Assembly (NCBI GenBank): GCA_040755315.1
Contig: JBFMBF010000005.1
Location: 1-58,126, forward strand
Direction: 5' to 3'
DNA: 58,126 nt
Origin: Candidatus Hadarchaeota archaeon
GTDB taxonomy: Archaea > Hadarchaeota > Hadarchaeia > Hadarchaeales > Hadarchaeaceae
Positions 1 to 58,126 of the stretch are shown here, in pieces. Numbering within the stretch: position 1 is the first letter of the stretch; the number at the start of each line of letters is the position of its first letter. The notes under the pieces were generated by a model that searched no databases, was not told the origin of the DNA, and was given only the letters and a program-made list of their open reading frames with translations. The translations under genes and the position numbers were made by a program.

Positions 1-65
1 CGCTGCACGCCGAGCACAAACCCGTGCTTCACGAAGCTGGAGCCGTTGCACTTTGGGCAGATCAT
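1..65 (-). CDS. Partial zinc-ribbon protein resembling IS1/InsA-type N-terminus (runs off window)
   Basis: Manual translation from ATG at 65: MICPKCNGSSFVKHGFVLGVQR, matching the CPxC..VKxG...QR pattern; AT-rich promoter-like tract at ~97-113. Confidence 0.55.
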   Translation of the reverse strand, partial: MICPKCNGSSFVKHGFVLGVQ

Positions 66-155
66 ACGTGTACCGAACAGTCTAATGCGGAACTAGTATA
101 TATACTTTATTTAACAAAAGCAAAATTTAATTCCCTCCTTTCGCCAAGATAAAAG

Positions 156-1418
156 CTACTTCGACGGCACAAGGTCCACGCAGACGCCTGCGGCTATCGT
201 CTGGCCCCCATGCCTCACGGCAAAGCGGCTCATCTCGGGGATATCGCTCGCTCGCTCTATCACAATGGGCTTGAGCAATGAAATTTTCACCAAGGCCGCG
301 TCTCCCTTCCTGAGCGCTTTGGGTTTTTCCTCCGTCGTCCCCCCTGTCCTAGGATCTATCTTCTGCAGGAGTTCGGAAAACTTTCCGGGGGCGTTGGCGG
401 CGTGGCAGTGAAACAAAGGCGTGAAGCCGGCAGAAATGTCGGTGGGGACGGCCAGCACAACTATTTTGGCCGTGAACTCCAGAGTGACGGTTGGGGGTTT
501 GTCGGGGTGTCCCATCACGTCACCTCTCCTCAACTGGTCTTTTGTTATCCCGCGGACGTTGACCCCTATGTTGTCCCCCGGGACCGCGCTCTGGACCGGC
601 TGGTGATGCATTTCAATTGATCGTACCTCTCCCTTGGCCCCTGCCGGCTCGAACACGACAACGTCGCCCAGCTTCAGTGTTCCTGTCTCAACTCTGCCAA
701 TCGGTACAGTCCCAACTCCGGTGACGGAAAACACATCTTGGATGGGAACCCGCAGAGGCTTGTCCACAGGCTTCGGCGGCTCAGTGAGCTCTTCCAATGC
801 TTGGATGAGCGTGGGGCCGGTGTACCACTTCATCTTCTCGCTAGGCTTGGACACCCCATCCCCTTGGAATGCCGATATGGGGACATATTTGAAGCTCTCG
901 GCTCCCCGGTACCCGATTCCGGTCAACAACTTTGCCATGCTCTCCTTCAGCGTCTGATATGTTTCCTTGCCAAACGAGACTGTGTCCATCTTGTTTATCG
1001 CGACAACCAGCTGGTCAACCCCGAGGGTGAATGCGAGGGCCGCGTGCTCGCGGGTTTGCGGCATTACCCCGTCGTCGGCTGCCACGACAAGTACCGCTGC
1101 GTCTGCCTGGCTGGCTCCAGTTATCATGTTCTTGACAAAGTCCCTGTGGCCCGGGGCGTCGATGATCGTCAGGGAGTTCTTCTGCGTTTCCAGCTTCTGG
1201 TAAGCGATGTCTATCGTGACTCCCCTTTCTCTCTCTTCTTTTTCCTGGTCCATGACCCAGGCAAACTTGAAGCTTTTCCCCTTGTCACCCATGGCTTCAA
1301 ACTTCTTCACGTCTTCGGACCTCACAATTCCCGTGTCGACGAGCAATCTGCCTATCAAGGTTGACTTGCCATGGTCAACGTGCCCGATGAAAACAAGGTT
1401 GACGTGCGGTTTTTGCAT
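156..1418 (-). CDS. tuf: Translation elongation factor EF-1alpha family GTPase (probable divergent paralog)
   Basis: GHVDHGKST, EERERGVTID, DAPGHRDFVKNMITGASQADAA, NKMD, EMHH; not flanked by fusA/rpsJ. Confidence 0.9.
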   Translation of the reverse strand: MQKPHVNLVFIGHVDHGKSTLIGRLLVDTGIVRSEDVKKFEAMGDKGKSFKFAWVMDQEKEERERGVTIDIAYQKLETQKNSLTIIDAPGHRDFVKNMITGASQADAAVLVVAADDGVMPQTREHAALAFTLGVDQLVVAINKMDTVSFGKETYQTLKESMAKLLTGIGYRGAESFKYVPISAFQGDGVSKPSEKMKWYTGPTLIQALEELTEPPKPVDKPLRVPIQDVFSVTGVGTVPIGRVETGTLKLGDVVVFEPAGAKGEVRSIEMHHQPVQSAVPGDNIGVNVRGITKDQLRRGDVMGHPDKPPTVTLEFTAKIVVLAVPTDISAGFTPLFHCHAANAPGKFSELLQKIDPRTGGTTEEKPKALRKGDAALVKISLLKPIVIERASDIPEMSRFAVRHGGQTIAAGVCVDLVPSK

Positions 1419-1421
1419 GGA

Positions 1422-2135
1422 TTATCCCGAGGTTGAAGGCGCCCCCGACGTTGCAGGCGTCTCCGGCTTTGGCGCTTCTGGGGGGCCTTGCTTGGATTCC
1501 GTGAATTTCTTGATGTTCGTGGCCGCCTGCCTAAGGTCTCGGGAAATCTTTTCGGCTGCCCTCTTCAGCGGGTCTGTGTAGACATGCACGATTTCGGGCT
1601 TGCCGCGCTCAAAAGCGAAAAGCTTGTTGGCCACCCTGTCGAGGATAGCCGCATTTTTCTCAATAATCTGAACGGTGTCCGGAGGGAACTTTCCTTCGGC
1701 CTCTATTTTTTTGGCAAGATCAGAGGTCCTCTGCGCCACCCTCTGGGAGTCTCCCTGGAGGTCTTCCCTGACCAAGCCTCCAAAGTGTTCTTTTCCTAGA
1801 ATCATTTTTGTCCTCCTGCTGAGAAGGTCGGCATTTGTGGAGAGGGCTTCAAGGTCTGCTTTCGCTATCCTGACTGCCGTCCAGACGTCATTTTGATCCA
1901 AACGAACGAGCTCTGCGCCGGGCTCGCCGACGTCCGCCCAGAGGGAAAAGTCCTCCAGCGGGATGCTCTTTGGCGCCACCGGGGCAGGCTTGCTGTAAAG
2001 GTAAATGACGGCCAGCCCCACCATCACCGTGGCCAGAGACACCACCAGAAAAAGCGCTGACCCTGAAGAAGCGGCGATGACTGACGCTGCTACCCCTATC
2101 CCAAACGGAAGGAATGCGAGTGGTTGGAACTTCAT
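1422..2135 (-). CDS. Hypothetical membrane-anchored protein (N-terminal hydrophobic segments, helical C-terminal region)
   Basis: Likely start MKFQPLAF at 2135; hydrophobic N-terminus, charged helical body, Pro-rich tail; ends 3 nt before the EF-1alpha start. Confidence 0.7.
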   Translation of the reverse strand: MKFQPLAFLPFGIGVAASVIAASSGSALFLVVSLATVMVGLAVIYLYSKPAPVAPKSIPLEDFSLWADVGEPGAELVRLDQNDVWTAVRIAKADLEALSTNADLLSRRTKMILGKEHFGGLVREDLQGDSQRVAQRTSDLAKKIEAEGKFPPDTVQIIEKNAAILDRVANKLFAFERGKPEIVHVYTDPLKRAAEKISRDLRQAATNIKKFTESKQGPPEAPKPETPATSGAPSTSG

Positions 2136-2201
2136 CTCATCCCTGTAAACAACAAAATGCATGACAAAAAGCTTATGGTTTTGCGCTTCCGGGTTTCTTC
2201 T

Positions 2202-2942
2202 ATGAGCTGGATATCCCCAAAACACCCCCGGGCCGAGTCTCTCCGGACCAGGGAGCGGCTGGTCAAGGGTTTCAAGGCGGGCATGGTTGCGCCGGAGGGC
2301 CTGACGGCCCACGGTAGAGGGGAAGCCTTTGACTACCTGCTGGGCGAGAGGACGACGGAGCAGGCGAGAAGAGCGATAAGGGCGGCCGCCGCAGCGCTGC
2401 TTCTGGCCGAGAGACCGGTGATTTCAGTTAACGGGAATGTGGCTGCACTTGTGCCAAGGGAGATAGTTGGGCTGGCTAAGCTTACCAACGCGAAGCTTGA
2501 AGTCAACCTGTTCCACGGTTCCGTGGCGCGGGAGAAAAAAATAGCGTGCTGGCTCAAGAAGCACGGGGCGCGGGAAGTCCTCGGGGTGGACCCTAGATTC
2601 TCCGTAAAAATCAAGGAAATCCACAGCAACAGGAGAAAGGTCGACAGCCGCGGGATTGCTGGCGCAGATGTCGTGCTTGTGCCTCTCGAGGACGGAGACA
2701 GGACCAAGGCTCTGAAGAAGCTGGGAAAGCAAGTCATCGCCGTGGACTTGAACCCGATGTCGAGAACAGCGAGGGCTGCCAGCATCACTATTGTCGACAA
2801 CATCGCACGGACGATGCCGACTCTTGTTGAATCTGTCAAGAATCTGTCGCGCTGTTCGAAGGCATGCCTCCAAAAGGGGCTTGAGAACTTCGACAACGAC
2901 ACCAACCTGAAAAAAAGCTTGGAACTCATGCTAAACAGGTGA
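2202..2942 (+). CDS. Archaeal phosphopantothenate synthetase (PPS)
   Basis: HPRAESL, GLTAHGRGEAFDYLLGE, VISVNGN, VPLEDGDR, DLNPMSRT. Confidence 0.93.
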   Translation: MSWISPKHPRAESLRTRERLVKGFKAGMVAPEGLTAHGRGEAFDYLLGERTTEQARRAIRAAAAALLLAERPVISVNGNVAALVPREIVGLAKLTNAKLEVNLFHGSVAREKKIACWLKKHGAREVLGVDPRFSVKIKEIHSNRRKVDSRGIAGADVVLVPLEDGDRTKALKKLGKQVIAVDLNPMSRTARAASITIVDNIARTMPTLVESVKNLSRCSKACLQKGLENFDNDTNLKKSLELMLNR

Positions 2943-2963
2943 AAAAATGAGCCCGACATGGCG

Positions 2964-2980
2964 GAAAACGCATTTATGAA
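2964..2980 (+). promoter_or_regulatory. BRE/TATA promoter of tRNA-Asn
   Basis: GAAAACG-CA-TTTATGAA about 30 nt upstream of position 3002. Confidence 0.55.
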
Positions 2981-3010
2981 GCAAGACTACATATTTTTGG
3001 CGCCGGGGGT

Positions 3011-3161
3011 GCCGGGGTTCCGCAAGGGCCCGACAGCTCAGTAGGTAGAGTACCCGGCTGTTATACCTGGTGTGGATGAAGAACGAACCTCAATAAAGGG
3101 GACGACACGCTTGGTTGCAGCAACCGGGTGGTCAGAGGTTCGAGTCCTCTCCCCGGCGCCA
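3011..3161 (+). tRNA. tRNA-Asn(GTT) with two introns (3019-3034 at 8/9; 3064-3122 at 37/38), CCA encoded
   Basis: Acceptor GCCGGGG/CCCCGGC-G-CCA; D arm GCTC..GAGT; anticodon stem CCCGG/CCGGG with CT-GTT-A; T arm AGAGG-TTCGAGT-CCTCT; BHB motifs at both introns; T-run follows. Confidence 0.88.
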
Positions 3162-3216
3162 TTTTTAAAACCCGAAAAGTTCAAGGTTACTAAAATCACA
3201 TGTATAACTGGATTTG

Positions 3217-4203
3217 ATGAAAATCCTGCTGCTGTCCAAGAGAGATGTAGAGAAGCTCATCTCTATGCGGGAGACCATTAAAGCTGTTGAAGAAGCCTTC
3301 CGCGCAAAAGGGCTGGACAGGGTCCAGATGCCCCCAAAGTCTTACGTTTATTTCAAGGAATACAATGGCGATTTTCGGGTGATGCCCGCATACCTCGAGG
3401 AAACGGGTGCCGCAGGAGTCAAGATTGTCAATGCCCATCCCAACAACCCAAAAAAATACGGTTTGCCGACTGTCATGGCGACAATGTTTCTTTTGGACCC
3501 GAGAACCGGCATCCCGCTGGCGATAATGGACGGTACATTGATAACAAACATGAGGACTGGTGCAGGAGGGGCCGTGGCGGCGAAACACCTTGCGCGGAAG
3601 GACTCGCGAGTGCTGGCCATGGTCGGGGCAGGGGTGCAAGCCAGGACACAACTGCTGGCGCTGGACGAGGTGCTTGAGATTGGGGAGGTCCGAGTCAACG
3701 ACTCTTCTTTGGAAAAATCCAAGCAGTTCTCGGCTGAGATGGGTAGGGAACTAGGCGTTGTGGTGAAGGCCTTTAAAAATACCAAGGATGCTGTCGTGGG
3801 CGCTGATGTTGTTGTCACAACTACCCCAGTCCGAGTTCCGATTTTGAAAGATTCGTGGATTTCCGAAGGGATGCACATCAACGCCATCGGGGCGGACGCT
3901 CCGGGAAAGCAGGAGCTTGAGCCGGAGATTTTGCTCCGCGCCAAGGTCGTGGTAGACGACATCGAACAGGCCATCCACGGCGGCGAAGTCAATGTTCCGC
4001 TCTCGAAGGGGGATATTTCTCGTGGCAACATCTACTCCGACTTGGGGGCGGTGGTCACAGGAAAAAAGGCTGGCAGAACTTCGGATGAAGAAATCACGGT
4101 CTTCGACTCTACGGGGCTGGCGGTCCAAGACATAGCAACCGACTGGGTAGTTTACAAAAAGGCGAAGAAGCTCGGAGTCGGGCGAGAAGTGGAACTCTTC
4201 TGA
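3217..4203 (+). CDS. ala: Alanine dehydrogenase, ornithine cyclodeaminase/mu-crystallin family
   Basis: GDFRVMPAY, GVKIVNAHPNNP, RTGAGGA, GAGVQA, INAIGAD, FDSTGLAVQD. Confidence 0.88.
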   Translation: MKILLLSKRDVEKLISMRETIKAVEEAFRAKGLDRVQMPPKSYVYFKEYNGDFRVMPAYLEETGAAGVKIVNAHPNNPKKYGLPTVMATMFLLDPRTGIPLAIMDGTLITNMRTGAGGAVAAKHLARKDSRVLAMVGAGVQARTQLLALDEVLEIGEVRVNDSSLEKSKQFSAEMGRELGVVVKAFKNTKDAVVGADVVVTTTPVRVPILKDSWISEGMHINAIGADAPGKQELEPEILLRAKVVVDDIEQAIHGGEVNVPLSKGDISRGNIYSDLGAVVTGKKAGRTSDEEITVFDSTGLAVQDIATDWVVYKKAKKLGVGREVELF

Positions 4204-4209
4204 TTACTT

Positions 4210-5196
4210 TTAAATCGAGTTCCTCATCAGGATTGGGGAAATCTCGTTTTTTAGAGCGTTAAGGAAAGGTTCCAAAGATTCTGCTGGCACGGTGGCCCCT
4301 GCTGCCCCCTCGTGGCCGCCTCCCGAGCCCTTGAAGCGCACAGCAATCCTGCGCAGGAGCTCGTTCAGGTCTACTTTGGCGCCGACCCTGCGCCGCAGGC
4401 TCACGTCGACCTCGTCCTCGTCCTGCCGCGTACAAACCCCGACATTGGCGCTTGAAACACCCAATGCATAGAGGGCCGCTTTCCCCAGGCTTCCGGAAGG
4501 AAGGTTTCTGACTATCGCCAGGCTGCCTTCCTGCACTGTATGGGCCTTCACATATTCGTACGTGTCCCACTCTCGCTTGGTGGCTTTGATTGCCCGTTCG
4601 ACCACATCTGGTATCTCCGTGGGCGGTATCCCCTTCGAGAGGGCATATAGAACATCCCTCTTGTAATCGTAGTCCCCGGCGGCTTCCCCCAGCGCCTGGC
4701 TCAGGAGGCCGGCTTCCATGTAGATGGTGCGCCTGTCGTACTTGTTCAACCCCTTTCTGACAAAATCCGTGTCCTCGCAATAGTCGCCTATCGCGCCCCA
4801 GAGGGCCACACGATCAAGGTCTGACTTTATCTCCTTGATGAGCAGGCGGAAGACCAGCTCCGCGCCGCTCGTGCTGATTTCGTGGGCAATCTGGGTGGCC
4901 GGGATGTCCCACTTCAGGGTGGCGTAAGGGAATGGGTGATGGTCGACGTAAATCAACTCCTCTTTCTGAGCAAGCTCCCTCATCCTGTTGAAGATGCCCT
5001 CCTTGTGGGGTTCGCTTATGGCGATGTCGCAGATGATGACCATGTCTCCGCTCTTCACAGCGTTGAGGTCGCGCAGGAGGTTTATCGGGCGGGTGAACCA
5101 TACTTCTGCATCTGTGAAGAGGGACTTGGCGAGAGCCCCGGCGCATATCCCGTCAGCATCTCCATGGGTTAAAATCTTTACTGCCAAGTTCACCAC
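4210..5196 (-). CDS. DHH/DHHA1 family phosphoesterase
   Basis: THGDADG, CDIA, YVDHH, GAIGD, GGGHEGAAG; start approximate. Confidence 0.85.
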   Translation of the reverse strand: MVNLAVKILTHGDADGICAGALAKSLFTDAEVWFTRPINLLRDLNAVKSGDMVIICDIAISEPHKEGIFNRMRELAQKEELIYVDHHPFPYATLKWDIPATQIAHEISTSGAELVFRLLIKEIKSDLDRVALWGAIGDYCEDTDFVRKGLNKYDRRTIYMEAGLLSQALGEAAGDYDYKRDVLYALSKGIPPTEIPDVVERAIKATKREWDTYEYVKAHTVQEGSLAIVRNLPSGSLGKAALYALGVSSANVGVCTRQDEDEVDVSLRRRVGAKVDLNELLRRIAVRFKGSGGGHEGAAGATVPAESLEPFLNALKNEISPILMRNSI

Positions 5197-5298
5197 ATTT
5201 GATTTCTGTTTTAGTGTATAAGCGTTTGTTGTGGCCCTGCAAAAAACAGCGGAACCGTGTGCTTTTTTAACGGGGCCGGAATTTGATAATTCGGTTGT

Positions 5299-6219
5299 AT
5301 GGGAGAAGGCAGAGGCTTTGGAAAAGTAATACTCTTTGGGGAACACTTTGTCGTTTACTCAGTTCCATCCATCGTCTCTGCCATTGAGAAAGCCACGACA
5401 GCCACCGTGACGCGAGGCGACGGGACGGGGTGGACACTTGACGATCGCAGGCCGGAGACGCTTGGTTACAAGCGGGAGAAGCTGGAGCAGCAGAAAGACT
5501 CAATCGAGAGGGTGCTGAAGGCGGCGGGCGTTGACACGAAAAACAACCCCATCAAGATATCACTGGGCGGGGACCTAGTGGCGGCGAGCGGAGTGGGGGC
5601 AAGTGCTGCTTCATGCGTCGCGCTGGCGAGGGCCCTTTCAGACGAGTTTGACTTTGAATTTTCGGACGAGCGGGTGAACACAATAGCCTACGAGGGTGAG
5701 AAGGCCTACCACGGCAACCCTTCAGGGGTGGACAACACCGCGGCCACTTATGGCGGGCTCATCTGGTTTGTCCGAGGAAAGCCTATCGAGAGGATAACTG
5801 TCAGGCGCCCGGTGGAGGTGGTGATAGGAAACACAGGCCTCGTCGCCAACACTGAGGCTGCAGTGGCCGGGGTGAAGGAGCGAAGGCAGAAAAACCCTGA
5901 AAAGTATGGAAAAATCTTCAAGGGGGCAGAGGAGCTCGCTTTCATGGCTAGGAAGGCGCTTGTTGACTATGACCTGAGGGCTGTCGGCAGCCTCATGGAC
6001 GAGAACCACAGGCAGCTGCAGGCGATAGAGGTCTCGAGCAAGGAGCTGGACTTCCTCGTGGATCTTGCCAGGGAGAACGGCGCGTACGGGGCGAAGATGA
6101 CTGGCGGGGGGCTGGGGGGGAACATGGTCGCCCTGACGCCGGGGAGGGCGCTTCAGGACTCCGTCGCCCGCGCCATCAGGGAAGAGGGTTTTGAAGTAGT
6201 TGCGACAAGAATAGGATGA
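5299..6219 (+). CDS. mvk: Mevalonate kinase
   Basis: GKVILFGEHFVVY, GVGASAA, HGNPSGVD, AKMTGGGLGG. Confidence 0.93.
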   Translation: MGEGRGFGKVILFGEHFVVYSVPSIVSAIEKATTATVTRGDGTGWTLDDRRPETLGYKREKLEQQKDSIERVLKAAGVDTKNNPIKISLGGDLVAASGVGASAASCVALARALSDEFDFEFSDERVNTIAYEGEKAYHGNPSGVDNTAATYGGLIWFVRGKPIERITVRRPVEVVIGNTGLVANTEAAVAGVKERRQKNPEKYGKIFKGAEELAFMARKALVDYDLRAVGSLMDENHRQLQAIEVSSKELDFLVDLARENGAYGAKMTGGGLGGNMVALTPGRALQDSVARAIREEGFEVVATRIG

Positions 6220-6223
6220 GAGG

Positions 6224-7498
6224 ATGAACTTCAGGGACTTCGTGAAGCTGCTGGATGAAAAGGGCCTCCTCGTGAGGATCAAGCTACCGGTCGACACCAA
6301 GTTTGAAATCTCGACCCTCGTGAAGATGATGAACGACAAGCCGCTTTTGTTCGAAAACGTGCGGGGACATTCTATGCAGGTGGCGGCCAATATCTGCTCC
6401 ACGCGAGAACTCGTCGCCCTCGGGCTCGGGATAAAGCCTGGCGAAATTATTTCCAAGCTTGCCCACGCCATAGAAAATCCCAAGGAGCTGAAGGTGGTGA
6501 AGGCCGAGGGTTACAGGGAAGTGCCGCCTGACCTGTCAAAGTTCCCAATCCTGCTCCACTACCCGTTCGACGGCGGGCCCTACATCTCCTCAGGGGTGGT
6601 GGTGGCGAGGGACCCCCAGCTCGGCATAAACATCTCGTTCCACAGAATGATGGTGATCTCAAAAGACAAGATAGTGCTGAGGATTCTGCCGCGGGACTTT
6701 GATACATTCCTCAAGCGCGGGAACAAGGAGTTCGCCATCTGCATTGGCGACGCGATGCCCGTCCTCGTGTCGGCGGCCGTCTCGGTGGAGCTGGGGAAGA
6801 GCGAGCTCAACATTGCCAACACCTTGGGAGAAACCAACCTGCTCGAGCTTGGCGGGCACAAGGTCCCAGAAGCGGAGATAGTCATGATAGCGGAGATGAC
6901 GGGGGAGGAGCATGACGAGGGGCCTTTCCTCGACCTCACGGAGACCCCCGACATCGTGAGGAAGCAACGTGTTGCAAAAATCAAGAAGATATTCACAAAA
7001 GACAAGCCGCTGTTTCACGCGCTGCTGCCCGGCGGCCTCGAACACAAGACATTGATGGGGATGCCGAGGGAGCCGACGATATTCCGGGAGGTGAGCAAGG
7101 TCTGCGAGTGCAAGGATGTTTTGATAACCCCTGGCGGCTGCTCATGGCTGCACGCCGTCGTGAGCATAAAGAAGAAGAACCCGGACGACGGCAGGAAGGC
7201 CATAGAGGCGGCTTTCAGTGGGCACAAGTCACTGAAACACGTCTGGGTGGTGGACGACGACATGGACATCCACAACCCTCACGAGGTAGAGTGGGCGATG
7301 GCGACGAGGTTTCAGGGCGACAAGGACCTGATAATCAAAAAAGAGCCGGGTTCCTCGCTTGACCCATCCTCTGACCTTGAGACAAGGATGACGGCGAAGG
7401 TCGGCTTTGACCTGACCATCCCATCTGACAGAGACCCGAACGACTTCAAGAAGCCGGAGCTGCCGATGAAGCTGGACCCGAAAGACTACTTGGTTTGA
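6224..7498 (+). CDS. UbiD-family decarboxylase, probable anhydromevalonate phosphate decarboxylase
   Basis: DGGPYISSG, EGPF, GGCSWLH, EWAMATRFQ, SSLDPS; 4 nt downstream of mvk. Confidence 0.85.
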   Translation: MNFRDFVKLLDEKGLLVRIKLPVDTKFEISTLVKMMNDKPLLFENVRGHSMQVAANICSTRELVALGLGIKPGEIISKLAHAIENPKELKVVKAEGYREVPPDLSKFPILLHYPFDGGPYISSGVVVARDPQLGINISFHRMMVISKDKIVLRILPRDFDTFLKRGNKEFAICIGDAMPVLVSAAVSVELGKSELNIANTLGETNLLELGGHKVPEAEIVMIAEMTGEEHDEGPFLDLTETPDIVRKQRVAKIKKIFTKDKPLFHALLPGGLEHKTLMGMPREPTIFREVSKVCECKDVLITPGGCSWLHAVVSIKKKNPDDGRKAIEAAFSGHKSLKHVWVVDDDMDIHNPHEVEWAMATRFQGDKDLIIKKEPGSSLDPSSDLETRMTAKVGFDLTIPSDRDPNDFKKPELPMKLDPKDYLV

Positions 7499-7569
7499 AA
7501 TAGCCAATGACGGCTGGGTCAAAGGAGTTATTTTAAATTGCCCGCCGCCTAAGTTGGCCAGGTGAATAT

Positions 7570-9462
7570 TTGAGGATATTGCTGATACACGCCGACTTCC
7601 TCGAGTTCGAGGTGAAGCAGCCCACGCCAGCCGCTGAAGAGGTCGCCCAAGAAAAGAGGACCGGGCGGCTGGAAGAGGTGCTGGTCGTCTTCTCGGCTGC
7701 GGAGGAGGAGGACGAGGGCAGCATTGAAGAGGTGTCCAAAAACGCCGCGCGGGACATAGCGGACGTGGCGGGGAAGGTCGGGGCCGAACGCGTCGCCATC
7801 TACCCCTACGCCCACCTCAGCCCATCTCTCGCTTCTCCAAGGGCCGCAGTGAAGCTTCTCGACGCGACCCGGGATGAGCTGCAGAATCTCGGCCTTGAGA
7901 CCCACCGCCTGCCGTTCGGGTGGTACAAGGCTTTCAAGATTTCATGCAAGGGTCACCCCCTCAGCGAGCTGTCACGCCAGATTACGGCGGGGAAGGTTGC
8001 GGAAGCCCTCACGGAGGCGCTGGTGCAGGAGGAGAAGGTAAGGTCAACTTGGTTTGTGCTGGAGCCCAGCGGCGAGACCCACGAGGTGAAGCTGGAGGGC
8101 AACGACATCACTGGTTACGACTTTTCAAAGAACGAGAACCTCCGGCTCTTCCTGATGCACGAGATCGCTAAGAAGAGGGAGGCGACCGAGGAGCCGCCAC
8201 ACGTCCAGCTCATGAGGAGGCTTGAACTCTTGGACTACGAGCCGGGGAGCGACTCCGGCAACTTCAGGCTGTACCCGAAGGGGAGGCTGGTCAAGAGCCT
8301 GCTCGAGGAGTGGGTGAGCCATCGGGTGAAAGATTACGGCGCGATGGAGATAGAGACCCCGATAATGTACGACTACGAGCACCCGGCGCTGAAGGACTAC
8401 CTCGAGAGGTTCCCGGCGCGGCAATACACGCTCAAGTCCACCAAGAAGAAATTGTTCCTCAGGTTCTCAGCTTGCTTTGGGCAGTTCCTGATGGCGGCCT
8501 CGAGCACCATCTCCTACCGCGACCTGCCCCTCAGGATGTACGAACTAACGAGGTACTCTTTCAGGCTTGAGAAGACGGGAGAGCTTTCGGGGCTCAGGCG
8601 CCTGCGCTCGTTCACGATGCCGGACATGCACACCATCTGCAGCGACGAGGAGCAGGCGAAGAAGGAGTTCCTTAACCAGTTCAAGTTGAGCATGAGATGC
8701 ATGAGGGAGATTGGCTTCACGCGGGAGAACTACGAGACTGGATTCAGGGCCACGCAGGAATTCTGGGAGAAAAATAAGGATTTCGTGACATCACTGGTCA
8801 AGCTGGTGAAGCGCCCCGTGCTGCTTGAGGTCTGGAGCCACCGCTACGCCTATTTCGACCCAAAGTTCGAGTTCAACTTCGTGGACAACCTAGGAAAGGC
8901 CTCCGCCCTGTCGACTGTTCAGATGGACCACGAGAACGCGAAGAGGTACGGGATAGTTTACATAGACGAGAAAAATGAGAAAAGGAACCCGCTTATCCTC
9001 CACTGCTCGCCTTCCGGAAGCCTGGAGAGGGTGATCTACGCCCTGCTTGAGAAGGCCGTCAAGGACCAGAAGGTGGGGAAGTCGCCGAGCCTTCCCCTCT
9101 GGCTGGCGCCGACACAGGTCAGGCTGATCCCGATCGCCGACCGCCACAGAAAATTCTGCGAGCGGGTCGCGGACGAGCTCGAAAACTCCTGTGTGAGGGT
9201 GGATGTGGATGACAGGGGCGAGACTGTGCAGAAGAAGATAAGGGACGCCGAGAGGGAATGGGTTCCCTACAGCATCGTTGCGGGGGACAGGGAGCTCAAG
9301 CTGAAGAAGATTCCGGTCAGGGTGAGGGGCAAAAAGGCGCTCAAGCAGATGACAGTGAAGGGGCTATGCACAGAGATTTCAAAGAAGATCAAAGGAATGC
9401 CGTTCAAACCCACCCCTCTGCCGCGCCAGCTCTCGAAGCGGCCGATTTTCTTTGGCGGATAA
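7570..9462 (+). CDS. thrS: Threonyl-tRNA synthetase (archaeal type with N-terminal editing domain)
   Basis: MRILLIHAD, YPYAHLS, PFGWYKAF..CKGHPLSELSR, FTMPDMH, LHCSPSGSLER. Confidence 0.97.
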   Translation: MRILLIHADFLEFEVKQPTPAAEEVAQEKRTGRLEEVLVVFSAAEEEDEGSIEEVSKNAARDIADVAGKVGAERVAIYPYAHLSPSLASPRAAVKLLDATRDELQNLGLETHRLPFGWYKAFKISCKGHPLSELSRQITAGKVAEALTEALVQEEKVRSTWFVLEPSGETHEVKLEGNDITGYDFSKNENLRLFLMHEIAKKREATEEPPHVQLMRRLELLDYEPGSDSGNFRLYPKGRLVKSLLEEWVSHRVKDYGAMEIETPIMYDYEHPALKDYLERFPARQYTLKSTKKKLFLRFSACFGQFLMAASSTISYRDLPLRMYELTRYSFRLEKTGELSGLRRLRSFTMPDMHTICSDEEQAKKEFLNQFKLSMRCMREIGFTRENYETGFRATQEFWEKNKDFVTSLVKLVKRPVLLEVWSHRYAYFDPKFEFNFVDNLGKASALSTVQMDHENAKRYGIVYIDEKNEKRNPLILHCSPSGSLERVIYALLEKAVKDQKVGKSPSLPLWLAPTQVRLIPIADRHRKFCERVADELENSCVRVDVDDRGETVQKKIRDAEREWVPYSIVAGDRELKLKKIPVRVRGKKALKQMTVKGLCTEISKKIKGMPFKPTPLPRQLSKRPIFFGG

Positions 9463-9490
9463 TTTTCAAAAATCCATTGGATGGTTAAAT

Positions 9491-10657
9491 ATGAAAATCC
9501 CAAAAAGAGCCGCCTACGCTGCGATAATCTCCCTGGGCATCGTCAGCCTGCTTGGTGATGTGGTCTACGAAGGCGCCCGAGGTTTGACACCCGACTACCT
9601 GAATTTCTTGGGGGCTTCTGCAACTGTACTCGGCATCGTCACAGGGCTGGGTGAGTTCATTGGTTATGGGTTAAGATTATTGAGCGGAATTTTCGTCGAC
9701 AGGACCCGGGCTTATTGGGCTTTCACCTTCATCGGGTACGGATTGATTGTGGCTATCCCACTACTGGCTTTCGCCGGAAGCTGGCAAATCGTTGCGATTT
9801 TCATACTTTCGGAGCGGCTGGGCAAGGCCTTTAGGTCGCCTGCCAGGGACGTGATCCTTTCGGTGGCCAGCCACGGCGTTGGCACCGGGAAGGCATTCGG
9901 CATCCATGAATTTTTGGACCAGATAGGCGCGGTGCTGGGTCCGATCATTTTGTTTGCGATAATGTTTTTGACAGCGGGGAATTACTCGCTCGCTTTCGCA
10001 TTCCTTACAATCCCATTCCTGTTGATGCTGTTTTTCCTCGTCAAGGCCTACCGCAGCATAGGGAACGTCTCAATCGACGGTAAGAAGAGCGACAAAGCAC
10101 CGCTTGAGGGCAATTTTTCCGCATACATCGGCGCAGTAGCCTTGAACACTCTCGGGCTTGTTCCAGTTGCAATACTGCTCTTCCGCGTTTCGGGTATCGT
10201 CCGGCCCCTTGGGCAGGCCTGGCTGGTGCCGCTGGTTTACGCTTTTGTCCAGCTTGTGGATGCACCGTCCGCCCTAGTTTCTGGCCACGCCTACGACAAA
10301 ACTAAAAGAAAAGTCCTGCTGCTCCCTTTTGCGATTTCCATCTTCCCCACAATGCTTGTAATGCTAACGAATAATTTAGCAGTGTTTTTGCTTGCAGCTG
10401 CAATTCTTGGATTGATCGAAGGCATGAGGGAATCTATTTACCGCGCGGCCGTGGCAGACATGACCCCGCTCGTGAGCAGGGGGAAAGCTTATGGGATTTT
10501 TCACACGGTGTACGCGGTCTGCATTTTGTTCAGCAGCATCATCTTTGGCGTATTTTTGGACCTGGGAGTCTCAATTCCACTGATAATTGTTTACATCTTG
10601 GTGACGCAGGTTTTGGCAATGGTGCTGCTTTCTAAATCTTTCCGAAAAATCAAATGA
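9491..10657 (+). CDS. MFS transporter
   Basis: About 12 hydrophobic segments; ERLGKAFRSPARD, GKAFGIHEFLDQIGA. Confidence 0.88.
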   Translation: MKIPKRAAYAAIISLGIVSLLGDVVYEGARGLTPDYLNFLGASATVLGIVTGLGEFIGYGLRLLSGIFVDRTRAYWAFTFIGYGLIVAIPLLAFAGSWQIVAIFILSERLGKAFRSPARDVILSVASHGVGTGKAFGIHEFLDQIGAVLGPIILFAIMFLTAGNYSLAFAFLTIPFLLMLFFLVKAYRSIGNVSIDGKKSDKAPLEGNFSAYIGAVALNTLGLVPVAILLFRVSGIVRPLGQAWLVPLVYAFVQLVDAPSALVSGHAYDKTKRKVLLLPFAISIFPTMLVMLTNNLAVFLLAAAILGLIEGMRESIYRAAVADMTPLVSRGKAYGIFHTVYAVCILFSSIIFGVFLDLGVSIPLIIVYILVTQVLAMVLLSKSFRKIK

Positions 10658-10661
10658 AGTT

Positions 10662-11837
10662 TCACATGGTCTTCAAAAACAATTCCATGAACTTGGATCC
10701 GTCCACAAGCCCAAGCGTCCCGTGTTTTGCTGAAAATTCATCGAACTTAAGCCCGTCACCTTCTGAACTCGGGGAGTAAATTGCGAACGGGACGGGGTCC
10801 GAGACGTGGGACTTCACCTTTATCGGCGTCGGGTGGTCAGGCAGGATGGCCACCCTGCACCCCTCTGCCTTCTCGAGTATCCTGCCGAGTAGCCTCCTGT
10901 CGAGGTCCTCTATTGTCCTGACCTTTTGTTTGGCATCACCCTCGTGCCCGGCCTCGTCCGGCGCCTCTACATGGACGTAGACAAAGTCCCTTTTACTCAG
11001 CGCCTTGATCGCATGGTCGGCCTTCCCTTCGTAATTTGTGTCGTAATAACCGGTGGCTCCAGGCACATTTATCACTTCCATCCCAGCGTAAACCCCGATA
11101 CCGTTTATCAGGTTAACGGCCGAAATCATTGCCCCCTTCAGCCCGTATTTTTTCTTGAAGCTTTCGAGATTTGGCTTCCTCCCCGGGCTCCACAACCAAA
11201 TCATGTTTGCTGGGTTCTTCCCCGCCTTGACCCTCTTGATGTTAACAGGATGCTTCGAAAGCGGCTCCCTGGAGGCAAGCATGAGCTCGTTCAGCTTTTT
11301 CCCCAACTTCCCTCCCGCAGGGCCGATCATGTGCTTGGATATTTTTTCTCCAACTATGTCGTGCGGAGGGTCGCAGCCCGCGGCGATGCCAGCGTTCCTC
11401 ATGATAAAAATGTGCCTGTACTTCACGCCCAAGTGGTACTCCCCGCCTCCCAGCTTTTTCACCTCGCCCAAGAGCTCCTCGGCCTCATGGTTTGATATCT
11501 GGCCGCCAGAGTAGTCTGCTAGGATGCCGTCTCGCTCGGTGACAAGGTTGCACCTGAAGGCTACATCCCTTTTCCCGAGCTTTATCCCCATCGCCCCCGC
11601 CTCTAGAGGGCCCCTCCCTGTGAAGTATTTCCTTGGGTCATAGCCGAGGATAGCTAGGTTCGCCACGGCAGAGTCTGGAACCATGCCGTCCGGGACTGTT
11701 TTGACAATGCCGACCCTGCCCTCTGACGCGACAAAGTTCATGTTTGGCTTCCGGGCGACCTGCAACGGGGTTTTACCACCGAGCTCCTTGCAGGGGTAGT
11801 CCGCCATGCCGTCGCCCACCACAACGATGCACTTCAT
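10662..11837 (-). CDS. apgM: Cofactor-independent phosphoglycerate mutase
   Basis: GDGMAD, GKTPLQVA, GRGPLEA, HVEAPDEAGH, PDHPTP. Confidence 0.92.
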   Translation of the reverse strand: MKCIVVVGDGMADYPCKELGGKTPLQVARKPNMNFVASEGRVGIVKTVPDGMVPDSAVANLAILGYDPRKYFTGRGPLEAGAMGIKLGKRDVAFRCNLVTERDGILADYSGGQISNHEAEELLGEVKKLGGGEYHLGVKYRHIFIMRNAGIAAGCDPPHDIVGEKISKHMIGPAGGKLGKKLNELMLASREPLSKHPVNIKRVKAGKNPANMIWLWSPGRKPNLESFKKKYGLKGAMISAVNLINGIGVYAGMEVINVPGATGYYDTNYEGKADHAIKALSKRDFVYVHVEAPDEAGHEGDAKQKVRTIEDLDRRLLGRILEKAEGCRVAILPDHPTPIKVKSHVSDPVPFAIYSPSSEGDGLKFDEFSAKHGTLGLVDGSKFMELFLKTM

Positions 11838-12703
11838 TGTTTTTCCTCAAACACGAGAAGTTCTTCCTCGTACTTCCTTTCACCGAAGGCACTGCCACCC
11901 GGGAGGTGTTTAACCTTCTGCTTTGACAGCTTGCCGACGAGCATTTTATCTACCTCCTGCAGATTCCCTCCAAGAAGCCAGGGGATAGGAATGTTGATGT
12001 TGACCGGCCTCACTGGCAGGACATGGCGGGTGGTCTTGTGGGCGAACACTTTCCCAGCGAGCGCGACATCTATCACCTCTTCTTTTGTCACAGAGGGGAC
12101 AAGCATGACGACCGCGGTCTTGTCCACAGTCGCCAGGGCATCCTTCTCCTTCTCGTAGCTCAATCTGAACCCCTCCTCATTCAAAACCCGCTCGACCCTC
12201 TTAATCCAAGCGTAGCTCTCGTGGATCTCGGTTTTTTTGGCCGCTATCAGGTGACATTCCGCCGGGGTGAGGATGGCGGCCGTGGCCCTGCGCCCGTTGA
12301 CCGTGCTTTTGGCCTCTTCCAAGGAAGATTTTCTCACGTCCAGACCGAGCAGCGCGAGGATGAGCTTGAACAGGCGCACTATCTCGTCAAACTGTACCCC
12401 GGCGCTCCTCGCCACCCTGTACCAGCAGCTTATCCTGATCCTAGGGTCGTTGTAGTCCACGGAACAGACGGGGAGGTATTTGAGGCCGAGCTCCTTCGAG
12501 GCCGCCACGCGGTGCATCCCGTCCAGAACAACCCTCGTCCTGCCGTCAGCTATTATCGGGTCCTTCACGAAGCCGCTTGACTTCATGTTCTCCATGAGTT
12601 TTTTGAGTAGCTCGGGCACTATCTCCTCGTGAATGCGAAGCTCTTCCACCGGGAGGACCTCCAGCCGGCACCCGAACCCGTGCTCTTTGAACTCTAACGA
12701 CAA
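11834..12703 (-). CDS. ParB/Srx-domain protein, SerK/SbnI-like candidate serine kinase
   Basis: LRIHEE, PII.D..T.VVLDGMHR, C-terminal FAHKTTRH. Confidence 0.65.
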   Translation of the reverse strand: MSLEFKEHGFGCRLEVLPVEELRIHEEIVPELLKKLMENMKSSGFVKDPIIADGRTRVVLDGMHRVAASKELGLKYLPVCSVDYNDPRIRISCWYRVARSAGVQFDEIVRLFKLILALLGLDVRKSSLEEAKSTVNGRRATAAILTPAECHLIAAKKTEIHESYAWIKRVERVLNEEGFRLSYEKEKDALATVDKTAVVMLVPSVTKEEVIDVALAGKVFAHKTTRHVLPVRPVNINIPIPWLLGGNLQEVDKMLVGKLSKQKVKHLPGGSAFGERKYEEELLVFEEKQ

Positions 12704-12805
12704 GCTACCGCCATTAGCACAATCTCCGCCGCTTTCAAAAAGCTAACGCGCCCCCCCCATATAGCCTGTAGAAAAATTTTAATAGCTGTGAATTTCAGCA
12801 GATTT

Positions 12806-12897
12806 GGGAGGGGTCAGCCCCCACATTCAATGGAATGGCCAACCAACAGAGGCCCGTTTGTGGCCTCTGCCAACCAGCCTTCCTCACCCCTCCCACC
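12806..12897 (+). ncRNA. Candidate structured small RNA
   Basis: BRE/TATA GAAAAA-TTTTAATA at 12771-12784; terminal stem 12805-12814/12886-12895; two internal hairpins; GCCAACCA twice. Confidence 0.55.
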
Positions 12898-12926
12898 TTT
12901 CTGCGAGTTTCCATCCATGCCGTGGC

Positions 12927-13868
12927 TTACTTCTCTCCGTCCCGGATGCCCCCCTCCACTATCTGGAAAGTGGCAGTCTCTGGCGGCAGCGCCGGGTGGT
13001 CAACCAGGTGCGCCGTTCTCATGTTGCCCTTGGATTTTCGCAGGTACATCCGCACGGTCGCTGAATGGCCGAGGACATGCCCTCCGATGGGCTTTGTCGG
13101 ATCCCCGAAAAACGTGTCTGGCCTGGACTGAACCTGGTTTGTCACCAGGACAGCCATGTCTTCCAGCTCAGACAGCTTGTGCAGCGATGCTAGGTGCCGA
13201 CCCAGCTTCTGTTGCCTCTCGGCCAGCGAACCCCTGCCGCAGTACTCGCTCCTGAAGAGAGCAGTCACCGAGTCCACCACAAGAAGCCGCGCGTTGTTCT
13301 GCTTCGCTATCTCTCCCGCCTTTTCCACCAACAGCATCTGGTGGTCCGTCGTGTGCGCCCGGGCAATGTAGATGTTGTCGAGCGCCTGTTTTGGATCAAT
13401 CCCTGCAGCCAGCGCCATCTGGGTGATCCTCTCCGGCCTGAAGGTGTTCTCGGTGTCTACATACACGGCCCGCCCGCCGATCCCGCCCTGCTCTTGAGAG
13501 AGCTGGACGTTGACGCACAACTGGTGGGCGAGCTGAGACTTCCCGGTCCCGAACTCCCCGAAAACCTCTGTTATGCCCTTGGTTTCCAAACCTCCGCCCA
13601 TAAGTTTGTCGAGTGCTGCGCTTCCTGTGCTGATGCGGCTGAGGCTCTTCCTGCGCTCGAACACATCCGTGGCCTTCTCGTAACCCATGCTGGAAGCTTC
13701 CCTCGCGGCGTTAATCAGCTTTATCGCCGCTTTCGCCCCTATCTCTGCCGCCTCCATTAGCTCCCCTGTCGTTGCCACCGCTAGGCTCTCCACAGAGTCA
13801 TAACCAGCGGCTCGCAGTTTTTCGGAGATGGCCGGGCCCACGCCATCCAGTTCTTCAAATTCAACCAT
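12927..13868 (-). CDS. radA: DNA repair and recombination protein RadA
   Basis: N-terminal HhH (GVGPA), [36 protein letters not shown]. Confidence 0.96.
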
Positions 13869-14095
13869 TTTTTCACCCCCGTAGCTCTCGATTTGGCGCG
13901 CAAGTTTTATTTGGCTTTTGGGGAGAGAGGTCTCCGAAAGTATTGTTTAAAAGCTGCTGGAAAACTCGGAAAACACCATAATCGCGGCCATTATCATGTG
14001 TTTTACGATTGGGTGGGTGCGAAAGTATTCTGTAAACCTCAGGGCGGCTCGGACAGCAATGTTTTAGCCACCGGCCTCCACTATTCTTTGGTCGC

Positions 14096-14332
14096 ATGGA
14101 AGAAGAACAGGTCTCGGAAGCTGGCCCGCTGGTGGATTTGCAGAGGTTCCTGGGGCAGGTTATCCTCGTAACCGCGAAGGATGGGCGCAAGTTCAAGGGG
14201 AAGCTGGCCCAGTTTGACGAGCACATGAACGTAATCCTAGAGTCCGCCGAGGAGATCTCAAAAGAAGGGCAACCGAAACAACACAGGCTTATTCTTTTGA
14301 AGGGCGGAAATATTACCGAAGTCTCCGTCTAG
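14096..14332 (+). CDS. Sm/Lsm family RNA-binding protein
   Basis: Sm1 motif KDGRKFKGKL..FDEHMNVIL; Sm2 LKGGNI. Confidence 0.9.
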   Translation: MEEEQVSEAGPLVDLQRFLGQVILVTAKDGRKFKGKLAQFDEHMNVILESAEEISKEGQPKQHRLILLKGGNITEVSV

Positions 14333-14598
14333 AGCTGCCTCATCCCTTCTACCACTTTCGCCCCTTCGAAAACCTCCCTGCCGTGTTCTGTGAGCTTGTA
14401 GATGCCGTCCGACTCGCCGACCAGCCCCTTCTCCAGCAGCGAGCGAACGTATGCCTTCACGGGCCACCAGTTTTCTGAACCGTGGAGGGTCTTCAGCTTT
14501 CTGAGCCCTATGCTGTTTTCCGCGGCTATTATCTCGAACGTCCTCTTGACGCCGCTCCTGTCGTCATTCAGCCAGTTTATGTCCTCAGTTACTCCCAT
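14329..14598 (-). CDS. Small winged-helix-like protein
   Basis: C-terminal LLEKGLV....GIYKLTEHG wing signature. Confidence 0.65.
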   Translation of the reverse strand: MGVTEDINWLNDDRSGVKRTFEIIAAENSIGLRKLKTLHGSENWWPVKAYVRSLLEKGLVGESDGIYKLTEHGREVFEGAKVVEGMRQL

Positions 14599-14686
14599 GC
14601 TCCCAGCTATAGTCTGCTTGAGGTAAAAAAGCCCTTGAAGGTGGGGGCCGGATACTTGAGGTTTTTAAAGGAGACCACATAATGAA

Positions 14687-14965
14687 ATGGGTGTACAGTT
14701 GAGAGGTTGGTTGCTACTCGGCGCCGGAGTTGCCATTGCGGTAATCCTGCCTCTGGTGGCCATGGGACAGACAGATTGGGTGAGGCTTGCCGGGCAGATA
14801 GTTCTCACGGTTGAGCTGCTCCTGCTTACTGGGGGGGCGGCGCTTTTCGGCTACATCTGCCTGAAAGCCCAGGCCACCAAGTGGGGAGTGGGGCTGTTGG
14901 TGGTAGCGTTGCTTTGTGTTCTGGCTGTTTACATGGTCTGGGCTGGCAAGCTGCCGTTCTTCTAA
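14687..14965 (+). CDS. Small membrane protein (about 3 TM)
   Basis: Three hydrophobic stretches; TTTTTAAA upstream. Confidence 0.7.
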   Translation: MGVQLRGWLLLGAGVAIAVILPLVAMGQTDWVRLAGQIVLTVELLLLTGGAALFGYICLKAQATKWGVGLLVVALLCVLAVYMVWAGKLPFF

Positions 14966-15441
14966 AATCCACCTGGCACAATCTCGTAAAGCTTGTGGAA
15001 AAGCTCCTTCAAGGCATCGGTGTGATCTAGGATTTTTTCCTTTCCGCCCGGCGACCTGGTCGAGTAAAGGACTTTGATCGGCATTATCCTTGAGAGGATG
15101 ATCGCGACCGAACCGAGCACAAGGCTCATGGCCTGGGTTCCACCGCTGTAGTTAATCGTGACCTCGTCGCTTGGCTTTATCTTCTCCAGGACTTTGCCGA
15201 GGGCGTCGCCGATTGACTCCGGATCGAAGGCGTCGCATGGTACAATCTGGAGTTTGCACCTCGCCTTCCTGGCCGCCTCTTGAAGAACCACGGAGTTGGG
15301 CTTTTTGTAGCCGTGCTCGCTCGCCGTGTACTTGAGGCCGTCGGGAGACGCCACAAGATAGCAGACGTTTGGCTTCCTGATCTGGATAATGTGCTCGAGA
15401 GGGCGCGGGTGGAAGCCGAGCGTCAGGATGGCCACTTTCAT
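14962..15441 (-). CDS. Stand-alone CARF-domain protein
   Basis: CARF-like motif I TLGFHPRP and motif II INYSGGTQAMS, followed by VLYS strand. Confidence 0.72.
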   Translation of the reverse strand: MKVAILTLGFHPRPLEHIIQIRKPNVCYLVASPDGLKYTASEHGYKKPNSVVLQEAARKARCKLQIVPCDAFDPESIGDALGKVLEKIKPSDEVTINYSGGTQAMSLVLGSVAIILSRIMPIKVLYSTRSPGGKEKILDHTDALKELFHKLYEIVPGGF

Positions 15442-15686
15442 TCACTTTTCCCCCATTGTTCAGCGTTGAGCTGTTTCGCTCTTTCTTGGAGTTTCATCAT
15501 TATAAAGTCTCTGGCCTGAGTTCTCTCGATGTCGCTTTTGAAGGAGCCCTCCATGTGCTCGAGCCGCGGCTTCGCGAACATCTCGAACGCCGCCCCGATG
15601 TCGCGGTCGGTGATTGGGGCGTCCTTCACCTTGTCTGAAAGCAGCTCGGCAGCCTTCTGCACTATCCAATCCAGCTCAACGTTCAT
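15438..15686 (-). CDS. Hypothetical small helical protein
   Basis: 82-aa ORF with ATGA overlap onto the CARF gene. Confidence 0.65.
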   Translation of the reverse strand: MNVELDWIVQKAAELLSDKVKDAPITDRDIGAAFEMFAKPRLEHMEGSFKSDIERTQARDFIMMKLQERAKQLNAEQWGKSE

Positions 15687-15735
15687 TCAATCCGAACACT
15701 TTTAGACGGCGGGGTTTAAAGGTGATGGGAGACGC

Positions 15736-16254
15736 GTGGACGTATTTGAGGCCATCAGGTCCAGGAGGAGCGTGCGGGCGTTCAAGAAGGGGCCGCTCAA
15801 TGAGGGAGACTTGGAGAAGATTCTGGAGGCTGCCATGCAGGCTCCGAGCGCCGGGAACACTCAGCCATGGGATTTTGTGACCGTGAAGAATGAACATGTG
15901 AAGGAAGGGCTTGTCCATGCATCGGGACAGAAGTTCATCTCGCAGGCCCCGGTCGTCGTTGTCGTCTGTGCTGATACAAAAAGGTCGTCTAGAGCTTACG
16001 GGAAACGCGGGGAGGAACTCTATTGCATCCAGGACACTGCCGCGGCTGTCGAGCACATTCACCTGGCGGCGGTGGCTTTGGGCTACGGGACTTGCTGGGT
16101 GGGGGCTTTCGACGAGGAAGCGGCGGCGAGGGCGATCGATGCCCCGGATGGTGTCAGGCCAGTGGCGATTATCCCGATAGGGAGGCCCGCGGAAAAGCCC
16201 AAGCCGACTTCCAGGTTGCCCATGGAAAAAATTGTCCACGAAAACGGTTTTTGA
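15736..16254 (+). CDS. Nitroreductase family protein
   Basis: RRSVRAF, APSAGNTQPW, GYGTCWVG. Confidence 0.92.
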   Translation: MDVFEAIRSRRSVRAFKKGPLNEGDLEKILEAAMQAPSAGNTQPWDFVTVKNEHVKEGLVHASGQKFISQAPVVVVVCADTKRSSRAYGKRGEELYCIQDTAAAVEHIHLAAVALGYGTCWVGAFDEEAAARAIDAPDGVRPVAIIPIGRPAEKPKPTSRLPMEKIVHENGF

Positions 16255-16266
16255 CGGCTTGCCGAC

Positions 16267-16338
16267 TGTCAAACGTTTATCACTTCTCCATGTCCAACGT
16301 TTATCGCTGCACTTGATAGCATGTCAAACGTTTGACAT
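16267..16338. repeat. Three copies of TGTCAAACGTTT-type motif, the third an 18-bp perfect palindrome
   Basis: 16267-16282 TGTCAAACGTTTATCA; 16291-16306 TGTCCAACGTTTATCG; 16321-16338 ATGTCAAACGTTTGACAT. Confidence 0.85.
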
Positions 16339-16384
16339 CCGAAACTCCAAAAGTGGAACCGCTAAATTAATCAATCATTCACAT

Positions 16385-17296
16385 TTACCCGATGCCCAGA
16401 AGCTTCGGTTTCCCAGAATAAACCTTTGAAACGATAAGCTGCTCCGGGAGCATGTGCTTGAGAAATGCCCGCTTCACCTGCGGGAAATTCTTTTCCCCAA
16501 CCATGGCAAAAACGGCCCTGCCTATCATCGCTTGGCTCGCCAAGATGGCACCGGCCCCTTCGGCGGCCCCGATTATTCTCTTTAGGTCCTCGTCAAGCAG
16601 TCCAAGCCCCTCGACAAACTCGTAGGAGACTGACCCAAATGTTTTGAGTGTAGGCTGCTTCAGCAATTTATCCATCGCCTTCCCGCCAAGCTCCTCCGCG
16701 TTTTTCAGGAAACTCCTGCTGGACAAGAAAGACTTTGTTGAAATTGGCCCCAACGTCGCGCAAATGACCCGCATGTCTGTTGGAACTGGTATCCTCCTCC
16801 ACATGCCGTGGGGCGGCGCGCCAGGCTTCACCCCAATCACCAAGCCACCGAAGGCCTGCGCCCCCACGTCGCCGAGTCCCGTTCGGCATTTGACCTCCGC
16901 CACGTGGGCTACTCTCACCAGCTCCTTTCTCGGCAGGCTCAAACCGACGGCTTTTGAAAGCGCGACAGCTGCGCCAATGGCTCCAGCCCCGCTCGCGCCG
17001 TAACCGGCTCCTACAGGGACCTGGCAGATGTGATCAATTGCAACTTCGGAATGGCCACGGACAAGTCTCAGAATTCTTTCAACGACTTGAGATGTGGTGT
17101 CTGCCCTGACCCTTTCGCCGTCTATCCAAATCTGCAAAGAATTCCTCGCCGCAGGTTCTGCTTTGACCATCGTGAGGACGCCGACATCGAGACATGGGCC
17201 GCAGTTCCTAGAACCCGTGCGCTCCGGCACCTTGGCCACGCAGGGCTGGAAAAATCCTGAGATGTGGGCTGGAACAAATGCAAAGGCCAGCATCAC
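16385..17296 (-). CDS. Pantoate kinase (GHMP family)
   Basis: PAHISGFF, GSRNCG, PVGAGYGASGA, AHVAEV...TGLGDV, SQAMIG. Confidence 0.92.
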   Translation of the reverse strand: MMLAFAFVPAHISGFFQPCVAKVPERTGSRNCGPCLDVGVLTMVKAEPAARNSLQIWIDGERVRADTTSQVVERILRLVRGHSEVAIDHICQVPVGAGYGASGAGAIGAAVALSKAVGLSLPRKELVRVAHVAEVKCRTGLGDVGAQAFGGLVIGVKPGAPPHGMWRRIPVPTDMRVICATLGPISTKSFLSSRSFLKNAEELGGKAMDKLLKQPTLKTFGSVSYEFVEGLGLLDEDLKRIIGAAEGAGAILASQAMIGRAVFAMVGEKNFPQVKRAFLKHMLPEQLIVSKVYSGKPKLLGIG

Positions 17297-18510
17297 TTCG
17301 CCTTCATCTTCTTCATGACAGTGTCAAAAATGGCTCGCGCGATTCCCTGCTTGGTTGCGCGAATGTGCTTTGTCTCGGAAGGTGTCAGGAGGACAACCTC
17401 GTTTGTGTCTGTTCCAAAGCCCGCACCAGCGCGAGAAACATCGTTGGCGACCACCATGTCAATCTTGTGCTCGCTCAGCTTTGCCCTGGCCACCGCCACA
17501 AGCTCCTTGTCTGTCACCCCGTGCTCGGCCTTGAACCCTATGACAAATGCTTTCGGCATTCGCCTCCTGACCTCGTCTAGCAGCCTTGGCGCCGGCTTCA
17601 GCTTCAGAGTGATCTCCCGGGTGTGTCGCAACTTGGCCTTTGACGGCTCCTTCACGACAAAGTCTTGGGGTGCTGCCGCGCACACCACTATGTCCGGCTT
17701 TTTCTGTAGCTCTCGGTCGAACGCCTCTTTCATCTCCTGCGTTGTCTGAACCCTGATGGTCCTAACGCCGGGCGGAGGAGTTTCGCCTCCAGGCCCGTAG
17801 ACGAGCGTGACTTCAGCCGCCCTCATGGAGGCCACACTGGCCAGCGCCAGCCCCATCTTTCCGGTGCTTCTGTTTGTGATAATCTTGATGGGGTCGATTT
17901 GCTCAACTGTTGGCCCAGCCGTGACCAGAACCTTAACCCCCTTCATGTCTTCCGGCCCGAGCAGGGCAATCACGAAGCTGACCAGACCCTCCACGGGCGG
18001 GAACTTGGCCCGTTCCTCCTCAATAACTGGCTCCAGCAGGTGGATTCCCGCCGCCCTGAGCCGTTCCAAACTCTCCTGGAAAAGCTTGTGCCTGTACATC
18101 GAGGCGTGCATGGCCGGAACCACCACCAGAGGTTTACGCAACCCCAGCGCGGCGGAGACGACCGATGTCACGGGTGTATCGTCCACGGCCCACGCGATCT
18201 TGCTGACTGTGTTCGCGGTAGCTGGCGCCACCACAATCAAGTCGGCCCACTGCGCCAGCTCCACATGCTCCAGTTTCCCCGTCAGCGCCGTAACTACCTC
18301 GTTGCCTGTCGCCCAGTGCATGAGCTGAGGAGTTATGAGCTCCGTGGCCTTCTGGGACATCACGACACGGACATCTGCGCCGTGCCTCATCAGTTCCCGC
18401 GCGAGTTCCGGGGACTTGACGGCCGCCACGCTGCTTGTGACGCAGAGGACTATCCTGCGCCCTTCCAGCTCCCTGCCCTTGGTGCCCCTAATGTCGTGTG
18501 AAGGGTGCAT
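17293..18510 (-). CDS. coaBC: Phosphopantothenoylcysteine decarboxylase/synthetase
   Basis: APATANT, PAMHASMY, TAGPT.E.IDP, NRSTGKMG, GFKAE, VANDV. Confidence 0.95.
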   Translation of the reverse strand: MHPSHDIRGTKGRELEGRRIVLCVTSSVAAVKSPELARELMRHGADVRVVMSQKATELITPQLMHWATGNEVVTALTGKLEHVELAQWADLIVVAPATANTVSKIAWAVDDTPVTSVVSAALGLRKPLVVVPAMHASMYRHKLFQESLERLRAAGIHLLEPVIEEERAKFPPVEGLVSFVIALLGPEDMKGVKVLVTAGPTVEQIDPIKIITNRSTGKMGLALASVASMRAAEVTLVYGPGGETPPPGVRTIRVQTTQEMKEAFDRELQKKPDIVVCAAAPQDFVVKEPSKAKLRHTREITLKLKPAPRLLDEVRRRMPKAFVIGFKAEHGVTDKELVAVARAKLSEHKIDMVVANDVSRAGAGFGTDTNEVVLLTPSETKHIRATKQGIARAIFDTVMKKMKAK

Positions 18511-18596
18511 AATTTCCTTACTACAAAACCATCGTTGCCTTTAAACCTGTTCCACTGCCCAGATATTGCTGGTTTTCAGAAGTAAACAGACGATTT

Positions 18597-18638
18597 AACG
18601 CCGTGCTATAATTCCAAAACGCCGTGCTATAATTCCAA
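18597..18638. repeat. Perfect 21-bp tandem duplication
   Basis: AACGCCGTGCTATAATTCCAA twice (18597-18617, 18618-18638). Confidence 0.9.
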
Positions 18639-18645
18639 GCACGTT

Positions 18646-19131
18646 TCATTGTACACGCGAAGTCTTCAGGATTTTTCCACGCTGGTCCATCTCCCCGTAC
18701 CTGATCCTTATTGAGGAAATGGGTCGCCCGTCCTCCGAAGCGACAAACGGGACTTCCACTACGGAAAGCTGCTGAAGCCCCTTCGACGCCCTCAGCCTGT
18801 TAAGTTCCTCGGCCTTCGGCCTAGTCTCTGGACTCACTACGATTGCCTCGGCACTCCTATCGCTGGCGGCTGGCCCGAATGGGTCAAACAGTACAACTAG
18901 TTTGGCGCGGGGCAGCCACCCCTTCTGCTTCAGAAAGTCCAACACCAACCACATCCTTACGGAAAGCGGCTGGATTCCTGCGGAGTCCTTCCTCAGCAAC
19001 TCCTGCATCTCGTCCGAGCAAATCCCAAGCTCCACCTCTTCTCCGATCTCAAAGGCCTTGCTCAGAAGCGCCGCATGGCCGTCATGAAAGTAGTCAAAAG
19101 TCCCGCCGACGACGACCTTCCTGAACTTCAA
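18646..19131 (-). CDS. coaD: Phosphopantetheine adenylyltransferase (archaeal)
   Basis: VGGTFDYFHDGH, DPFGPA, IVVSPET, ISSIRIR; TTG start overlaps the proA stop. Confidence 0.9.
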   Translation of the reverse strand: MKFRKVVVGGTFDYFHDGHAALLSKAFEIGEEVELGICSDEMQELLRKDSAGIQPLSVRMWLVLDFLKQKGWLPRAKLVVLFDPFGPAASDRSAEAIVVSPETRPKAEELNRLRASKGLQQLSVVEVPFVASEDGRPISSIRIRYGEMDQRGKILKTSRVQ

Positions 19132-20453
19132 TTGACTGCCTCGCTCCATTTCTTCCTGATTGGCCTGTGTGTGAAATGCCTCGCACGTGGCCCTGTATAG
19201 TCAGCAACCCTGTGCCCACGCCCGACCACGTAGTACTTCGTCGTCGTCAGCCCCTCCAGCCCCATCGGCCCCCGGGCGTGCAACTTCCCCGTGCTTATCC
19301 CAACCTCGGCCCCCAGCCCGTAACGGTAGCCGTCGCTGAACCTGGTTGATGCGTTGACCATCACGCTTGAGGAGTCCACGCCCGCCATGAACTCCAGTGC
19401 GGCCCGCCGGTCGGATGTGACGATGGCGTCAGTGTGCTTTGAGCCGTAGGTGTTGATGTGGTCAATCGCCTCCTGCAGCGAGTCCACAACCTTGACGGAA
19501 ATTATGAGGTCAAGGTACTCGGTCTTCCAGTCCCTCTCGGCTGCCGGCTTTATCCCCCTCAAAATCTTCCGCGTCCTATCGTCGCCCCTCATCTCGACTT
19601 TCGCCGCCCTGTAGCGGGACGCCAGCTTCGGAAGGAACTCCTTGGCGACCTTCGAATGCACGAGCAGCGTCTCGGCGGCGTTGCATACGGCCGGGTACTG
19701 AACCTTCGCATCATAGCTTATTTCAACAGCCTGCTTCAGGTCAGCATGCTCGTCTACATAAACATGGCAGATGCCCTCGGCGTGACCCAAAACAGGGATG
19801 TGGGTGTTGGCCTGGATGTACTTTATGAACTCGCTGCTTCCGCGCGGGATTAGCAGGTCTATCTGATTGTCCAACTTCAGGAGCTCATTCACCTCTTCTC
19901 TCCCCTCGATTAACTGTATCCAGCCCTCGGGAACACCGCTCGTCTCCGTCTCTTTTTTTATCAGTTCGTGGAGGGTGCGGTTGGAGTGCTTGGCCTCGCT
20001 GCCGCCTTTCAAGATGACGGCGTTTGCGGACTTTAAGCACAGCGACGAAATCTGCGGGAGGGCGTCCGGCCTCGCCTCGAAGACGGAACCGATGACCCCA
20101 ATCGGGCAAGTGACCTTGTAGACCTCCAGCCCCTTGTCCATCTCCATCGCGTAGACTGTCTTTCCTATTGGGTCCTTCAGCTTGGCGACGCTCTCCACCA
20201 TCTCAGCTATGCTGTCTATCTTCCCCTCGCCCAGCTTCAGCCTCTGGATGAATGCCTTTGAGACGGCCCCTCGCTGGCGGAGGGCCTCGGCCTCGCGCAG
20301 ATCCTCTGCGTTCGCCGCCCAGATTTTTTTCTTGGAATTTCTGATTGCTTTGGCCACGCTCATGAGGGCGTAACTCCTTACGCGGTCCGGAACCTTTGCC
20401 AACTTCAGCGAGGCCTCCCTCGCAGCCTTTGCTTTTTTTAGCACCTCGCCCAT
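19128..20453 (-). CDS. proA: Gamma-glutamyl phosphate reductase
   Basis: FEARP, LKGGSEA, CNAAETLL, NASTRFSDG, GISTGKLHARGPMGL. Confidence 0.96.
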   Translation of the reverse strand: MGEVLKKAKAAREASLKLAKVPDRVRSYALMSVAKAIRNSKKKIWAANAEDLREAEALRQRGAVSKAFIQRLKLGEGKIDSIAEMVESVAKLKDPIGKTVYAMEMDKGLEVYKVTCPIGVIGSVFEARPDALPQISSLCLKSANAVILKGGSEAKHSNRTLHELIKKETETSGVPEGWIQLIEGREEVNELLKLDNQIDLLIPRGSSEFIKYIQANTHIPVLGHAEGICHVYVDEHADLKQAVEISYDAKVQYPAVCNAAETLLVHSKVAKEFLPKLASRYRAAKVEMRGDDRTRKILRGIKPAAERDWKTEYLDLIISVKVVDSLQEAIDHINTYGSKHTDAIVTSDRRAALEFMAGVDSSSVMVNASTRFSDGYRYGLGAEVGISTGKLHARGPMGLEGLTTTKYYVVGRGHRVADYTGPRARHFTHRPIRKKWSEAVN

Positions 20454-21250
20454 CAGTCCACCCTCGGCAGAAACATTGTCCCGACTTCCTGTCCTTTGAT
20501 GATCCTGCCCAAAACATTCCTTGCAGCGGCGTTTGCTATCACAACTGCCGTGCCAGCCTCCGACGCCATGCGCGCGGCTTGTACTTTAGTAAACATCCCG
20601 CCAAATCCACCAGACGACTTTATGACGGCTCGCTCTATCTTGGGCGTGACCCTCCTGACCAGTGGAATAATGTGGCTTTTCCCGTCGCCCGGGGCACCGC
20701 TGTAGAGCCCGTCAACATCTGACAAAATCAGCAGCAGGTCGGCTTTGGCTCCCTTCGCTACATAGGCCGAGAGTATGTCGTTGTCCCCAAGCTTGATCTC
20801 TTCCACTGCCACGGTGTCGTTCTCGTTGATTATCGGGACCACTCCCCATTTCAGGAGCGTCGAAAGTGTGTTTTTGAAGTTGCCGTACCTGGCCGGGTCT
20901 GTGAAGTCCTCTGCCGAGAGAAGCATCTGGGCGGTCGGCTGCTTCCAGCGGCTGAAGTGCTTCTCGTATGTCTGCATCAGAAGCCCCTGGCCTACGGCTG
21001 CGGCCGCCTGCAGGAGCGGCAGCTGCTTGGGGCGCTTGGCCAGCCCCATCCTGCCCACTCCTGCCCCTACCGCGCCCGAAGTCACGACAAGCACATCCCT
21101 CCCCTGCTTCCGGAGGACCATGACATCCGAGACAAGCTTTCTAACCTTGCTCTCGTCGAGCTTGGAGTTGTCCGTTAGGCTCTTGGTACCGACCTTCACG
21201 ACTACCCGTCTGGCCTTCCTGAGTTCCTTCCTCCCTGAAATCACCTTCAC
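20453..21250 (-). CDS. proB: Glutamate 5-kinase (no PUA domain)
   Basis: VVKVGT, SGAVGAG, PIINENDTV, GDNDILSA, GGMFTK. Confidence 0.95.
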   Translation of the reverse strand: MKVISGRKELRKARRVVVKVGTKSLTDNSKLDESKVRKLVSDVMVLRKQGRDVLVVTSGAVGAGVGRMGLAKRPKQLPLLQAAAAVGQGLLMQTYEKHFSRWKQPTAQMLLSAEDFTDPARYGNFKNTLSTLLKWGVVPIINENDTVAVEEIKLGDNDILSAYVAKGAKADLLLILSDVDGLYSGAPGDGKSHIIPLVRRVTPKIERAVIKSSGGFGGMFTKVQAARMASEAGTAVVIANAAARNVLGRIIKGQEVGTMFLPRVD

Positions 21251-21449
21251 ACCTCAGTCAATCTTCCTGGCCTGGATAAATAAAAGTGCCTTTGTCGAGC
21301 GGCTTTACATTTTTACGGCGGCACCTTGAAGACGTGACTTTGCGGCCCCGAAAGTCGCCTCCGGCAAGGCATGAAAGTTTGGGGAAGTCAAACGCACATA
21401 TAACGTGGAGCTAGTTGGCAAGGGAGTAAAGCTGGATTGATGGTTCAGA

Positions 21450-22529
21450 TCAGCTTTTGCACCATTTTACAACATCGACGAAAAGATCGGCGCCGTCGGC
21501 TGGCTCCAGCAAGAACTCGTTCCCGCGCTTCTCATAGCGCTTCACCACAAGCTCTGGGTTGGCCTGCTCTTGCTTGAAGCCCTCAATCTCATTCAACTCA
21601 ACCGGCATCGAGATCAGCCCTGTTTTGTAATGCATGGAGTAAGGCGCCCTGACGTCCCCCATCGGCTTAATTATCGAGGCGTCGAGCAGGACCTTGCCCG
21701 CCCTCGCTTCCTTTTTAGCGGTCTCGGACGTCGTTAGACCTGGCAGCCTCTCCGACACTTTCGCCTCGGTAAAACGCACAATGTCGGCGTAAAATCCAAA
21801 GAAGTTCCTATCCCGTTTCCCTGCTCGCAGCTGCTTTGGTTGGTAATCCTTCGGGAGCTCGTGGGGCCTGAACTTCACCCAGACCTGAAAACCCCTTGAG
21901 CCGCTGAACTTCACAGCTAGCTTCACCCCGTAACCTTCGAGAACCTTTGCCGCGACCAGCACGACCTTTTTGGTCTGAACGACATCGACCTTTGCCCCGG
22001 CATCGAAGTCTATAACAAGCCAATCGGGGCGGTCGCTCCCAATCTTGTGGATGTATGGGATGAAGTCTATGCCATGGACATCCAGCCACTCCTCAATATC
22101 CTTCCGGCTTTTGATCGTGATGTACTTCTGCCCGAGCTTTCTCTGGAGCCAGGCCTTTCCCGTGAACAGCCTGAAGACAGAGACCCACCTGTCACGGCAA
22201 AACTCCAGCAGGGGTTCCGCGACATGTGGGTAGTATTGCTTGGCCCTGTAGATCTTCAGGTAGTCCTGGTTTAGCTTGTCCCTGATTTCTCGCCACCTCT
22301 TGTCAAAATGCCCCCGCCCCGCCTCAGTGATTGTGTACTCCTCAGCCTTTTCTTCCACGAGCTTTCTCATGATTAAACCTTCAAGCAGCTCTTTGACCTC
22401 CTTTTCGCTGAAGCTTCTCCCGGAGTCTCTGCTGACCTTCTCGCGAATGTGCGCCAGGTCAACAAACTTCCCCCGGCGCTTTATCGCAAGCGATGCCAAA
22501 ATATGGTCGTCTGGACCCGCCTTTTGCAT
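21450..22529 (-). CDS. LigD PolDom-like primase-polymerase with N-terminal winged-helix-like domain
   Basis: RPDWLVIDFD, KFSGSRGFQ, VLLD, APYSMH; N-terminal LI.RKLVEE...YTITEAG. Confidence 0.75.
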   Translation of the reverse strand: MQKAGPDDHILASLAIKRRGKFVDLAHIREKVSRDSGRSFSEKEVKELLEGLIMRKLVEEKAEEYTITEAGRGHFDKRWREIRDKLNQDYLKIYRAKQYYPHVAEPLLEFCRDRWVSVFRLFTGKAWLQRKLGQKYITIKSRKDIEEWLDVHGIDFIPYIHKIGSDRPDWLVIDFDAGAKVDVVQTKKVVLVAAKVLEGYGVKLAVKFSGSRGFQVWVKFRPHELPKDYQPKQLRAGKRDRNFFGFYADIVRFTEAKVSERLPGLTTSETAKKEARAGKVLLDASIIKPMGDVRAPYSMHYKTGLISMPVELNEIEGFKQEQANPELVVKRYEKRGNEFLLEPADGADLFVDVVKWCKS

Positions 22530-22555
22530 AGGCTCACCGTCCAGCTTACCTGATT

Positions 22556-22741
22556 TTACGCAGACGCCGTTATCTGCTCAAGCTTCCCGCCCAGCAGCTT
22601 CTTAGCGCAGTCCCAGCATGTAAAGCCAGCTTTTGGCTGGCCAGGCTTCACAACTTTCATGTAACCGGTGTCGTAACTCATCAGCTGCACGGTCTTGCCG
22701 CACATCTTGCATTTTGGCCCTTTTCCCGGCATATCCACCAA
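22556..22741 (-). CDS. Small CxxC..CxxC zinc-finger protein
   Basis: CKMC and CWDC; ATG alternative start at 22732. Confidence 0.6.
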   Translation of the reverse strand: MVDMPGKGPKCKMCGKTVQLMSYDTGYMKVVKPGQPKAGFTCWDCAKKLLGGKLEQITASA

Positions 22742-22793
22742 ATCAACTTGACAACCAGGGTTAATAACTTCCGCGCTTAAATCGCGTGAGAAA

Positions 22794-23453
22794 ATGCTGC
22801 CAATCCTGCATACACCAAAGATTGACCTTGAGGCCCTGATTAAAATTCAGGAAAAAATCGCGGGGCAGGTGAAACGCCGGGATGGTTTCACGGAACTGCG
22901 GAGGATCGCCGGCTGTGACATCTCTTTTGCCAGGAAAAATACCGCGTACGCCGCCTGCGTGGTGCTTGACTACCGAACCCTTGAAATTCTAGACAAAAAA
23001 GTGGTGAATGTCAAACTCGTGTTCCCCTACATCCCAACATTCCTCGCCTTCAGAGAAGTTGACGGCATGCTCAAGGCCGTGAAAGAAATGGAAGCTGAGG
23101 TTTACATGGTTGGGGCCCATGGGTTGGCCCACCCGCGGAGAGCCGGCCTGGCATGTCACCTTGGCGTAATTTTGGACAAACCAACTCTGGGGGCGGCAAA
23201 ATCAATTCTTGTGGGAAAAGCTGCGGTGCCCGCCAATCGCAGAGGCGCCCACACCTCCCTCAAGGACAAGGGGGAAGTCATCGGAGCCGCGGTAAGGTCA
23301 AAGGCTGGTTCAAAGCCGGTCTACGTGAGCATCGGCAACAAGCTCTCGCTGAAAACCGCGGTAAAAATCACGCTGGAAACAACGAGAGAACACAGGCTGC
23401 CGGAGCCCATCCAGATTGCCCACCAGCTGGCCACCAAAGCCATGAAGTCCTAG
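22794..23453 (+). CDS. nfi: Endonuclease V (one catalytic Asp substituted)
   Basis: AGCDISF, FPYIPTFLAFRE, HPRRAGLACH, PVYVSIG, RLPEP. Confidence 0.9.
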   Translation: MLPILHTPKIDLEALIKIQEKIAGQVKRRDGFTELRRIAGCDISFARKNTAYAACVVLDYRTLEILDKKVVNVKLVFPYIPTFLAFREVDGMLKAVKEMEAEVYMVGAHGLAHPRRAGLACHLGVILDKPTLGAAKSILVGKAAVPANRRGAHTSLKDKGEVIGAAVRSKAGSKPVYVSIGNKLSLKTAVKITLETTREHRLPEPIQIAHQLATKAMKS

Positions 23454-23486
23454 TTTTTAATAATGGCGCATATGTTGCATTGTGAA

Positions 23487-24323
23487 ATGATGAAAATCGG
23501 CCTGTCCACTCTGCTCTTCGTGAAAAGCTCGGTTGAAGATTCCGTCCGGATGATAGCCGAACTCGGAGCGGATTGCGTGGAGGTGATTTACGATGTGCCT
23601 CACTTCATGCACGACCACGACCCGCGCCAGCTCGGGGGGCTGAAGGAACTTGTAAACTCCTACGGCCTTGAGCCCTCTGTTCACAGCTGCTTCTGGGATC
23701 TCAACCCCGCCAGCCACTACCCAGAGGTGGAGGAATTCGCGCTGAAAAGAGTGAAACGCAGCATCGAGGCCTGTGAGCGTCTGGGCGGCAGGGTTGTGGT
23801 GGTGCACCCTGGCAGGGCGGCTATCCCAGAACTCGAGTGGTTCATGGAGACGGCGAGGAAGAAGTGCATGAAGTTTTTCGATGAGTGCGCCGCTTTCGCA
23901 CGGGACAGAGGAGTGAAGGTTGCAATCGAGAACATAGGCCTACCGTTTTTTGTATGCTCAAGTCCGGAAGAGCTTGGGGATATCGTGGACGGTCGGGATG
24001 GGTTAGGGATAACGTTGGACATTGGGCACGCTTACAGGAGAATAAAGTCCGCGGGTGTGCAAAACCCGGAGGAAAAAGTGGCCGAAATCATCGCCCGGCT
24101 GAGGAACAAGATAACCCACATCCACTTCCACGACAACCACGGCGAGAGCGACGAGCACCTGATCCCGGGGGAGGGAAGCATAGACTTCCGGCCCATTGTC
24201 GGCGCCATCAAGGGGATAAACTACAAGGGGCTTGTCGTTGTCGAGCTGTTTGACCCTGGGAATCCAGGCGAAGCCGGACGCAAGGGTCTGGAGAAGACAA
24301 AAAAACTATTGGGACCTCAGTAA
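23487..24323 (+). CDS. Xylose-isomerase/EndoIV-like TIM barrel metalloprotein
   Basis: VVHPG, IEN, LDIGH, HFHDN...DEHL.PGEG, VVE. Confidence 0.85.
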   Translation: MMKIGLSTLLFVKSSVEDSVRMIAELGADCVEVIYDVPHFMHDHDPRQLGGLKELVNSYGLEPSVHSCFWDLNPASHYPEVEEFALKRVKRSIEACERLGGRVVVVHPGRAAIPELEWFMETARKKCMKFFDECAAFARDRGVKVAIENIGLPFFVCSSPEELGDIVDGRDGLGITLDIGHAYRRIKSAGVQNPEEKVAEIIARLRNKITHIHFHDNHGESDEHLIPGEGSIDFRPIVGAIKGINYKGLVVVELFDPGNPGEAGRKGLEKTKKLLGPQ

Positions 24324-25894
24324 AATTCTGCGACCACCGTGGTGAAAACCGGCCCTCGAACATCTATGCGCTTCTTGTTTGCCGTGATGTAGCGCTGGGC
24401 CACTTCTTCTATCGTCAAATTGATGTCGCTCGGCAACTTGACGTTCCGCGCCCGGACCGTCAATTCTTTCTCACCTTTTCTGGCGCCCGTCTCTATTTCG
24501 CTTGCAGAGAGTGCCGCGAATGCATCCATGAACCTTATTCCCGTCTTAACCCCGCTCTCCCGCGCCTGTTTCAAGAACTCGTCGTCCTTCCAACCAGTTG
24601 GAGGAAGCCCGATTATGTTGCCGTCAAAGACGCAAACCTCGTTGAACCCCGCCGGGCCTATCAGCTTCGTCCCGCTCTCCGGTTCCACCACCTTCACCCT
24701 GACCCGCCTGCCAAGCAGCTCCCCCTCAAAAGCCGTGAACTCGCATGGGCTCGGCTTATCGGCGTGCTCCTCAGCCACCCGTGTTATCTCCGCCGCAATC
24801 TCCTTCCCAACCCCAGTCTCCGGTCCTCTCTCTACCCTCACCATTCCGGCCAGCTCCTGGTCAGAAAACTCGGCACGCTTGTACAGATGGGGGAGCACTA
24901 CCGCCCTTATGTCTTCCTCTCCACTTTCGATCATCAACATCCGCTCCAGCCCCATGCCAAGGTTGAACACAGGGTACGGTATGTCATAATTGCTGAGTGC
25001 CACGGGGCTGTAGAAGCCGCCGTCCCCGACCTCCACGGCTTCGCCAGTCTTCGGGTGCTCCACAAACACCTCAAACTCCGTGCCCGGCGCGTAATACTTG
25101 GACGTGGCTTTTTTCCTCTCCAGCCTGACGCCGCCAAACCCGAGCTTGGAAAGGACCAGCCGCGCCACCTTCTCCCCGTCCTGGAGGCTAATGCTTTCAG
25201 CCATTATAACTAGAGAAGCTGTCCAGGACTCGTAAAGGTGGCTCTTGTCCAGCTTCTGCTCCCTCCTGAACTTGGGACCGACAGTGAACAACTGGAGCGG
25301 AAGCCTCTCTCTGTGCTGAAGTTCCTTCAGCAGCCCGAACCATCCCGCAGTGGTGTGCGAGCGGAGCGTGAGGTCGGTGGGGACGGGGATGAGTTCCTTA
25401 AACTCAGGGAAGAGTGAAAGCACTGCCGTCGCCTCTTCACCTTTCAGCTCCAGCTCATGCATCATCACATCGACTAGGTCGTCCGAGGGTATTTTACCCA
25501 GTTTGTACCTCCTGAATATCTCCTGAAGCTTTTTCACGCTCTTTAGCCCGGTGATTTTTTTAATCCGCTGCAGCTTCTTCTGGCCAATCCCGATGTCCGG
25601 CCTCTCCAGCCCCGCCAGGAAGAAGACCCTGTCAAGGATGACCGGGGCCTCCGTCCCATACTGGGCATAGACTTCCCTCTTGTCCACAAGCATCGGCACA
25701 ACCACTTCCGTGAAACCCAGCTCGACGAGGGCCTTCCTCGTCCTCTCGATGATGTCGTAAAGCGGGTGCGAGGCGCCATTCCCCTTCAGCTGGAAAAGTT
25801 CTCCCTCCAACTCCACTAGCTTCCCGCCCTCGCCCCACGCCTTTTCAAAGTCCTTCTTGGCCAGTGCTCTCATCTTTTGAACGTCGAACTTCAT
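24317..25894 (-). CDS. sepS: O-phosphoseryl-tRNA(Cys) synthetase
   Basis: ILDRVFFLAGL.RPDIG, TLRSH.TAGWF, FRREQ, SKYY.PGT, YSPVAL..YDIPYPV.NLG.G.ER. Confidence 0.93.
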   Translation of the reverse strand: MKFDVQKMRALAKKDFEKAWGEGGKLVELEGELFQLKGNGASHPLYDIIERTRKALVELGFTEVVVPMLVDKREVYAQYGTEAPVILDRVFFLAGLERPDIGIGQKKLQRIKKITGLKSVKKLQEIFRRYKLGKIPSDDLVDVMMHELELKGEEATAVLSLFPEFKELIPVPTDLTLRSHTTAGWFGLLKELQHRERLPLQLFTVGPKFRREQKLDKSHLYESWTASLVIMAESISLQDGEKVARLVLSKLGFGGVRLERKKATSKYYAPGTEFEVFVEHPKTGEAVEVGDGGFYSPVALSNYDIPYPVFNLGMGLERMLMIESGEEDIRAVVLPHLYKRAEFSDQELAGMVRVERGPETGVGKEIAAEITRVAEEHADKPSPCEFTAFEGELLGRRVRVKVVEPESGTKLIGPAGFNEVCVFDGNIIGLPPTGWKDDEFLKQARESGVKTGIRFMDAFAALSASEIETGARKGEKELTVRARNVKLPSDINLTIEEVAQRYITANKKRIDVRGPVFTTVVAEFY

Positions 25895-26499
25895 GTTTTC
25901 CCCTTCAGGGCGCGCTCAAGCCTCTCCTGCCTGAGGGCTATCGTCAGATCGCCGCGCGTCTTCTCGATTATCTGGCGGGCGGCGTCCTGCTTCCTCCTCA
26001 TCCCGGGCAGGACAGCATCTGCATAGTCAAACTCCATCATGAACTCGAACATCTCCTCCATGAACTTTAGAGTCGCCTCCGCTTTTTTCACGTCCCCAGC
26101 CCTTATGGAATCGAGCGCCATCCTCCTAAGCTCCCCGACGGCATCCGCCATTCCAGAAAGGTACGGCTTGTAGGGCACCCCTACCTCGTCGGGAGAAACC
26201 AGCTTACCCTTCAGAGCAATTCCCCTTACCAGCTCCGCTTCGGCGTACTCCTGCTGTGCGGCAAAAATTATTCCGGAAGAAGCAAGTTCCTGGTCGCCTT
26301 TCACAAGCTTGAGGGCGGCCGCCAGCTTGCCCTTGGCATCCGCCAAGAACTTCTGACTCAGAGCCCTGTCGTTCCTGTGTATGGCGCTTATCGCTCGCGA
26401 AGAACTCCTTATAACTTCCCTTGACATCTCTGAAACTTTTTCCCTGAGTCCCGCCTGTGAGTCAAAATGCCCGCGCATTTTTCCTAGCAGTTTTTTCAT
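25891..26499 (-). CDS. Translin/TRAX (C3PO) family protein
   Basis: QQEYAEA, YL.G.ADAVGELRR, RRKQD.AR..IEKT. Confidence 0.88.
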   Translation of the reverse strand: MKKLLGKMRGHFDSQAGLREKVSEMSREVIRSSSRAISAIHRNDRALSQKFLADAKGKLAAALKLVKGDQELASSGIIFAAQQEYAEAELVRGIALKGKLVSPDEVGVPYKPYLSGMADAVGELRRMALDSIRAGDVKKAEATLKFMEEMFEFMMEFDYADAVLPGMRRKQDAARQIIEKTRGDLTIALRQERLERALKGKT

Positions 26500-26520
26500 G
26501 GGTCCCGACCGGGTTGGCCT

Positions 26521-26967
26521 TCAGGCCGGCAGCTTGCGTCTCTTCGGTGTGAGGTATATCTCTGGAATCCTGGGGAGGAGGTAAGGCGCAAGGATTTTCG
26601 ACGCTCGCCCTATGTCGCTTGAGGTAACTATCCCGACAACATGGCCCTCCTCTACAACAGGCACCCTCCTTATGGAATGCTCGTCCATGATTTTCGCGAC
26701 CTCCAACATCGGGGTCTCCAGCCCGACTGTCACAAGTGGCTGAGACATTATTTTCTCAACAGTTACGGCTTCAAGCTTCAGCCCCTCCACAACCGCCCTG
26801 ACCAATATGTCCCTATCTGTGATCAGACCCATCGGCCTATCCCCCCGAATGACCACCAAGCTTCCGACCTCTTTCCTCGTCATTAGCTTCGCAGCTTCCA
26901 GAATGCTGGAATTGATGTCAACCGTGGCTACTTCCTTTGTCATGAAATCCCTCGCGTACACGACCAT
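26521..26967 (-). CDS. CBS-pair protein
   Basis: Two CBS repeats (GLITDRDI, RRVPVV...VGIVT). Confidence 0.88.
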   Translation of the reverse strand: MVVYARDFMTKEVATVDINSSILEAAKLMTRKEVGSLVVIRGDRPMGLITDRDILVRAVVEGLKLEAVTVEKIMSQPLVTVGLETPMLEVAKIMDEHSIRRVPVVEEGHVVGIVTSSDIGRASKILAPYLLPRIPEIYLTPKRRKLPA

Positions 26968-27053
26968 TTCATCCCTCCGAGCTATCACTACATCAGTTGC
27001 TTCTCTGCTTAAATATTTCTGCTGTCTCCGGAATCCAAGACGAGGGAGTGATT

Positions 27054-27977
27054 TTATTTTTTCAATAGGGCCACTCGGCTTGGTTCCGACTCGTTGACTA
27101 CCTTATAACCACAATCCCCCGCCAGCCTCTCAGCGAATGCCACGACCTCTCTGTGCAGCGGCATGTTCTCCAGCTTCAGCCTTTTTCTCGAGAACCCCAC
27201 CCAGATGTATCCCTTCACCTCGAGGAAGTCACACCCAGTCTTTTCGATCAGCTTTGCGTATCCGGCGGTATTTTCCATGTTCAACCCTTTCACCAAGGTG
27301 AGGCGGACAGCCTTCCGGCAGCTGAAGGAAGGCATGAGCTCCAAGCTTCTGTTGAGTTTTTTCCAGCCGTCTGCAACGGGTCGGCACACTTTTTCATACG
27401 TTGTTTCATCTGGCGCCACAAGCGAAATGTAAAGCTGGGTGGGCGCATTGAGCCTCTCAAGGGCCTCCGGATGAAGCCCGTTTGTGACTAGAAAACTTGT
27501 CATCCCTCTTTTTTCACTCTCCTTAATCAAGTCGTTTATTTTTGGATAGAGGGTGGGCTCCCCAGCCAGAGAAATCGCGCACTGTTTTGGGTTCTGGGCC
27601 TCTTTGAACTTCCGCTTGTCTACCTCAGGGTTCCCCCCAAACCCGCTGAGCAAAAGCCTCTGGGCGGAAATGGCGCCATCCAGTATTCCGGCGGGCTCGT
27701 CTGCCTCACCATTCCAGCTGGGCATCGTCAGATCTGTGTTACGCCAGCAGAAGACGCAGCGGTGGTCGCAGAAGGGGAGACTAGGGGTTAGCTGCAGGCA
27801 GCGGTGGCTCTTGATCCCAAGCTCCGATGAGTAAAACTGTTCCTTGTAACAGACGCCTTCGCCCAACAGGCTCTTTTTTGTCCAGTGGCACACCTTGACA
27901 GCGCTGTGCCTGTTCTTCCCTACCAGCCTGTAGCCTGACTTCTCTAGATTGAAAACATCTGCGCCCTTGACCGCCAT
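27054..27977 (-). CDS. taw1: tRNA 4-demethylwyosine synthase (radical SAM)
   Basis: HSAVKVCHW, CYK.QFY, SHRCLQ, CDHRCVFCWR, ISLAGEPT. Confidence 0.93.
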   Translation of the reverse strand: MAVKGADVFNLEKSGYRLVGKNRHSAVKVCHWTKKSLLGEGVCYKEQFYSSELGIKSHRCLQLTPSLPFCDHRCVFCWRNTDLTMPSWNGEADEPAGILDGAISAQRLLLSGFGGNPEVDKRKFKEAQNPKQCAISLAGEPTLYPKINDLIKESEKRGMTSFLVTNGLHPEALERLNAPTQLYISLVAPDETTYEKVCRPVADGWKKLNRSLELMPSFSCRKAVRLTLVKGLNMENTAGYAKLIEKTGCDFLEVKGYIWVGFSRKRLKLENMPLHREVVAFAERLAGDCGYKVVNESEPSRVALLKK

Positions 27978-27978
27978 C

Positions 27979-28962
27979 CTACTCCCTTCGATTCAGCTTT
28001 TGCTGCAATAGCTTGAGAAAATGTTTCTTGGCTTCACTGAGCTTCCCTTCCCCGTTGGCGCTCGCCGCTCCGGGGTGTCCGCCGCCGCTCCCCTTGAAGT
28101 GACTTCCAAGAGAATCCATCAACTCCCCGAGGTGTAGCCCTGTTCGCTCTATGAACTCGGCCCTGGCTCGCCCACTGAGCCGGACCTTCCCCTTGTCTTC
28201 AGAACCAACGAAAGCTAGGTCTGCACCGATCCTCACAAACATCGACGCTGCATCCCCTTCGAATGAACCCAGCTCAGCAAATACCACCAAGTTCCCGTTA
28301 ATCTTGTGGAGCTCCGAGCGGCCAGCGGCCTTCAACATCGCCACCCTTTTTGACGGGTCATCCGGCTGCCTCATCAGCTCCATGACCTTTTCGTAGTCTG
28401 CGCCGGCCTCTAGCAGGCTGTTGATGGCGGTGAATGTCCCAGGCTTGGCCAACCTGAGGTGGGCAGTATCACTAATTATGCCGGCTAGTAGAAGGGAGGC
28501 CTGCTCGGCAGATAGCTTTGCTCCCAGTTCCTGAACAAGCTTCAGAATCAGCTCGGACTCGGATGGAAAGTCGTCCCAGACAAAATAGAACTCGGCTACT
28601 TTTTTCATCTCTTCCACCTGCCTGTGGTGGTCTATTATCGCGATTTTATTACCAGACTCCTTGAGCTTTTTCCCGAACTCTCCGAGGTGGCCGAAGCTTG
28701 AAGTGTCCACCATCACCACAATGTCCTGCTTGAGCGGCGGATCCACAACCATCTCCCTGCCGAAGGCCTTGAGGATAGACTGCGCAAAAGACGAGATGTC
28801 GTCGGCCGCCCCCGTTCTGGCATTCCCACCCAGCTGTGTCAGTACCTCGGCCAGCACTGCGGAACTGGCGACGGCGTCGGGGTCTGCATTATGGTGACAG
28901 AGAACCAAAACATTCTGATTGCTCTTGACAGCTCCCAGCAGGAAATCGGCCGCTTCCATCAT
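27979..28962 (-). CDS. DHH/DHHA1 phosphoesterase (NrnA-like)
   Basis: HHNADPDA, VDT, IDHH, GIISDT, GGGHPGAA. Confidence 0.88.
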   Translation of the reverse strand: MMEAADFLLGAVKSNQNVLVLCHHNADPDAVASSAVLAEVLTQLGGNARTGAADDISSFAQSILKAFGREMVVDPPLKQDIVVMVDTSSFGHLGEFGKKLKESGNKIAIIDHHRQVEEMKKVAEFYFVWDDFPSESELILKLVQELGAKLSAEQASLLLAGIISDTAHLRLAKPGTFTAINSLLEAGADYEKVMELMRQPDDPSKRVAMLKAAGRSELHKINGNLVVFAELGSFEGDAASMFVRIGADLAFVGSEDKGKVRLSGRARAEFIERTGLHLGELMDSLGSHFKGSGGGHPGAASANGEGKLSEAKKHFLKLLQQKLNRRE

Positions 28963-28971
28963 GCGGCGACC

Positions 28972-29340
28972 TCAGCTGGCCGCTTCCGGCGTTTGTTGGC
29001 CCTTGAGCGATTGATCCAGCTTATTCCGCATCTCCTGCAGGCGCTGGATCGCCCGCTCCTCCTGTCTCTGGATTGTCTTCACACGTAGGTCTATGGTCTC
29101 CTTCTCCTCGGCTAGGCTTTTCTCGACTTCCTTCTTGTTGTACTTCACGAGAATCGTCCCGACGCTTTTGTATACTGTGGCGTCATCTTGGAGCTTCCCA
29201 AGCTCTTCTATTGCCCTTTCAGTCTCGTGCAGGAGGACCTCGAGCTGCTGCCTCTGGCTGAGCAGGGCCTGGGCCTGCTGCTGCACCTGCTGGAATTGCG
29301 CCAGCTGATGCCTCATCTGCGGTGATAGTTTTTCCATCAT
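28972..29340 (-). CDS. pfdB: Prefoldin beta subunit
   Basis: Coiled coils flanking VYKSVG.ILV; operon position. Confidence 0.93.
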   Translation of the reverse strand: MMEKLSPQMRHQLAQFQQVQQQAQALLSQRQQLEVLLHETERAIEELGKLQDDATVYKSVGTILVKYNKKEVEKSLAEEKETIDLRVKTIQRQEERAIQRLQEMRNKLDQSLKGQQTPEAAS

Positions 29341-29594
29341 TTTTCCTTCCCGACCATGTCCCGCGCCACCGTCGTCCACCTGAGGAACGAGTTAAGGGCC
29401 GCGCGTAGAGAGGCCGTATCTTCAGCTTCTATCCGGAGGCATAAAACGCTTTTCCTGCGCGAGAGGCTGGCCTTGCACTTGGCGGATGGCGGAAGCTCCT
29501 CCTCAGGCCTGACCGCCCTCAGCACGGCCTCGGCCTCCCTAGGACTTTTGAACTCAAGCTTGACCACTCCTATCGCTGCTTCAGCTTTCACCAT
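29337..29594 (-). CDS. pcc1: KEOPS subunit Pcc1
   Basis: A.DTASLRAALNSFLRW; precedes pfdB. Confidence 0.88.
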   Translation of the reverse strand: MVKAEAAIGVVKLEFKSPREAEAVLRAVRPEEELPPSAKCKASLSRRKSVLCLRIEAEDTASLRAALNSFLRWTTVARDMVGKEK

Positions 29595-29637
29595 GAGACT
29601 CCTCCAATTGATTTACAGTCTAAGACATCCCTGCGGC

Positions 29638-29877
29638 TCAGCCCCGCTTTTGAGCAGATGCTGCGGAAGGCTGGTAAGCCCCCCCGGCAAACTTGGCCCC
29701 ACAACGCCCGCACTCCCAGATGGCAGTGCTAACTCTCCTGACCCGGACTTCCCCGCAACTCGGGCACTTGTAAGTCTGCCTGGCCCTCTGCTCCACTTCC
29801 CCGTACAGCCTTCTAATCTTTCCGCCGTAGCGTGGCCCGAACTTACCTGTCGCGCCTACTTTTTTTGTCCTCGGCAT
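29638..29877 (-). CDS. rpl37ae: 50S ribosomal protein L37Ae (eL43)
   Basis: [31 protein letters not shown]. Confidence 0.96.
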
Positions 29878-29881
29878 CTTC

Positions 29882-30646
29882 CTACCCCAGAAGTCTTCTG
29901 AACTCGGCAGCCTTTTCTCTCGCGAGAGAGTAGGCCTGCAGCGCCTCTTCCTTCGTGAAGTAGCCGGCCCCGCCCTTCTGCATCGCGCAAATGCTCCCGT
30001 CCTCTGTGGTTATCAGCGTCAGCCTAGCATCCATCACCTGCTCCTCGTCAAAGGTAGGGTCGACCAGCAACTGCCCGTTAATCTTCGCCACAGTTACGGC
30101 AACAGGCTTCTTCCTCAGCGGAAACTCCGGCTGGGACCATGCCTCGTCTTCTGGCGGCTTCACGTCAAGCAGTGCAGCCACGGCCGCAAGGGCCGCAGCA
30201 TCTAGCATGTTTCCGTCGTGATCTAGGACATCGATGTCTATGAAGACCGACCAGACCTCTTCGCCGGATTTTATAGACAGTTTCTCGAGATCTATCGTCT
30301 CTGATTCTCTGATGCCCCTGTCTACCACCCTCGCAAGCTCAATTGCCTCCACCTTCGGCGGCCCAGGCTCGAAGAGGGGGAACGCCATCGGCAGCAGCTC
30401 GGAGTTCACCATCAGTATGCCGCTGTCCGGGGTGTCTGGGAACGGCTCACCCTTGCCAAGCTTCACTCCGACGAGCACATGTGTTTTGCCAAGCTTCACC
30501 CGCGCCGACCCATTTGCAGTCTTTATAACTCCTTTCTCGACGGTCGCTTCTCTGAGTTGGTCCAGAGCTCTCTCGTCTGCCCGCTTGCCCTGTTGAGCAA
30601 GGGAGATTATGTAATCCCGTTTTACTTTTGAAGCTATCTCCATCAT
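29882..30646 (-). CDS. rrp42: Exosome subunit Rrp42
   Basis: [30 protein letters not shown]. Confidence 0.95.
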
Positions 30647-31365
30647 CTCTCCTCCTTAACCTCGTACTTCTTCCGCAATGCATCTCTCTGTGCGTCATAA
30701 ATCTTTCCGCATCCCTCGAAAGCTAGGTCAAGCGCCTGGTTGAACTCGTCCCCGGTGAAGTGCCCATCCATCTGGAGCAAGGTTATTGCATTTTTCCTGG
30801 GCATTATCGCCACGGGCATGTCTGTCTGCCCAAACTGGTCCTCGTCCTTGAACAGGTCAATAACTATTGTGTCATCAACTTTGCCCACCGCCACTGAAGA
30901 AATCAAATCCTTCATTGGGATTCCAGCATCCGCCAACGCTACTGACGCGGCGTTTATCCCCGCAGTCCTCGTCCCAGCGTCCGCCTGCAACACCTCTATG
31001 AAGACATCTATGACCGACCGTGGGTAAAGTTCGAGGAACATCACCGGTTCTATTGATTCTTTTGTTACCTTGGAAATCTCCATTGACCGTCTGTCTGGCC
31101 CAGGCCTTTTCCTGTCGTCCACAGAAAAAGGTGCCATGTTGTACCTGCACCTGAGTACTGCCAAGTCAGGCTTCGCGTCGTGTCTTGGGTGCATCTCCCT
31201 TGGACCGTACACTGCGGCGAAAACCTTGTTGTTGCCCATCTCTATGTAAGCCGAGCCGTCCGCCCTTTCAAGCGGCCCAGCGACTATTTTCAGCGGCCTT
31301 AGTTCATCTGGAGCTCTTCCGTCAAGCCTCTTTCCGTCAACTATCAGCTTCTCTGGTTTGTTCAT
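30643..31365 (-). CDS. rrp41: Exosome subunit Rrp41
   Basis: RLDGR, ADGSAY, VYGPRE, PGPDRRS.EIS, ADAGTR. Confidence 0.96.
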
Positions 31366-32058
31366 TCATTCACCTCCACTTTTCTCTTTTTCAAGCAAAA
31401 GCCGCACACGGTCGGTTAACCCGGTAGTGTGCGCCTCGCGCTCGATCATGAGTATCGCTTCTACGACGGCGTTCACGTTCTTCTGGTCTTTTCCAGATAT
31501 TATGATCCGTCCATTTTGCCCGACTATAATCTTGCAATTTCCTACCTCCCGCAGAATCTTCAACATGGACCCTTTTTTACCCAGCACCCTCGGGATTTTG
31601 GTCGGAGAAATCTCGACCAGCTTTCCCTGCGTGACCTTCCCAAGGCCTGGCTCCCCTGCCTCCAGCATGACATCTAAATCCTCATCCACATCTCTGACCC
31701 TTAAAAAAGCCACGTCGTTGACAGTGAGGTATTTGCTTATGTCTTCGCGGGAGAGATCGACCTTCCTCCCAACGAAGTCCGCGGCAAAAAGGTTCCCTGA
31801 GTATGGCGAGTTTATGTCCAAGGTCCATCCGGACATGTACATGTCCACGACAATCCCCACGACAACATCTCCCCTTGCCGGCATGTATTTTCCTTGGAGC
31901 GGGATCACCCTCAATTCCTTTTCCCGGAAGTCTGTCAGCCCCACTACTGCCGAGTACACCGCGTCACCCTCCCTGTAGACTCCGCCTCTTAGTATGAACT
32001 GTCCCTCCGCCACCAGCTGCCCGGGCACAACCATCTCCCTGTTCTGAACATGCATCAA
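31366..32058 (-). CDS. rrp4: Exosome subunit Rrp4
   Basis: VVPGQ, S1 domain, KH ([15 protein letters not shown]), AHTTGLT. Confidence 0.94.
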
Positions 32059-32756
32059 CTTACCACCTTCGTCTGGGCCTCTCCCCTCGTGAGGTCGTTC
32101 AGCTTGTCAAAGAACTCGGCCTGGACCCCTGCAGGTATCTCCACCAGCACAATCCATGAACCATCCCCTGCCCACTCCTCCTTCTTGATTGTGCTGAACT
32201 CTCTTACAGCACGCTGCGCCCGCCCTACATGGGTCGCCGGGATCTTGATGGCGATTTTCCTAGTTTCAAACTTGAGCGGCAAAACGGGCAGCAGCGCCTT
32301 GACGATTTTAGAGACCTGCTCCTCTGCGCTCTTGAACTCTTCTATCTGGACCTTGGCCTGCTCCATTGCGGCTTCTATCCTGGCGGGCGGATGCGGCGCA
32401 CCAGTCTGGGGGTTGATGGCCCGTTTAGATATTATGGAAACCACCTGCTTGAACCTCTGCTCCCTCATCCTCCTCTTCTGCTCGGTGGTAATCTGAACCT
32501 CGCCTTTTTTTATTATTTCCTCGGCCACCTTCATGATGTCGAGTGTTCCAAAAGCTTTCTTCACCATTTCTTCCGATGCCGCATCTCCCTTCTTTGAGTC
32601 CTTGAAGACCTTGTCCGCCGCGAGTGCTCCCCCCACATCGGAACTCTCGCCAGTCTTTATGGCAAGAGCGATGTCAGAATCCACCAGAACCTCGAAAGTG
32701 GTCCCTTGTGTGGACAATCTCGCAATAACAGCATCCTCCAGCTTTACCATTGCCAC
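32055..32756 (-). CDS. Ribosome maturation factor SBDS
   Basis: FEVLVD, GEVQIT.EQ, NPQT.APHPP.RIE.AM. Confidence 0.94.
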
Positions 32757-32757
32757 G

Positions 32758-33519
32758 CTACTCCTTGGATGGCTTGGCCGCTGGCTTTCCTAACTGCTTT
32801 AGATACTTGGCAATTTCTTCCGAGCTAGGCCGCTCAAACTTGGCGGTCTTTGCCAGGATAACCGCCATTTCAATCTTCTCTGGGCCTATGTTTCCCTCAA
32901 GAACTACCCGGAGGGACTCCAGAGCCAAGAGAATTGCTTGGTTCAGCGAAAGATCCTCGCCGTATTTGTGCTCCAATATCTCTAGGGCAGCTTGGGACCC
33001 TCCACCGATCACCTGGCACTTGTAGGCAGCTACCACTCCGCTGGGGTCAGTCTCGAAAAGGTAAGAGTCCCCGCTGTCAACGCCGGCTATGAGTAGCCTC
33101 GCGCCGAATGGTCTCACCCCCCCATGCTGAGTGTAAAGCTGCTTTATGTCGCCTATCTTCTTCGCCAAGGTCTGCACGCTGACCGGCTCATCATACCTGA
33201 GGCGGTGTATCTGGGCTTCTATCCGGGCGTGATCAATCAACACCCGCGCGTCCGCTATCAGACCTGATGCGGCGGCTCCGATGTGCTCATCCACTTGAAA
33301 TATTTTTTCTATTGAAGTTTCCTCCACAAGTTTTCCCCTGACTCTCTTTTCTGCAGCCAAAACCACTCCTTCTTTTACCTTGATGCCGAGGGCCGTCAGC
33401 CCGCGCTTGACGGCCTCCTGAGCGTATTGAACTTGGAAAAGCTTTCCATCTGGGCTAAATACTGTTATGGCCCTATCATATCCGGCTCCCGGCGGTGCAA
33501 ATGCCATCATCTCACCCAA
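32758..33519 (-). CDS. psmA: Proteasome alpha subunit
   Basis: [30 protein letters not shown]. Confidence 0.96.
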
Positions 33520-33535
33520 TGATCGTAATCGTTAG

Positions 33536-33880
33536 CTAATACTGGTTGACAGGGGCACTTTTAACCCTTTTGTGGATGCCGCGTGGATTTCTGTTTTTAT
33601 GTTTTGTTTTCAGAAACTTCTTTCTCGCGGTTTTAATCGTTCCAGAAACTCCCAGTATTTTTAAACCGGCGCCGCCCCGCGCTCCAAGCTGCTCGATTTG
33701 ACGTCTCACTGCAGGAAGCTCCATATGCCCGCACCTAATGATGCCCGACCCTGAAGCGGCGTCAAAATCAAGCAGAGCCAAAGAACTCGCGCTTTTTGAC
33801 TTTATTGCACTTGCCAGCCGCAGTACCTCGTTCCTGCCGCCAGCGGTAGCCGCGAATGCTATGTATCTTTTTCTCTGCAT
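33536..33880 (-). CDS. rnp2: RNase P protein Pop5/Rpp14 (divergent)
   Basis: RKRYIAF, GIIRC, LGVSGTIK; operon position. Confidence 0.75.
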   Translation of the reverse strand: MQRKRYIAFAATAGGRNEVLRLASAIKSKSASSLALLDFDAASGSGIIRCGHMELPAVRRQIEQLGARGGAGLKILGVSGTIKTARKKFLKTKHKNRNPRGIHKRVKSAPVNQY

Positions 33881-34335
33881 GTGAACACTGAAATTTTCTC
33901 CTGCAAAAACCTCTTCAAGGCCGCAACTGCTGCCTCTTTCCTTGCTGGGTAAACGGCAATCTTGAGCCGAAGGTGGACCGAGTCCCCGCCTTCCGCCAAT
34001 GAAAGTTCGCCTACACTCAGCCTTTGCTTGTCAAATCTTAAGTACAGGTTACAAGAGTCGTCCACGCTGTACGTGAGCTCACTCTTGATTTTGACCAGAT
34101 CATTGGCGGGGATGCTCTCAAAGACTCTCTGCAATAATTTCTCGATGTTCGACTTCCCCTCCACCCTCGCTTCAATCACAGTTATAGGGTTCCCGTAGTG
34201 TCCCTTGGTTTTAGAAACTTTCAGGGCCACACCTTCCGGAAGCATTGTCCTGAGGCTTTTTGATACAAGACCCTCGTTCTCGGTCGCGTGGGCATGCACA
34301 CTCAAAGAAGCATTTGCAAAAGGAGATTCATTCAC
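33859..34335 (-). CDS. Exosome-operon RNA-binding protein (COG1325-like)
   Basis: HATE, GHYGNPI, LYLRFDKQ. Confidence 0.85.
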   Translation of the reverse strand: MNESPFANASLSVHAHATENEGLVSKSLRTMLPEGVALKVSKTKGHYGNPITVIEARVEGKSNIEKLLQRVFESIPANDLVKIKSELTYSVDDSCNLYLRFDKQRLSVGELSLAEGGDSVHLRLKIAVYPARKEAAVAALKRFLQEKISVFTCREKDT

Positions 34336-34865
34336 TTTGCTCTACCGCGCGCCCGGACGCCTGGTCTTAGCCGCTCGGCACCCTTGCCTTTCCACAGCAA
34401 CCCCCGGACCCTTCTGCCAGATCTGGTGAGCCCCCGGTGGACCCTGCCCCTCTGATGACTTTCAGATATCCATCCCAGCTGTGGGTCGCTCTTTATGCTT
34501 GGGTGGTGTGGATCCAATAGAATCACCTCAAAGTATTCGTGGGTCCCGTCCGAACCGGCGTGATATGAGTTTAGAACCTCCAAGTTTGGAAACCTCCTGG
34601 CCGCCCTCTCCTCAGCCATCAGCTGGAGGTTCTTCTTGGCAGTTATCTTCAAAACACCCATGCGTTTCGGTCGCCTGCCTCGGGTGGGTCTAACCTTCCG
34701 CCTTCCTCCTTTTCTGACGCTGGCTCTGGCCACGACGATTCCCTGCTTCGCCTTGTAGCCTAAAGACCTGGCCCTTTTGATATCGGTGGGGCGGTCAACT
34801 CTGACTATGGTGTCTTCCATCCTCCAACGCCGCATCCGCTGTCTGGCTGTTTGAACTTCACTCAT
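34332..34865 (-). CDS. rpl15e: 50S ribosomal protein L15e
   Basis: RPT...ARSLGYKAKQG, GRRPKRMG, NLEVLNSY, FEVIL.DP.HP. Confidence 0.95.
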   Translation of the reverse strand: MSEVQTARQRMRRWRMEDTIVRVDRPTDIKRARSLGYKAKQGIVVARASVRKGGRRKVRPTRGRRPKRMGVLKITAKKNLQLMAEERAARRFPNLEVLNSYHAGSDGTHEYFEVILLDPHHPSIKSDPQLGWISESHQRGRVHRGLTRSGRRVRGLLWKGKGAERLRPGVRARGRAK

Positions 34866-34869
34866 GGAA

Positions 34870-35787
34870 TCACTTTCCCATCTCATTTTTTAACTTCTGC
34901 GCTATAACCACCGCAGCATATGCTTGGGCCTCCTCGGTGGACGCCCCAATGTGAGGAGTCAAAACCACATTTTGGAACTTCAAGAGCGGGCTGCCCTCCG
35001 GTGGTTCCTTCTCAAAGACATCCAAGCATGCGCCGGCGATCCTCTTTTCCTCAAGCGCCTTTACGAGAGCTGCCTCGTCGACCACTCCGCCCCGGGACGT
35101 GTTTATGAGCACTGCCGCCGGCTTCATCAAAGACATCTCCTTTTCCCCAACCATGTGCGTTGTTTGAGGGATAAGTGGGACATGGATTGTTATGTAATCT
35201 GAGTCTTTCAGCAGCGTCTCCAGACCCACATATCTGCTGCCGATTCTCTTTGCAAAATCCTCATTTTTAACGACATCGTAAAGCAGCAGGTTCATCTCGA
35301 AAGCCTTGGCCCTGTCTGCAACGGCCTGACCAATCTTCCCAGTACCAATTATTCCGAGTGTCTTCCCGCGGAGCTGTGTGCCCATCAGTTGTTTTTTATC
35401 CCACTTTCCCTGTTTCATGCTAAGGTCTGCCCGTGGGATTTTTCTGGAAAATGACAGCATGAGACCAAGTACAAGCTCTGCCACGGCTATTGTCGGGGCT
35501 TCTGGGGCGTTCAATACTTTTATTTTTCTCTCGTAGGCTTCCTTGACGTCGATGTTGTCTAGGCCAACCCCCGCCCGCGCTATGAACTTCAGCTGCTTGC
35601 CTGCAGAGATGACTTCTTTTGTGACATTTGTCGCGCTTCTCACAACCAAAACATCGAAGTTTTTTATTTTATCGATCAATTCCGCTGGTTTCAGCCCAGT
35701 CGCCACATCCACTTCCCCAATCTCTCTCAGGAGCTTTATGCCGTCCTCATGTATCGTGTCTGCCACCAGTATTTTCAGGTCCATCAC
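34870..35787 (-). CDS. serA: D-3-phosphoglycerate dehydrogenase-like 2-hydroxyacid dehydrogenase
   Basis: VVRSAT, RAGVGLDNID, G.G.IG, NTSRG, DVFEKEP, TPHIGAST.EAQ. Confidence 0.85.
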   Translation of the reverse strand: MMDLKILVADTIHEDGIKLLREIGEVDVATGLKPAELIDKIKNFDVLVVRSATNVTKEVISAGKQLKFIARAGVGLDNIDVKEAYERKIKVLNAPEAPTIAVAELVLGLMLSFSRKIPRADLSMKQGKWDKKQLMGTQLRGKTLGIIGTGKIGQAVADRAKAFEMNLLLYDVVKNEDFAKRIGSRYVGLETLLKDSDYITIHVPLIPQTTHMVGEKEMSLMKPAAVLINTSRGGVVDEAALVKALEEKRIAGACLDVFEKEPPEGSPLLKFQNVVLTPHIGASTEEAQAYAAVVIAQKLKNEMGK

Positions 35788-35831
35788 CCTGTTGAAGAGT
35801 TATTCTGCCAATATAAGAATTGCGAACTTTT

Positions 35832-37259
35832 TCAAATGTTCTTGAACTTCCTTAACGCACCTCGCAGGCTGGACCTTTCTTGGAGGTTTGCTAGGAGGAC
35901 TTCCAGCCTGTGCCGACTCCCGACAGTCTTCAGCAACTGCTGGAACAAAAACGGCGGCCGCATGACAAAGCTTGAGTAAAATTTGCCAATCATGTTCCGC
36001 AGCTGGTTCTCTGTAAGGTGGGACGGGAAAACATTCGCCGCTATGAGCTCTTCCTCCCACTGCTTTGACTCATCCAGATGCCCTTCTTTCACCGCAGTGC
36101 TCCAAAGGTCCATCCCTGGAGAGATGCAGAGGATGTTCACCTGCGGGAAATCCATCCCTTTCAAACCCTTCGCGAAGTCGAATGTCTGTTGCACGTCCGC
36201 TGCGGTTTCAATCGGTGCACCTACAATGAAAGAACCGATGACGTTCTCTATTCCTCCATCCTTGCAATTTTTCATGGCTATCCTCGCCATGTCTGGGGTC
36301 GTGTTTTTTCCTAAGAAGTTCAGAACTTTTTGGCTGCCGCTTTCTATCCCGAAGTACATGGTCTTGCACCCGACATCGGCGAATTTTTTCAGCACCTTCC
36401 GCGAAGCTTCGTCAACCCTCCCCTCGGCCCAATAGCTAATCTCTATTTTCCGCTCCTTTAGCATTTCACAAATTTTTTCCATTCTTTTTCTGTTGACGAG
36501 CAGGTTATCATCAACAAAACCCACCTCTTCATAACCTTCCCTGTAAAGCTGTTCTATTTCGGCGACAACAGCTTCCGGCGACCTGAACCTGGTTCTCCGA
36601 AGAGAGAAGGCCGCGCAAGCGCAGTACCTGCAGTTGTATGGGCACCCCCTGGAAGTCAAGACAGTGGTGAACCTCCCGCTGCTCCCCAACACTCCCATTA
36701 TCTCCGAGCGGTACTCTTCCTCAAGGAGAGACCTGTCCGGCACAGGAAGATCGTCCAGGTTGTCTATCAGGCGCCTCTGGGGCCCCTGAGCCACTCCGCC
36801 GTTGTTTCTGTAAGCCAGCCCGGGTATTTTTTTTGCATCGTGGCCTTTCTCCAGCGAATCCACAAGCGCCTGGAATGACATCTCCCCTTCACCAAGAACC
36901 ACATAATCGACTGAGGGGTACTTCATGAGTATCCTGTCGTAAGTGTATGTGGCGTGGTAATTTCCAAATACAACTTTGGTGTCGGGCAACTCGGCTTTGA
37001 CAGCTTCCGAGATTTTTGTGCCCTGCTTGAATGTCGGGGTAAGGACGCCAACCCCTACGACACCCGGCTCCTCCTTCTTGACTCTCTCGACAAGATTTTT
37101 CAACGGGAGCTGGGATTTACCGTTGTCAATGACCTTTACCTCATGGCCGGAGTTTTTCAGGATGGTACCCAAATAAAGCAGGCCAAGCGGAGGCCATGCC
37201 GCCTCACTTTCAATCCTCTCGGCGTGGCCAACATTGGGATTTATCAGAACAACCTTCAC
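35832..37259 (-). CDS. B12-binding radical SAM protein
   Basis: PPLGLLYL, GEGE, SRGCPYNCRYC, GIESGS. Confidence 0.9.
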   Translation of the reverse strand: MKVVLINPNVGHAERIESEAAWPPLGLLYLGTILKNSGHEVKVIDNGKSQLPLKNLVERVKKEEPGVVGVGVLTPTFKQGTKISEAVKAELPDTKVVFGNYHATYTYDRILMKYPSVDYVVLGEGEMSFQALVDSLEKGHDAKKIPGLAYRNNGGVAQGPQRRLIDNLDDLPVPDRSLLEEEYRSEIMGVLGSSGRFTTVLTSRGCPYNCRYCACAAFSLRRTRFRSPEAVVAEIEQLYREGYEEVGFVDDNLLVNRKRMEKICEMLKERKIEISYWAEGRVDEASRKVLKKFADVGCKTMYFGIESGSQKVLNFLGKNTTPDMARIAMKNCKDGGIENVIGSFIVGAPIETAADVQQTFDFAKGLKGMDFPQVNILCISPGMDLWSTAVKEGHLDESKQWEEELIAANVFPSHLTENQLRNMIGKFYSSFVMRPPFLFQQLLKTVGSRHRLEVLLANLQERSSLRGALRKFKNI

Positions 37260-37263
37260 AACC

Positions 37264-38466
37264 TCACCGCCCCTTTGTTGAAACTATCTTTATAATGTCT
37301 CCATCGCGGAGTTTATAATCTTCGCCGAGCCTCATTTTCGTCCTCGCGTCCACGCCATGGAGAAATGAGTCGCCCAAGTCAGAATGTATCTTGTATGCAA
37401 ATTCTCGGACAGTTGTGCCATTCTTGACGAGAAAAGCATCGGGGAGGACGTTGCCATTCTTGTCGGTCAGCTTCTTTTCGTCGTCCACAGGGTAAACCAC
37501 TATCAACTGCAGCAGATCGGAAACTGCTTTGTCGATAACCTGCTGCACGCCAGTGGACTTCAGCTTCTCCAGCAGTGCCCTAATCTTTTCCAGGGCGCGC
37601 TTCTGATCCTCCTTCAGTACCTCTGGTTTTAGTATCTTGAAATCCGAATCGCCGGGAGTATAAGAAATTATTCCCTTCTCCGCTGCCCTCCTGAGGACAA
37701 GCTCAGCCTCAGAGCAGGTGGGGATGACAAGGTAATCCCGCTGCTTCAGTTTCTCTAGGTTTTTATCGGCCGTTGGAAAATCCGATTTGTTTGCCGCTAT
37801 CATTATCGGCTTGCTCAGTTTTCTCAGTTCATTCACAAACCGGAGCATGTCTTCTTCCGTCCATCTCTCCGGGTCCAAGCGGTCGAGCATTGCAATCCTG
37901 AAAGCCTCAAGAACGTGGGTCTCCTCGATACCTAGCCCGGCAAGCTTGGCGGTTATCTCCTTCGCCAGGTCGAGCTTCTGGTACTTCGCCCTCCTCGCGA
38001 AGTTGCTCCAGTCCTTCATCAAAATCCCACGCAGCCACATTGCTATCTCGGTCTCTAGAAAATCTATGTCTTGAACAGGGTCGTGTGTGCTGGGCGGGCA
38101 CGGCTTCCCTTCGGAGTCGGTCGCCCCTGCGGCGTCGACGATATGGATGAGTGCGGCAGCCATCCTGAGGTTGTCAAGGAACTTGTTCCCCAGTCCCCGT
38201 CCCATGTGGGCGCCCTCCACCAGGCCCGCCACATCAATTATCCTGACTGGCACGTATCTGGCCCCATCGACACATTTTGAATTTTGTGGATTGCACTTCA
38301 ACTTCTGATCTTGACACGGACATTTTCTTCTCACATAGGTTACTCCGACGTTGGCGTCGATTGTTGTGAAAGGATAGCCTGCCACTGGCGCGTTAGCCAA
38401 GGTGGCCGAGTTGAAAAAAGTGGTCTTGCCCGTGTTGGGTTTTCCGACCAGCCCCAACTCTATCAA
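37264..38466 (-). CDS. ychF: Obg-family ATPase YchF with TGS domain
   Basis: GKPNTGKTT, YPFTTI, DVAGL, G.GLGN.FL, IHSDL. Confidence 0.92.
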   Translation of the reverse strand: MIELGLVGKPNTGKTTFFNSATLANAPVAGYPFTTIDANVGVTYVRRKCPCQDQKLKCNPQNSKCVDGARYVPVRIIDVAGLVEGAHMGRGLGNKFLDNLRMAAALIHIVDAAGATDSEGKPCPPSTHDPVQDIDFLETEIAMWLRGILMKDWSNFARRAKYQKLDLAKEITAKLAGLGIEETHVLEAFRIAMLDRLDPERWTEEDMLRFVNELRKLSKPIMIAANKSDFPTADKNLEKLKQRDYLVIPTCSEAELVLRRAAEKGIISYTPGDSDFKILKPEVLKEDQKRALEKIRALLEKLKSTGVQQVIDKAVSDLLQLIVVYPVDDEKKLTDKNGNVLPDAFLVKNGTTVREFAYKIHSDLGDSFLHGVDARTKMRLGEDYKLRDGDIIKIVSTKGR

Positions 38467-38823
38467 TCAACCTTCTCCCCGCTCGTAGCAACCGGGCGCC
38501 TTTCTTTTGCCGAAGCTGTCTAGGCCCCGCTCAGTGAGCTGGGCCCGAAGCTGCTTGGCGTATTCCGGTTTTATCTCGGCCTTCAACTCCAAGAAGCTTA
38601 TTATCTCAAGGGCCTGCTCCTTCGTCTTGCAACGCCTGATGAAATCTATCGCGGTCGGCTCATACCCTTCGTAGAAATGGTCTGCCATCACATGGTTCGC
38701 AGCCTTCTCCGCCTCCTCAACCGAACTCCTCACAGAATGAATATTTACAGTTTTTACGCATTCAAGCTCGTTGGCCAAGTTTGGGTATTTCTTCTTAAAA
38801 TCCTCATTCGCCTTTTTCGCCAC
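38467..38823 (-). CDS. DUF2095-like archaeal protein
   Basis: FKKKYPNLA.EL, GY.PT.IDFIRRC, G.K.PG.Y. Confidence 0.75.
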   Translation of the reverse strand: MAKKANEDFKKKYPNLANELECVKTVNIHSVRSSVEEAEKAANHVMADHFYEGYEPTAIDFIRRCKTKEQALEIISFLELKAEIKPEYAKQLRAQLTERGLDSFGKRKAPGCYERGEG

Positions 38824-40123
38824 GTTTTTCCCCGCCTTTCCAGAGCTTCTTTCTCATCAAAGGTTTTGTGAAAACGAGTGTGTTGGGTAGTATGTCCTCG
38901 TAGACGACTGTGCCCGGCCCCACTGCAGAGTCTGGGCCTATTTTCACTCCAACGTTTATCGTGCAGTTTATACCTGTCTTGACATTGTCAGCAATTATCG
39001 TTCCCAGCTTCCTTCTCCCGCTGCTCACAACTTTTCCCCCGACTTCCATCTTCACCGGCTTCTCGTCCAAGCGCAAGTTCGCGATGGTGGTCCCAGCCCC
39101 GAGGTTGCAGTTGCTTCCGACCACACTGTCTCCCACGTAGGAGAGGTGCCCGATGTTAGTGTGGTCCATTATTATGGAGTTCTTGACCTCGACGGCGTTG
39201 CCAATCCTCACGCTGTCGCCAATGCTCGTGCTCTGTCGCACAAAGCAATTGGGTCCTATGTCACAATTTTTCCCTATGAAAGTCGGCCCCAGTATATATG
39301 AGCCTGAGCGTATGACGGTGCCCTCTCCGACGTAGACATTGCTAGCCACATTGGCGCCGACTTCTATCCTGCCGTGGATTTCGCCCTTCATCCCTCGCAG
39401 GAAGTACTCGTTCGCCACAAGGAGGTCCCAGGGCCTCCCGATGTCCGTCCACATCTGAAGTGGTGAAGTGTAGATTGATTTTCCCCCCTTAATCATGATT
39501 TGCATTGAAGTCGGAAGCTCGTATTCCCCCCGTGCGGATTTCTTTGTGTGTTTTATGGCGTCGAAGATGGCCGGGTCGAAGATAAATATGCCGGCGTTCG
39601 CGAGCCTGCTTTTTGACCTCTTGGGTTTTTCCACGATTTCGCTGACTTTCTCTCCCTTCATGAAAACAATGCCAAACTGCTCGGGCTCGTCCACCTCTAT
39701 AGTCGCCATGAGCCCGCCGAAGTCTTCCCTCTTAGCCAGTTCTTGGTATCTCTTTTTGAAAGACGCTAGAGACTCCTGGTCGACCAAGGTGTCGCCGTTT
39801 ATCACGAGGAATCTTTCACCTCCGATGAAGTCTTCTGCGAGAGAAAGGGCGTTGGAGGTTCCAAGCAGCTTTTCCTGGTATCTGTACTCTATTTTCAGGC
39901 CGAACTTTGTACCGTCTCCATACCTACCCATTATCTGATCTTTCCCAAAACCGACCACCATCACAAGCTGGTCCACCCCAAGCTGCTTTATGAGGAAAAG
40001 GACATGGTCGAGCGCCGGTTTTCCTGCAACCGAGAGTAGGAACTTCGGCTTGGTGAAAGTCAAGGGGCGCATCCTTGTCCCGAGACCCGCCGCAAGGACC
40101 ACTGCCTTCAATTTTCCACCCAT
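38804..40123 (-). CDS. glmU: Bifunctional sugar-1-phosphate nucleotidyltransferase/acetyltransferase
   Basis: LAAGLGTRMRPLT..KPK, hexapeptide repeats, HLSYVGDS, GRRKLG. Confidence 0.9.
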   Translation of the reverse strand: MGGKLKAVVLAAGLGTRMRPLTFTKPKFLLSVAGKPALDHVLFLIKQLGVDQLVMVVGFGKDQIMGRYGDGTKFGLKIEYRYQEKLLGTSNALSLAEDFIGGERFLVINGDTLVDQESLASFKKRYQELAKREDFGGLMATIEVDEPEQFGIVFMKGEKVSEIVEKPKRSKSRLANAGIFIFDPAIFDAIKHTKKSARGEYELPTSMQIMIKGGKSIYTSPLQMWTDIGRPWDLLVANEYFLRGMKGEIHGRIEVGANVASNVYVGEGTVIRSGSYILGPTFIGKNCDIGPNCFVRQSTSIGDSVRIGNAVEVKNSIIMDHTNIGHLSYVGDSVVGSNCNLGAGTTIANLRLDEKPVKMEVGGKVVSSGRRKLGTIIADNVKTGINCTINVGVKIGPDSAVGPGTVVYEDILPNTLVFTKPLMRKKLWKGGEKRGEKGE

Positions 40124-40257
40124 ATGATTGATGGCGGCGGGGATAAAAACTTGAATACCGCCAAACCGCCCGGGGGCGCTTGTTTTTTTCCTTATAAACC
40201 CCGGTCACCCAAAGCTTCGGAGGGAAATTGTGTACACTAAACCAAGTGAAAGAAAAA

Positions 40258-40349
40258 CCTGGATAATCCGGGATAGCCCGCTCCTCCGCCAACCCTGCAA
40301 AGGGTGAAGAGGGAGAAATCCGGGTTCAAATCCCACCGGGCCCGCGCCA
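40258..40349 (+). pseudogene. Degenerate tRNA-like or structured RNA element
   Basis: GGGTTCAAATCCC T-loop, AAATC variable-like segment, ...GCCA end, ACCCT-GCAA-AGGGT hairpin; no matching 5' acceptor strand found. Confidence 0.4.
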
Positions 40350-40351
40350 CC

Positions 40352-41698
40352 CTATTCCAAAGATTTCAAAATTTTCACTGCTTTTCCGGCAATTTTTCTT
40401 GCCCGTCTGACAGTTTTTCCCTCCGCTGTCACCCTAATGTAAGGCTCAGTCCCAGATGGCCTGACCAGAACCCAACCGTCCCTGAACTCGACCCTGACGC
40501 CGTCCACGGTAGATGCCTTGAAGGCACCCGGGAGCTTCCGCAGCCTCGGAGCGAGTTTTTTTATGACGCTGGCCTTTCGCTCGTTCGGGCAGGCAACCTT
40601 CTCCCTGACTGTGGGGTAGTCGGGTAACCCATCCGACAGCTCCGAGAGTTTTTTGCCGGTGGTTGCTAGCATCTGCAAGATTTTTGCCGCACCAAATGGC
40701 CCGTCCGGCGCGAACTGGAACTCTGGAAAAATCCAGGCCCCGCTGGGCTCCCCTCCAAAAACCGCCCGGCGTTTTTTGACGGCCTCCGCCACGCTCACAT
40801 CGCCGACCCGCGTCCTTACGACTTTTCCGCCCTCCGCCTTCACGGCCTTGTCCAAGACGCTGGACGCGTCTACTGTCGTCACCACAGTCTGGCCCTTTCT
40901 TCGGAGCTGGAATGCCGAAATCAGGGCGAGGAGCTTGTCCTCTTTCACGAAGCGCCCCTTTTCATCAACGGCGGCCACGCGGTCGGCGTCTCCGTCGTGG
41001 GCCAGACCAATGTCCGCCCCAACAGACTTCACCATCCCGGCCAGTTCCTTCAAGTTAAATTCATTTGGCTCAAGCCCTCTTCCTGGGAAGTGGCCATCAG
41101 GGTTGCAGTTTATGCTGATGACTTCGCAGCCCATCCTCCTCAGGAGCACAGGAGTCACGGCGGAGGCGGCCCCGTTGCCACAGTCGACCACGACCTTGAA
41201 CTCTTTGGAAAGCTTGACCGCCCCGGCGATTGCGTCGATGTAACTTGGGATGATGTCATCAGCTCCGGCGCCTCCAATTTCCCGCCATTCGACGCGCCCC
41301 CATGACTCTTGAGAGTAAATGATTTCTATTTTTTTCTCAAGCTTCGGAGTGTAAGCCATCCCTTTCGAGTCCCATAGCTTCATCCCGTTGTATTCAGGGG
41401 GGTTGTGAGAAGCCGTTATCATTACTCCGGCGTTTGCTTTCAGACTTCTGACTGCAAAACTCACTGCAGGAGTGGGAACTATCCCCAGCCTTACGACATC
41501 ACACCCCCCAGAGAGTAGGCCGGAAATGACGCTGCTCTCCAGCATCTCCCCCGATGTCCTTGGGTCCCTTCCAACCACCACTCGCCCAGAGTTCCCGATT
41601 TGCGATGCCAGCGCCAGCCCCAATCGCATGGTGAACTCGGGCGTGATTTCCTTGCCGACCAAGCCCCTGACGCCGGAGGTTCCGAAGAGCTTTTCCAT
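40352..41698 (-). CDS. glmM: Phosphoglucosamine mutase / phosphohexomutase
   Basis: FGTSGVRG, ITASHNP, DGDADR, GGEPSG, RPSGTEP. Confidence 0.92.
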   Translation of the reverse strand: MEKLFGTSGVRGLVGKEITPEFTMRLGLALASQIGNSGRVVVGRDPRTSGEMLESSVISGLLSGGCDVVRLGIVPTPAVSFAVRSLKANAGVMITASHNPPEYNGMKLWDSKGMAYTPKLEKKIEIIYSQESWGRVEWREIGGAGADDIIPSYIDAIAGAVKLSKEFKVVVDCGNGAASAVTPVLLRRMGCEVISINCNPDGHFPGRGLEPNEFNLKELAGMVKSVGADIGLAHDGDADRVAAVDEKGRFVKEDKLLALISAFQLRRKGQTVVTTVDASSVLDKAVKAEGGKVVRTRVGDVSVAEAVKKRRAVFGGEPSGAWIFPEFQFAPDGPFGAAKILQMLATTGKKLSELSDGLPDYPTVREKVACPNERKASVIKKLAPRLRKLPGAFKASTVDGVRVEFRDGWVLVRPSGTEPYIRVTAEGKTVRRARKIAGKAVKILKSLE

Positions 41699-41709
41699 AA
41701 AAACCGTCG

Positions 41710-42294
41710 CTAAGCGGGCTCGCCCACTACCTTGCTTTTGTAGACCTCAACCCGCCTGATGGGGCAGAACTTTTTCGCCTCCTTGTAAATGTCAGAAGAA
41801 AGCTTTCCGAGCACGACCTCTTGAACGAACTGTTCGAACGTTCTCTCCTTTCCTTTTGTTACCAGAACTTCCCCAATGACTTTTCTTATGGCATGTATCT
41901 TTGAACTCTGCGTCTTCCTGAGGGTAGTCACCATAGTCCTGAGGCGAATCTTGTAGCCGTCCTTGGTGATCACGAGTGAGATGTTATCTGCCTTCCCGCC
42001 CCGTCTCCTGATCTGGCTCTGAATATAGTCCCTGATCATCTCATGGCCGATGAACCCCGTTACTCCTTTCTTTTCTTCAACTTTTTTCACCTGGAAAAAT
42101 AGTTTGACATGCGCCTTTGAAACGTCGTCTATGAGTTCTCCAAGCGTGGTTTCAAACACCCTAGCCGTAAGCTTGGACGGATTGGTCGCAGGGCTTTCCC
42201 CCAACCTCGTACCGCCAAACATCGACGGGGCGAATATCTCATACCACGCCTTTTCTTTCCATGGCTTTACAAGCCGCTTCTTTTTCTCTGCCAT
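41710..42294 (-). CDS. rps3ae: 30S ribosomal protein S3Ae (eS1)
   Basis: WKEK.WY.I.AP.MF, RVFETTL, PIRRVEV.KS. Confidence 0.95.
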   Translation of the reverse strand: MAEKKKRLVKPWKEKAWYEIFAPSMFGGTRLGESPATNPSKLTARVFETTLGELIDDVSKAHVKLFFQVKKVEEKKGVTGFIGHEMIRDYIQSQIRRRGGKADNISLVITKDGYKIRLRTMVTTLRKTQSSKIHAIRKVIGEVLVTKGKERTFEQFVQEVVLGKLSSDIYKEAKKFCPIRRVEVYKSKVVGEPA

Positions 42295-43793
42295 TACTCG
42301 GTCACCTTCACAGGAGATGGTAGAGGTTCTACCCTCTTCCTGACTGGCTCCGGCCAGTGGTACGGGTCAAAGCCGTGCTGGGCCAGGAACCCCACGACCC
42401 AGCGGCTCGTTCCGAACCCACAACAGCCGGTCCATACCTCCCGCCCCTTGACCTCTTTTATCTTAAAAGTTTCCGTGAACTTGGTTTTATGAGCGTTGTA
42501 CGACCCTATCTCAAGCCACTTCCCGCTGTAAGGCAGGAGAACCTCGAGGTCGTATGTGGCCACCTTCCTGCTGTCACTAGTGTCTGTGGTTTCGCCCTCC
42601 TTCATGTAAAAAGGCGTGGCGACCGGCACCCTCCACTCCAGCCCAAGCTTTTCAACCAGCTTTATGCTTCTTTCCACCACTTCGTCCCTTATTGAAACAA
42701 CATCGTCGGGCGAGCCGAGCGTCACAAGCTCTATGCGCCGGAACTCCTGCGTACGTATGAGTCCCTCTACTCCGCCGCCCTCCCAACGGTAGGTCCACCC
42801 GCTCATGTCGTAGAGCTTCACGGGCAGCTTCCCAAGGTCGACATACTTTGAAGCGAAGATCTGGTAGAAAGGCTCACACTGGGCCGGGGCGAGCACATAG
42901 GCCGGATCCTTAACTACTTTTTTGAGTTCACCAGTGGGGATTTTTTTGGTTAGTTTGAGCTCTTTTTTGAAGTCCTCGAAAGCCTCTGGGTCCCTTGGCG
43001 GCGGGCAAATGTAGTACATCCCCTCTGGAACCCCGTCGAGGTAGCCAGGCATCCTCTGCATCACCTCCAGAGGGATGAGCTTAGGGAACAGCGCCTCGCT
43101 GAAGCCGAGTGGGGCCGCCACATCGTCGACAATCAACTCCTCAAGTGCACGAATCAGCTTGGCATATGGTTCGGTGTAGATCCACTGTCCCCGACCGGGG
43201 AAGTTGACGAGCCAGCCTAGCTTTTGCGCGACCAGGAATGGATCTTCCTTGAACGGGTGCTTGAGTTCTTTTCCACTTTTTGCTATTTTGAGCTCGGCTG
43301 CCTTCGGCGGGGCTTTTGCAAGCGCCTCCTCGATCGCTGATATCAGCCTGTCGACCACCCTGCCCCTCACTTGGGTCTCGGCCAAGTTCTCAAGCTTAAC
43401 ATCTACTGTTTCCCTGCCGATTTTTCCTCCGAGTTTTTCTATTTCTTTCCTCGCCTCGCCGGAAACTTCCTTTGCAGGGATGCTGATGTGGTAGCGCGAG
43501 GCGGCGACCTCTCTCAATCCCAGCTTGTGTTTTTTACCAAGCTCTTCGGAAAGGGCCTTTGCTATCCTGAGCAAGGCATCGTGCGCCCTCACGTAGCGCC
43601 CGGACTTTATCTCCAACTCAAGGCTTTTTCCTGAAGCCTGCCACTTGACTATCCTGGCGGCCTCGCCTTCCTTCCCCTTTGGCGTGCCCTTTAGGAGGAT
43701 GGGCTCCATCCGATCGAGCGCTGCTTTCAGCTCCCCCGAGAGCTTTTCCACCTCACCGCTGAAGGTGAGCCTGCCTACTAGTTCAAACTCCAT
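42294..43793 (-). CDS. serS: Seryl-tRNA synthetase, methanogen-type
   Basis: SGRYVRAHDALLR, FPGRGQW, APAQCEPFY, RWEGGG, EF.RIE, WTGCCGFG. Confidence 0.92.
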   Translation of the reverse strand: MEFELVGRLTFSGEVEKLSGELKAALDRMEPILLKGTPKGKEGEAARIVKWQASGKSLELEIKSGRYVRAHDALLRIAKALSEELGKKHKLGLREVAASRYHISIPAKEVSGEARKEIEKLGGKIGRETVDVKLENLAETQVRGRVVDRLISAIEEALAKAPPKAAELKIAKSGKELKHPFKEDPFLVAQKLGWLVNFPGRGQWIYTEPYAKLIRALEELIVDDVAAPLGFSEALFPKLIPLEVMQRMPGYLDGVPEGMYYICPPPRDPEAFEDFKKELKLTKKIPTGELKKVVKDPAYVLAPAQCEPFYQIFASKYVDLGKLPVKLYDMSGWTYRWEGGGVEGLIRTQEFRRIELVTLGSPDDVVSIRDEVVERSIKLVEKLGLEWRVPVATPFYMKEGETTDTSDSRKVATYDLEVLLPYSGKWLEIGSYNAHKTKFTETFKIKEVKGREVWTGCCGFGTSRWVVGFLAQHGFDPYHWPEPVRKRVEPLPSPVKVTE

Positions 43794-43824
43794 TCAACCG
43801 CCAAACCCTAGGTGATTTTAAAGC

Positions 43825-44058
43825 TTAAAGCATGTTTTCCGCGGCGCTCGTGCATGCCAAGAGGTCATCGAGAGTGGAAATCAGCGTCTCTATCTTTCCG
43901 TCCAGCTCTACCCAGGTTACCACTCGCCTGCCGACCACCTTTGTTAATATCTTCATCCCGCGCGGCGCCGGTAGGTTGTCCGGCCCGATTGCTCTGGCCA
44001 CGGCATTGGAAACTTTCTCGTCGCCATAGTCACAAAAAATCTCGGCTTTGATTTTCAT
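43825..44058 (-). CDS. Pcc1-like paralog (Pcc2)
   Basis: A..I.PDN, TL.STLDDLL.C...AE; position before serS/rps3ae. Confidence 0.8.
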   Translation of the reverse strand: MKIKAEIFCDYGDEKVSNAVARAIGPDNLPAPRGMKILTKVVGRRVVTWVELDGKIETLISTLDDLLACTSAAENML

Positions 44059-44062
44059 GAAA

Positions 44063-45328
44063 TCAGAAAGTCCCGGGCCTGACCGTCCCTATCTCCTCTC
44101 CAGTCGGCCGGACCTTCATAGACCCAAACTGTACGGCCGCCACTTTCGCGGCGTCATTCACCGGGGTAGTTATGATAATCTGTCCCCGTTCGAAGTTAAT
44201 CCTATCTATTACCCCCAGCCCCAGCATCTCGTTCTCATCGTCCACAAGCCCGACAATAACGTTCTGCTCGGCCCCAGCTTTTATAACCCTCGCCGGGCCG
44301 AATTTTAACTCCAGCTCCTTGACGGCGTTTTCATTCATCTTGCCTTTTGTAACCAGGACAAGGCCTTCCGGTATTTTCTCCGCGTAAATAACCTGTCTCC
44401 CAAGGTCCGATGGGTTGAGCGGAACCCCCGTCTTCAGGTAGGTGCGCTCAAACCTCACCCGCTTCATGTCCAGCACGAGCTTCCCTGCCCCCTCAAAGGA
44501 CTTCCCCAAAAGCATCGCCCTCAGATTCGATCTTTCTACGGGTGTTCGGGACCTGATTTTTGTAGAGACAGATAGCCGCCTTATCTTTTTGGGAGAAATG
44601 GAAGCCAAGAGGTGCTCCAGCTCGGTGCTTCTCTGGAGGGCTATCACGAGGTCCGGGTTAATCAGCTCCTCGACATGGGACTGGAGAGACCTGCCCGGCC
44701 CCCCGAATGTCATCCCTGGAGTGTTGACGATGACCATGTCTGCTTTTTCCAGCCCCCCTTCCACTAGCCACTTCATCCCGACGACGAACTCGAGGGTGTG
44801 GCCAGCCGGAGACATTGACCCAACAAAGTAAGTTTTTTTTGTCGGTACCTCGTAAAGCAGGGCCACCGGTCGCTCAAATATCCCAAGCCCCATTGTGGTC
44901 GGAGGACCTATGTCGGCCTGTCCGACATCGCTATCCACCGCGCCCATTTTGATCCCGTGCCTTAGGAGAGTGTTTCCAACGTATGTCGTCAAGAAAGTTT
45001 TGCCTACGTCGACATTGCCTATTACTAAAATTACCTTGGGTCTTGTCTGGACAATCTCCGCGATGAGAGCATCCCACTCCTTCGGTATAGTCCTTCCCGG
45101 GAGTTGCTCGACCTTTGCGTCTGCCCCTGGTGTATAGTCTATCAAAGTTTCAGACTCTGCCTCCATTGGCACGGATTTCGCGCGAGGGATGACCACCGTG
45201 TCACCCCTCTCCCGGAGCCCGCCGCTGATCGAGACCTTGCCCGATTTCACCTCAAGGCTGAGCTGTCCCTCCATCCTGTAAACTTCTCCGGGTTTTAGTG
45301 ACAGCTGCGGCACTTCACTCCTCCTCAA
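44063..45328 (-). CDS. Clp1/Grc3-family polynucleotide 5'-kinase
   Basis: GNVDVGKT, DSDVGQADIGPPTT, VGSMSP, NTPG; extra N- and C-terminal beta-rich domains; start may be GTG at 45313. Confidence 0.88.
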   Translation of the reverse strand: MRRSEVPQLSLKPGEVYRMEGQLSLEVKSGKVSISGGLRERGDTVVIPRAKSVPMEAESETLIDYTPGADAKVEQLPGRTIPKEWDALIAEIVQTRPKVILVIGNVDVGKTFLTTYVGNTLLRHGIKMGAVDSDVGQADIGPPTTMGLGIFERPVALLYEVPTKKTYFVGSMSPAGHTLEFVVGMKWLVEGGLEKADMVIVNTPGMTFGGPGRSLQSHVEELINPDLVIALQRSTELEHLLASISPKKIRRLSVSTKIRSRTPVERSNLRAMLLGKSFEGAGKLVLDMKRVRFERTYLKTGVPLNPSDLGRQVIYAEKIPEGLVLVTKGKMNENAVKELELKFGPARVIKAGAEQNVIVGLVDDENEMLGLGVIDRINFERGQIIITTPVNDAAKVAAVQFGSMKVRPTGEEIGTVRPGTF

Positions 45329-45740
45329 AATTGAGCGACGGCCATTCCTTGGCCAAGAGCTCTCTAGATATGCGCTTGATATCTTCGACCGAGTCTTTTC
45401 CCACCACGAGCTTCTCAGGAATTACAGTTGCTGTGAGCTTGTAGGACTCGGCAAGCCTGATTTCGGTGGGCGTGATTTCCGCTATTTTCCCATAGACTGT
45501 ACTGCCATCTTTCAGGTTTAGGAGGACTTCTGTCCCCTCCTCAAGCTTTCCCATCTCGGCCGGCTGGATGACCTTAGGGAGGAGCATGGAGATTATTCCA
45601 GGGTAGATTGGGACCTTTTTGTAAATATCTCTAAATTCGGAGAAAATAGCATCTAGGGCGGCGGGATTACCCTGATACTTTTCGACAAGCTCAACCAGGA
45701 GCTCCACAAGCCTCTGAAATTCAGTTTCCTCCAGCGTCAA
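45315..45740 (-). CDS. Hypothetical protein with helical N-terminus and Sm-like C-terminal domain
   Basis: GTEVLLNLKDGSTVYGKIAEI...IRL resembles Sm1. Confidence 0.55.
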   Translation of the reverse strand: MTLEETEFQRLVELLVELVEKYQGNPAALDAIFSEFRDIYKKVPIYPGIISMLLPKVIQPAEMGKLEEGTEVLLNLKDGSTVYGKIAEITPTEIRLAESYKLTATVIPEKLVVGKDSVEDIKRISRELLAKEWPSLNFEEE

Positions 45741-45792
45741 TCAGACCACATTTTTACTAATTTCGGGGGTTTAAAAATAGCAACTTTTTGAG

Positions 45793-47196
45793 TTAGTGTA
45801 TTCCATCTAGGCCCAACTTGGCCGCCTTTTCTACTTCTTCTTGGCTTGCCTTGCCGCTGTCCAGCGCCTTCGCCAGCTCAGCTACCTCACCCATGACAAA
45901 AAGAAGCTCGTGCATGACTGCGTACATGGGGGTTGGTTTGTCCGCAAGAAGCTCGGCCGCCCTAGCGTGGCCACCGCCTCCGATTCCCTTGCGATTTGGG
46001 TATCGCTCCTGCAGCCTTGTTGCCAGTTGGAAACACAGCTTCCCGCAGTTCACCAGCCCACCGCCGCCCCTCATGGAGATATGGATGCCTTTTTCTTTCG
46101 GGCTGAAGACTATTACCATCGCGTGGACGTGACCCCCGGCCCGCTTCATTTTTTCCAGCCTTGTGGAGGCCACAAACGGTAGGATGGCCGGGAACGGGGC
46201 AGAGTTCATGGACTCCGCCTCCTTTGCAAATATCATGTAAACTCCAACGCCTCGGACTTCCCCAAGAAACACCTCGTTTTCCGCCCTTTTTTCTAGCACT
46301 GCCCAATCGGCCTTGTACTGCCTGAAGACCTTGTTGATTATCCGCCCCTTGGGCATGTCCCCGAGAAACTTTTCAACGCTTGAGAACCCCGATGGATTTT
46401 CTCCACGCTGGACGAGTTCAATAAGGAAGTCATGGACGAGCGACGGGCCGTAAATGTCATCGGTACCAATGGCGCGGTTGTAAAGGTGGGCCAAACAACC
46501 TGAATGGAAAACCTCACCCATCTGGTTTACTAGGGCCGTCCGCTCGCGGTCTATCAGTTCATACATGGTCGGTTCTCCAACTTTGACGTCGAATGCAAGC
46601 GGGAACTTTTCCCGCGCCATCTCTATGAACGGCTTCGCGAAATCGTTGGTCGTCCCCTCCACAGGGTCAAACGCGAAATCCCCCCTGCACCCGAGGAGTG
46701 CCGCGAAGTCGTCGTAAATGTCTGACACTCCCAGCTTGGTCGCGAGCGCGTGGCATAGCAGGGAAGCCGAGGCGGCGTACTCGGAGACCTCAACAGTCGG
46801 ATTGAACAAGGTGCATTTGCTCGGCCTTCCATCGAGCTGGTGGTGGTCGATGATGAGGATGTTGTCGATGTGCTTGAGTAGGTCGTCGTAGACTTCGAAG
46901 GTTCCCTTGTCGGAAATGACCAAAAGATCGAACTTGCCCTTTTTTTCCAATGCATCCACAAGCGCTTCCTCCCACAGCTTGAAGTGCTGCGGCATTTCTG
47001 TGACAACTTTGGCGCCGCAGTAGCGCTCGAAAATCCTTCTTAGGATAAAAGCGCTCGTTATCCCGTCGGTGTCGTGGTGGGAGAAGTTCAGAACCCGCAG
47101 GCCCTCGCGCTTTCTCATCCTGTCAATCATCCCTATGGCTGCCGGGAACCCCGGAACCGTTTCATGCAACCTCTGCACGAACTCTTCGTAGCTCAA
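45793..47196 (-). CDS. Divergent DHH-family phosphoesterase
   Basis: SHHDTDG, SDKG, IIDHH, GCRGD, GGGGHARAA. Confidence 0.8.
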   Translation of the reverse strand: MSYEEFVQRLHETVPGFPAAIGMIDRMRKREGLRVLNFSHHDTDGITSAFILRRIFERYCGAKVVTEMPQHFKLWEEALVDALEKKGKFDLLVISDKGTFEVYDDLLKHIDNILIIDHHQLDGRPSKCTLFNPTVEVSEYAASASLLCHALATKLGVSDIYDDFAALLGCRGDFAFDPVEGTTNDFAKPFIEMAREKFPLAFDVKVGEPTMYELIDRERTALVNQMGEVFHSGCLAHLYNRAIGTDDIYGPSLVHDFLIELVQRGENPSGFSSVEKFLGDMPKGRIINKVFRQYKADWAVLEKRAENEVFLGEVRGVGVYMIFAKEAESMNSAPFPAILPFVASTRLEKMKRAGGHVHAMVIVFSPKEKGIHISMRGGGGLVNCGKLCFQLATRLQERYPNRKGIGGGGHARAAELLADKPTPMYAVMHELLFVMGEVAELAKALDSGKASQEEVEKAAKLGLDGIH

Positions 47197-48602
47197 GCGA
47201 TTGCCTCCTCCAAAACGTTGCCGAGTCGCGTTATAAACTCGTCCACCTTGTCTTTCGGGATTCTGCCGCCTGCCGAGACATCGTGGCCTCCGCCGTATCC
47301 TCCCACCTCCCCGCAGGCTTTGGCAAGAGCATCCCCCATGTTGACGCCCTTCATTGCCAGCCCTGGGGTGCTCCTGGCAGATATCTTTATTCTTTCGGTT
47401 TTCGTCTCCGCCAACCCAATCACGGGGACATCCATTGAAATCAGGCCGGACTCTATCAAGAGTGAGATGGCCTCTCCTACCATCCCGGAGTTAACCTCGC
47501 TGCCGCAATGGATGTATCTGAAAGATTTTGCTTGTTTGAAGTATGCTAATTTTCCTTTGAACCACTCAAGAGTTTTCAGCATTTCCTCCTGTATTCCCCG
47601 AAGGAGAGCTACTGCCTCCTCCAGGACCGTTTCGTCTCCGGCGCCGACCGCCAGCCCTACCTCTGGCTTTTTCATGTTGCCGCAGGCGTCAAAAAGCGCC
47701 GCCTGTTCCCTCAGGTCCCTCGGGCCGACAACATCTCCCGTCATGATCGTGTAAATTGGCCCCCAGATGGTGTGCTGGAAATCCTCGTTCGCAGCGAGTG
47801 GGCCAACGCGCGCGAAAATGGCGTCGGCGAGTGCGCGCTCGTCTTCAGGCTGAAGCTCAAATATTTTGCTTGAAAGGCTTACCCCGATGGACTCGACGAG
47901 AGCGCGGCATGCAGACAGGTTTTTGGATAGGCCAGGGATGTAAGGCCTAGTGGATGACCTGATACACTCCGCCACCGGAAGAAACGTCCTCCCCACGAGC
48001 CTCAGGCCCACCCCGGCGCTGACGAGCCCGAGGTCCAAGGCTCTCTTTGCAATAACGTCGTTCGCTCCCGTGAACCCGGAGTAAAACTCCTGCCTGTCAC
48101 CCACGGCGCCGACCAGGGCCAGCCCAGCCCATGGCCTGAAGTGGATGTCTAAGGCATCCGCCACGAAGTAGGCGCAGCCGCTGGCGCTGACATCCTTGGC
48201 CCCATTCAGGCCGCAGAGGTGGGGGTTCAGGTGGGCCAGGTTGGGGTGCTCCTTAGATGTTCCAGGGTGGTGGTCGATGACAACGACGTCCGACCCTTTT
48301 GAGAGGATGAACTTGTGTATGGCCTCAAGCTGCCCGCTGCCCTGATCAAGGAAGATGAAAAGGTCCTGCGGGCCTGTGGAAAGGGCCGCCATCTCTTCAT
48401 TAGAAAGCGGTTGGGTGAATTTGATGGAAAACGGCACATCGAAGGAGTAAAGACACCTCGCCATTACCGAGGCTGCTGAGATGCCATCGGCGTCCAAGTG
48501 TGACATCACGACAACGCGCCTTTTTCCATCTAACCTCAGCTTCAGGAACTCCGCGACATCGGAAGCCGCGCGCTGGAAGATTTTTATTTCAGCTCGTCCC
48601 AC
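47193..48602 (-). CDS. RecJ/Cdc45-like DHH nuclease (GAN-type, S15-linked)
   Basis: SHLDADG, DQGSG, IDHH, NPH...G, GAVGD.Q, GGGHDVSAG; follows rps15. Confidence 0.85.
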   Translation of the reverse strand: MGRAEIKIFQRAASDVAEFLKLRLDGKRRVVVMSHLDADGISAASVMARCLYSFDVPFSIKFTQPLSNEEMAALSTGPQDLFIFLDQGSGQLEAIHKFILSKGSDVVVIDHHPGTSKEHPNLAHLNPHLCGLNGAKDVSASGCAYFVADALDIHFRPWAGLALVGAVGDRQEFYSGFTGANDVIAKRALDLGLVSAGVGLRLVGRTFLPVAECIRSSTRPYIPGLSKNLSACRALVESIGVSLSSKIFELQPEDERALADAIFARVGPLAANEDFQHTIWGPIYTIMTGDVVGPRDLREQAALFDACGNMKKPEVGLAVGAGDETVLEEAVALLRGIQEEMLKTLEWFKGKLAYFKQAKSFRYIHCGSEVNSGMVGEAISLLIESGLISMDVPVIGLAETKTERIKISARSTPGLAMKGVNMGDALAKACGEVGGYGGGHDVSAGGRIPKDKVDEFITRLGNVLEEAIA

Positions 48603-48665
48603 AGGTGACCCTCACGACGTTGAATATCTCCCATCGGCGGGGGGGTTATTAACAGTTTTTATGGC

Positions 48666-49076
48666 CTAGCGCTTGATAAGCAGGGCTGCCCGCTCCCTGT
48701 CATACTTCCAGTCTGGAGGCAGGGCACCTTCTTCTTTGTAGTGGCGGGCGAGAGAGTTTATCTTGGCCTCCGTGATTTCAACCGCCCTTCTCATCGTGAA
48801 ATCTTTCGGGTGCTTCCCCATGTGACCGTACATCTTCACGGCGTGGGCGATGAGGCCGGCGAGGTCCTCCGGTAGGGATTGTTTTATCCCGTGCGACTCC
48901 AGAATCTGGGTGATGTTCTTGCCCGTGAGCTTTTTCACGCTCGGCACGGCATACTGGTCCCGTAGTGTTGTCCCTATTTTGCTGGGCGGCGTTCCTTCCT
49001 TTCCCATTTTGACCACAAGCTCCTCCACCTCGGAGGGGGTAACCCCAGCAATCTGTTTTTGAACCTCGACGGCCAT
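48666..49076 (-). CDS. rps15: 30S ribosomal protein S15 (uS15)
   Basis: PSKIG..LRDQY, LPEDL, HPKD, LP.DWKY. Confidence 0.93.
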   Translation of the reverse strand: MAVEVQKQIAGVTPSEVEELVVKMGKEGTPPSKIGTTLRDQYAVPSVKKLTGKNITQILESHGIKQSLPEDLAGLIAHAVKMYGHMGKHPKDFTMRRAVEITEAKINSLARHYKEEGALPPDWKYDRERAALLIKR

Positions 49077-49084
49077 TTTACACC

Positions 49085-49638
49085 TCATTTACCTGTTTTG
49101 AACCACTTGATAAACTCTTCCACAGACCTGGCCCTGTGAGAAAATCTGTTCTTCTCAGCCGTCGACATCTCACCAAAAGTCAACTTTTCCCCTTCAGGCG
49201 AAAAAATGGGGTCGAAGCCGAAGCCTTTGGAGCCAGTTGGCGAAGTTGTTATCGTCCCACGGATCTTCCCGCTGAACACCACTGTTTTTCCGCCGGGCTT
49301 ACAGTAGCCGACGGCCGAGCGGAATTCCGCCCCACGGTCGGGCACGCCGCCAAGCAGTTTCAGCAGCCCTTGATTGCCAATCGTAAGGAAGACGTACTTT
49401 GAGTAGGGGCCCGGGAAGCCTTTTAAAGCGTCCACGAAAAGCCCTGCGTCCTCCACAAAACACGGCGCCATCAGGAGCGCCGAGGCCTGTTGTGCCCCAA
49501 CCTGGACTATTTCCTCAAGGCTGTCCGACTGAATCTCGATGTATGGGGTTGGGCTGCGCTTTACCTCGACACCCTCCCTCGCGGCTATCTCCTGCACCTC
49601 CTTGAACTTGTGCGGGTTGCTCGTGACGAATGTCAGCG

Positions 49639-49642
<4 letters not shown>
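49085..49642 (-). CDS. rdgB: Non-canonical purine NTP pyrophosphatase
   Basis: TSNPHK, EDAGL, FPGPYS, GFGFDPIF, KN.FSHR. Confidence 0.94.
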
Positions 49643-51278
<1,636 letters not shown>

Positions 51279-51357
51279 CTAATCAATACTGGCAGCTAAC
51301 ATCAAAAAGCTTCCAATCACACATACACGCAGAATTTTTCTAAAAAAGTAAACGCAG

Positions 51358-51399
51358 GTGTTTAACATGTAAATATTTTTAAGCTTATGTGTTAAACAT
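51358..51399. promoter_or_regulatory. Paired quasi-palindromic operator-like sites flanking the tupA TATA-like tract
   Basis: GTGTTTAACAT (51358-51368) and GTGTTAAACAT (51389-51399) around TTTTTAAG. Confidence 0.55.
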
Positions 51400-51410
51400 C
51401 ATTGATTTGG

Positions 51411-52367
51411 ATGAACAAGAAGTTCACAGCCCTAGTCATTCTCGTGGCTTTGGCAATTTCCGCTCTCGCTGTTTCAGAAGTTGTGAGAAAAGGAGAGAAA
51501 AAGCTGATGATTGCCAGCACGACAAGCATTTACGACACCGGCCTGCTGGACGAGATCGCTGACAACTACAGGGCAAGCCGCAGCACCAGCCTTTACTTCC
51601 TTGCCCTCGGCACCGGGCAGTCGTTGGGGCACGCGAGGCGCGGGGACGCTGACGCGGTTCTTGTACACTCGCCCCAATTGGAGAACTTGTTTTTGGTGGA
51701 AGGTACAGGAGGAGCCAGGAAAATCATAGCATACAATTTCTTCGCCATCGTTGGTCCGCCAAACGACCCCGCCGGCATAGTAAACATGCCCCCACTTTCA
51801 GCCCTGCAAAAAATAGCCCAAGAGAATCGGACATGGGTTTCGCGCGGGGACAACTCCGGCACTCACACGAAAGAAAAGTCCCTCTGGAAATCCGCCGACA
51901 TTCAGCTGTCGCAAATCCAAGGAATGAGCTGGTATCTTGAATCAGGCACAGGAATGGGGCAAACGCTGTTGATTGCGAACGAGCGTGGGGCGTATACCCT
52001 CGCGGACATGGGGACATACCTGAAGTACAAGACTGACAACTTGGTCAACCTGAAAATATTGGTGGAGCAGGGTCGGGAACTCTTGAATGTTTACAGCGTG
52101 ATGGCTGTCAACCCAGAAAACCATCCGAACGTGAACTTCAGCGGGGCCGTCCAATTCATCGAGTTCATGGTTTCTGAGAACGGCCAGAAGCTCATCGGGG
52201 ACTTCGGCGTGACAAAGTACGGGCGTCCGCTTTTTTACCCTGCCGTGCAACTTTTGCAGGAGAACACAGACTCGCAACTGGCAAGCTGGATCCGCGACGA
52301 TGCTTTCTTTGAAAACAGCGAATGCCCGCAAAGGTACAGACTTGGACAGGAGCAGTTGTACCAATGA
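51411..52367 (+). CDS. tupA: Tungstate ABC transporter substrate-binding protein
   Basis: Signal anchor; STTS..DTGLL, GTGQ, SRGDNSGTH.KE, G.GMG. Confidence 0.9.
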   Translation: MNKKFTALVILVALAISALAVSEVVRKGEKKLMIASTTSIYDTGLLDEIADNYRASRSTSLYFLALGTGQSLGHARRGDADAVLVHSPQLENLFLVEGTGGARKIIAYNFFAIVGPPNDPAGIVNMPPLSALQKIAQENRTWVSRGDNSGTHTKEKSLWKSADIQLSQIQGMSWYLESGTGMGQTLLIANERGAYTLADMGTYLKYKTDNLVNLKILVEQGRELLNVYSVMAVNPENHPNVNFSGAVQFIEFMVSENGQKLIGDFGVTKYGRPLFYPAVQLLQENTDSQLASWIRDDAFFENSECPQRYRLGQEQLYQ

Positions 52368-52999
52368 CCGAGCAGCTTTTGGATATTGTCATACGCTCGC
52401 TCTGGATTTCCGGCACGGCCCTTCTTTTGGCACTTCTCTGGAGCATCCCGATTTCAATGAATCTGGCGCTGCGCAGGTTCAGAGGCAGACATACATTGAT
52501 AAGCTTCTTCAACGCGATGCTCGGCATTCCGACGGTGGCGCTTGGTCTTGCCTTGTATCTGATTTTATCCTCGGGTGGGCCGCTCGGTTTTCTCGACTTG
52601 ATGTACACCCCAACTGCGATAATAATTGGTCAGGCCCTGCTAATCACTCCTGTAATCGTGAGTCTGCTTACGAGCGCGATAGAGGCCGTCGACCCCAGCA
52701 TAAGGGAACTGGCCAGAACTTTGGGAGCCTCGGATTCTCAGGCTTCTTTCGCCGTCCTAAAGGAGGCAAGGAAGGGCAGCATCCTCGCGGGGGTGGCGGC
52801 TTTCAATCGAGCCATTTCTGAACTGGGAATTGCGCTGATGCTTGGCGGGAGTATCAAGGGGCTCTCAGCGGTAATGACTACCCAGATATCGCTCGGGATA
52901 AACAGTGGCGAGCAGTGGCTCTCCATCCAGCTCACCATCGTGCTGCTTGCAATTGTTTTTGCATTGACTTTCTTGGCGAACCTGTTGAGGAGGGACTAG
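52364..52999 (+). CDS. tupB: Tungstate ABC transporter permease
   Basis: Hydrophobic; PTV..GL, GPLG, RAISE.G....GG.I. Confidence 0.88.
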   Translation: MTEQLLDIVIRSLWISGTALLLALLWSIPISMNLALRRFRGRHTLISFFNAMLGIPTVALGLALYLILSSGGPLGFLDLMYTPTAIIIGQALLITPVIVSLLTSAIEAVDPSIRELARTLGASDSQASFAVLKEARKGSILAGVAAFNRAISELGIALMLGGSIKGLSAVMTTQISLGINSGEQWLSIQLTIVLLAIVFALTFLANLLRRD

Positions 53000-53719
53000 A
53001 TGGCTGCGCTTTTGAAGTTGAAAGGTGTGGGAAGAAAATATGATGTAAAAACTGCTCTACATAAGATAGACCTTGACATCAAGAGGGGAGAAATTTTTTC
53101 AATCATTGGCCCCAACGGTGCCGGAAAGACAACACTTCTCCGGACGATGGCGCTCCTAGACAACCCGTCCGGCGGAGAAATATTTTACATGGGGCGCAAA
53201 GTCAGCAGAGCGAATGCGCTGGCTTTCAGGAAAAAAGTAACCATGGTTTTCCAGCAGCCGGTTATGTTCAACACAACTGTATTTGAAAACGTTGCATATG
53301 GCCTCAAAATAAGGGAAGTTGCTGATGAACAGGTAAATCAAAAAGTTGCAACGGCACTCGAGCTGGTCGGGATGGAGGGTTTCTCAGAGCGGAGGGGCAA
53401 AAAACTCTCAGGCGGAGAACAACAACGTGTCGTGCTTGCGCGGGCGCTGGTGTTGGAGCCGGAACTTCTCCTGCTGGACGAACCAACTGCCAACCTTGAC
53501 CCTGCAAACGTCCCACTTGTGGAAAAAATCATCACGGGGTTGAAAGGAAAAACAACGGTGGTGGTCGCTACCCACAACCTGTTCCAGGCGAAGAGAATAT
53601 CAGACAGAGTTGCCTGCCTTTTGGAAGGCGAGCTGATTGACATCGGAAAAACTGAAGAAGTTTTCAAGCACCCGAAAGACGAGAGAACCAAAAAGTTCAT
53701 CCGAGGCGAGTTCTTCTAA
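53000..53719 (+). CDS. tupC: Tungstate ABC transporter ATPase
   Basis: GPNGAGKT, LSGGEQQR, LLDEPT. Confidence 0.88.
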   Translation: MAALLKLKGVGRKYDVKTALHKIDLDIKRGEIFSIIGPNGAGKTTLLRTMALLDNPSGGEIFYMGRKVSRANALAFRKKVTMVFQQPVMFNTTVFENVAYGLKIREVADEQVNQKVATALELVGMEGFSERRGKKLSGGEQQRVVLARALVLEPELLLLDEPTANLDPANVPLVEKIITGLKGKTTVVVATHNLFQAKRISDRVACLLEGELIDIGKTEEVFKHPKDERTKKFIRGEFF

Positions 53720-53889
53720 GATTCGCCCTTGAACTCTGTGAAGCCGCACTTCCCGCAAGCCCACCTGTTCTTGTGCTCGCCCATGAACACTCCCGGGCCA
53801 CAGCGAGGGCAGGTCGGCCTTGATCTCTTCAGGAAATCCTTGTCAATTTTGTAGAGCTTGGATTTCATCGCTTTTTGTTTTTTTGGCAT
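53716..53889 (-). CDS. rps27ae: 30S ribosomal protein S27ae (eS31), not in the ORF track
   Basis: Manual translation MPKKQKAMKSKLYKIDKDFLKRSRPTCPRCGPGVFMGEHKNRWACGKCGFTEFKGES*. Confidence 0.95.
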   Translation of the reverse strand: MPKKQKAMKSKLYKIDKDFLKRSRPTCPRCGPGVFMGEHKNRWACGKCGFTEFKGES

Positions 53890-53890
53890 T

Positions 53891-54310
53891 TTACCCCTCC
53901 TTCTTCTCAGGCGCTTTCTCTTCCTTTGGCTTTTCCTGGGCTTTTGCCTCTTCCTTCGGCGCTTCCTTCTTTTCTGCCTGGGCTTTCTCCTCCTTCTTCG
54001 GGGCCTCTGCTGGCTTCTCTTCAGGCACCTCCTTCGGCATGCCGCGCTTTCTCAGGTATTCCCGCTCCATCGACTCCATGTCTTCCTTCGAGCCGTATGC
54101 TCTGGCCGTGCCCGAAGCTGTCTGCTCCCCATGGACGCTTGAGATTTTGTCTATCACAACCGCATCTTCCGGGACACCGAGCTGGGAGGCAAGCTCGCCC
54201 CTGACCTCAAGCCGCTTCGGCGTGGCTGCCCCAGAGTGGTCGACCGTGAACCTCAGCTCGACCCTCTTCAGCAGCGGGTTTTCCACTTTCGACAGGATTT
54301 CTACCTTCAT
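53891..54310 (-). CDS. rps24e: 30S ribosomal protein S24e with Glu/Lys/Ala/Pro-rich tail
   Basis: ENPLLKR.E, ATP.R, G.ARAY. Confidence 0.93.
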   Translation of the reverse strand: MKVEILSKVENPLLKRVELRFTVDHSGAATPKRLEVRGELASQLGVPEDAVVIDKISSVHGEQTASGTARAYGSKEDMESMEREYLRKRGMPKEVPEEKPAEAPKKEEKAQAEKKEAPKEEAKAQEKPKEEKAPEKKEG

Positions 54311-54352
54311 TCAACCGCCTCTTCTTGTTTTCGCTGCAATAAAAACCAACGC

Positions 54353-54877
54353 CTAACTGCCCCCGGACTTCATTTTTTCAACTATTACCGAAAACTCGCG
54401 TTTCTTGTCCACAGTGACTTCTATCACGACCAATCCTTCCTTCGGTTGCCCGTACACCACTATCGCGCCCAGAGGCGCCGAAAGCACGGCGGGCAGCGCG
54501 GCCAAGTCCTCCTCCCCATCCACTATTATTTTTGTCGGAGGCTCGGCCGTTTCTATGGCCTTCACAAGCTCCGGGGTGATGCTTCCCGCCGGGTTTTTCA
54601 CCCGCACAATTTTTGCCTTGAAGGATTCAATCGCCTCTTTTATCTTGGCCTCGGCTTCGGTTCTCATGACTTTCATATCAACTATAACAAGGTCAGGTCT
54701 GGCTCCCGCGAGGATGAAATCCACCGTAACCCGGTCGCCGACCGTGATCAGGCGTGGCGGCTTCCCCCTTATATGGCTGAGCGCCTCCTGAACGCTACCG
54801 AAGAGCTGTCCCATTGGGCGCTGAAGCCTGGTTCTCATCCCTTCCGGCAGTTTTATTTCGCTTTCAAATCCCTTCAC
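54353..54877 (-). CDS. GTP-dependent dephospho-CoA kinase (DUF359)
   Basis: TVGD.VT, NPAG.IT, VDGEEDL, YGQP.EG. Confidence 0.88.
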   Translation of the reverse strand: MKGFESEIKLPEGMRTRLQRPMGQLFGSVQEALSHIRGKPPRLITVGDRVTVDFILAGARPDLVIVDMKVMRTEAEAKIKEAIESFKAKIVRVKNPAGSITPELVKAIETAEPPTKIIVDGEEDLAALPAVLSAPLGAIVVYGQPKEGLVVIEVTVDKKREFSVIVEKMKSGGS

Positions 54878-54926
54878 TAAATCGAAAATAATTACTGTAA
54901 AGAGAATAAGAAGATATGTGGTTTTG

Positions 54927-57761
54927 ATGGAAGTGTTCAAGCTGTTGGTCGGGCCTGTGAGGGATGCTCTCGCGGATTTCGGAATCAGCAGCCCCACGGC
55001 TCCGCAGGAAATGGCAATTCCTGCAATCCTTTCCGGGAAGAACCTCCTGCTGATAGCCCCAACGGGGACTGGCAAGACAGAGGCCGCCCTACTTCCGATC
55101 TTCAGCCTCCACCTCTCGAAAGAGAAGCAAAGCGGGATAAAAATAATCTACATCGCTCCACTCAGGGCCCTGAACCGAGACCTGCTGAACCGTCTCGAGG
55201 GCTGGGGGAAGAAGCTCGGGATTAGCATATCCGTCAGGCACGGTGACACTCCTGTCCGCGAGCGGCAGAAACAGGCTGCTCGTCCGCCAGACATGCTGAT
55301 AACCACTCCAGAAACACTGCAGGCCATCTTGCCGGGGAAGGTGATGAAGAAGCACCTCAGGGGCGTCAGGTGGGTGGTTGTGGATGAGATTCACGAGCTG
55401 GCGGAGGACAAGCGAGGCGCACAGCTGACGGTCGGCCTTGAGCGGCTCGTTGGGCTCGCCGGTGAATTCCAGAGGGTGGGACTTTCGGCGACTGTTGGCT
55501 CTGCTGAAAATGTCGCTGCCTTCCTTTCTGGCGCCGGGCGGGACATCGAAATTTCAAATGTTTCTGTGGAAAAAACACTGAAGATTGAGGTAGAGAGCCC
55601 GATGCCTTCGCTAAAGGACGCGGAGCTTTCGGAGAAAATTTACTCGGAGCCAACTCTAGTCGCCAGGCTCAGGCGGATGAGGGAACTTGTGACGGCGCAC
55701 GAGCGAACGCTGATTTTCGTCAACACGCGAGAAACAGCGGAGATGCTGGGGTCGCGACTCAGGCTTTTGGAGGGCGGCTTGCCAATTGGTGTTCATCACG
55801 GCTCCCTGGCGAGGGACGTCAGGATAGAGGCGGAGCAAAGGTTCAGGGAAGGGGAGATTAACGGCCTGATCTGCACATCCTCGATGGAGTTGGGAATTGA
55901 CATAGGCGCCGTTGACTTGGTTCTCCAGTACATGTCGCCGCGCCAAGTCGTCCGTCTGGTCCAGAGGGTCGGGCGCTCCGGGCACAGGGTGGGCCAACTC
56001 TCGAAGGGCTTGGTAATCGCAACTTCTCCGGACGACATAGCGGAGGCGGCGGTGATCGCGAGGAAGACGATGGCGGGGGAACTTGAGGGCGGGAAAATTC
56101 ATGAGCTTGCCCTTGACGTGATGGCGCACCAGCTGGTCGGGATTTGCTTGGACAAGGGCGGCGCTACGGCGGGGGAAGCTATGGAAATTCTGAGTAAAGC
56201 CCACCCGTTCAGGGATTTACAGCTACATGACGTGAACTCTGTTCTTGAGCAGTTGAAAGCGGAGGGGATTTTGTTTGAGAGAGAGGGGAAGTTCAAAACC
56301 GGAAGGGGCGGGATTGAGTATTATTTCTCCAACCTCTCCATGATCCCAGACTCCAAGCGCTACACCACAAGAAACATCGCGTCTGGAAAATCCGTTGCAG
56401 CTCTTGACGAGGAGTTTGTGGCATCTTACGTAGAGCCGGGGGCGACGTTCATCTGTAAGGGGGAGACCTGGAGGGCGGTGGAGGTCGACCACGACAGGGC
56501 GACCGTCTCAGTTGAAGAGGCCGACGAACCGGTCGGGGCTATCCCGGCGTGGGAGGGCGAGCTGATCCCAGTTCCGTTCGAGGTCGCTCGGGAGGTCGGC
56601 ATGCTGAGGGCGCGCGTTGAAAAGGCCCTGAAGGCCGGGCGCCGGAGGGATGCGGTTTCGCTCCTTGCGGATGACTACTCTTTAAGTCAGGAGGCAGCTG
56701 GGTGGTTCTTGGACGAGATTTCCGATTGCGTCGAAGGCGGGGCTCAAGTTCCCACAGATGATGTAGTGCTGATGGAGACGGGCGGAGAGTTTGTGGTGGT
56801 CCACATGTGCTTCGGCAGCCTCGTCAACAACACCATCGGCTGGGTGCTCGGGAGCATGCTGTCGGCCAGGCTTGGAACAAGCGTCGCCGTTAAGATTGAT
56901 CCATACCGGGTGGCTCTCAGGTTTCCCGGAGAGCCGAGGCCAGACTTGGTTGAGGAGGCGCTCAGGACCTTGTCGCCGGGCCAGCTGAGGGCGGTGACTG
57001 AGCTGACTATGAAAAACAGCTCGATGTTCAAGTGGCGCCTTGTTCATGTCGCCAAGCGCTTCGGGGCGATCAAAAGGGGAGCTGACCTCAGCAGCATTAA
57101 CCTGCGGCGCCTCGTCGGGACTTTTGAAGGCACTCCCATTTACAGCGAGACCATCAGGGAAATCATGCTGGAAAAGCTCGACCTTCCCCGGGCGGAAGAA
57201 GTTCTGAAGAAGATTCACTTGGGCGATATCAAAGTGATTCGGGCGGAAGGGAAGGAGCTGACTCCATTGGCCTGGATCATTCTCGACGAGCTCTCCGGGG
57301 GAGAAATCGTCACGCCGAAGCGGGCGGAGAAGGAAATACTGGCGTCGGTGAAACTGAGGCTGGAGCAGAAGGGGGCGAGGCTGCACTGCATGAACTGCAA
57401 CCAGTGGACAGTCTACACAAGGGTGAAGCGGCTCCCCGACCCTGTAGAGTGCAAGAAGTGTGGAGCGAGGCTTGTGACGGTCCTGCCTTTCGAATACAGG
57501 AAAACCCTCGCTGCCATAAAAAAGAAGGCGGCTGGAGTCAAGCTGACGGAGGCTGAGAGAAGACTTGTTGAAAAGGCGGTGCAATCGGCTACACTTCTAC
57601 TTACTTACGGGAAGAAAGCCGTGATTGCACTCTCCGGAAGAGGGGTCGGGCCAAGTGTCGCAACTAGGATTCTCGCGAAGAGGCCAGGTGGCGACGATTT
57701 ATACAGGGCGATCCTGAAGGCTGAGAAGACCTACGCTAGGACCAGAAGATTTTGGGACTAA
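54927..57761 (+). CDS. Lhr-family SF2 helicase with C-terminal Cys4 motif
   Basis: APTGTGKT, RHGDT, DEIH, LSAT, HHGSL, QRVGRSGH, CMNC..CKKC. Confidence 0.92.
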   Translation: MEVFKLLVGPVRDALADFGISSPTAPQEMAIPAILSGKNLLLIAPTGTGKTEAALLPIFSLHLSKEKQSGIKIIYIAPLRALNRDLLNRLEGWGKKLGISISVRHGDTPVRERQKQAARPPDMLITTPETLQAILPGKVMKKHLRGVRWVVVDEIHELAEDKRGAQLTVGLERLVGLAGEFQRVGLSATVGSAENVAAFLSGAGRDIEISNVSVEKTLKIEVESPMPSLKDAELSEKIYSEPTLVARLRRMRELVTAHERTLIFVNTRETAEMLGSRLRLLEGGLPIGVHHGSLARDVRIEAEQRFREGEINGLICTSSMELGIDIGAVDLVLQYMSPRQVVRLVQRVGRSGHRVGQLSKGLVIATSPDDIAEAAVIARKTMAGELEGGKIHELALDVMAHQLVGICLDKGGATAGEAMEILSKAHPFRDLQLHDVNSVLEQLKAEGILFEREGKFKTGRGGIEYYFSNLSMIPDSKRYTTRNIASGKSVAALDEEFVASYVEPGATFICKGETWRAVEVDHDRATVSVEEADEPVGAIPAWEGELIPVPFEVAREVGMLRARVEKALKAGRRRDAVSLLADDYSLSQEAAGWFLDEISDCVEGGAQVPTDDVVLMETGGEFVVVHMCFGSLVNNTIGWVLGSMLSARLGTSVAVKIDPYRVALRFPGEPRPDLVEEALRTLSPGQLRAVTELTMKNSSMFKWRLVHVAKRFGAIKRGADLSSINLRRLVGTFEGTPIYSETIREIMLEKLDLPRAEEVLKKIHLGDIKVIRAEGKELTPLAWIILDELSGGEIVTPKRAEKEILASVKLRLEQKGARLHCMNCNQWTVYTRVKRLPDPVECKKCGARLVTVLPFEYRKTLAAIKKKAAGVKLTEAERRLVEKAVQSATLLLTYGKKAVIALSGRGVGPSVATRILAKRPGGDDLYRAILKAEKTYARTRRFWD

Positions 57762-57820
57762 GTGGCTTGATTTGGAAAGTTTTAATACACTGAAGCGCTA
57801 AACTGCAAGTTGGGGGTGAA

Positions 57821-58018
57821 GTGAACGATAACCGATGGGTAGCATTAGCTGTGGTGGCAGTAATTTTGGCAGCTGCTTTTGGCTTTGGGCTTTCCCCAAG
57901 CCCCCTCCGCCGAAAACCAGCGGCCAACCGTGAACCAGAACTGCTAATCGGCTTCGCCTGGGGGATCCCAGCTGTTTCAGGAATTGAAAACATTTACTTT
58001 AGGAGTGTGCAAAAATAG
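57821..58018 (+). CDS. Short ORF with signal-peptide-like N-terminus (possibly remnant)
   Basis: GGGGTG RBS-like sequence, hydrophobic N-terminus, TTTTAATA upstream. Confidence 0.35.
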   Translation: MNDNRWVALAVVAVILAAAFGFGLSPSPLRRKPAANREPELLIGFAWGIPAVSGIENIYFRSVQK

Positions 58019-58046
58019 TTATCCGCCCAGAGCCCAAGCTACTTTT

Positions 58047-58122
58047 GCGCGGGTGCCGGTCGACCGCGCGACTCTATACTCCTCAAACCGAGTGTATGAT
58101 GCGGCGTTGCCGACACCCGCGC
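58047..58122. other. Long GC-rich stem-loop
   Basis: GCGCGGGTGCCGG/CCGACACCCGCGC (12 of 13 pairs) with inner CCGC/GCGG and TATACTC/GAGTGTA stems. Confidence 0.55.
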
Positions 58123-58126
58123 GCGC

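Follow-up and report, generated by a model that had tools for sequence, protein, structure and literature searches.

The window, i.e., the whole stretch of DNA analysed here (58,126 nucleotides), lies on contig C5 of a 1.21-Mb archaeal genome in 50 contigs (labelled G000). Between two of its protein genes (ORFs at 2124-2942 and 3214-4203) lies a tRNA gene, all of whose features are on the plus strand. ARAGORN detected no tRNA in the window sequence as it stands, and the Rfam tRNA model matched only positions 3035-3150 (model positions 9-63, 31.9 bits). The gene is a tRNA-Asn(GUU) gene with two introns, i.e., a 16-nt BHB intron between nucleotides 8 and 9 (8/9) and a 59-nt intron at 37/38. When both introns were removed in silico, ARAGORN returned a 76-nt tRNA-Asn(gtt) with a canonical cloverleaf.

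In-silico splicing and ARAGORN define exon 1 (3011-3018), which comprises the acceptor 5′ strand GCCGGGG (3011-3017, nt 1-7) and U8 (3018). The 8/9 intron (3019-3034) carries an hBHBh′ motif that was read by hand and recurs in orthologs. Exon 2 (3035-3063), placed by the Rfam match and ARAGORN, runs from A9 to A37 and contains the D arm and the anticodon GTT (3060-3062). The intron at the canonical 37/38 position (3064-3122) appears as an insertion in the Rfam alignment, and its BHB was read by hand. Exon 3 (3123-3161, nt 38-76; sequence, Rfam and ARAGORN) includes the T arm (3134-3150), the acceptor 3′ strand CCCCGGC (3151-3157), G73 (3158) and an encoded CCA (3159-3161). Because oligo-T runs serve as terminators in archaea, the run of five T residues read at 3162-3166 is the likely transcription stop.

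The 37/38 intron is conserved across the phylum, with a gene identity of 72-89% over 59 genomes. It contains GGATGAAGAACGAACCTC, and CGAACCTC (3084-3091) within it is complementary to the T arm of its own gene, GAGGTTCG (3135-3142); in relatives a terminal stem encloses this T-arm complement. Judged by its sequence, the intron looks like half of a C/D-box guide. A search of 2950-3200 with Rfam at a permissive threshold returned the tRNA match alone and no family for either intron. The idea that the intron guides Cm56 is weakened by the presence of a gene for Trm56 in the genome, since such a guide would then not be needed. An 8-nt direct repeat, GCCCGACA, occurs at 2951-2958, upstream of the TATA box, and at 3028-3035, at the 3′ end of the 8/9 intron; at such a length it is probably due to chance.

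The original prediction had held that the splice signal of the 8/9 intron is built on acceptor nucleotides 1-6 and so cannot coexist with the acceptor stem, and the pairing scheme bears this out. The central helix of the BHB (3013-3016/3029-3032, 4 bp) uses acceptor nucleotides 3-6, and the outer helix h (3011-3012/3036-3037, i.e., G1-C11 and C2-G10) uses nucleotides 1 and 2. Two 3-nt bulges lie on opposite strands (3017-3019 and 3033-3035), with the splice sites inside them. Because the BHB takes acceptor nucleotides 1-6, the 8/9 splice signal and the acceptor stem are mutually exclusive. This anatomy was the same in all 24 tRNA-Asn orthologs that carry the intron, with a central helix of 4 bp in 23 and of 3 bp in one. 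Helix h′ comprised 2-5 bp in 23 of them and, on a strict count from the helix end, 0 bp in one (G055). Its arms, which are CC/GG in the window gene, varied in a compensatory manner across the orthologs (CC/GG, CCGC/GCGG, CTGC/GCAG, CCACC/GGTGG and CTGCA/TGCAG). The genome encodes EndA (PF01974, one gene, 112.7 bits, contig C30), RtcB (PF01139, 597.9 bits, contig C10) and a full-length RNase P RNA (RF00373, 182.4 bits, contig C11, 20624-20912).

A second copy of the acceptor 5′ strand lies just upstream of the gene. As had been claimed from the letters of the sequence, TGGCGCCGGGG (2998-3008) is the exact reverse complement of CCCCGGCGCCA (3151-3161), with 100% complementarity over 11 nt, and GCCGGGG occurs at 3002-3008 (copy 1) and again 9 nt downstream at 3011-3017 (copy 2, the real 5′ strand). 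Sequence, orthologs and predicted pairing with 3151-3157 all point to copy 1 as a spare acceptor 5′ strand, i.e., a putative placeholder or decoy for the 3′ strand. It is separated from the real 5′ end by the spacer GT (3009-3010), which varies among orthologs in both length (about 1-5 nt) and sequence. The exact 11-mer was found only at these two places in the window. The 7-mer GCCGGGG occurs 20 times in the window when both strands are counted, and from this frequency a second same-strand copy within 25 nt would be expected in roughly 0.4% of cases (an estimate). When tRNAs of the genome were paired with the leaders of other genes, none of 1220 mismatched pairings gave a 7/7 match, and 3 of 38 real tRNA genes, plus one with an overlapping copy, had a 7/7 copy within 25 nt.

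The four nucleotides before copy 1, TGGC (2998-3001), are complementary to G73-C74-C75-A76. The 11-nt complementarity stands, but TGGC is not a special extension of the decoy; it is a generic tRNA leader motif of the genome, here adjoining copy 1 and not the real 5′ end. By our own count of 38 parsed tRNA genes of this genome, 17 have GG within -3 to -1 of the +1 position, often as GGT, and 28 encode CCA. This upstream GG or GGT is complementary to the CCA and often also to the discriminator, and could represent a leader-CCA helix or an initiator element.

Two other accounts of copy 1 were tried and rejected. Copy 1 might be the true 5′ end of a tRNA with a larger or a second intron, but no single excision places U8 after copy 1, the first base of the spacer varies (g, a or t), and ARAGORN started the spliced tRNA at 3011, i.e., at copy 2, even when the upstream copy was retained. 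Alternatively, EndA might remove the leader at a BHB formed by copy 1, spacer and copy 2, but the helix partner would then be nucleotides 72-75, which are mismatched.

The position of the promoter bears on whether copy 1 is part of the RNA. The original prediction had located a TATA element at 2973-2980, and when a motif was derived from 37 tRNA upstream regions in the same genome, its top site was a TATA-like box in the same place, at 2972/2973-2980. In the window gene the distance from this box to copy 1 is 29-30 nt, and in ordinary tRNA genes of the genome the distance from TATA to +1 is mostly 26-33 nt. In the four copy-bearing genes it was 25-30 nt to copy 1 and 31-39 nt to the real 5′ end. 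At orthologous loci with the same promoter, the promoter adjoins copy 1 if the gene bears the intron and +1 if it does not. Copy 1 sits at the usual +1 spacing, and in ordinary genes the +1 nucleotide is necessarily transcribed, so that copy 1 is very probably present in the transcript; judged by this spacing, the most likely start of the RNA is a few bases upstream of 3002.

To follow the leader element through the phylum, we searched 66 genomes with a leader-free tRNA-Asn query (3035-3161). The gene was found in 59 of them, and all 59 genes were inspected. Each of the 24 genes bearing the 8/9 intron had an upstream copy, complete or partial, compared with two of the 35 that lack the intron (G028 and G031, from one genus). 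The duplicate is thus co-conserved with the intron in related genomes, as had been anticipated, and the case named in advance as refuting the idea, i.e., a homolog with the intron that lacks the duplicate, did not occur among the 59 genes (0/24).

Eighteen of the 24 copies were exact GCCGGGG and six were variants, i.e., GCCGG (G001), GCCGGG (G017), GCTGGGA (G002) and GCTGGGG (G022, G043 and G053). In the four variants with T in place of C3 (G002, G022, G043 and G053), a C-G pair becomes a G-U pair and pairing with the 3′ strand is kept; the remaining variants lose the inner end of the helix only, and in G001 and G002 TGGC and the 5′ part are retained. Within the genus of the window TGGC is kept, so that the variants retain 9 to 10 pairs with the 3′ end; many relatives have no such CCA-covering extension. 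The copy was kept across the five families that carry the Asn gene (f1-f5), and the spacers and upstream flanks diverge widely among orthologs. The exact tandem pattern was found at 23 places in 22 of the 66 genomes, with 21 in tRNA genes and two in coding sequence, compared with three places for a reversed control pattern in the same genomes.

The copy and the intron are separated by 10-30 nt and are passed on together as one unit. Their state changed at least 4 and 5 times on the trees built from the two flanking genes, without clustering. With two contrasts per tree on well-supported branches, a sign test of intron against copy was not significant (p = 0.5). Because the supported contrasts are few, independent support comes from different tRNA families and not from the number of genomes; in addition, the acceptor sequences are invariant within each family, so that there is no covariation within families. 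Two further arrangements were seen among the tRNA-Asn genes: that of G060 has three introns (8/9, D arm and 37/38), and in several genera a D-arm intron alone is present instead of the 8/9 intron.

The same design was found in other tRNAs. The tRNA-Lys(CUU) gene on contig C21 of the window genome has a 9/10 intron and the acceptor strand GGGCCCG, and reads GGGCCC-GGGCCCG-TG-intron; a copy was present in 5/5 orthologs with the intron and in 0/10 without it. For tRNA-Met(CAU), with the acceptor strand GGGCCCG, the copy was present in 7/7 genes (six full, one partial), among them one on contig C3 of the window genome. A second tRNA-Met, with the acceptor strand GCCGGGG, combines the copy with an 8/9 intron in G038, and was detected through a weak Rfam hit. 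Weak Rfam hits whose introns lie in the D loop or T arm had no copy, nor had those lacking such introns. In a pattern scan of public genomes, which gave at least 120 matches, those listed were mostly chance occurrences in GC-rich bacteria; six among the matches listed were archaeal tRNA genes, and the list includes two tRNA-Met genes of the same design in Nitrosopumilales/Thaumarchaeota-titled records. Because this Nitrosopumilales-type pair was found via the copy pattern itself, it proves the existence of the design in that group and not its distribution.

A copy without a 5′-proximal intron occurs in tRNA-Glu(CUC) of the window genome and of G002, although half of the match is accounted for by the generic ..GGT leader. 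The former (contig C11, 3294-3384, minus strand) reads GCTCCGG-t-GCTCCGG, and the latter GCTCTGG-t-GCTCCGG. The tRNA-Glu genes of other genera have T-rich ..GGT leaders only, several of which could pair with the 3′ strand via G-U pairs.

Other unusual tRNA genes were noted in the window genome. On contig C3 (about 10305-10400, minus strand), a tRNA-Met gene combines a leader copy with two introns, one of them at 9/10. The 41 Rfam tRNA matches of the genome do not include this gene, indicating that the tRNA sets of these genomes are under-counted by standard scans. A tRNA-Met(CAU) on contig C12 (13008-13118) has an intron inside the 3′ acceptor strand (at about 68/69), whose BHB uses the 3′ strand of the T stem, and, in the anticodon loop, a long intron that carries the motifs GATGATG and CTGATT; no mirror-image copy of the 3′ strand was found in its trailer. 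On contig C8 (3377-3600, minus strand), a repeat of about 26 nt of the internal sequence of a long-arm tRNA lies about 100 nt upstream of the gene, in a region that also holds a further GCCGGGG. The repeat may be a remnant of a partial duplication or an integration site.

Precursors were folded in silico with and without the leader. With the native leader of the tRNA-Asn precursor of the window, pairing of copy 1 with 3151-3157 had a probability of 0.95-1.0 and the real acceptor stem one of 0.00, and the central BHB helix formed with probabilities of 0.07, 0.14 and 0.42 at 37, 65 and 80°C. When the leader was omitted, the real acceptor stem was restored (0.94-1.0) and the BHB helix fell to 0.001 or below. 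As natural controls we used the leaders of other tRNA genes (23-28 per gene); with 28 such foreign leaders, both the mean and the maximum probability of the Asn BHB helix were about 0. The Lys and Met precursors of the same genome behaved similarly, with BHB helix probabilities of 0.28-0.75 and 0.42-0.87, respectively, with the native leader, and at most 0.005 in each case without it. With 23 foreign leaders for each of these two genes, the mean was at most 0.018 and the maximum 0.26 (joint limits for Lys and Met).

Across the 24 Asn orthologs, the median probability of the BHB helix at 65°C was 0.41 with the native leader and 0.000 without a leader. It exceeded 0.05 in 19/24 orthologs with the native leader, compared with 0/24 without, and was 0.05 or less despite the native leader in the other five. 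The real acceptor stem had probabilities of 0.00-0.26 with the leader in the genes of the window genome, and of at most 0.49 in the 24 orthologs, compared with at least 0.94 without it. As the original prediction proposed, copy 1 thus holds the 3′ strand in the predicted folds and the BHB helix becomes accessible, whereas its probability in leaderless precursors is close to 0. When the 5′-proximal intron was removed, the predicted two-dimensional energies still preferred copy 1 over the real strand, by 1.0-11.3 kcal/mol. At 37, 65 and 80°C the differences were +11.3, +6.2 and +3.7 kcal/mol for Asn, +1.0, +1.5 and +1.7 for Lys, and +5.1, +3.5 and +2.8 for Met.

The reading that we favor, with a probability of roughly 60%, is that the spare copy in the leader acts at the RNA level as a helper, holding the 3′ strand of the tRNA and thereby freeing the real 5′ strand for the splice signal. 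That the leader sequesters the 3′ strand so that the 5′ strand can fold the BHB had already been suggested for this gene, and the orthologs, the other tRNA families and the predicted folding all support it. The precursor would start with copy 1 (3002-3008), after which come the 2-nt spacer and the real 5′ strand (3011-3017). That strand would be synthesized first, together with the 8/9 intron and the beginning of the D stem, and these could fold as the BHB. The 3′ acceptor strand would emerge about 130 nt later and pair with the free copy 1, with no invasion of the BHB, and in the genus of the window this pairing would continue over G73-CCA through TGGC. Copy 1 would in this way leave nucleotides 1-6 available for the splice signal. 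It may also tether the very short 5′ exon (8 nt and the leader) to the rest of the tRNA during cutting by EndA and ligation by RtcB, a role that we infer in addition to the decoy function originally proposed.

After splicing, the real acceptor stem would form, and RNase P would remove the leader together with copy 1 irreversibly. Because the energies after splicing favor copy 1, handing back the 3′ strand would need a minor conformer trapped by irreversible cleavage, tertiary contacts or a helper. The transcription of copy 1, its pairing in vivo, the order of events and the hand-back of the 3′ strand are steps that we infer from the sequence and its modelled folds. A broader version of this reading, to which we would give slightly less than an even chance, is that placeholder strands are general and obligatory, across several archaeal phyla, for introns that borrow the acceptor 5′ strand, acting as folding aid and tether, enforcing an order with splicing first and RNase P second, and limiting the sites at which introns can be gained.

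The arrangement could instead be an evolutionary scar, i.e., a duplicate left by the event that brought in the intron (for example, recombination with a fragment starting at +1 of an intron-bearing copy) and persisting by tight linkage, with no role in the RNA. The short distance between copy and intron, their joint changes of state on the flank-gene trees with few independent contrasts, and the existence of copies without an intron (Asn in G028 and G031, and Glu in G000 and G002) speak for a scar. One contiguous insertion cannot explain both features, but a single event could have brought two linked changes. Yet the copy has been kept in families f1-f5 while the spacer and flanks diverged, and its variants preserve pairing with the 3′ strand; four tRNA families, using two different acceptor sequences between them, share the design, as does a second group of phylum rank; an intron without a copy was found in 0/24 Asn, 0/5 Lys and 0/7 Met genes; and folding predicts no splice signal without the copy. 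Taken together, we regard a scar as improbable. A role for copy 1 solely as an element of the promoter in DNA, which would keep the gene's original first transcribed nucleotides at the normal spacing from TATA so that the promoter continues to work after the gene body has been displaced downstream, appears far less probable still. It would account for the spacing from TATA to copy 1, which equals the usual spacing to +1, and for the generic TGGN motif before copy 1. However, similar promoters in this genome precede ordinary tRNA genes with many different starting sequences, the copy always matches the acceptor strand of its own gene (GCCGGGG or GGGCCCG), and the tie to 5′-proximal introns would be left unexplained.

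A third alternative assigns copy 1 a role in the RNA, but a different one, i.e., a device for ordering or quality control that masks the 3′ end and the true RNase P site, and so blocks 5′ maturation, CCA repair or aminoacylation until the intron has been removed, or else one that solely tethers the 8-nt 5′ exon. The predicted loss of the real acceptor stem in the presence of the leader, the extension of the helix over G73-CCA in the genus of the window, and a 5′ exon of just 8 nt plus the leader are all consistent with this. On the other hand, the CCA-covering extension is missing in many relatives, and the identical pairing also enables the BHB; since this one pairing serves both masking and BHB formation, the two roles are not separable by computation. 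We consider masking as the main effect, or tethering as the only one, unlikely, to about the same degree as the scar.

The preferred reading, i.e., a leader strand that assists the splice signal, can be set against several known systems. Work by Marck and Grosjean in 2003 and by Sugahara et al. in 2008 reportedly deals with non-canonical BHB introns of archaeal tRNA genes. The intron studied here resembles such introns in being short, in lying outside the anticodon loop and in having two 3-nt bulges around a 4-bp helix; likewise, EndA would cut, RtcB would join, and the fold of the precursor must differ from the mature cloverleaf. Non-canonical BHB introns of archaeal tRNA genes are established (PMC4090602), and numerous disrupted tRNA genes are noted in Hadesarchaea (Kaneta et al., 2018; PMC5829648), but the accessible portions of these two papers say nothing of a leader element that captures the displaced acceptor 3′ strand. 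Here, all 8/9 and 9/10 introns that we inspected come with such an element.

Split and permuted tRNA genes have complementary leader and trailer sequences, according to the accessible portions of the papers that describe them (PMC4090602, PMC3978253 and PMC4033280). As in those genes, a GC-rich sequence outside the mature tRNA would pair in the precursor, enable splicing by EndA and then be discarded. In split and permuted tRNAs, however, the helix of leader and trailer belongs to the BHB, and EndA excises the two sequences, as far as these portions go. In the present gene the leader would pair with the mature 3′ acceptor strand, outside the BHB, and another enzyme, presumably RNase P, would have to remove it. 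Where the spacer meets copy 2, the sequence allows no 4-bp helix with two 3-nt bulges, so that a leader-trailer BHB of the split or permuted type is not present, and, unlike in those arrangements, the exons are collinear within one gene. What is present is a leader complement to the acceptor 3′ strand, a few nucleotides upstream of a gene whose BHB uses acceptor nucleotides.

Transcription attenuators and riboswitches work through mutually exclusive helices. The present case is like them in that one strand has two possible partners and the choice would decide the fate of the RNA, but there is no ligand or ribosome, and the switch would follow the order of synthesis, splicing and irreversible cleavage. 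In Thermofilum pendens, outliers in promoter distance reveal odd tRNA genes (Chan, Cozen and Lowe, 2011; PMC3218864, accessible portions). There, as here, extra transcribed sequence is revealed by a mature 5′ end that lies unusually far from the promoter; in T. pendens this sequence is, by the same portions, the 3′ half of a permuted gene, and here it is a 7-nt acceptor repeat plus a spacer. Full-text searches of openly available papers turned up no account of a leader-encoded copy of the acceptor strand. We regard the element as a probable accessory cis-element within archaeal tRNA splicing and not as a new pathway.

An intron next to or within the acceptor stem creates a conflict, because its splice signal and the mature stem depend on the same bases. 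If the preferred reading is correct, a leader element that settles this conflict would amount to a new cis-acting step in the maturation of tRNA; it would explain how such genes work, and it would predict a fixed order of processing with specific intermediates. Because standard tRNA finders miss or truncate such genes, the leader copy could serve as a diagnostic mark for them. If the broader version holds as well, the copies in genes without an intron would represent a permissive state that precedes the gain of an intron or, alternatively, would have been left after loss of the intron through an intermediate that was spliced but unprocessed at its 5′ end.

Follow-up and report, generated by a model that had tools for sequence, protein, structure and literature searches.

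A tRNA-Asn intron at position 8/9 in Hadarchaeota and a leader copy of the acceptor strand that probably permits its splicing

Introduction

The window, that is the whole 58,126-nt stretch of DNA analysed here, comes from a Hadarchaeota genome and carries at positions 3011-3161 of its plus strand a tRNA-Asn(GUU) gene of three exons and two introns (Table 1). The first intron lies at position 8/9. Its bulge-helix-bulge (BHB) takes bases 1-8 and 10-11 of the tRNA and so cannot coexist with a closed, G-C-rich acceptor stem of 7 bp, which raises the question of how such an intron could be spliced. We found a spare acceptor strand in the leader at 2999-3010, a feature absent from the first-pass annotation of this DNA, and this strand probably makes the 8/9 position spliceable.

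Table 1. Features of the tRNA-Asn(GUU) gene and its flanks, in window coordinates
Feature	Position	Strand	Remarks and basis
TATA-like box (TTTATGAA)	2973..2980	+	A-rich BRE-like stretch upstream; sequence
5′ leader with spare (decoy) acceptor strand	2999..3010	+	Sequence, duplex energy, conservation
Exon 1, tRNA positions 1-8	3011..3018	+	Outer helix, central helix and 5′ bulge of BHB
Intron A, 16 nt, position 8/9, strict hBHBh′	3019..3034	+	Pairing, shuffles, covariation
Exon 2, positions 9-37	3035..3063	+	Anticodon GUU at 3060-3062
Intron B, 59 nt, canonical 37/38	3064..3122	+	Stem, C-box-like word, T-arm complement, D-box-like word
Exon 3, positions 38-76	3123..3161	+	Acceptor 3′ strand 3151-3157, G73 at 3158, encoded CCA 3159-3161
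T run, likely transcription terminator	3162..3166	+	Sequence; predicted

Organisation of the tRNA-Asn gene

The gene is flanked by a 272-aa ORF, which ends at 2942, and a 329-aa ORF, which starts at 3214. By reading of their translations, the ORFs at 156-1418 (minus strand) and 3214-4203 resemble EF-1alpha and alanine dehydrogenase/ornithine cyclodeaminase, and those at 5299-6219, 6224-7498 and 7570-9462 resemble mevalonate kinase, a UbiD-family protein and threonyl-tRNA synthetase. From the position of the TATA-like box, transcription of the tRNA gene would start at about 2999. Archaeal transcription terminates at oligo-T, and it is on this basis that the T run behind exon 3 is read as a terminator. 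A sigma-70/terminator scan, whose models do not cover archaeal promoters, gave no match.

ARAGORN reported no gene in the raw window and mis-called the locus as a tRNA-Lys with a 422-nt intron when run on the genome, while the Rfam match was restricted to model positions 9-63. In silico removal of 3019-3034 and 3064-3122 left a 76-nt tRNA-Asn(GUU) with a normal cloverleaf in ARAGORN.

The 8/9 intron and its bulge-helix-bulge

The first-pass annotation had described a 16-nt intron at 3019-3034, position 8/9, and all of its coordinates and pairings are present in the DNA. The central helix (3013-3016 with 3029-3032) has four Watson-Crick pairs out of four, the outer helix is made of G1-C11 and C2-G10, and the inner helix of 3020-3021 with 3027-3028. 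The bulges are 3017-3019 and 3033-3035, and predicted cuts after the second base of each, at 3018/3019 and 3034/3035, match the exon boundaries; orthologues without the intron show the same two ends joined directly. Intron bases 3029-3032 mimic acceptor bases 67-70. Among 200,000 shuffles of the intron, 0.19% (Watson-Crick pairs only) to 0.38% (G-U allowed) rebuilt the central and inner helices at the junction.

The pairing is conserved among relatives. Across 19 distinct relatives 96.3% of BHB cells were paired, compared to 23-41% in slid controls. Ten cells in three pairs of the inner helix had changed on both sides, a number that none of 500 shuffles reached in a test that relatedness inflates. 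The central helix was entirely Watson-Crick in 17 of the 21 aligned intron-bearing genes and had one G-U pair in three and one mismatch in one; the inner helix comprised 2-6 bp in all 21, and exon 1, a motif required by the parser, was invariant in 21/21. The strict BHB is near the predicted minimum-energy fold and does not coincide with it: the local ViennaRNA fold moved the inner helix one base onto a GCAA tetraloop, and the full precursor at both 37 and 60 °C preferred other pairings.

The insert thus has 3-nt bulges, a 4-bp helix, flanking helices, predicted cut sites, cloverleaf, covariation and EndA/RtcB as in archaeal non-canonical BHB tRNA introns. We are highly confident that the 8/9 intron in tRNA-Asn is real. 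An EndA-type intron is the best reading of the insert, given the strict BHB, its conservation with covariation, the sole Asn gene found in an 87% complete genome and the presence of EndA and RtcB.

Distribution of the intron among relatives

A search at the DNA level gave matches in 55 of 61 genomes; 51 of the matches were Asn loci, and four weak short matches were dropped. One Asn locus was parsed per genome, and in many relatives it occupies the same site between conserved neighbours. The 8/9 intron, 15-21 nt long, was present in 21 of the 51 Hadarchaeales Asn genes and absent from 30. Its occurrence is patchy, spanning three families and leaving five genera mixed for presence and absence. 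Asn genes of relatives also contain D-loop and 59/60 introns, with up to four introns per gene, indicating that multiple introns are normal in Hadarchaeales. The expectation in the first-pass annotation that a two-intron tRNA would be unusual in a euryarchaeal-like genome was not borne out, since a BHB-aware finder and manual reading gave at least seven two-intron tRNA genes in this genome. The concern that another tRNA-Asn might lie elsewhere found no support: none was found by the BHB-aware finder and a motif search of the 1.21-Mb, 87% complete assembly.

Although its EndA is single-unit, this genome has a tRNA set rich in introns, which lie at D-loop, anticodon-stem, T-loop and acceptor positions. 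A few of the calls, made with a rough finder, show only a relaxed BHB or none. An initiator-like tRNA-Met (G000:C12:13004-13151) combines a 46-nt 37/38 intron with a 28-nt strict-BHB intron at 68/69. The latter lies inside the acceptor 3′ strand, and its pattern matched 1 of 65 genomes. A tRNA-Glu at G023:C2 near 127700 has a hairpin insert in the acceptor 3′ strand near 69-71. At G000:C8:3376-3577 (minus strand) a long tRNA-like gene has its 5′ part repeated at a distance of ~100 nt, which may reflect a partial duplication, an insertion or a misassembly. An identical tRNA-Val(CAC) locus occurs on two contigs (G000:C17:24665 and C25:85) and is probably an assembly overlap.

Splicing machinery of the host

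The genome encodes one EndA of single-unit size, RtcB, RNase P RNA and Trm56. EndA is the only PF01974 match in this genome and aligns over its full length to PDB 1a79, which we take to be the M. jannaschii enzyme. EndA matches were found in 29 of the 31 genomes searched, with exactly one match in 28 of the 29 (the genomes are incomplete). The same search found two genes in each of five genomes of a second phylum, so a beta subunit encoded here would probably not have escaped it. The first-pass annotation had left the subunit type to be determined; one gene, one unit of ~170-190 aa and no beta subunit point to an alpha4-like enzyme. The ten closest named relatives of this EndA are from Hadarchaeota/Hadesarchaea (one labelled 'Hodarchaeaceae') at 71-92% identity, and two more are at 42%. 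The accessible text of PMC3488258 states that alpha4 enzymes take only strict BHBs, whatever the mature domain. Judged from the sequences, the alpha4-like EndA is likely to be the cutter of the 8/9 intron.

A copy of the acceptor 5′ strand in the leader

Leader bases 3002-3008 are a copy of tRNA positions 1-7, and 2999-3001 can pair with G73-C74-C75. At this locus the duplex of the leader with positions 66-76 has an energy of -27 kcal/mol. Among the 51 Hadarchaeales genomes, a duplex of the leader with 64-76 of -19 kcal/mol or stronger was found in 21/21 intron-bearing compared to 2/30 intron-less Asn genes, and within each of the five mixed genera the presence of the copy tracks the 8/9 intron; the relatives are not independent of each other, and this association is given without the weight of a p-value. 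The distance from the first T of the TATA box to mature G1 is 38 nt here and 37-42 nt in intron-bearing relatives, compared to mostly 29-36 nt in intron-less ones (by a rough pattern match). The spacing is thus larger by about the length of the copy, which places the copy inside the predicted transcript.

We scanned metagenomes with an Asn-shaped pattern blind to the leader, which gave at least 120 loci, some of them duplicating species already in GTDB. All 24 complete metagenomic 8/9 Asn genes among the matches listed had the copy. The 96 loci that were not counted comprise a truncated Asn gene, which also has the copy (L192), two unrelated intron-less tRNAs, one match that was too short and others that are not tRNAs. 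A leader-blind pattern for introns at 9/10 detected 20 Lys(CUU) or Met(CAU) genes in 16 of 65 genomes, and the copy was present in 20/20. In the resulting 65 genes with a copy (21, 24 and 20), 59 pair at 7/7 positions, five at 6/7 and one at 5/7. Within this genome, the copy occurs in 3/3 genes with 8/9 or 9/10 introns compared to 1/37 others, a count from which three doubtful or duplicate calls were removed and to which the Lys gene was added by hand. Individual loci with a strict-BHB 9/10 intron and a leader copy include a tRNA-Met/Ile2(CAU) on the minus strand of G000:C3 near 10423 (L091) and a tRNA-Lys(CUU) at G000:C21 near 12430 (L103).

The arrangement recurs in the second phylum. From 401 genomes, 32 loci, corresponding to 33 of 63 listed matches, were examined, seven of these loci having been chosen by eye, giving at least seven Lys genes with a 9/10 intron in six genomes. 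In all six with an intact 3′ end the leader duplex lies between -17 and -22 kcal/mol; the copy is also visible in the seventh, whose 3′ end is not intact. These copies are mostly shifted onto 73-75 and mostly carry C-to-U changes opposite G, with pairing kept.

Copies also occur without an 8/9 or other 5′ intron. The Asn genes of G040 (L052) and G043 (L050) have a copy and a shortened intron B, and the third genome of their genus has no copy. tRNA-Glu(CUC) has an 8-nt leader duplication and no 5′ intron in two of eight matching genomes (G000:C11:3384, minus strand, L233; and G002, L234), and the G002 copy has a pairing-neutral C-to-U change. Such copies weigh against the decoy reading; they could be remnants of genes that lost the intron, or an early step that permits its gain.

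Conservation of the copy

A different account of these copies, which we regard as unlikely, is that the intron is real and the copy a neutral by-product, a small duplication having arrived with the intron as one block and the BHB forming co-transcriptionally before 66-72 exists so that no decoy is needed. Copy and spacer do resemble a tandem repeat of the gene 5′ end, located at the G1 site of intron-less relatives; copies are found without an intron; and the BHB is local, the acceptor 3′ strand following it in the transcript only after more than 100 nt. However, among 37 distinct Asn genes the copy has a mean pairwise identity of 93% compared to 39% in the seven bases just upstream, and this holds across three families while spacer length (-1 to 4 nt between copy and exon 1) and intron sequence (74% in the intron inner strand) diverge. 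The copy also recurs with another intron position, in other tRNAs and, in a shifted register that still pairs, in the second phylum. It is not a target-site duplication, as the intron lies after both copies and not between them.

The pattern of change within the copy was examined in 21 copy/spacer classes. Six changes keep pairing (C-to-U opposite G) and five break a pair. The pair-breaking changes all fall at copy positions 5-7, and positions 1-4 never lose pairing. Against a decoy function, the changes are not one-sided, and C-to-T is a common mutation. A broken pair occurs in six of the 65 genes, all six of which have a GG(C/U) extension to 73-75.

Predicted folding of the precursor

With the native leader, formation of the central helix costs 1.7 kcal/mol, compared to 7.1-8.9 kcal/mol without a leader and 10.8-13.4 kcal/mol with a plain 3-nt leader. 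Shuffled leaders gave 4.2-5.6 kcal/mol on average and 1.3-2.1 kcal/mol at best. The leader lowers the cost in 39/39 Asn and 20/20 9/10 genes, with a median gain of 4-6 kcal/mol. Such a gain is expected of any complementary competitor, and these values therefore show feasibility, not use. Folds of transcript prefixes also bear on the neutral reading: the central helix formed only in the prefix ending at 3060, and other pairings won at the remaining six lengths, which argues against ready co-transcriptional formation of the BHB.

As long as the leader is whole, pairing by the copy remains 5-7 kcal/mol more favourable than pairing by the true strand in the spliced RNA, suggesting that release of the copy would need trimming or tertiary folding. 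Removal of three bases from the leader 5′ end turns the balance to the true strand, by ~2 kcal/mol in the spliced RNA and also, by 2.3-3.4 kcal/mol, before splicing. Both results weigh against the decoy model.

The copy could instead act mainly on end processing, as a sacrificial or blocking substrate that shields exon 1 from RNase P and nucleases until splicing, a reading that we consider decidedly improbable as the main explanation. Many copies extend onto 73-75, and pairing of leaders with RCCA inhibits bacterial RNase P according to the accessible text of PMC9433436; trimming before splicing, which the available part of PMC3695527 gives as the normal order in M. kandleri, would strand an 8/9 intron in a closed stem. 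Many other copies lack the GG extension, however, and folding alone predicts the median gain of 4-6 kcal/mol. The end-processing and folding-aid roles are compatible.

That the upstream copy at 3002-3008 is itself the mature 5′ strand, with a 7/8 intron and C3034-to-U8 editing or with extra bases looped out, is highly improbable. In its favour, the spacing between the TATA box and the first copy is the usual one, M. kandleri edits C8 to U (accessible text of PMC3695527), and L127/L203, with two identical 8-nt copies, formally allow a 30-nt parse. A cut at 7/8 is matched by no BHB, however, and in relatives any of A, C, G and T can precede position 9, on which grounds a 7/8 intron with C8 editing was rejected. 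The first copy moreover decays, as its broken pairs show, while the second (exon 1) is invariant and is the only one always followed by U8. A second intron of 9 nt between the copies was rejected as too short and devoid of a BHB, and an edited tRNA of the M. kandleri C8-to-U type was rejected as T8 is invariant in exon 1.

A broken or unexpressed gene, or an insert that is an assembly artefact, is extremely improbable: another Asn gene could be missing from an assembly that is 87% complete, but the exons are intact, 20 further genomes and 24 metagenomic contigs share the architecture, with compensatory changes, and relatives have one Asn locus per genome, in many of them between conserved neighbours.

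Intron B

The motif of intron B was found in 56 of 66 genomes of the phylum. The intron contains a stem, a C-box-like word at 3073-3079, a D-box-like word at 3102-3105 and, at 3084-3091, 8 nt complementary to the T arm (3135-3142, positions 50-57). These belong to 12 conserved bases, eight of which complement the T arm of the same tRNA. The base after the 8-mer is C only with G49 (16/16), and A with A49 in 30 genes and with G49 in four. The C-like word is conserved, and the D-like word is degenerate (mostly ACGA, also CUGA and AUGA).

The tRNA-Trp intron of euryarchaea carries a C/D box guide RNA. Like it, intron B is a long, conserved intron at 37/38 that has a stem and C/D-like words and is complementary to part of the tRNA in which it lies; it differs in its host, Asn, in a D-like word that is mostly ACGA and in the placing of the conserved stretch, which lies 3′ of the C box and not before the D box. 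A target search with the conserved 12-mer in five genomes gave background only, with no shared 12-nt target standing out, and 16S rRNA motifs were not found in this assembly. Guiding of Cm56 by intron B was considered and found unsupported, with Trm56 encoded and the guide geometry off. From these sequence features, intron B is possibly a K-turn RNA or a guide or chaperone for the T arm.

Discussion

The model that we consider probable, as read from sequence comparison, is that the BHB intron is cut by EndA and joined by RtcB while the leader copy pairs with the tRNA 3′ end and so frees bases 1-8. Its observed base is the mutual exclusion of BHB and acceptor stem, the mimicry of 67-70 by the intron and of 1-7 by the leader, and the co-occurrence of the two across genes, genera and two phyla. 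The leader would be transcribed, and its pairing with 66-75 would form a surrogate acceptor helix that leaves exon 1 free for EndA. Pairing with 73-75 may slow RNase P; or else an early cut at 3002 would be harmless, as the copy stays. The surrogate stem would be followed by EndA cleavage, RtcB ligation and trimming of the extension, in that order. After ligation and loss of the three extra pairs, exon 1 would displace the copy, aided by tertiary folding. RNase P would cut at 3011 as the last step, and splicing would precede final 5′ maturation. Since M. kandleri trims before splicing, the model predicts a reversed order here. In origin, a tandem duplication of 6-11 nt of the gene 5′ end probably made a 5′-proximal intron tolerable.

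The closest known kind of intron is the non-canonical BHB intron described in Thermoproteales (including position 3/4), Thaumarchaeota, ARMAN-2 and Asgard. According to the available text of PMC4090602, PMC4033280 and PMC8450103, such introns are likewise short, form an hBHBh′ cut after the second bulge base and occur several per gene. The same review passages link strict alpha4/alpha2 EndA to few, canonical introns and relaxed alpha2beta2/epsilon2 EndA to many introns at odd positions; unlike the usual hosts of non-canonical introns, this genome has the single-unit type that they tie to canonical, single introns. A two-intron tRNA-Glu is on record for M. kandleri (accessible part of PMC3695527).

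Positions 8/9 and 9/10 are absent from the list of positions in the text of PMC4090602, a list that ends in 'etc.', and neither is named in the accessible portions of PMC4090602, PMC3218864, PMC4033280, PMC8450103, PMC3293823, PMC11291895, PMC3695527, PMC12397907 and PMC3488258, or in that of bioRxiv 10.64898/2026.10.13.758758, which lumps 'acceptor stem and junctions'. In the accessible papers on archaeal tRNA introns, as distinct from the main intron catalogues, nothing was found on tRNA introns of Hadarchaeota or on an acceptor strand copied in a leader. The 8/9 position is likely to be novel.

Split and permuted tRNAs (Nanoarchaeum, Caldivirga, Thermofilum) share with this gene a structural role of leader or trailer in maturation, as far as the accessible text of PMC3218864 and PMC4090602 describes them. 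There, the leaders build the BHB and are removed by EndA, whereas this gene is collinear and undivided, and its leader lies outside the BHB and replaces one strand of the acceptor stem. A split or permuted tRNA was rejected for this locus, where the exons are collinear within 151 nt behind one TATA-like box. The bacterial pairing of leader and RCCA, in the portion of PMC9433436 at hand, resembles that of 2999-3001 with 73-75; here it would lengthen a complete surrogate acceptor helix that begins from a site 9 nt upstream of where RNase P should cut.

For annotation, the locus matters in that ARAGORN missed the tRNA-Asn gene and a scanner could mistake the copy for the true 5′ end. A wider proposition, on which we are evenly divided, is that archaea have repeatedly evolved a cis-encoded strand-swap chaperone, in which a disposable leader copy forms a false acceptor stem and permits EndA splicing near or inside the true one. 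If this is true, a strict alpha4 EndA can splice introns adjoining or inside the acceptor stem; the order of maturation would be inverted, with splicing first and RNase P cutting twice; and small 5′ duplications, such as those of Glu(CUC) and of the intron-less Asn genes of genus g16, would be the permissive step, making new intron positions available. The implied rule is that a leader copy is required for any intron close to the 5′ end, and the implied route of intron gain has two steps. In an alpha4-like lineage that is rich in introns at odd positions, the conflict of splice motif with acceptor stem appears to be resolved by the RNA itself.
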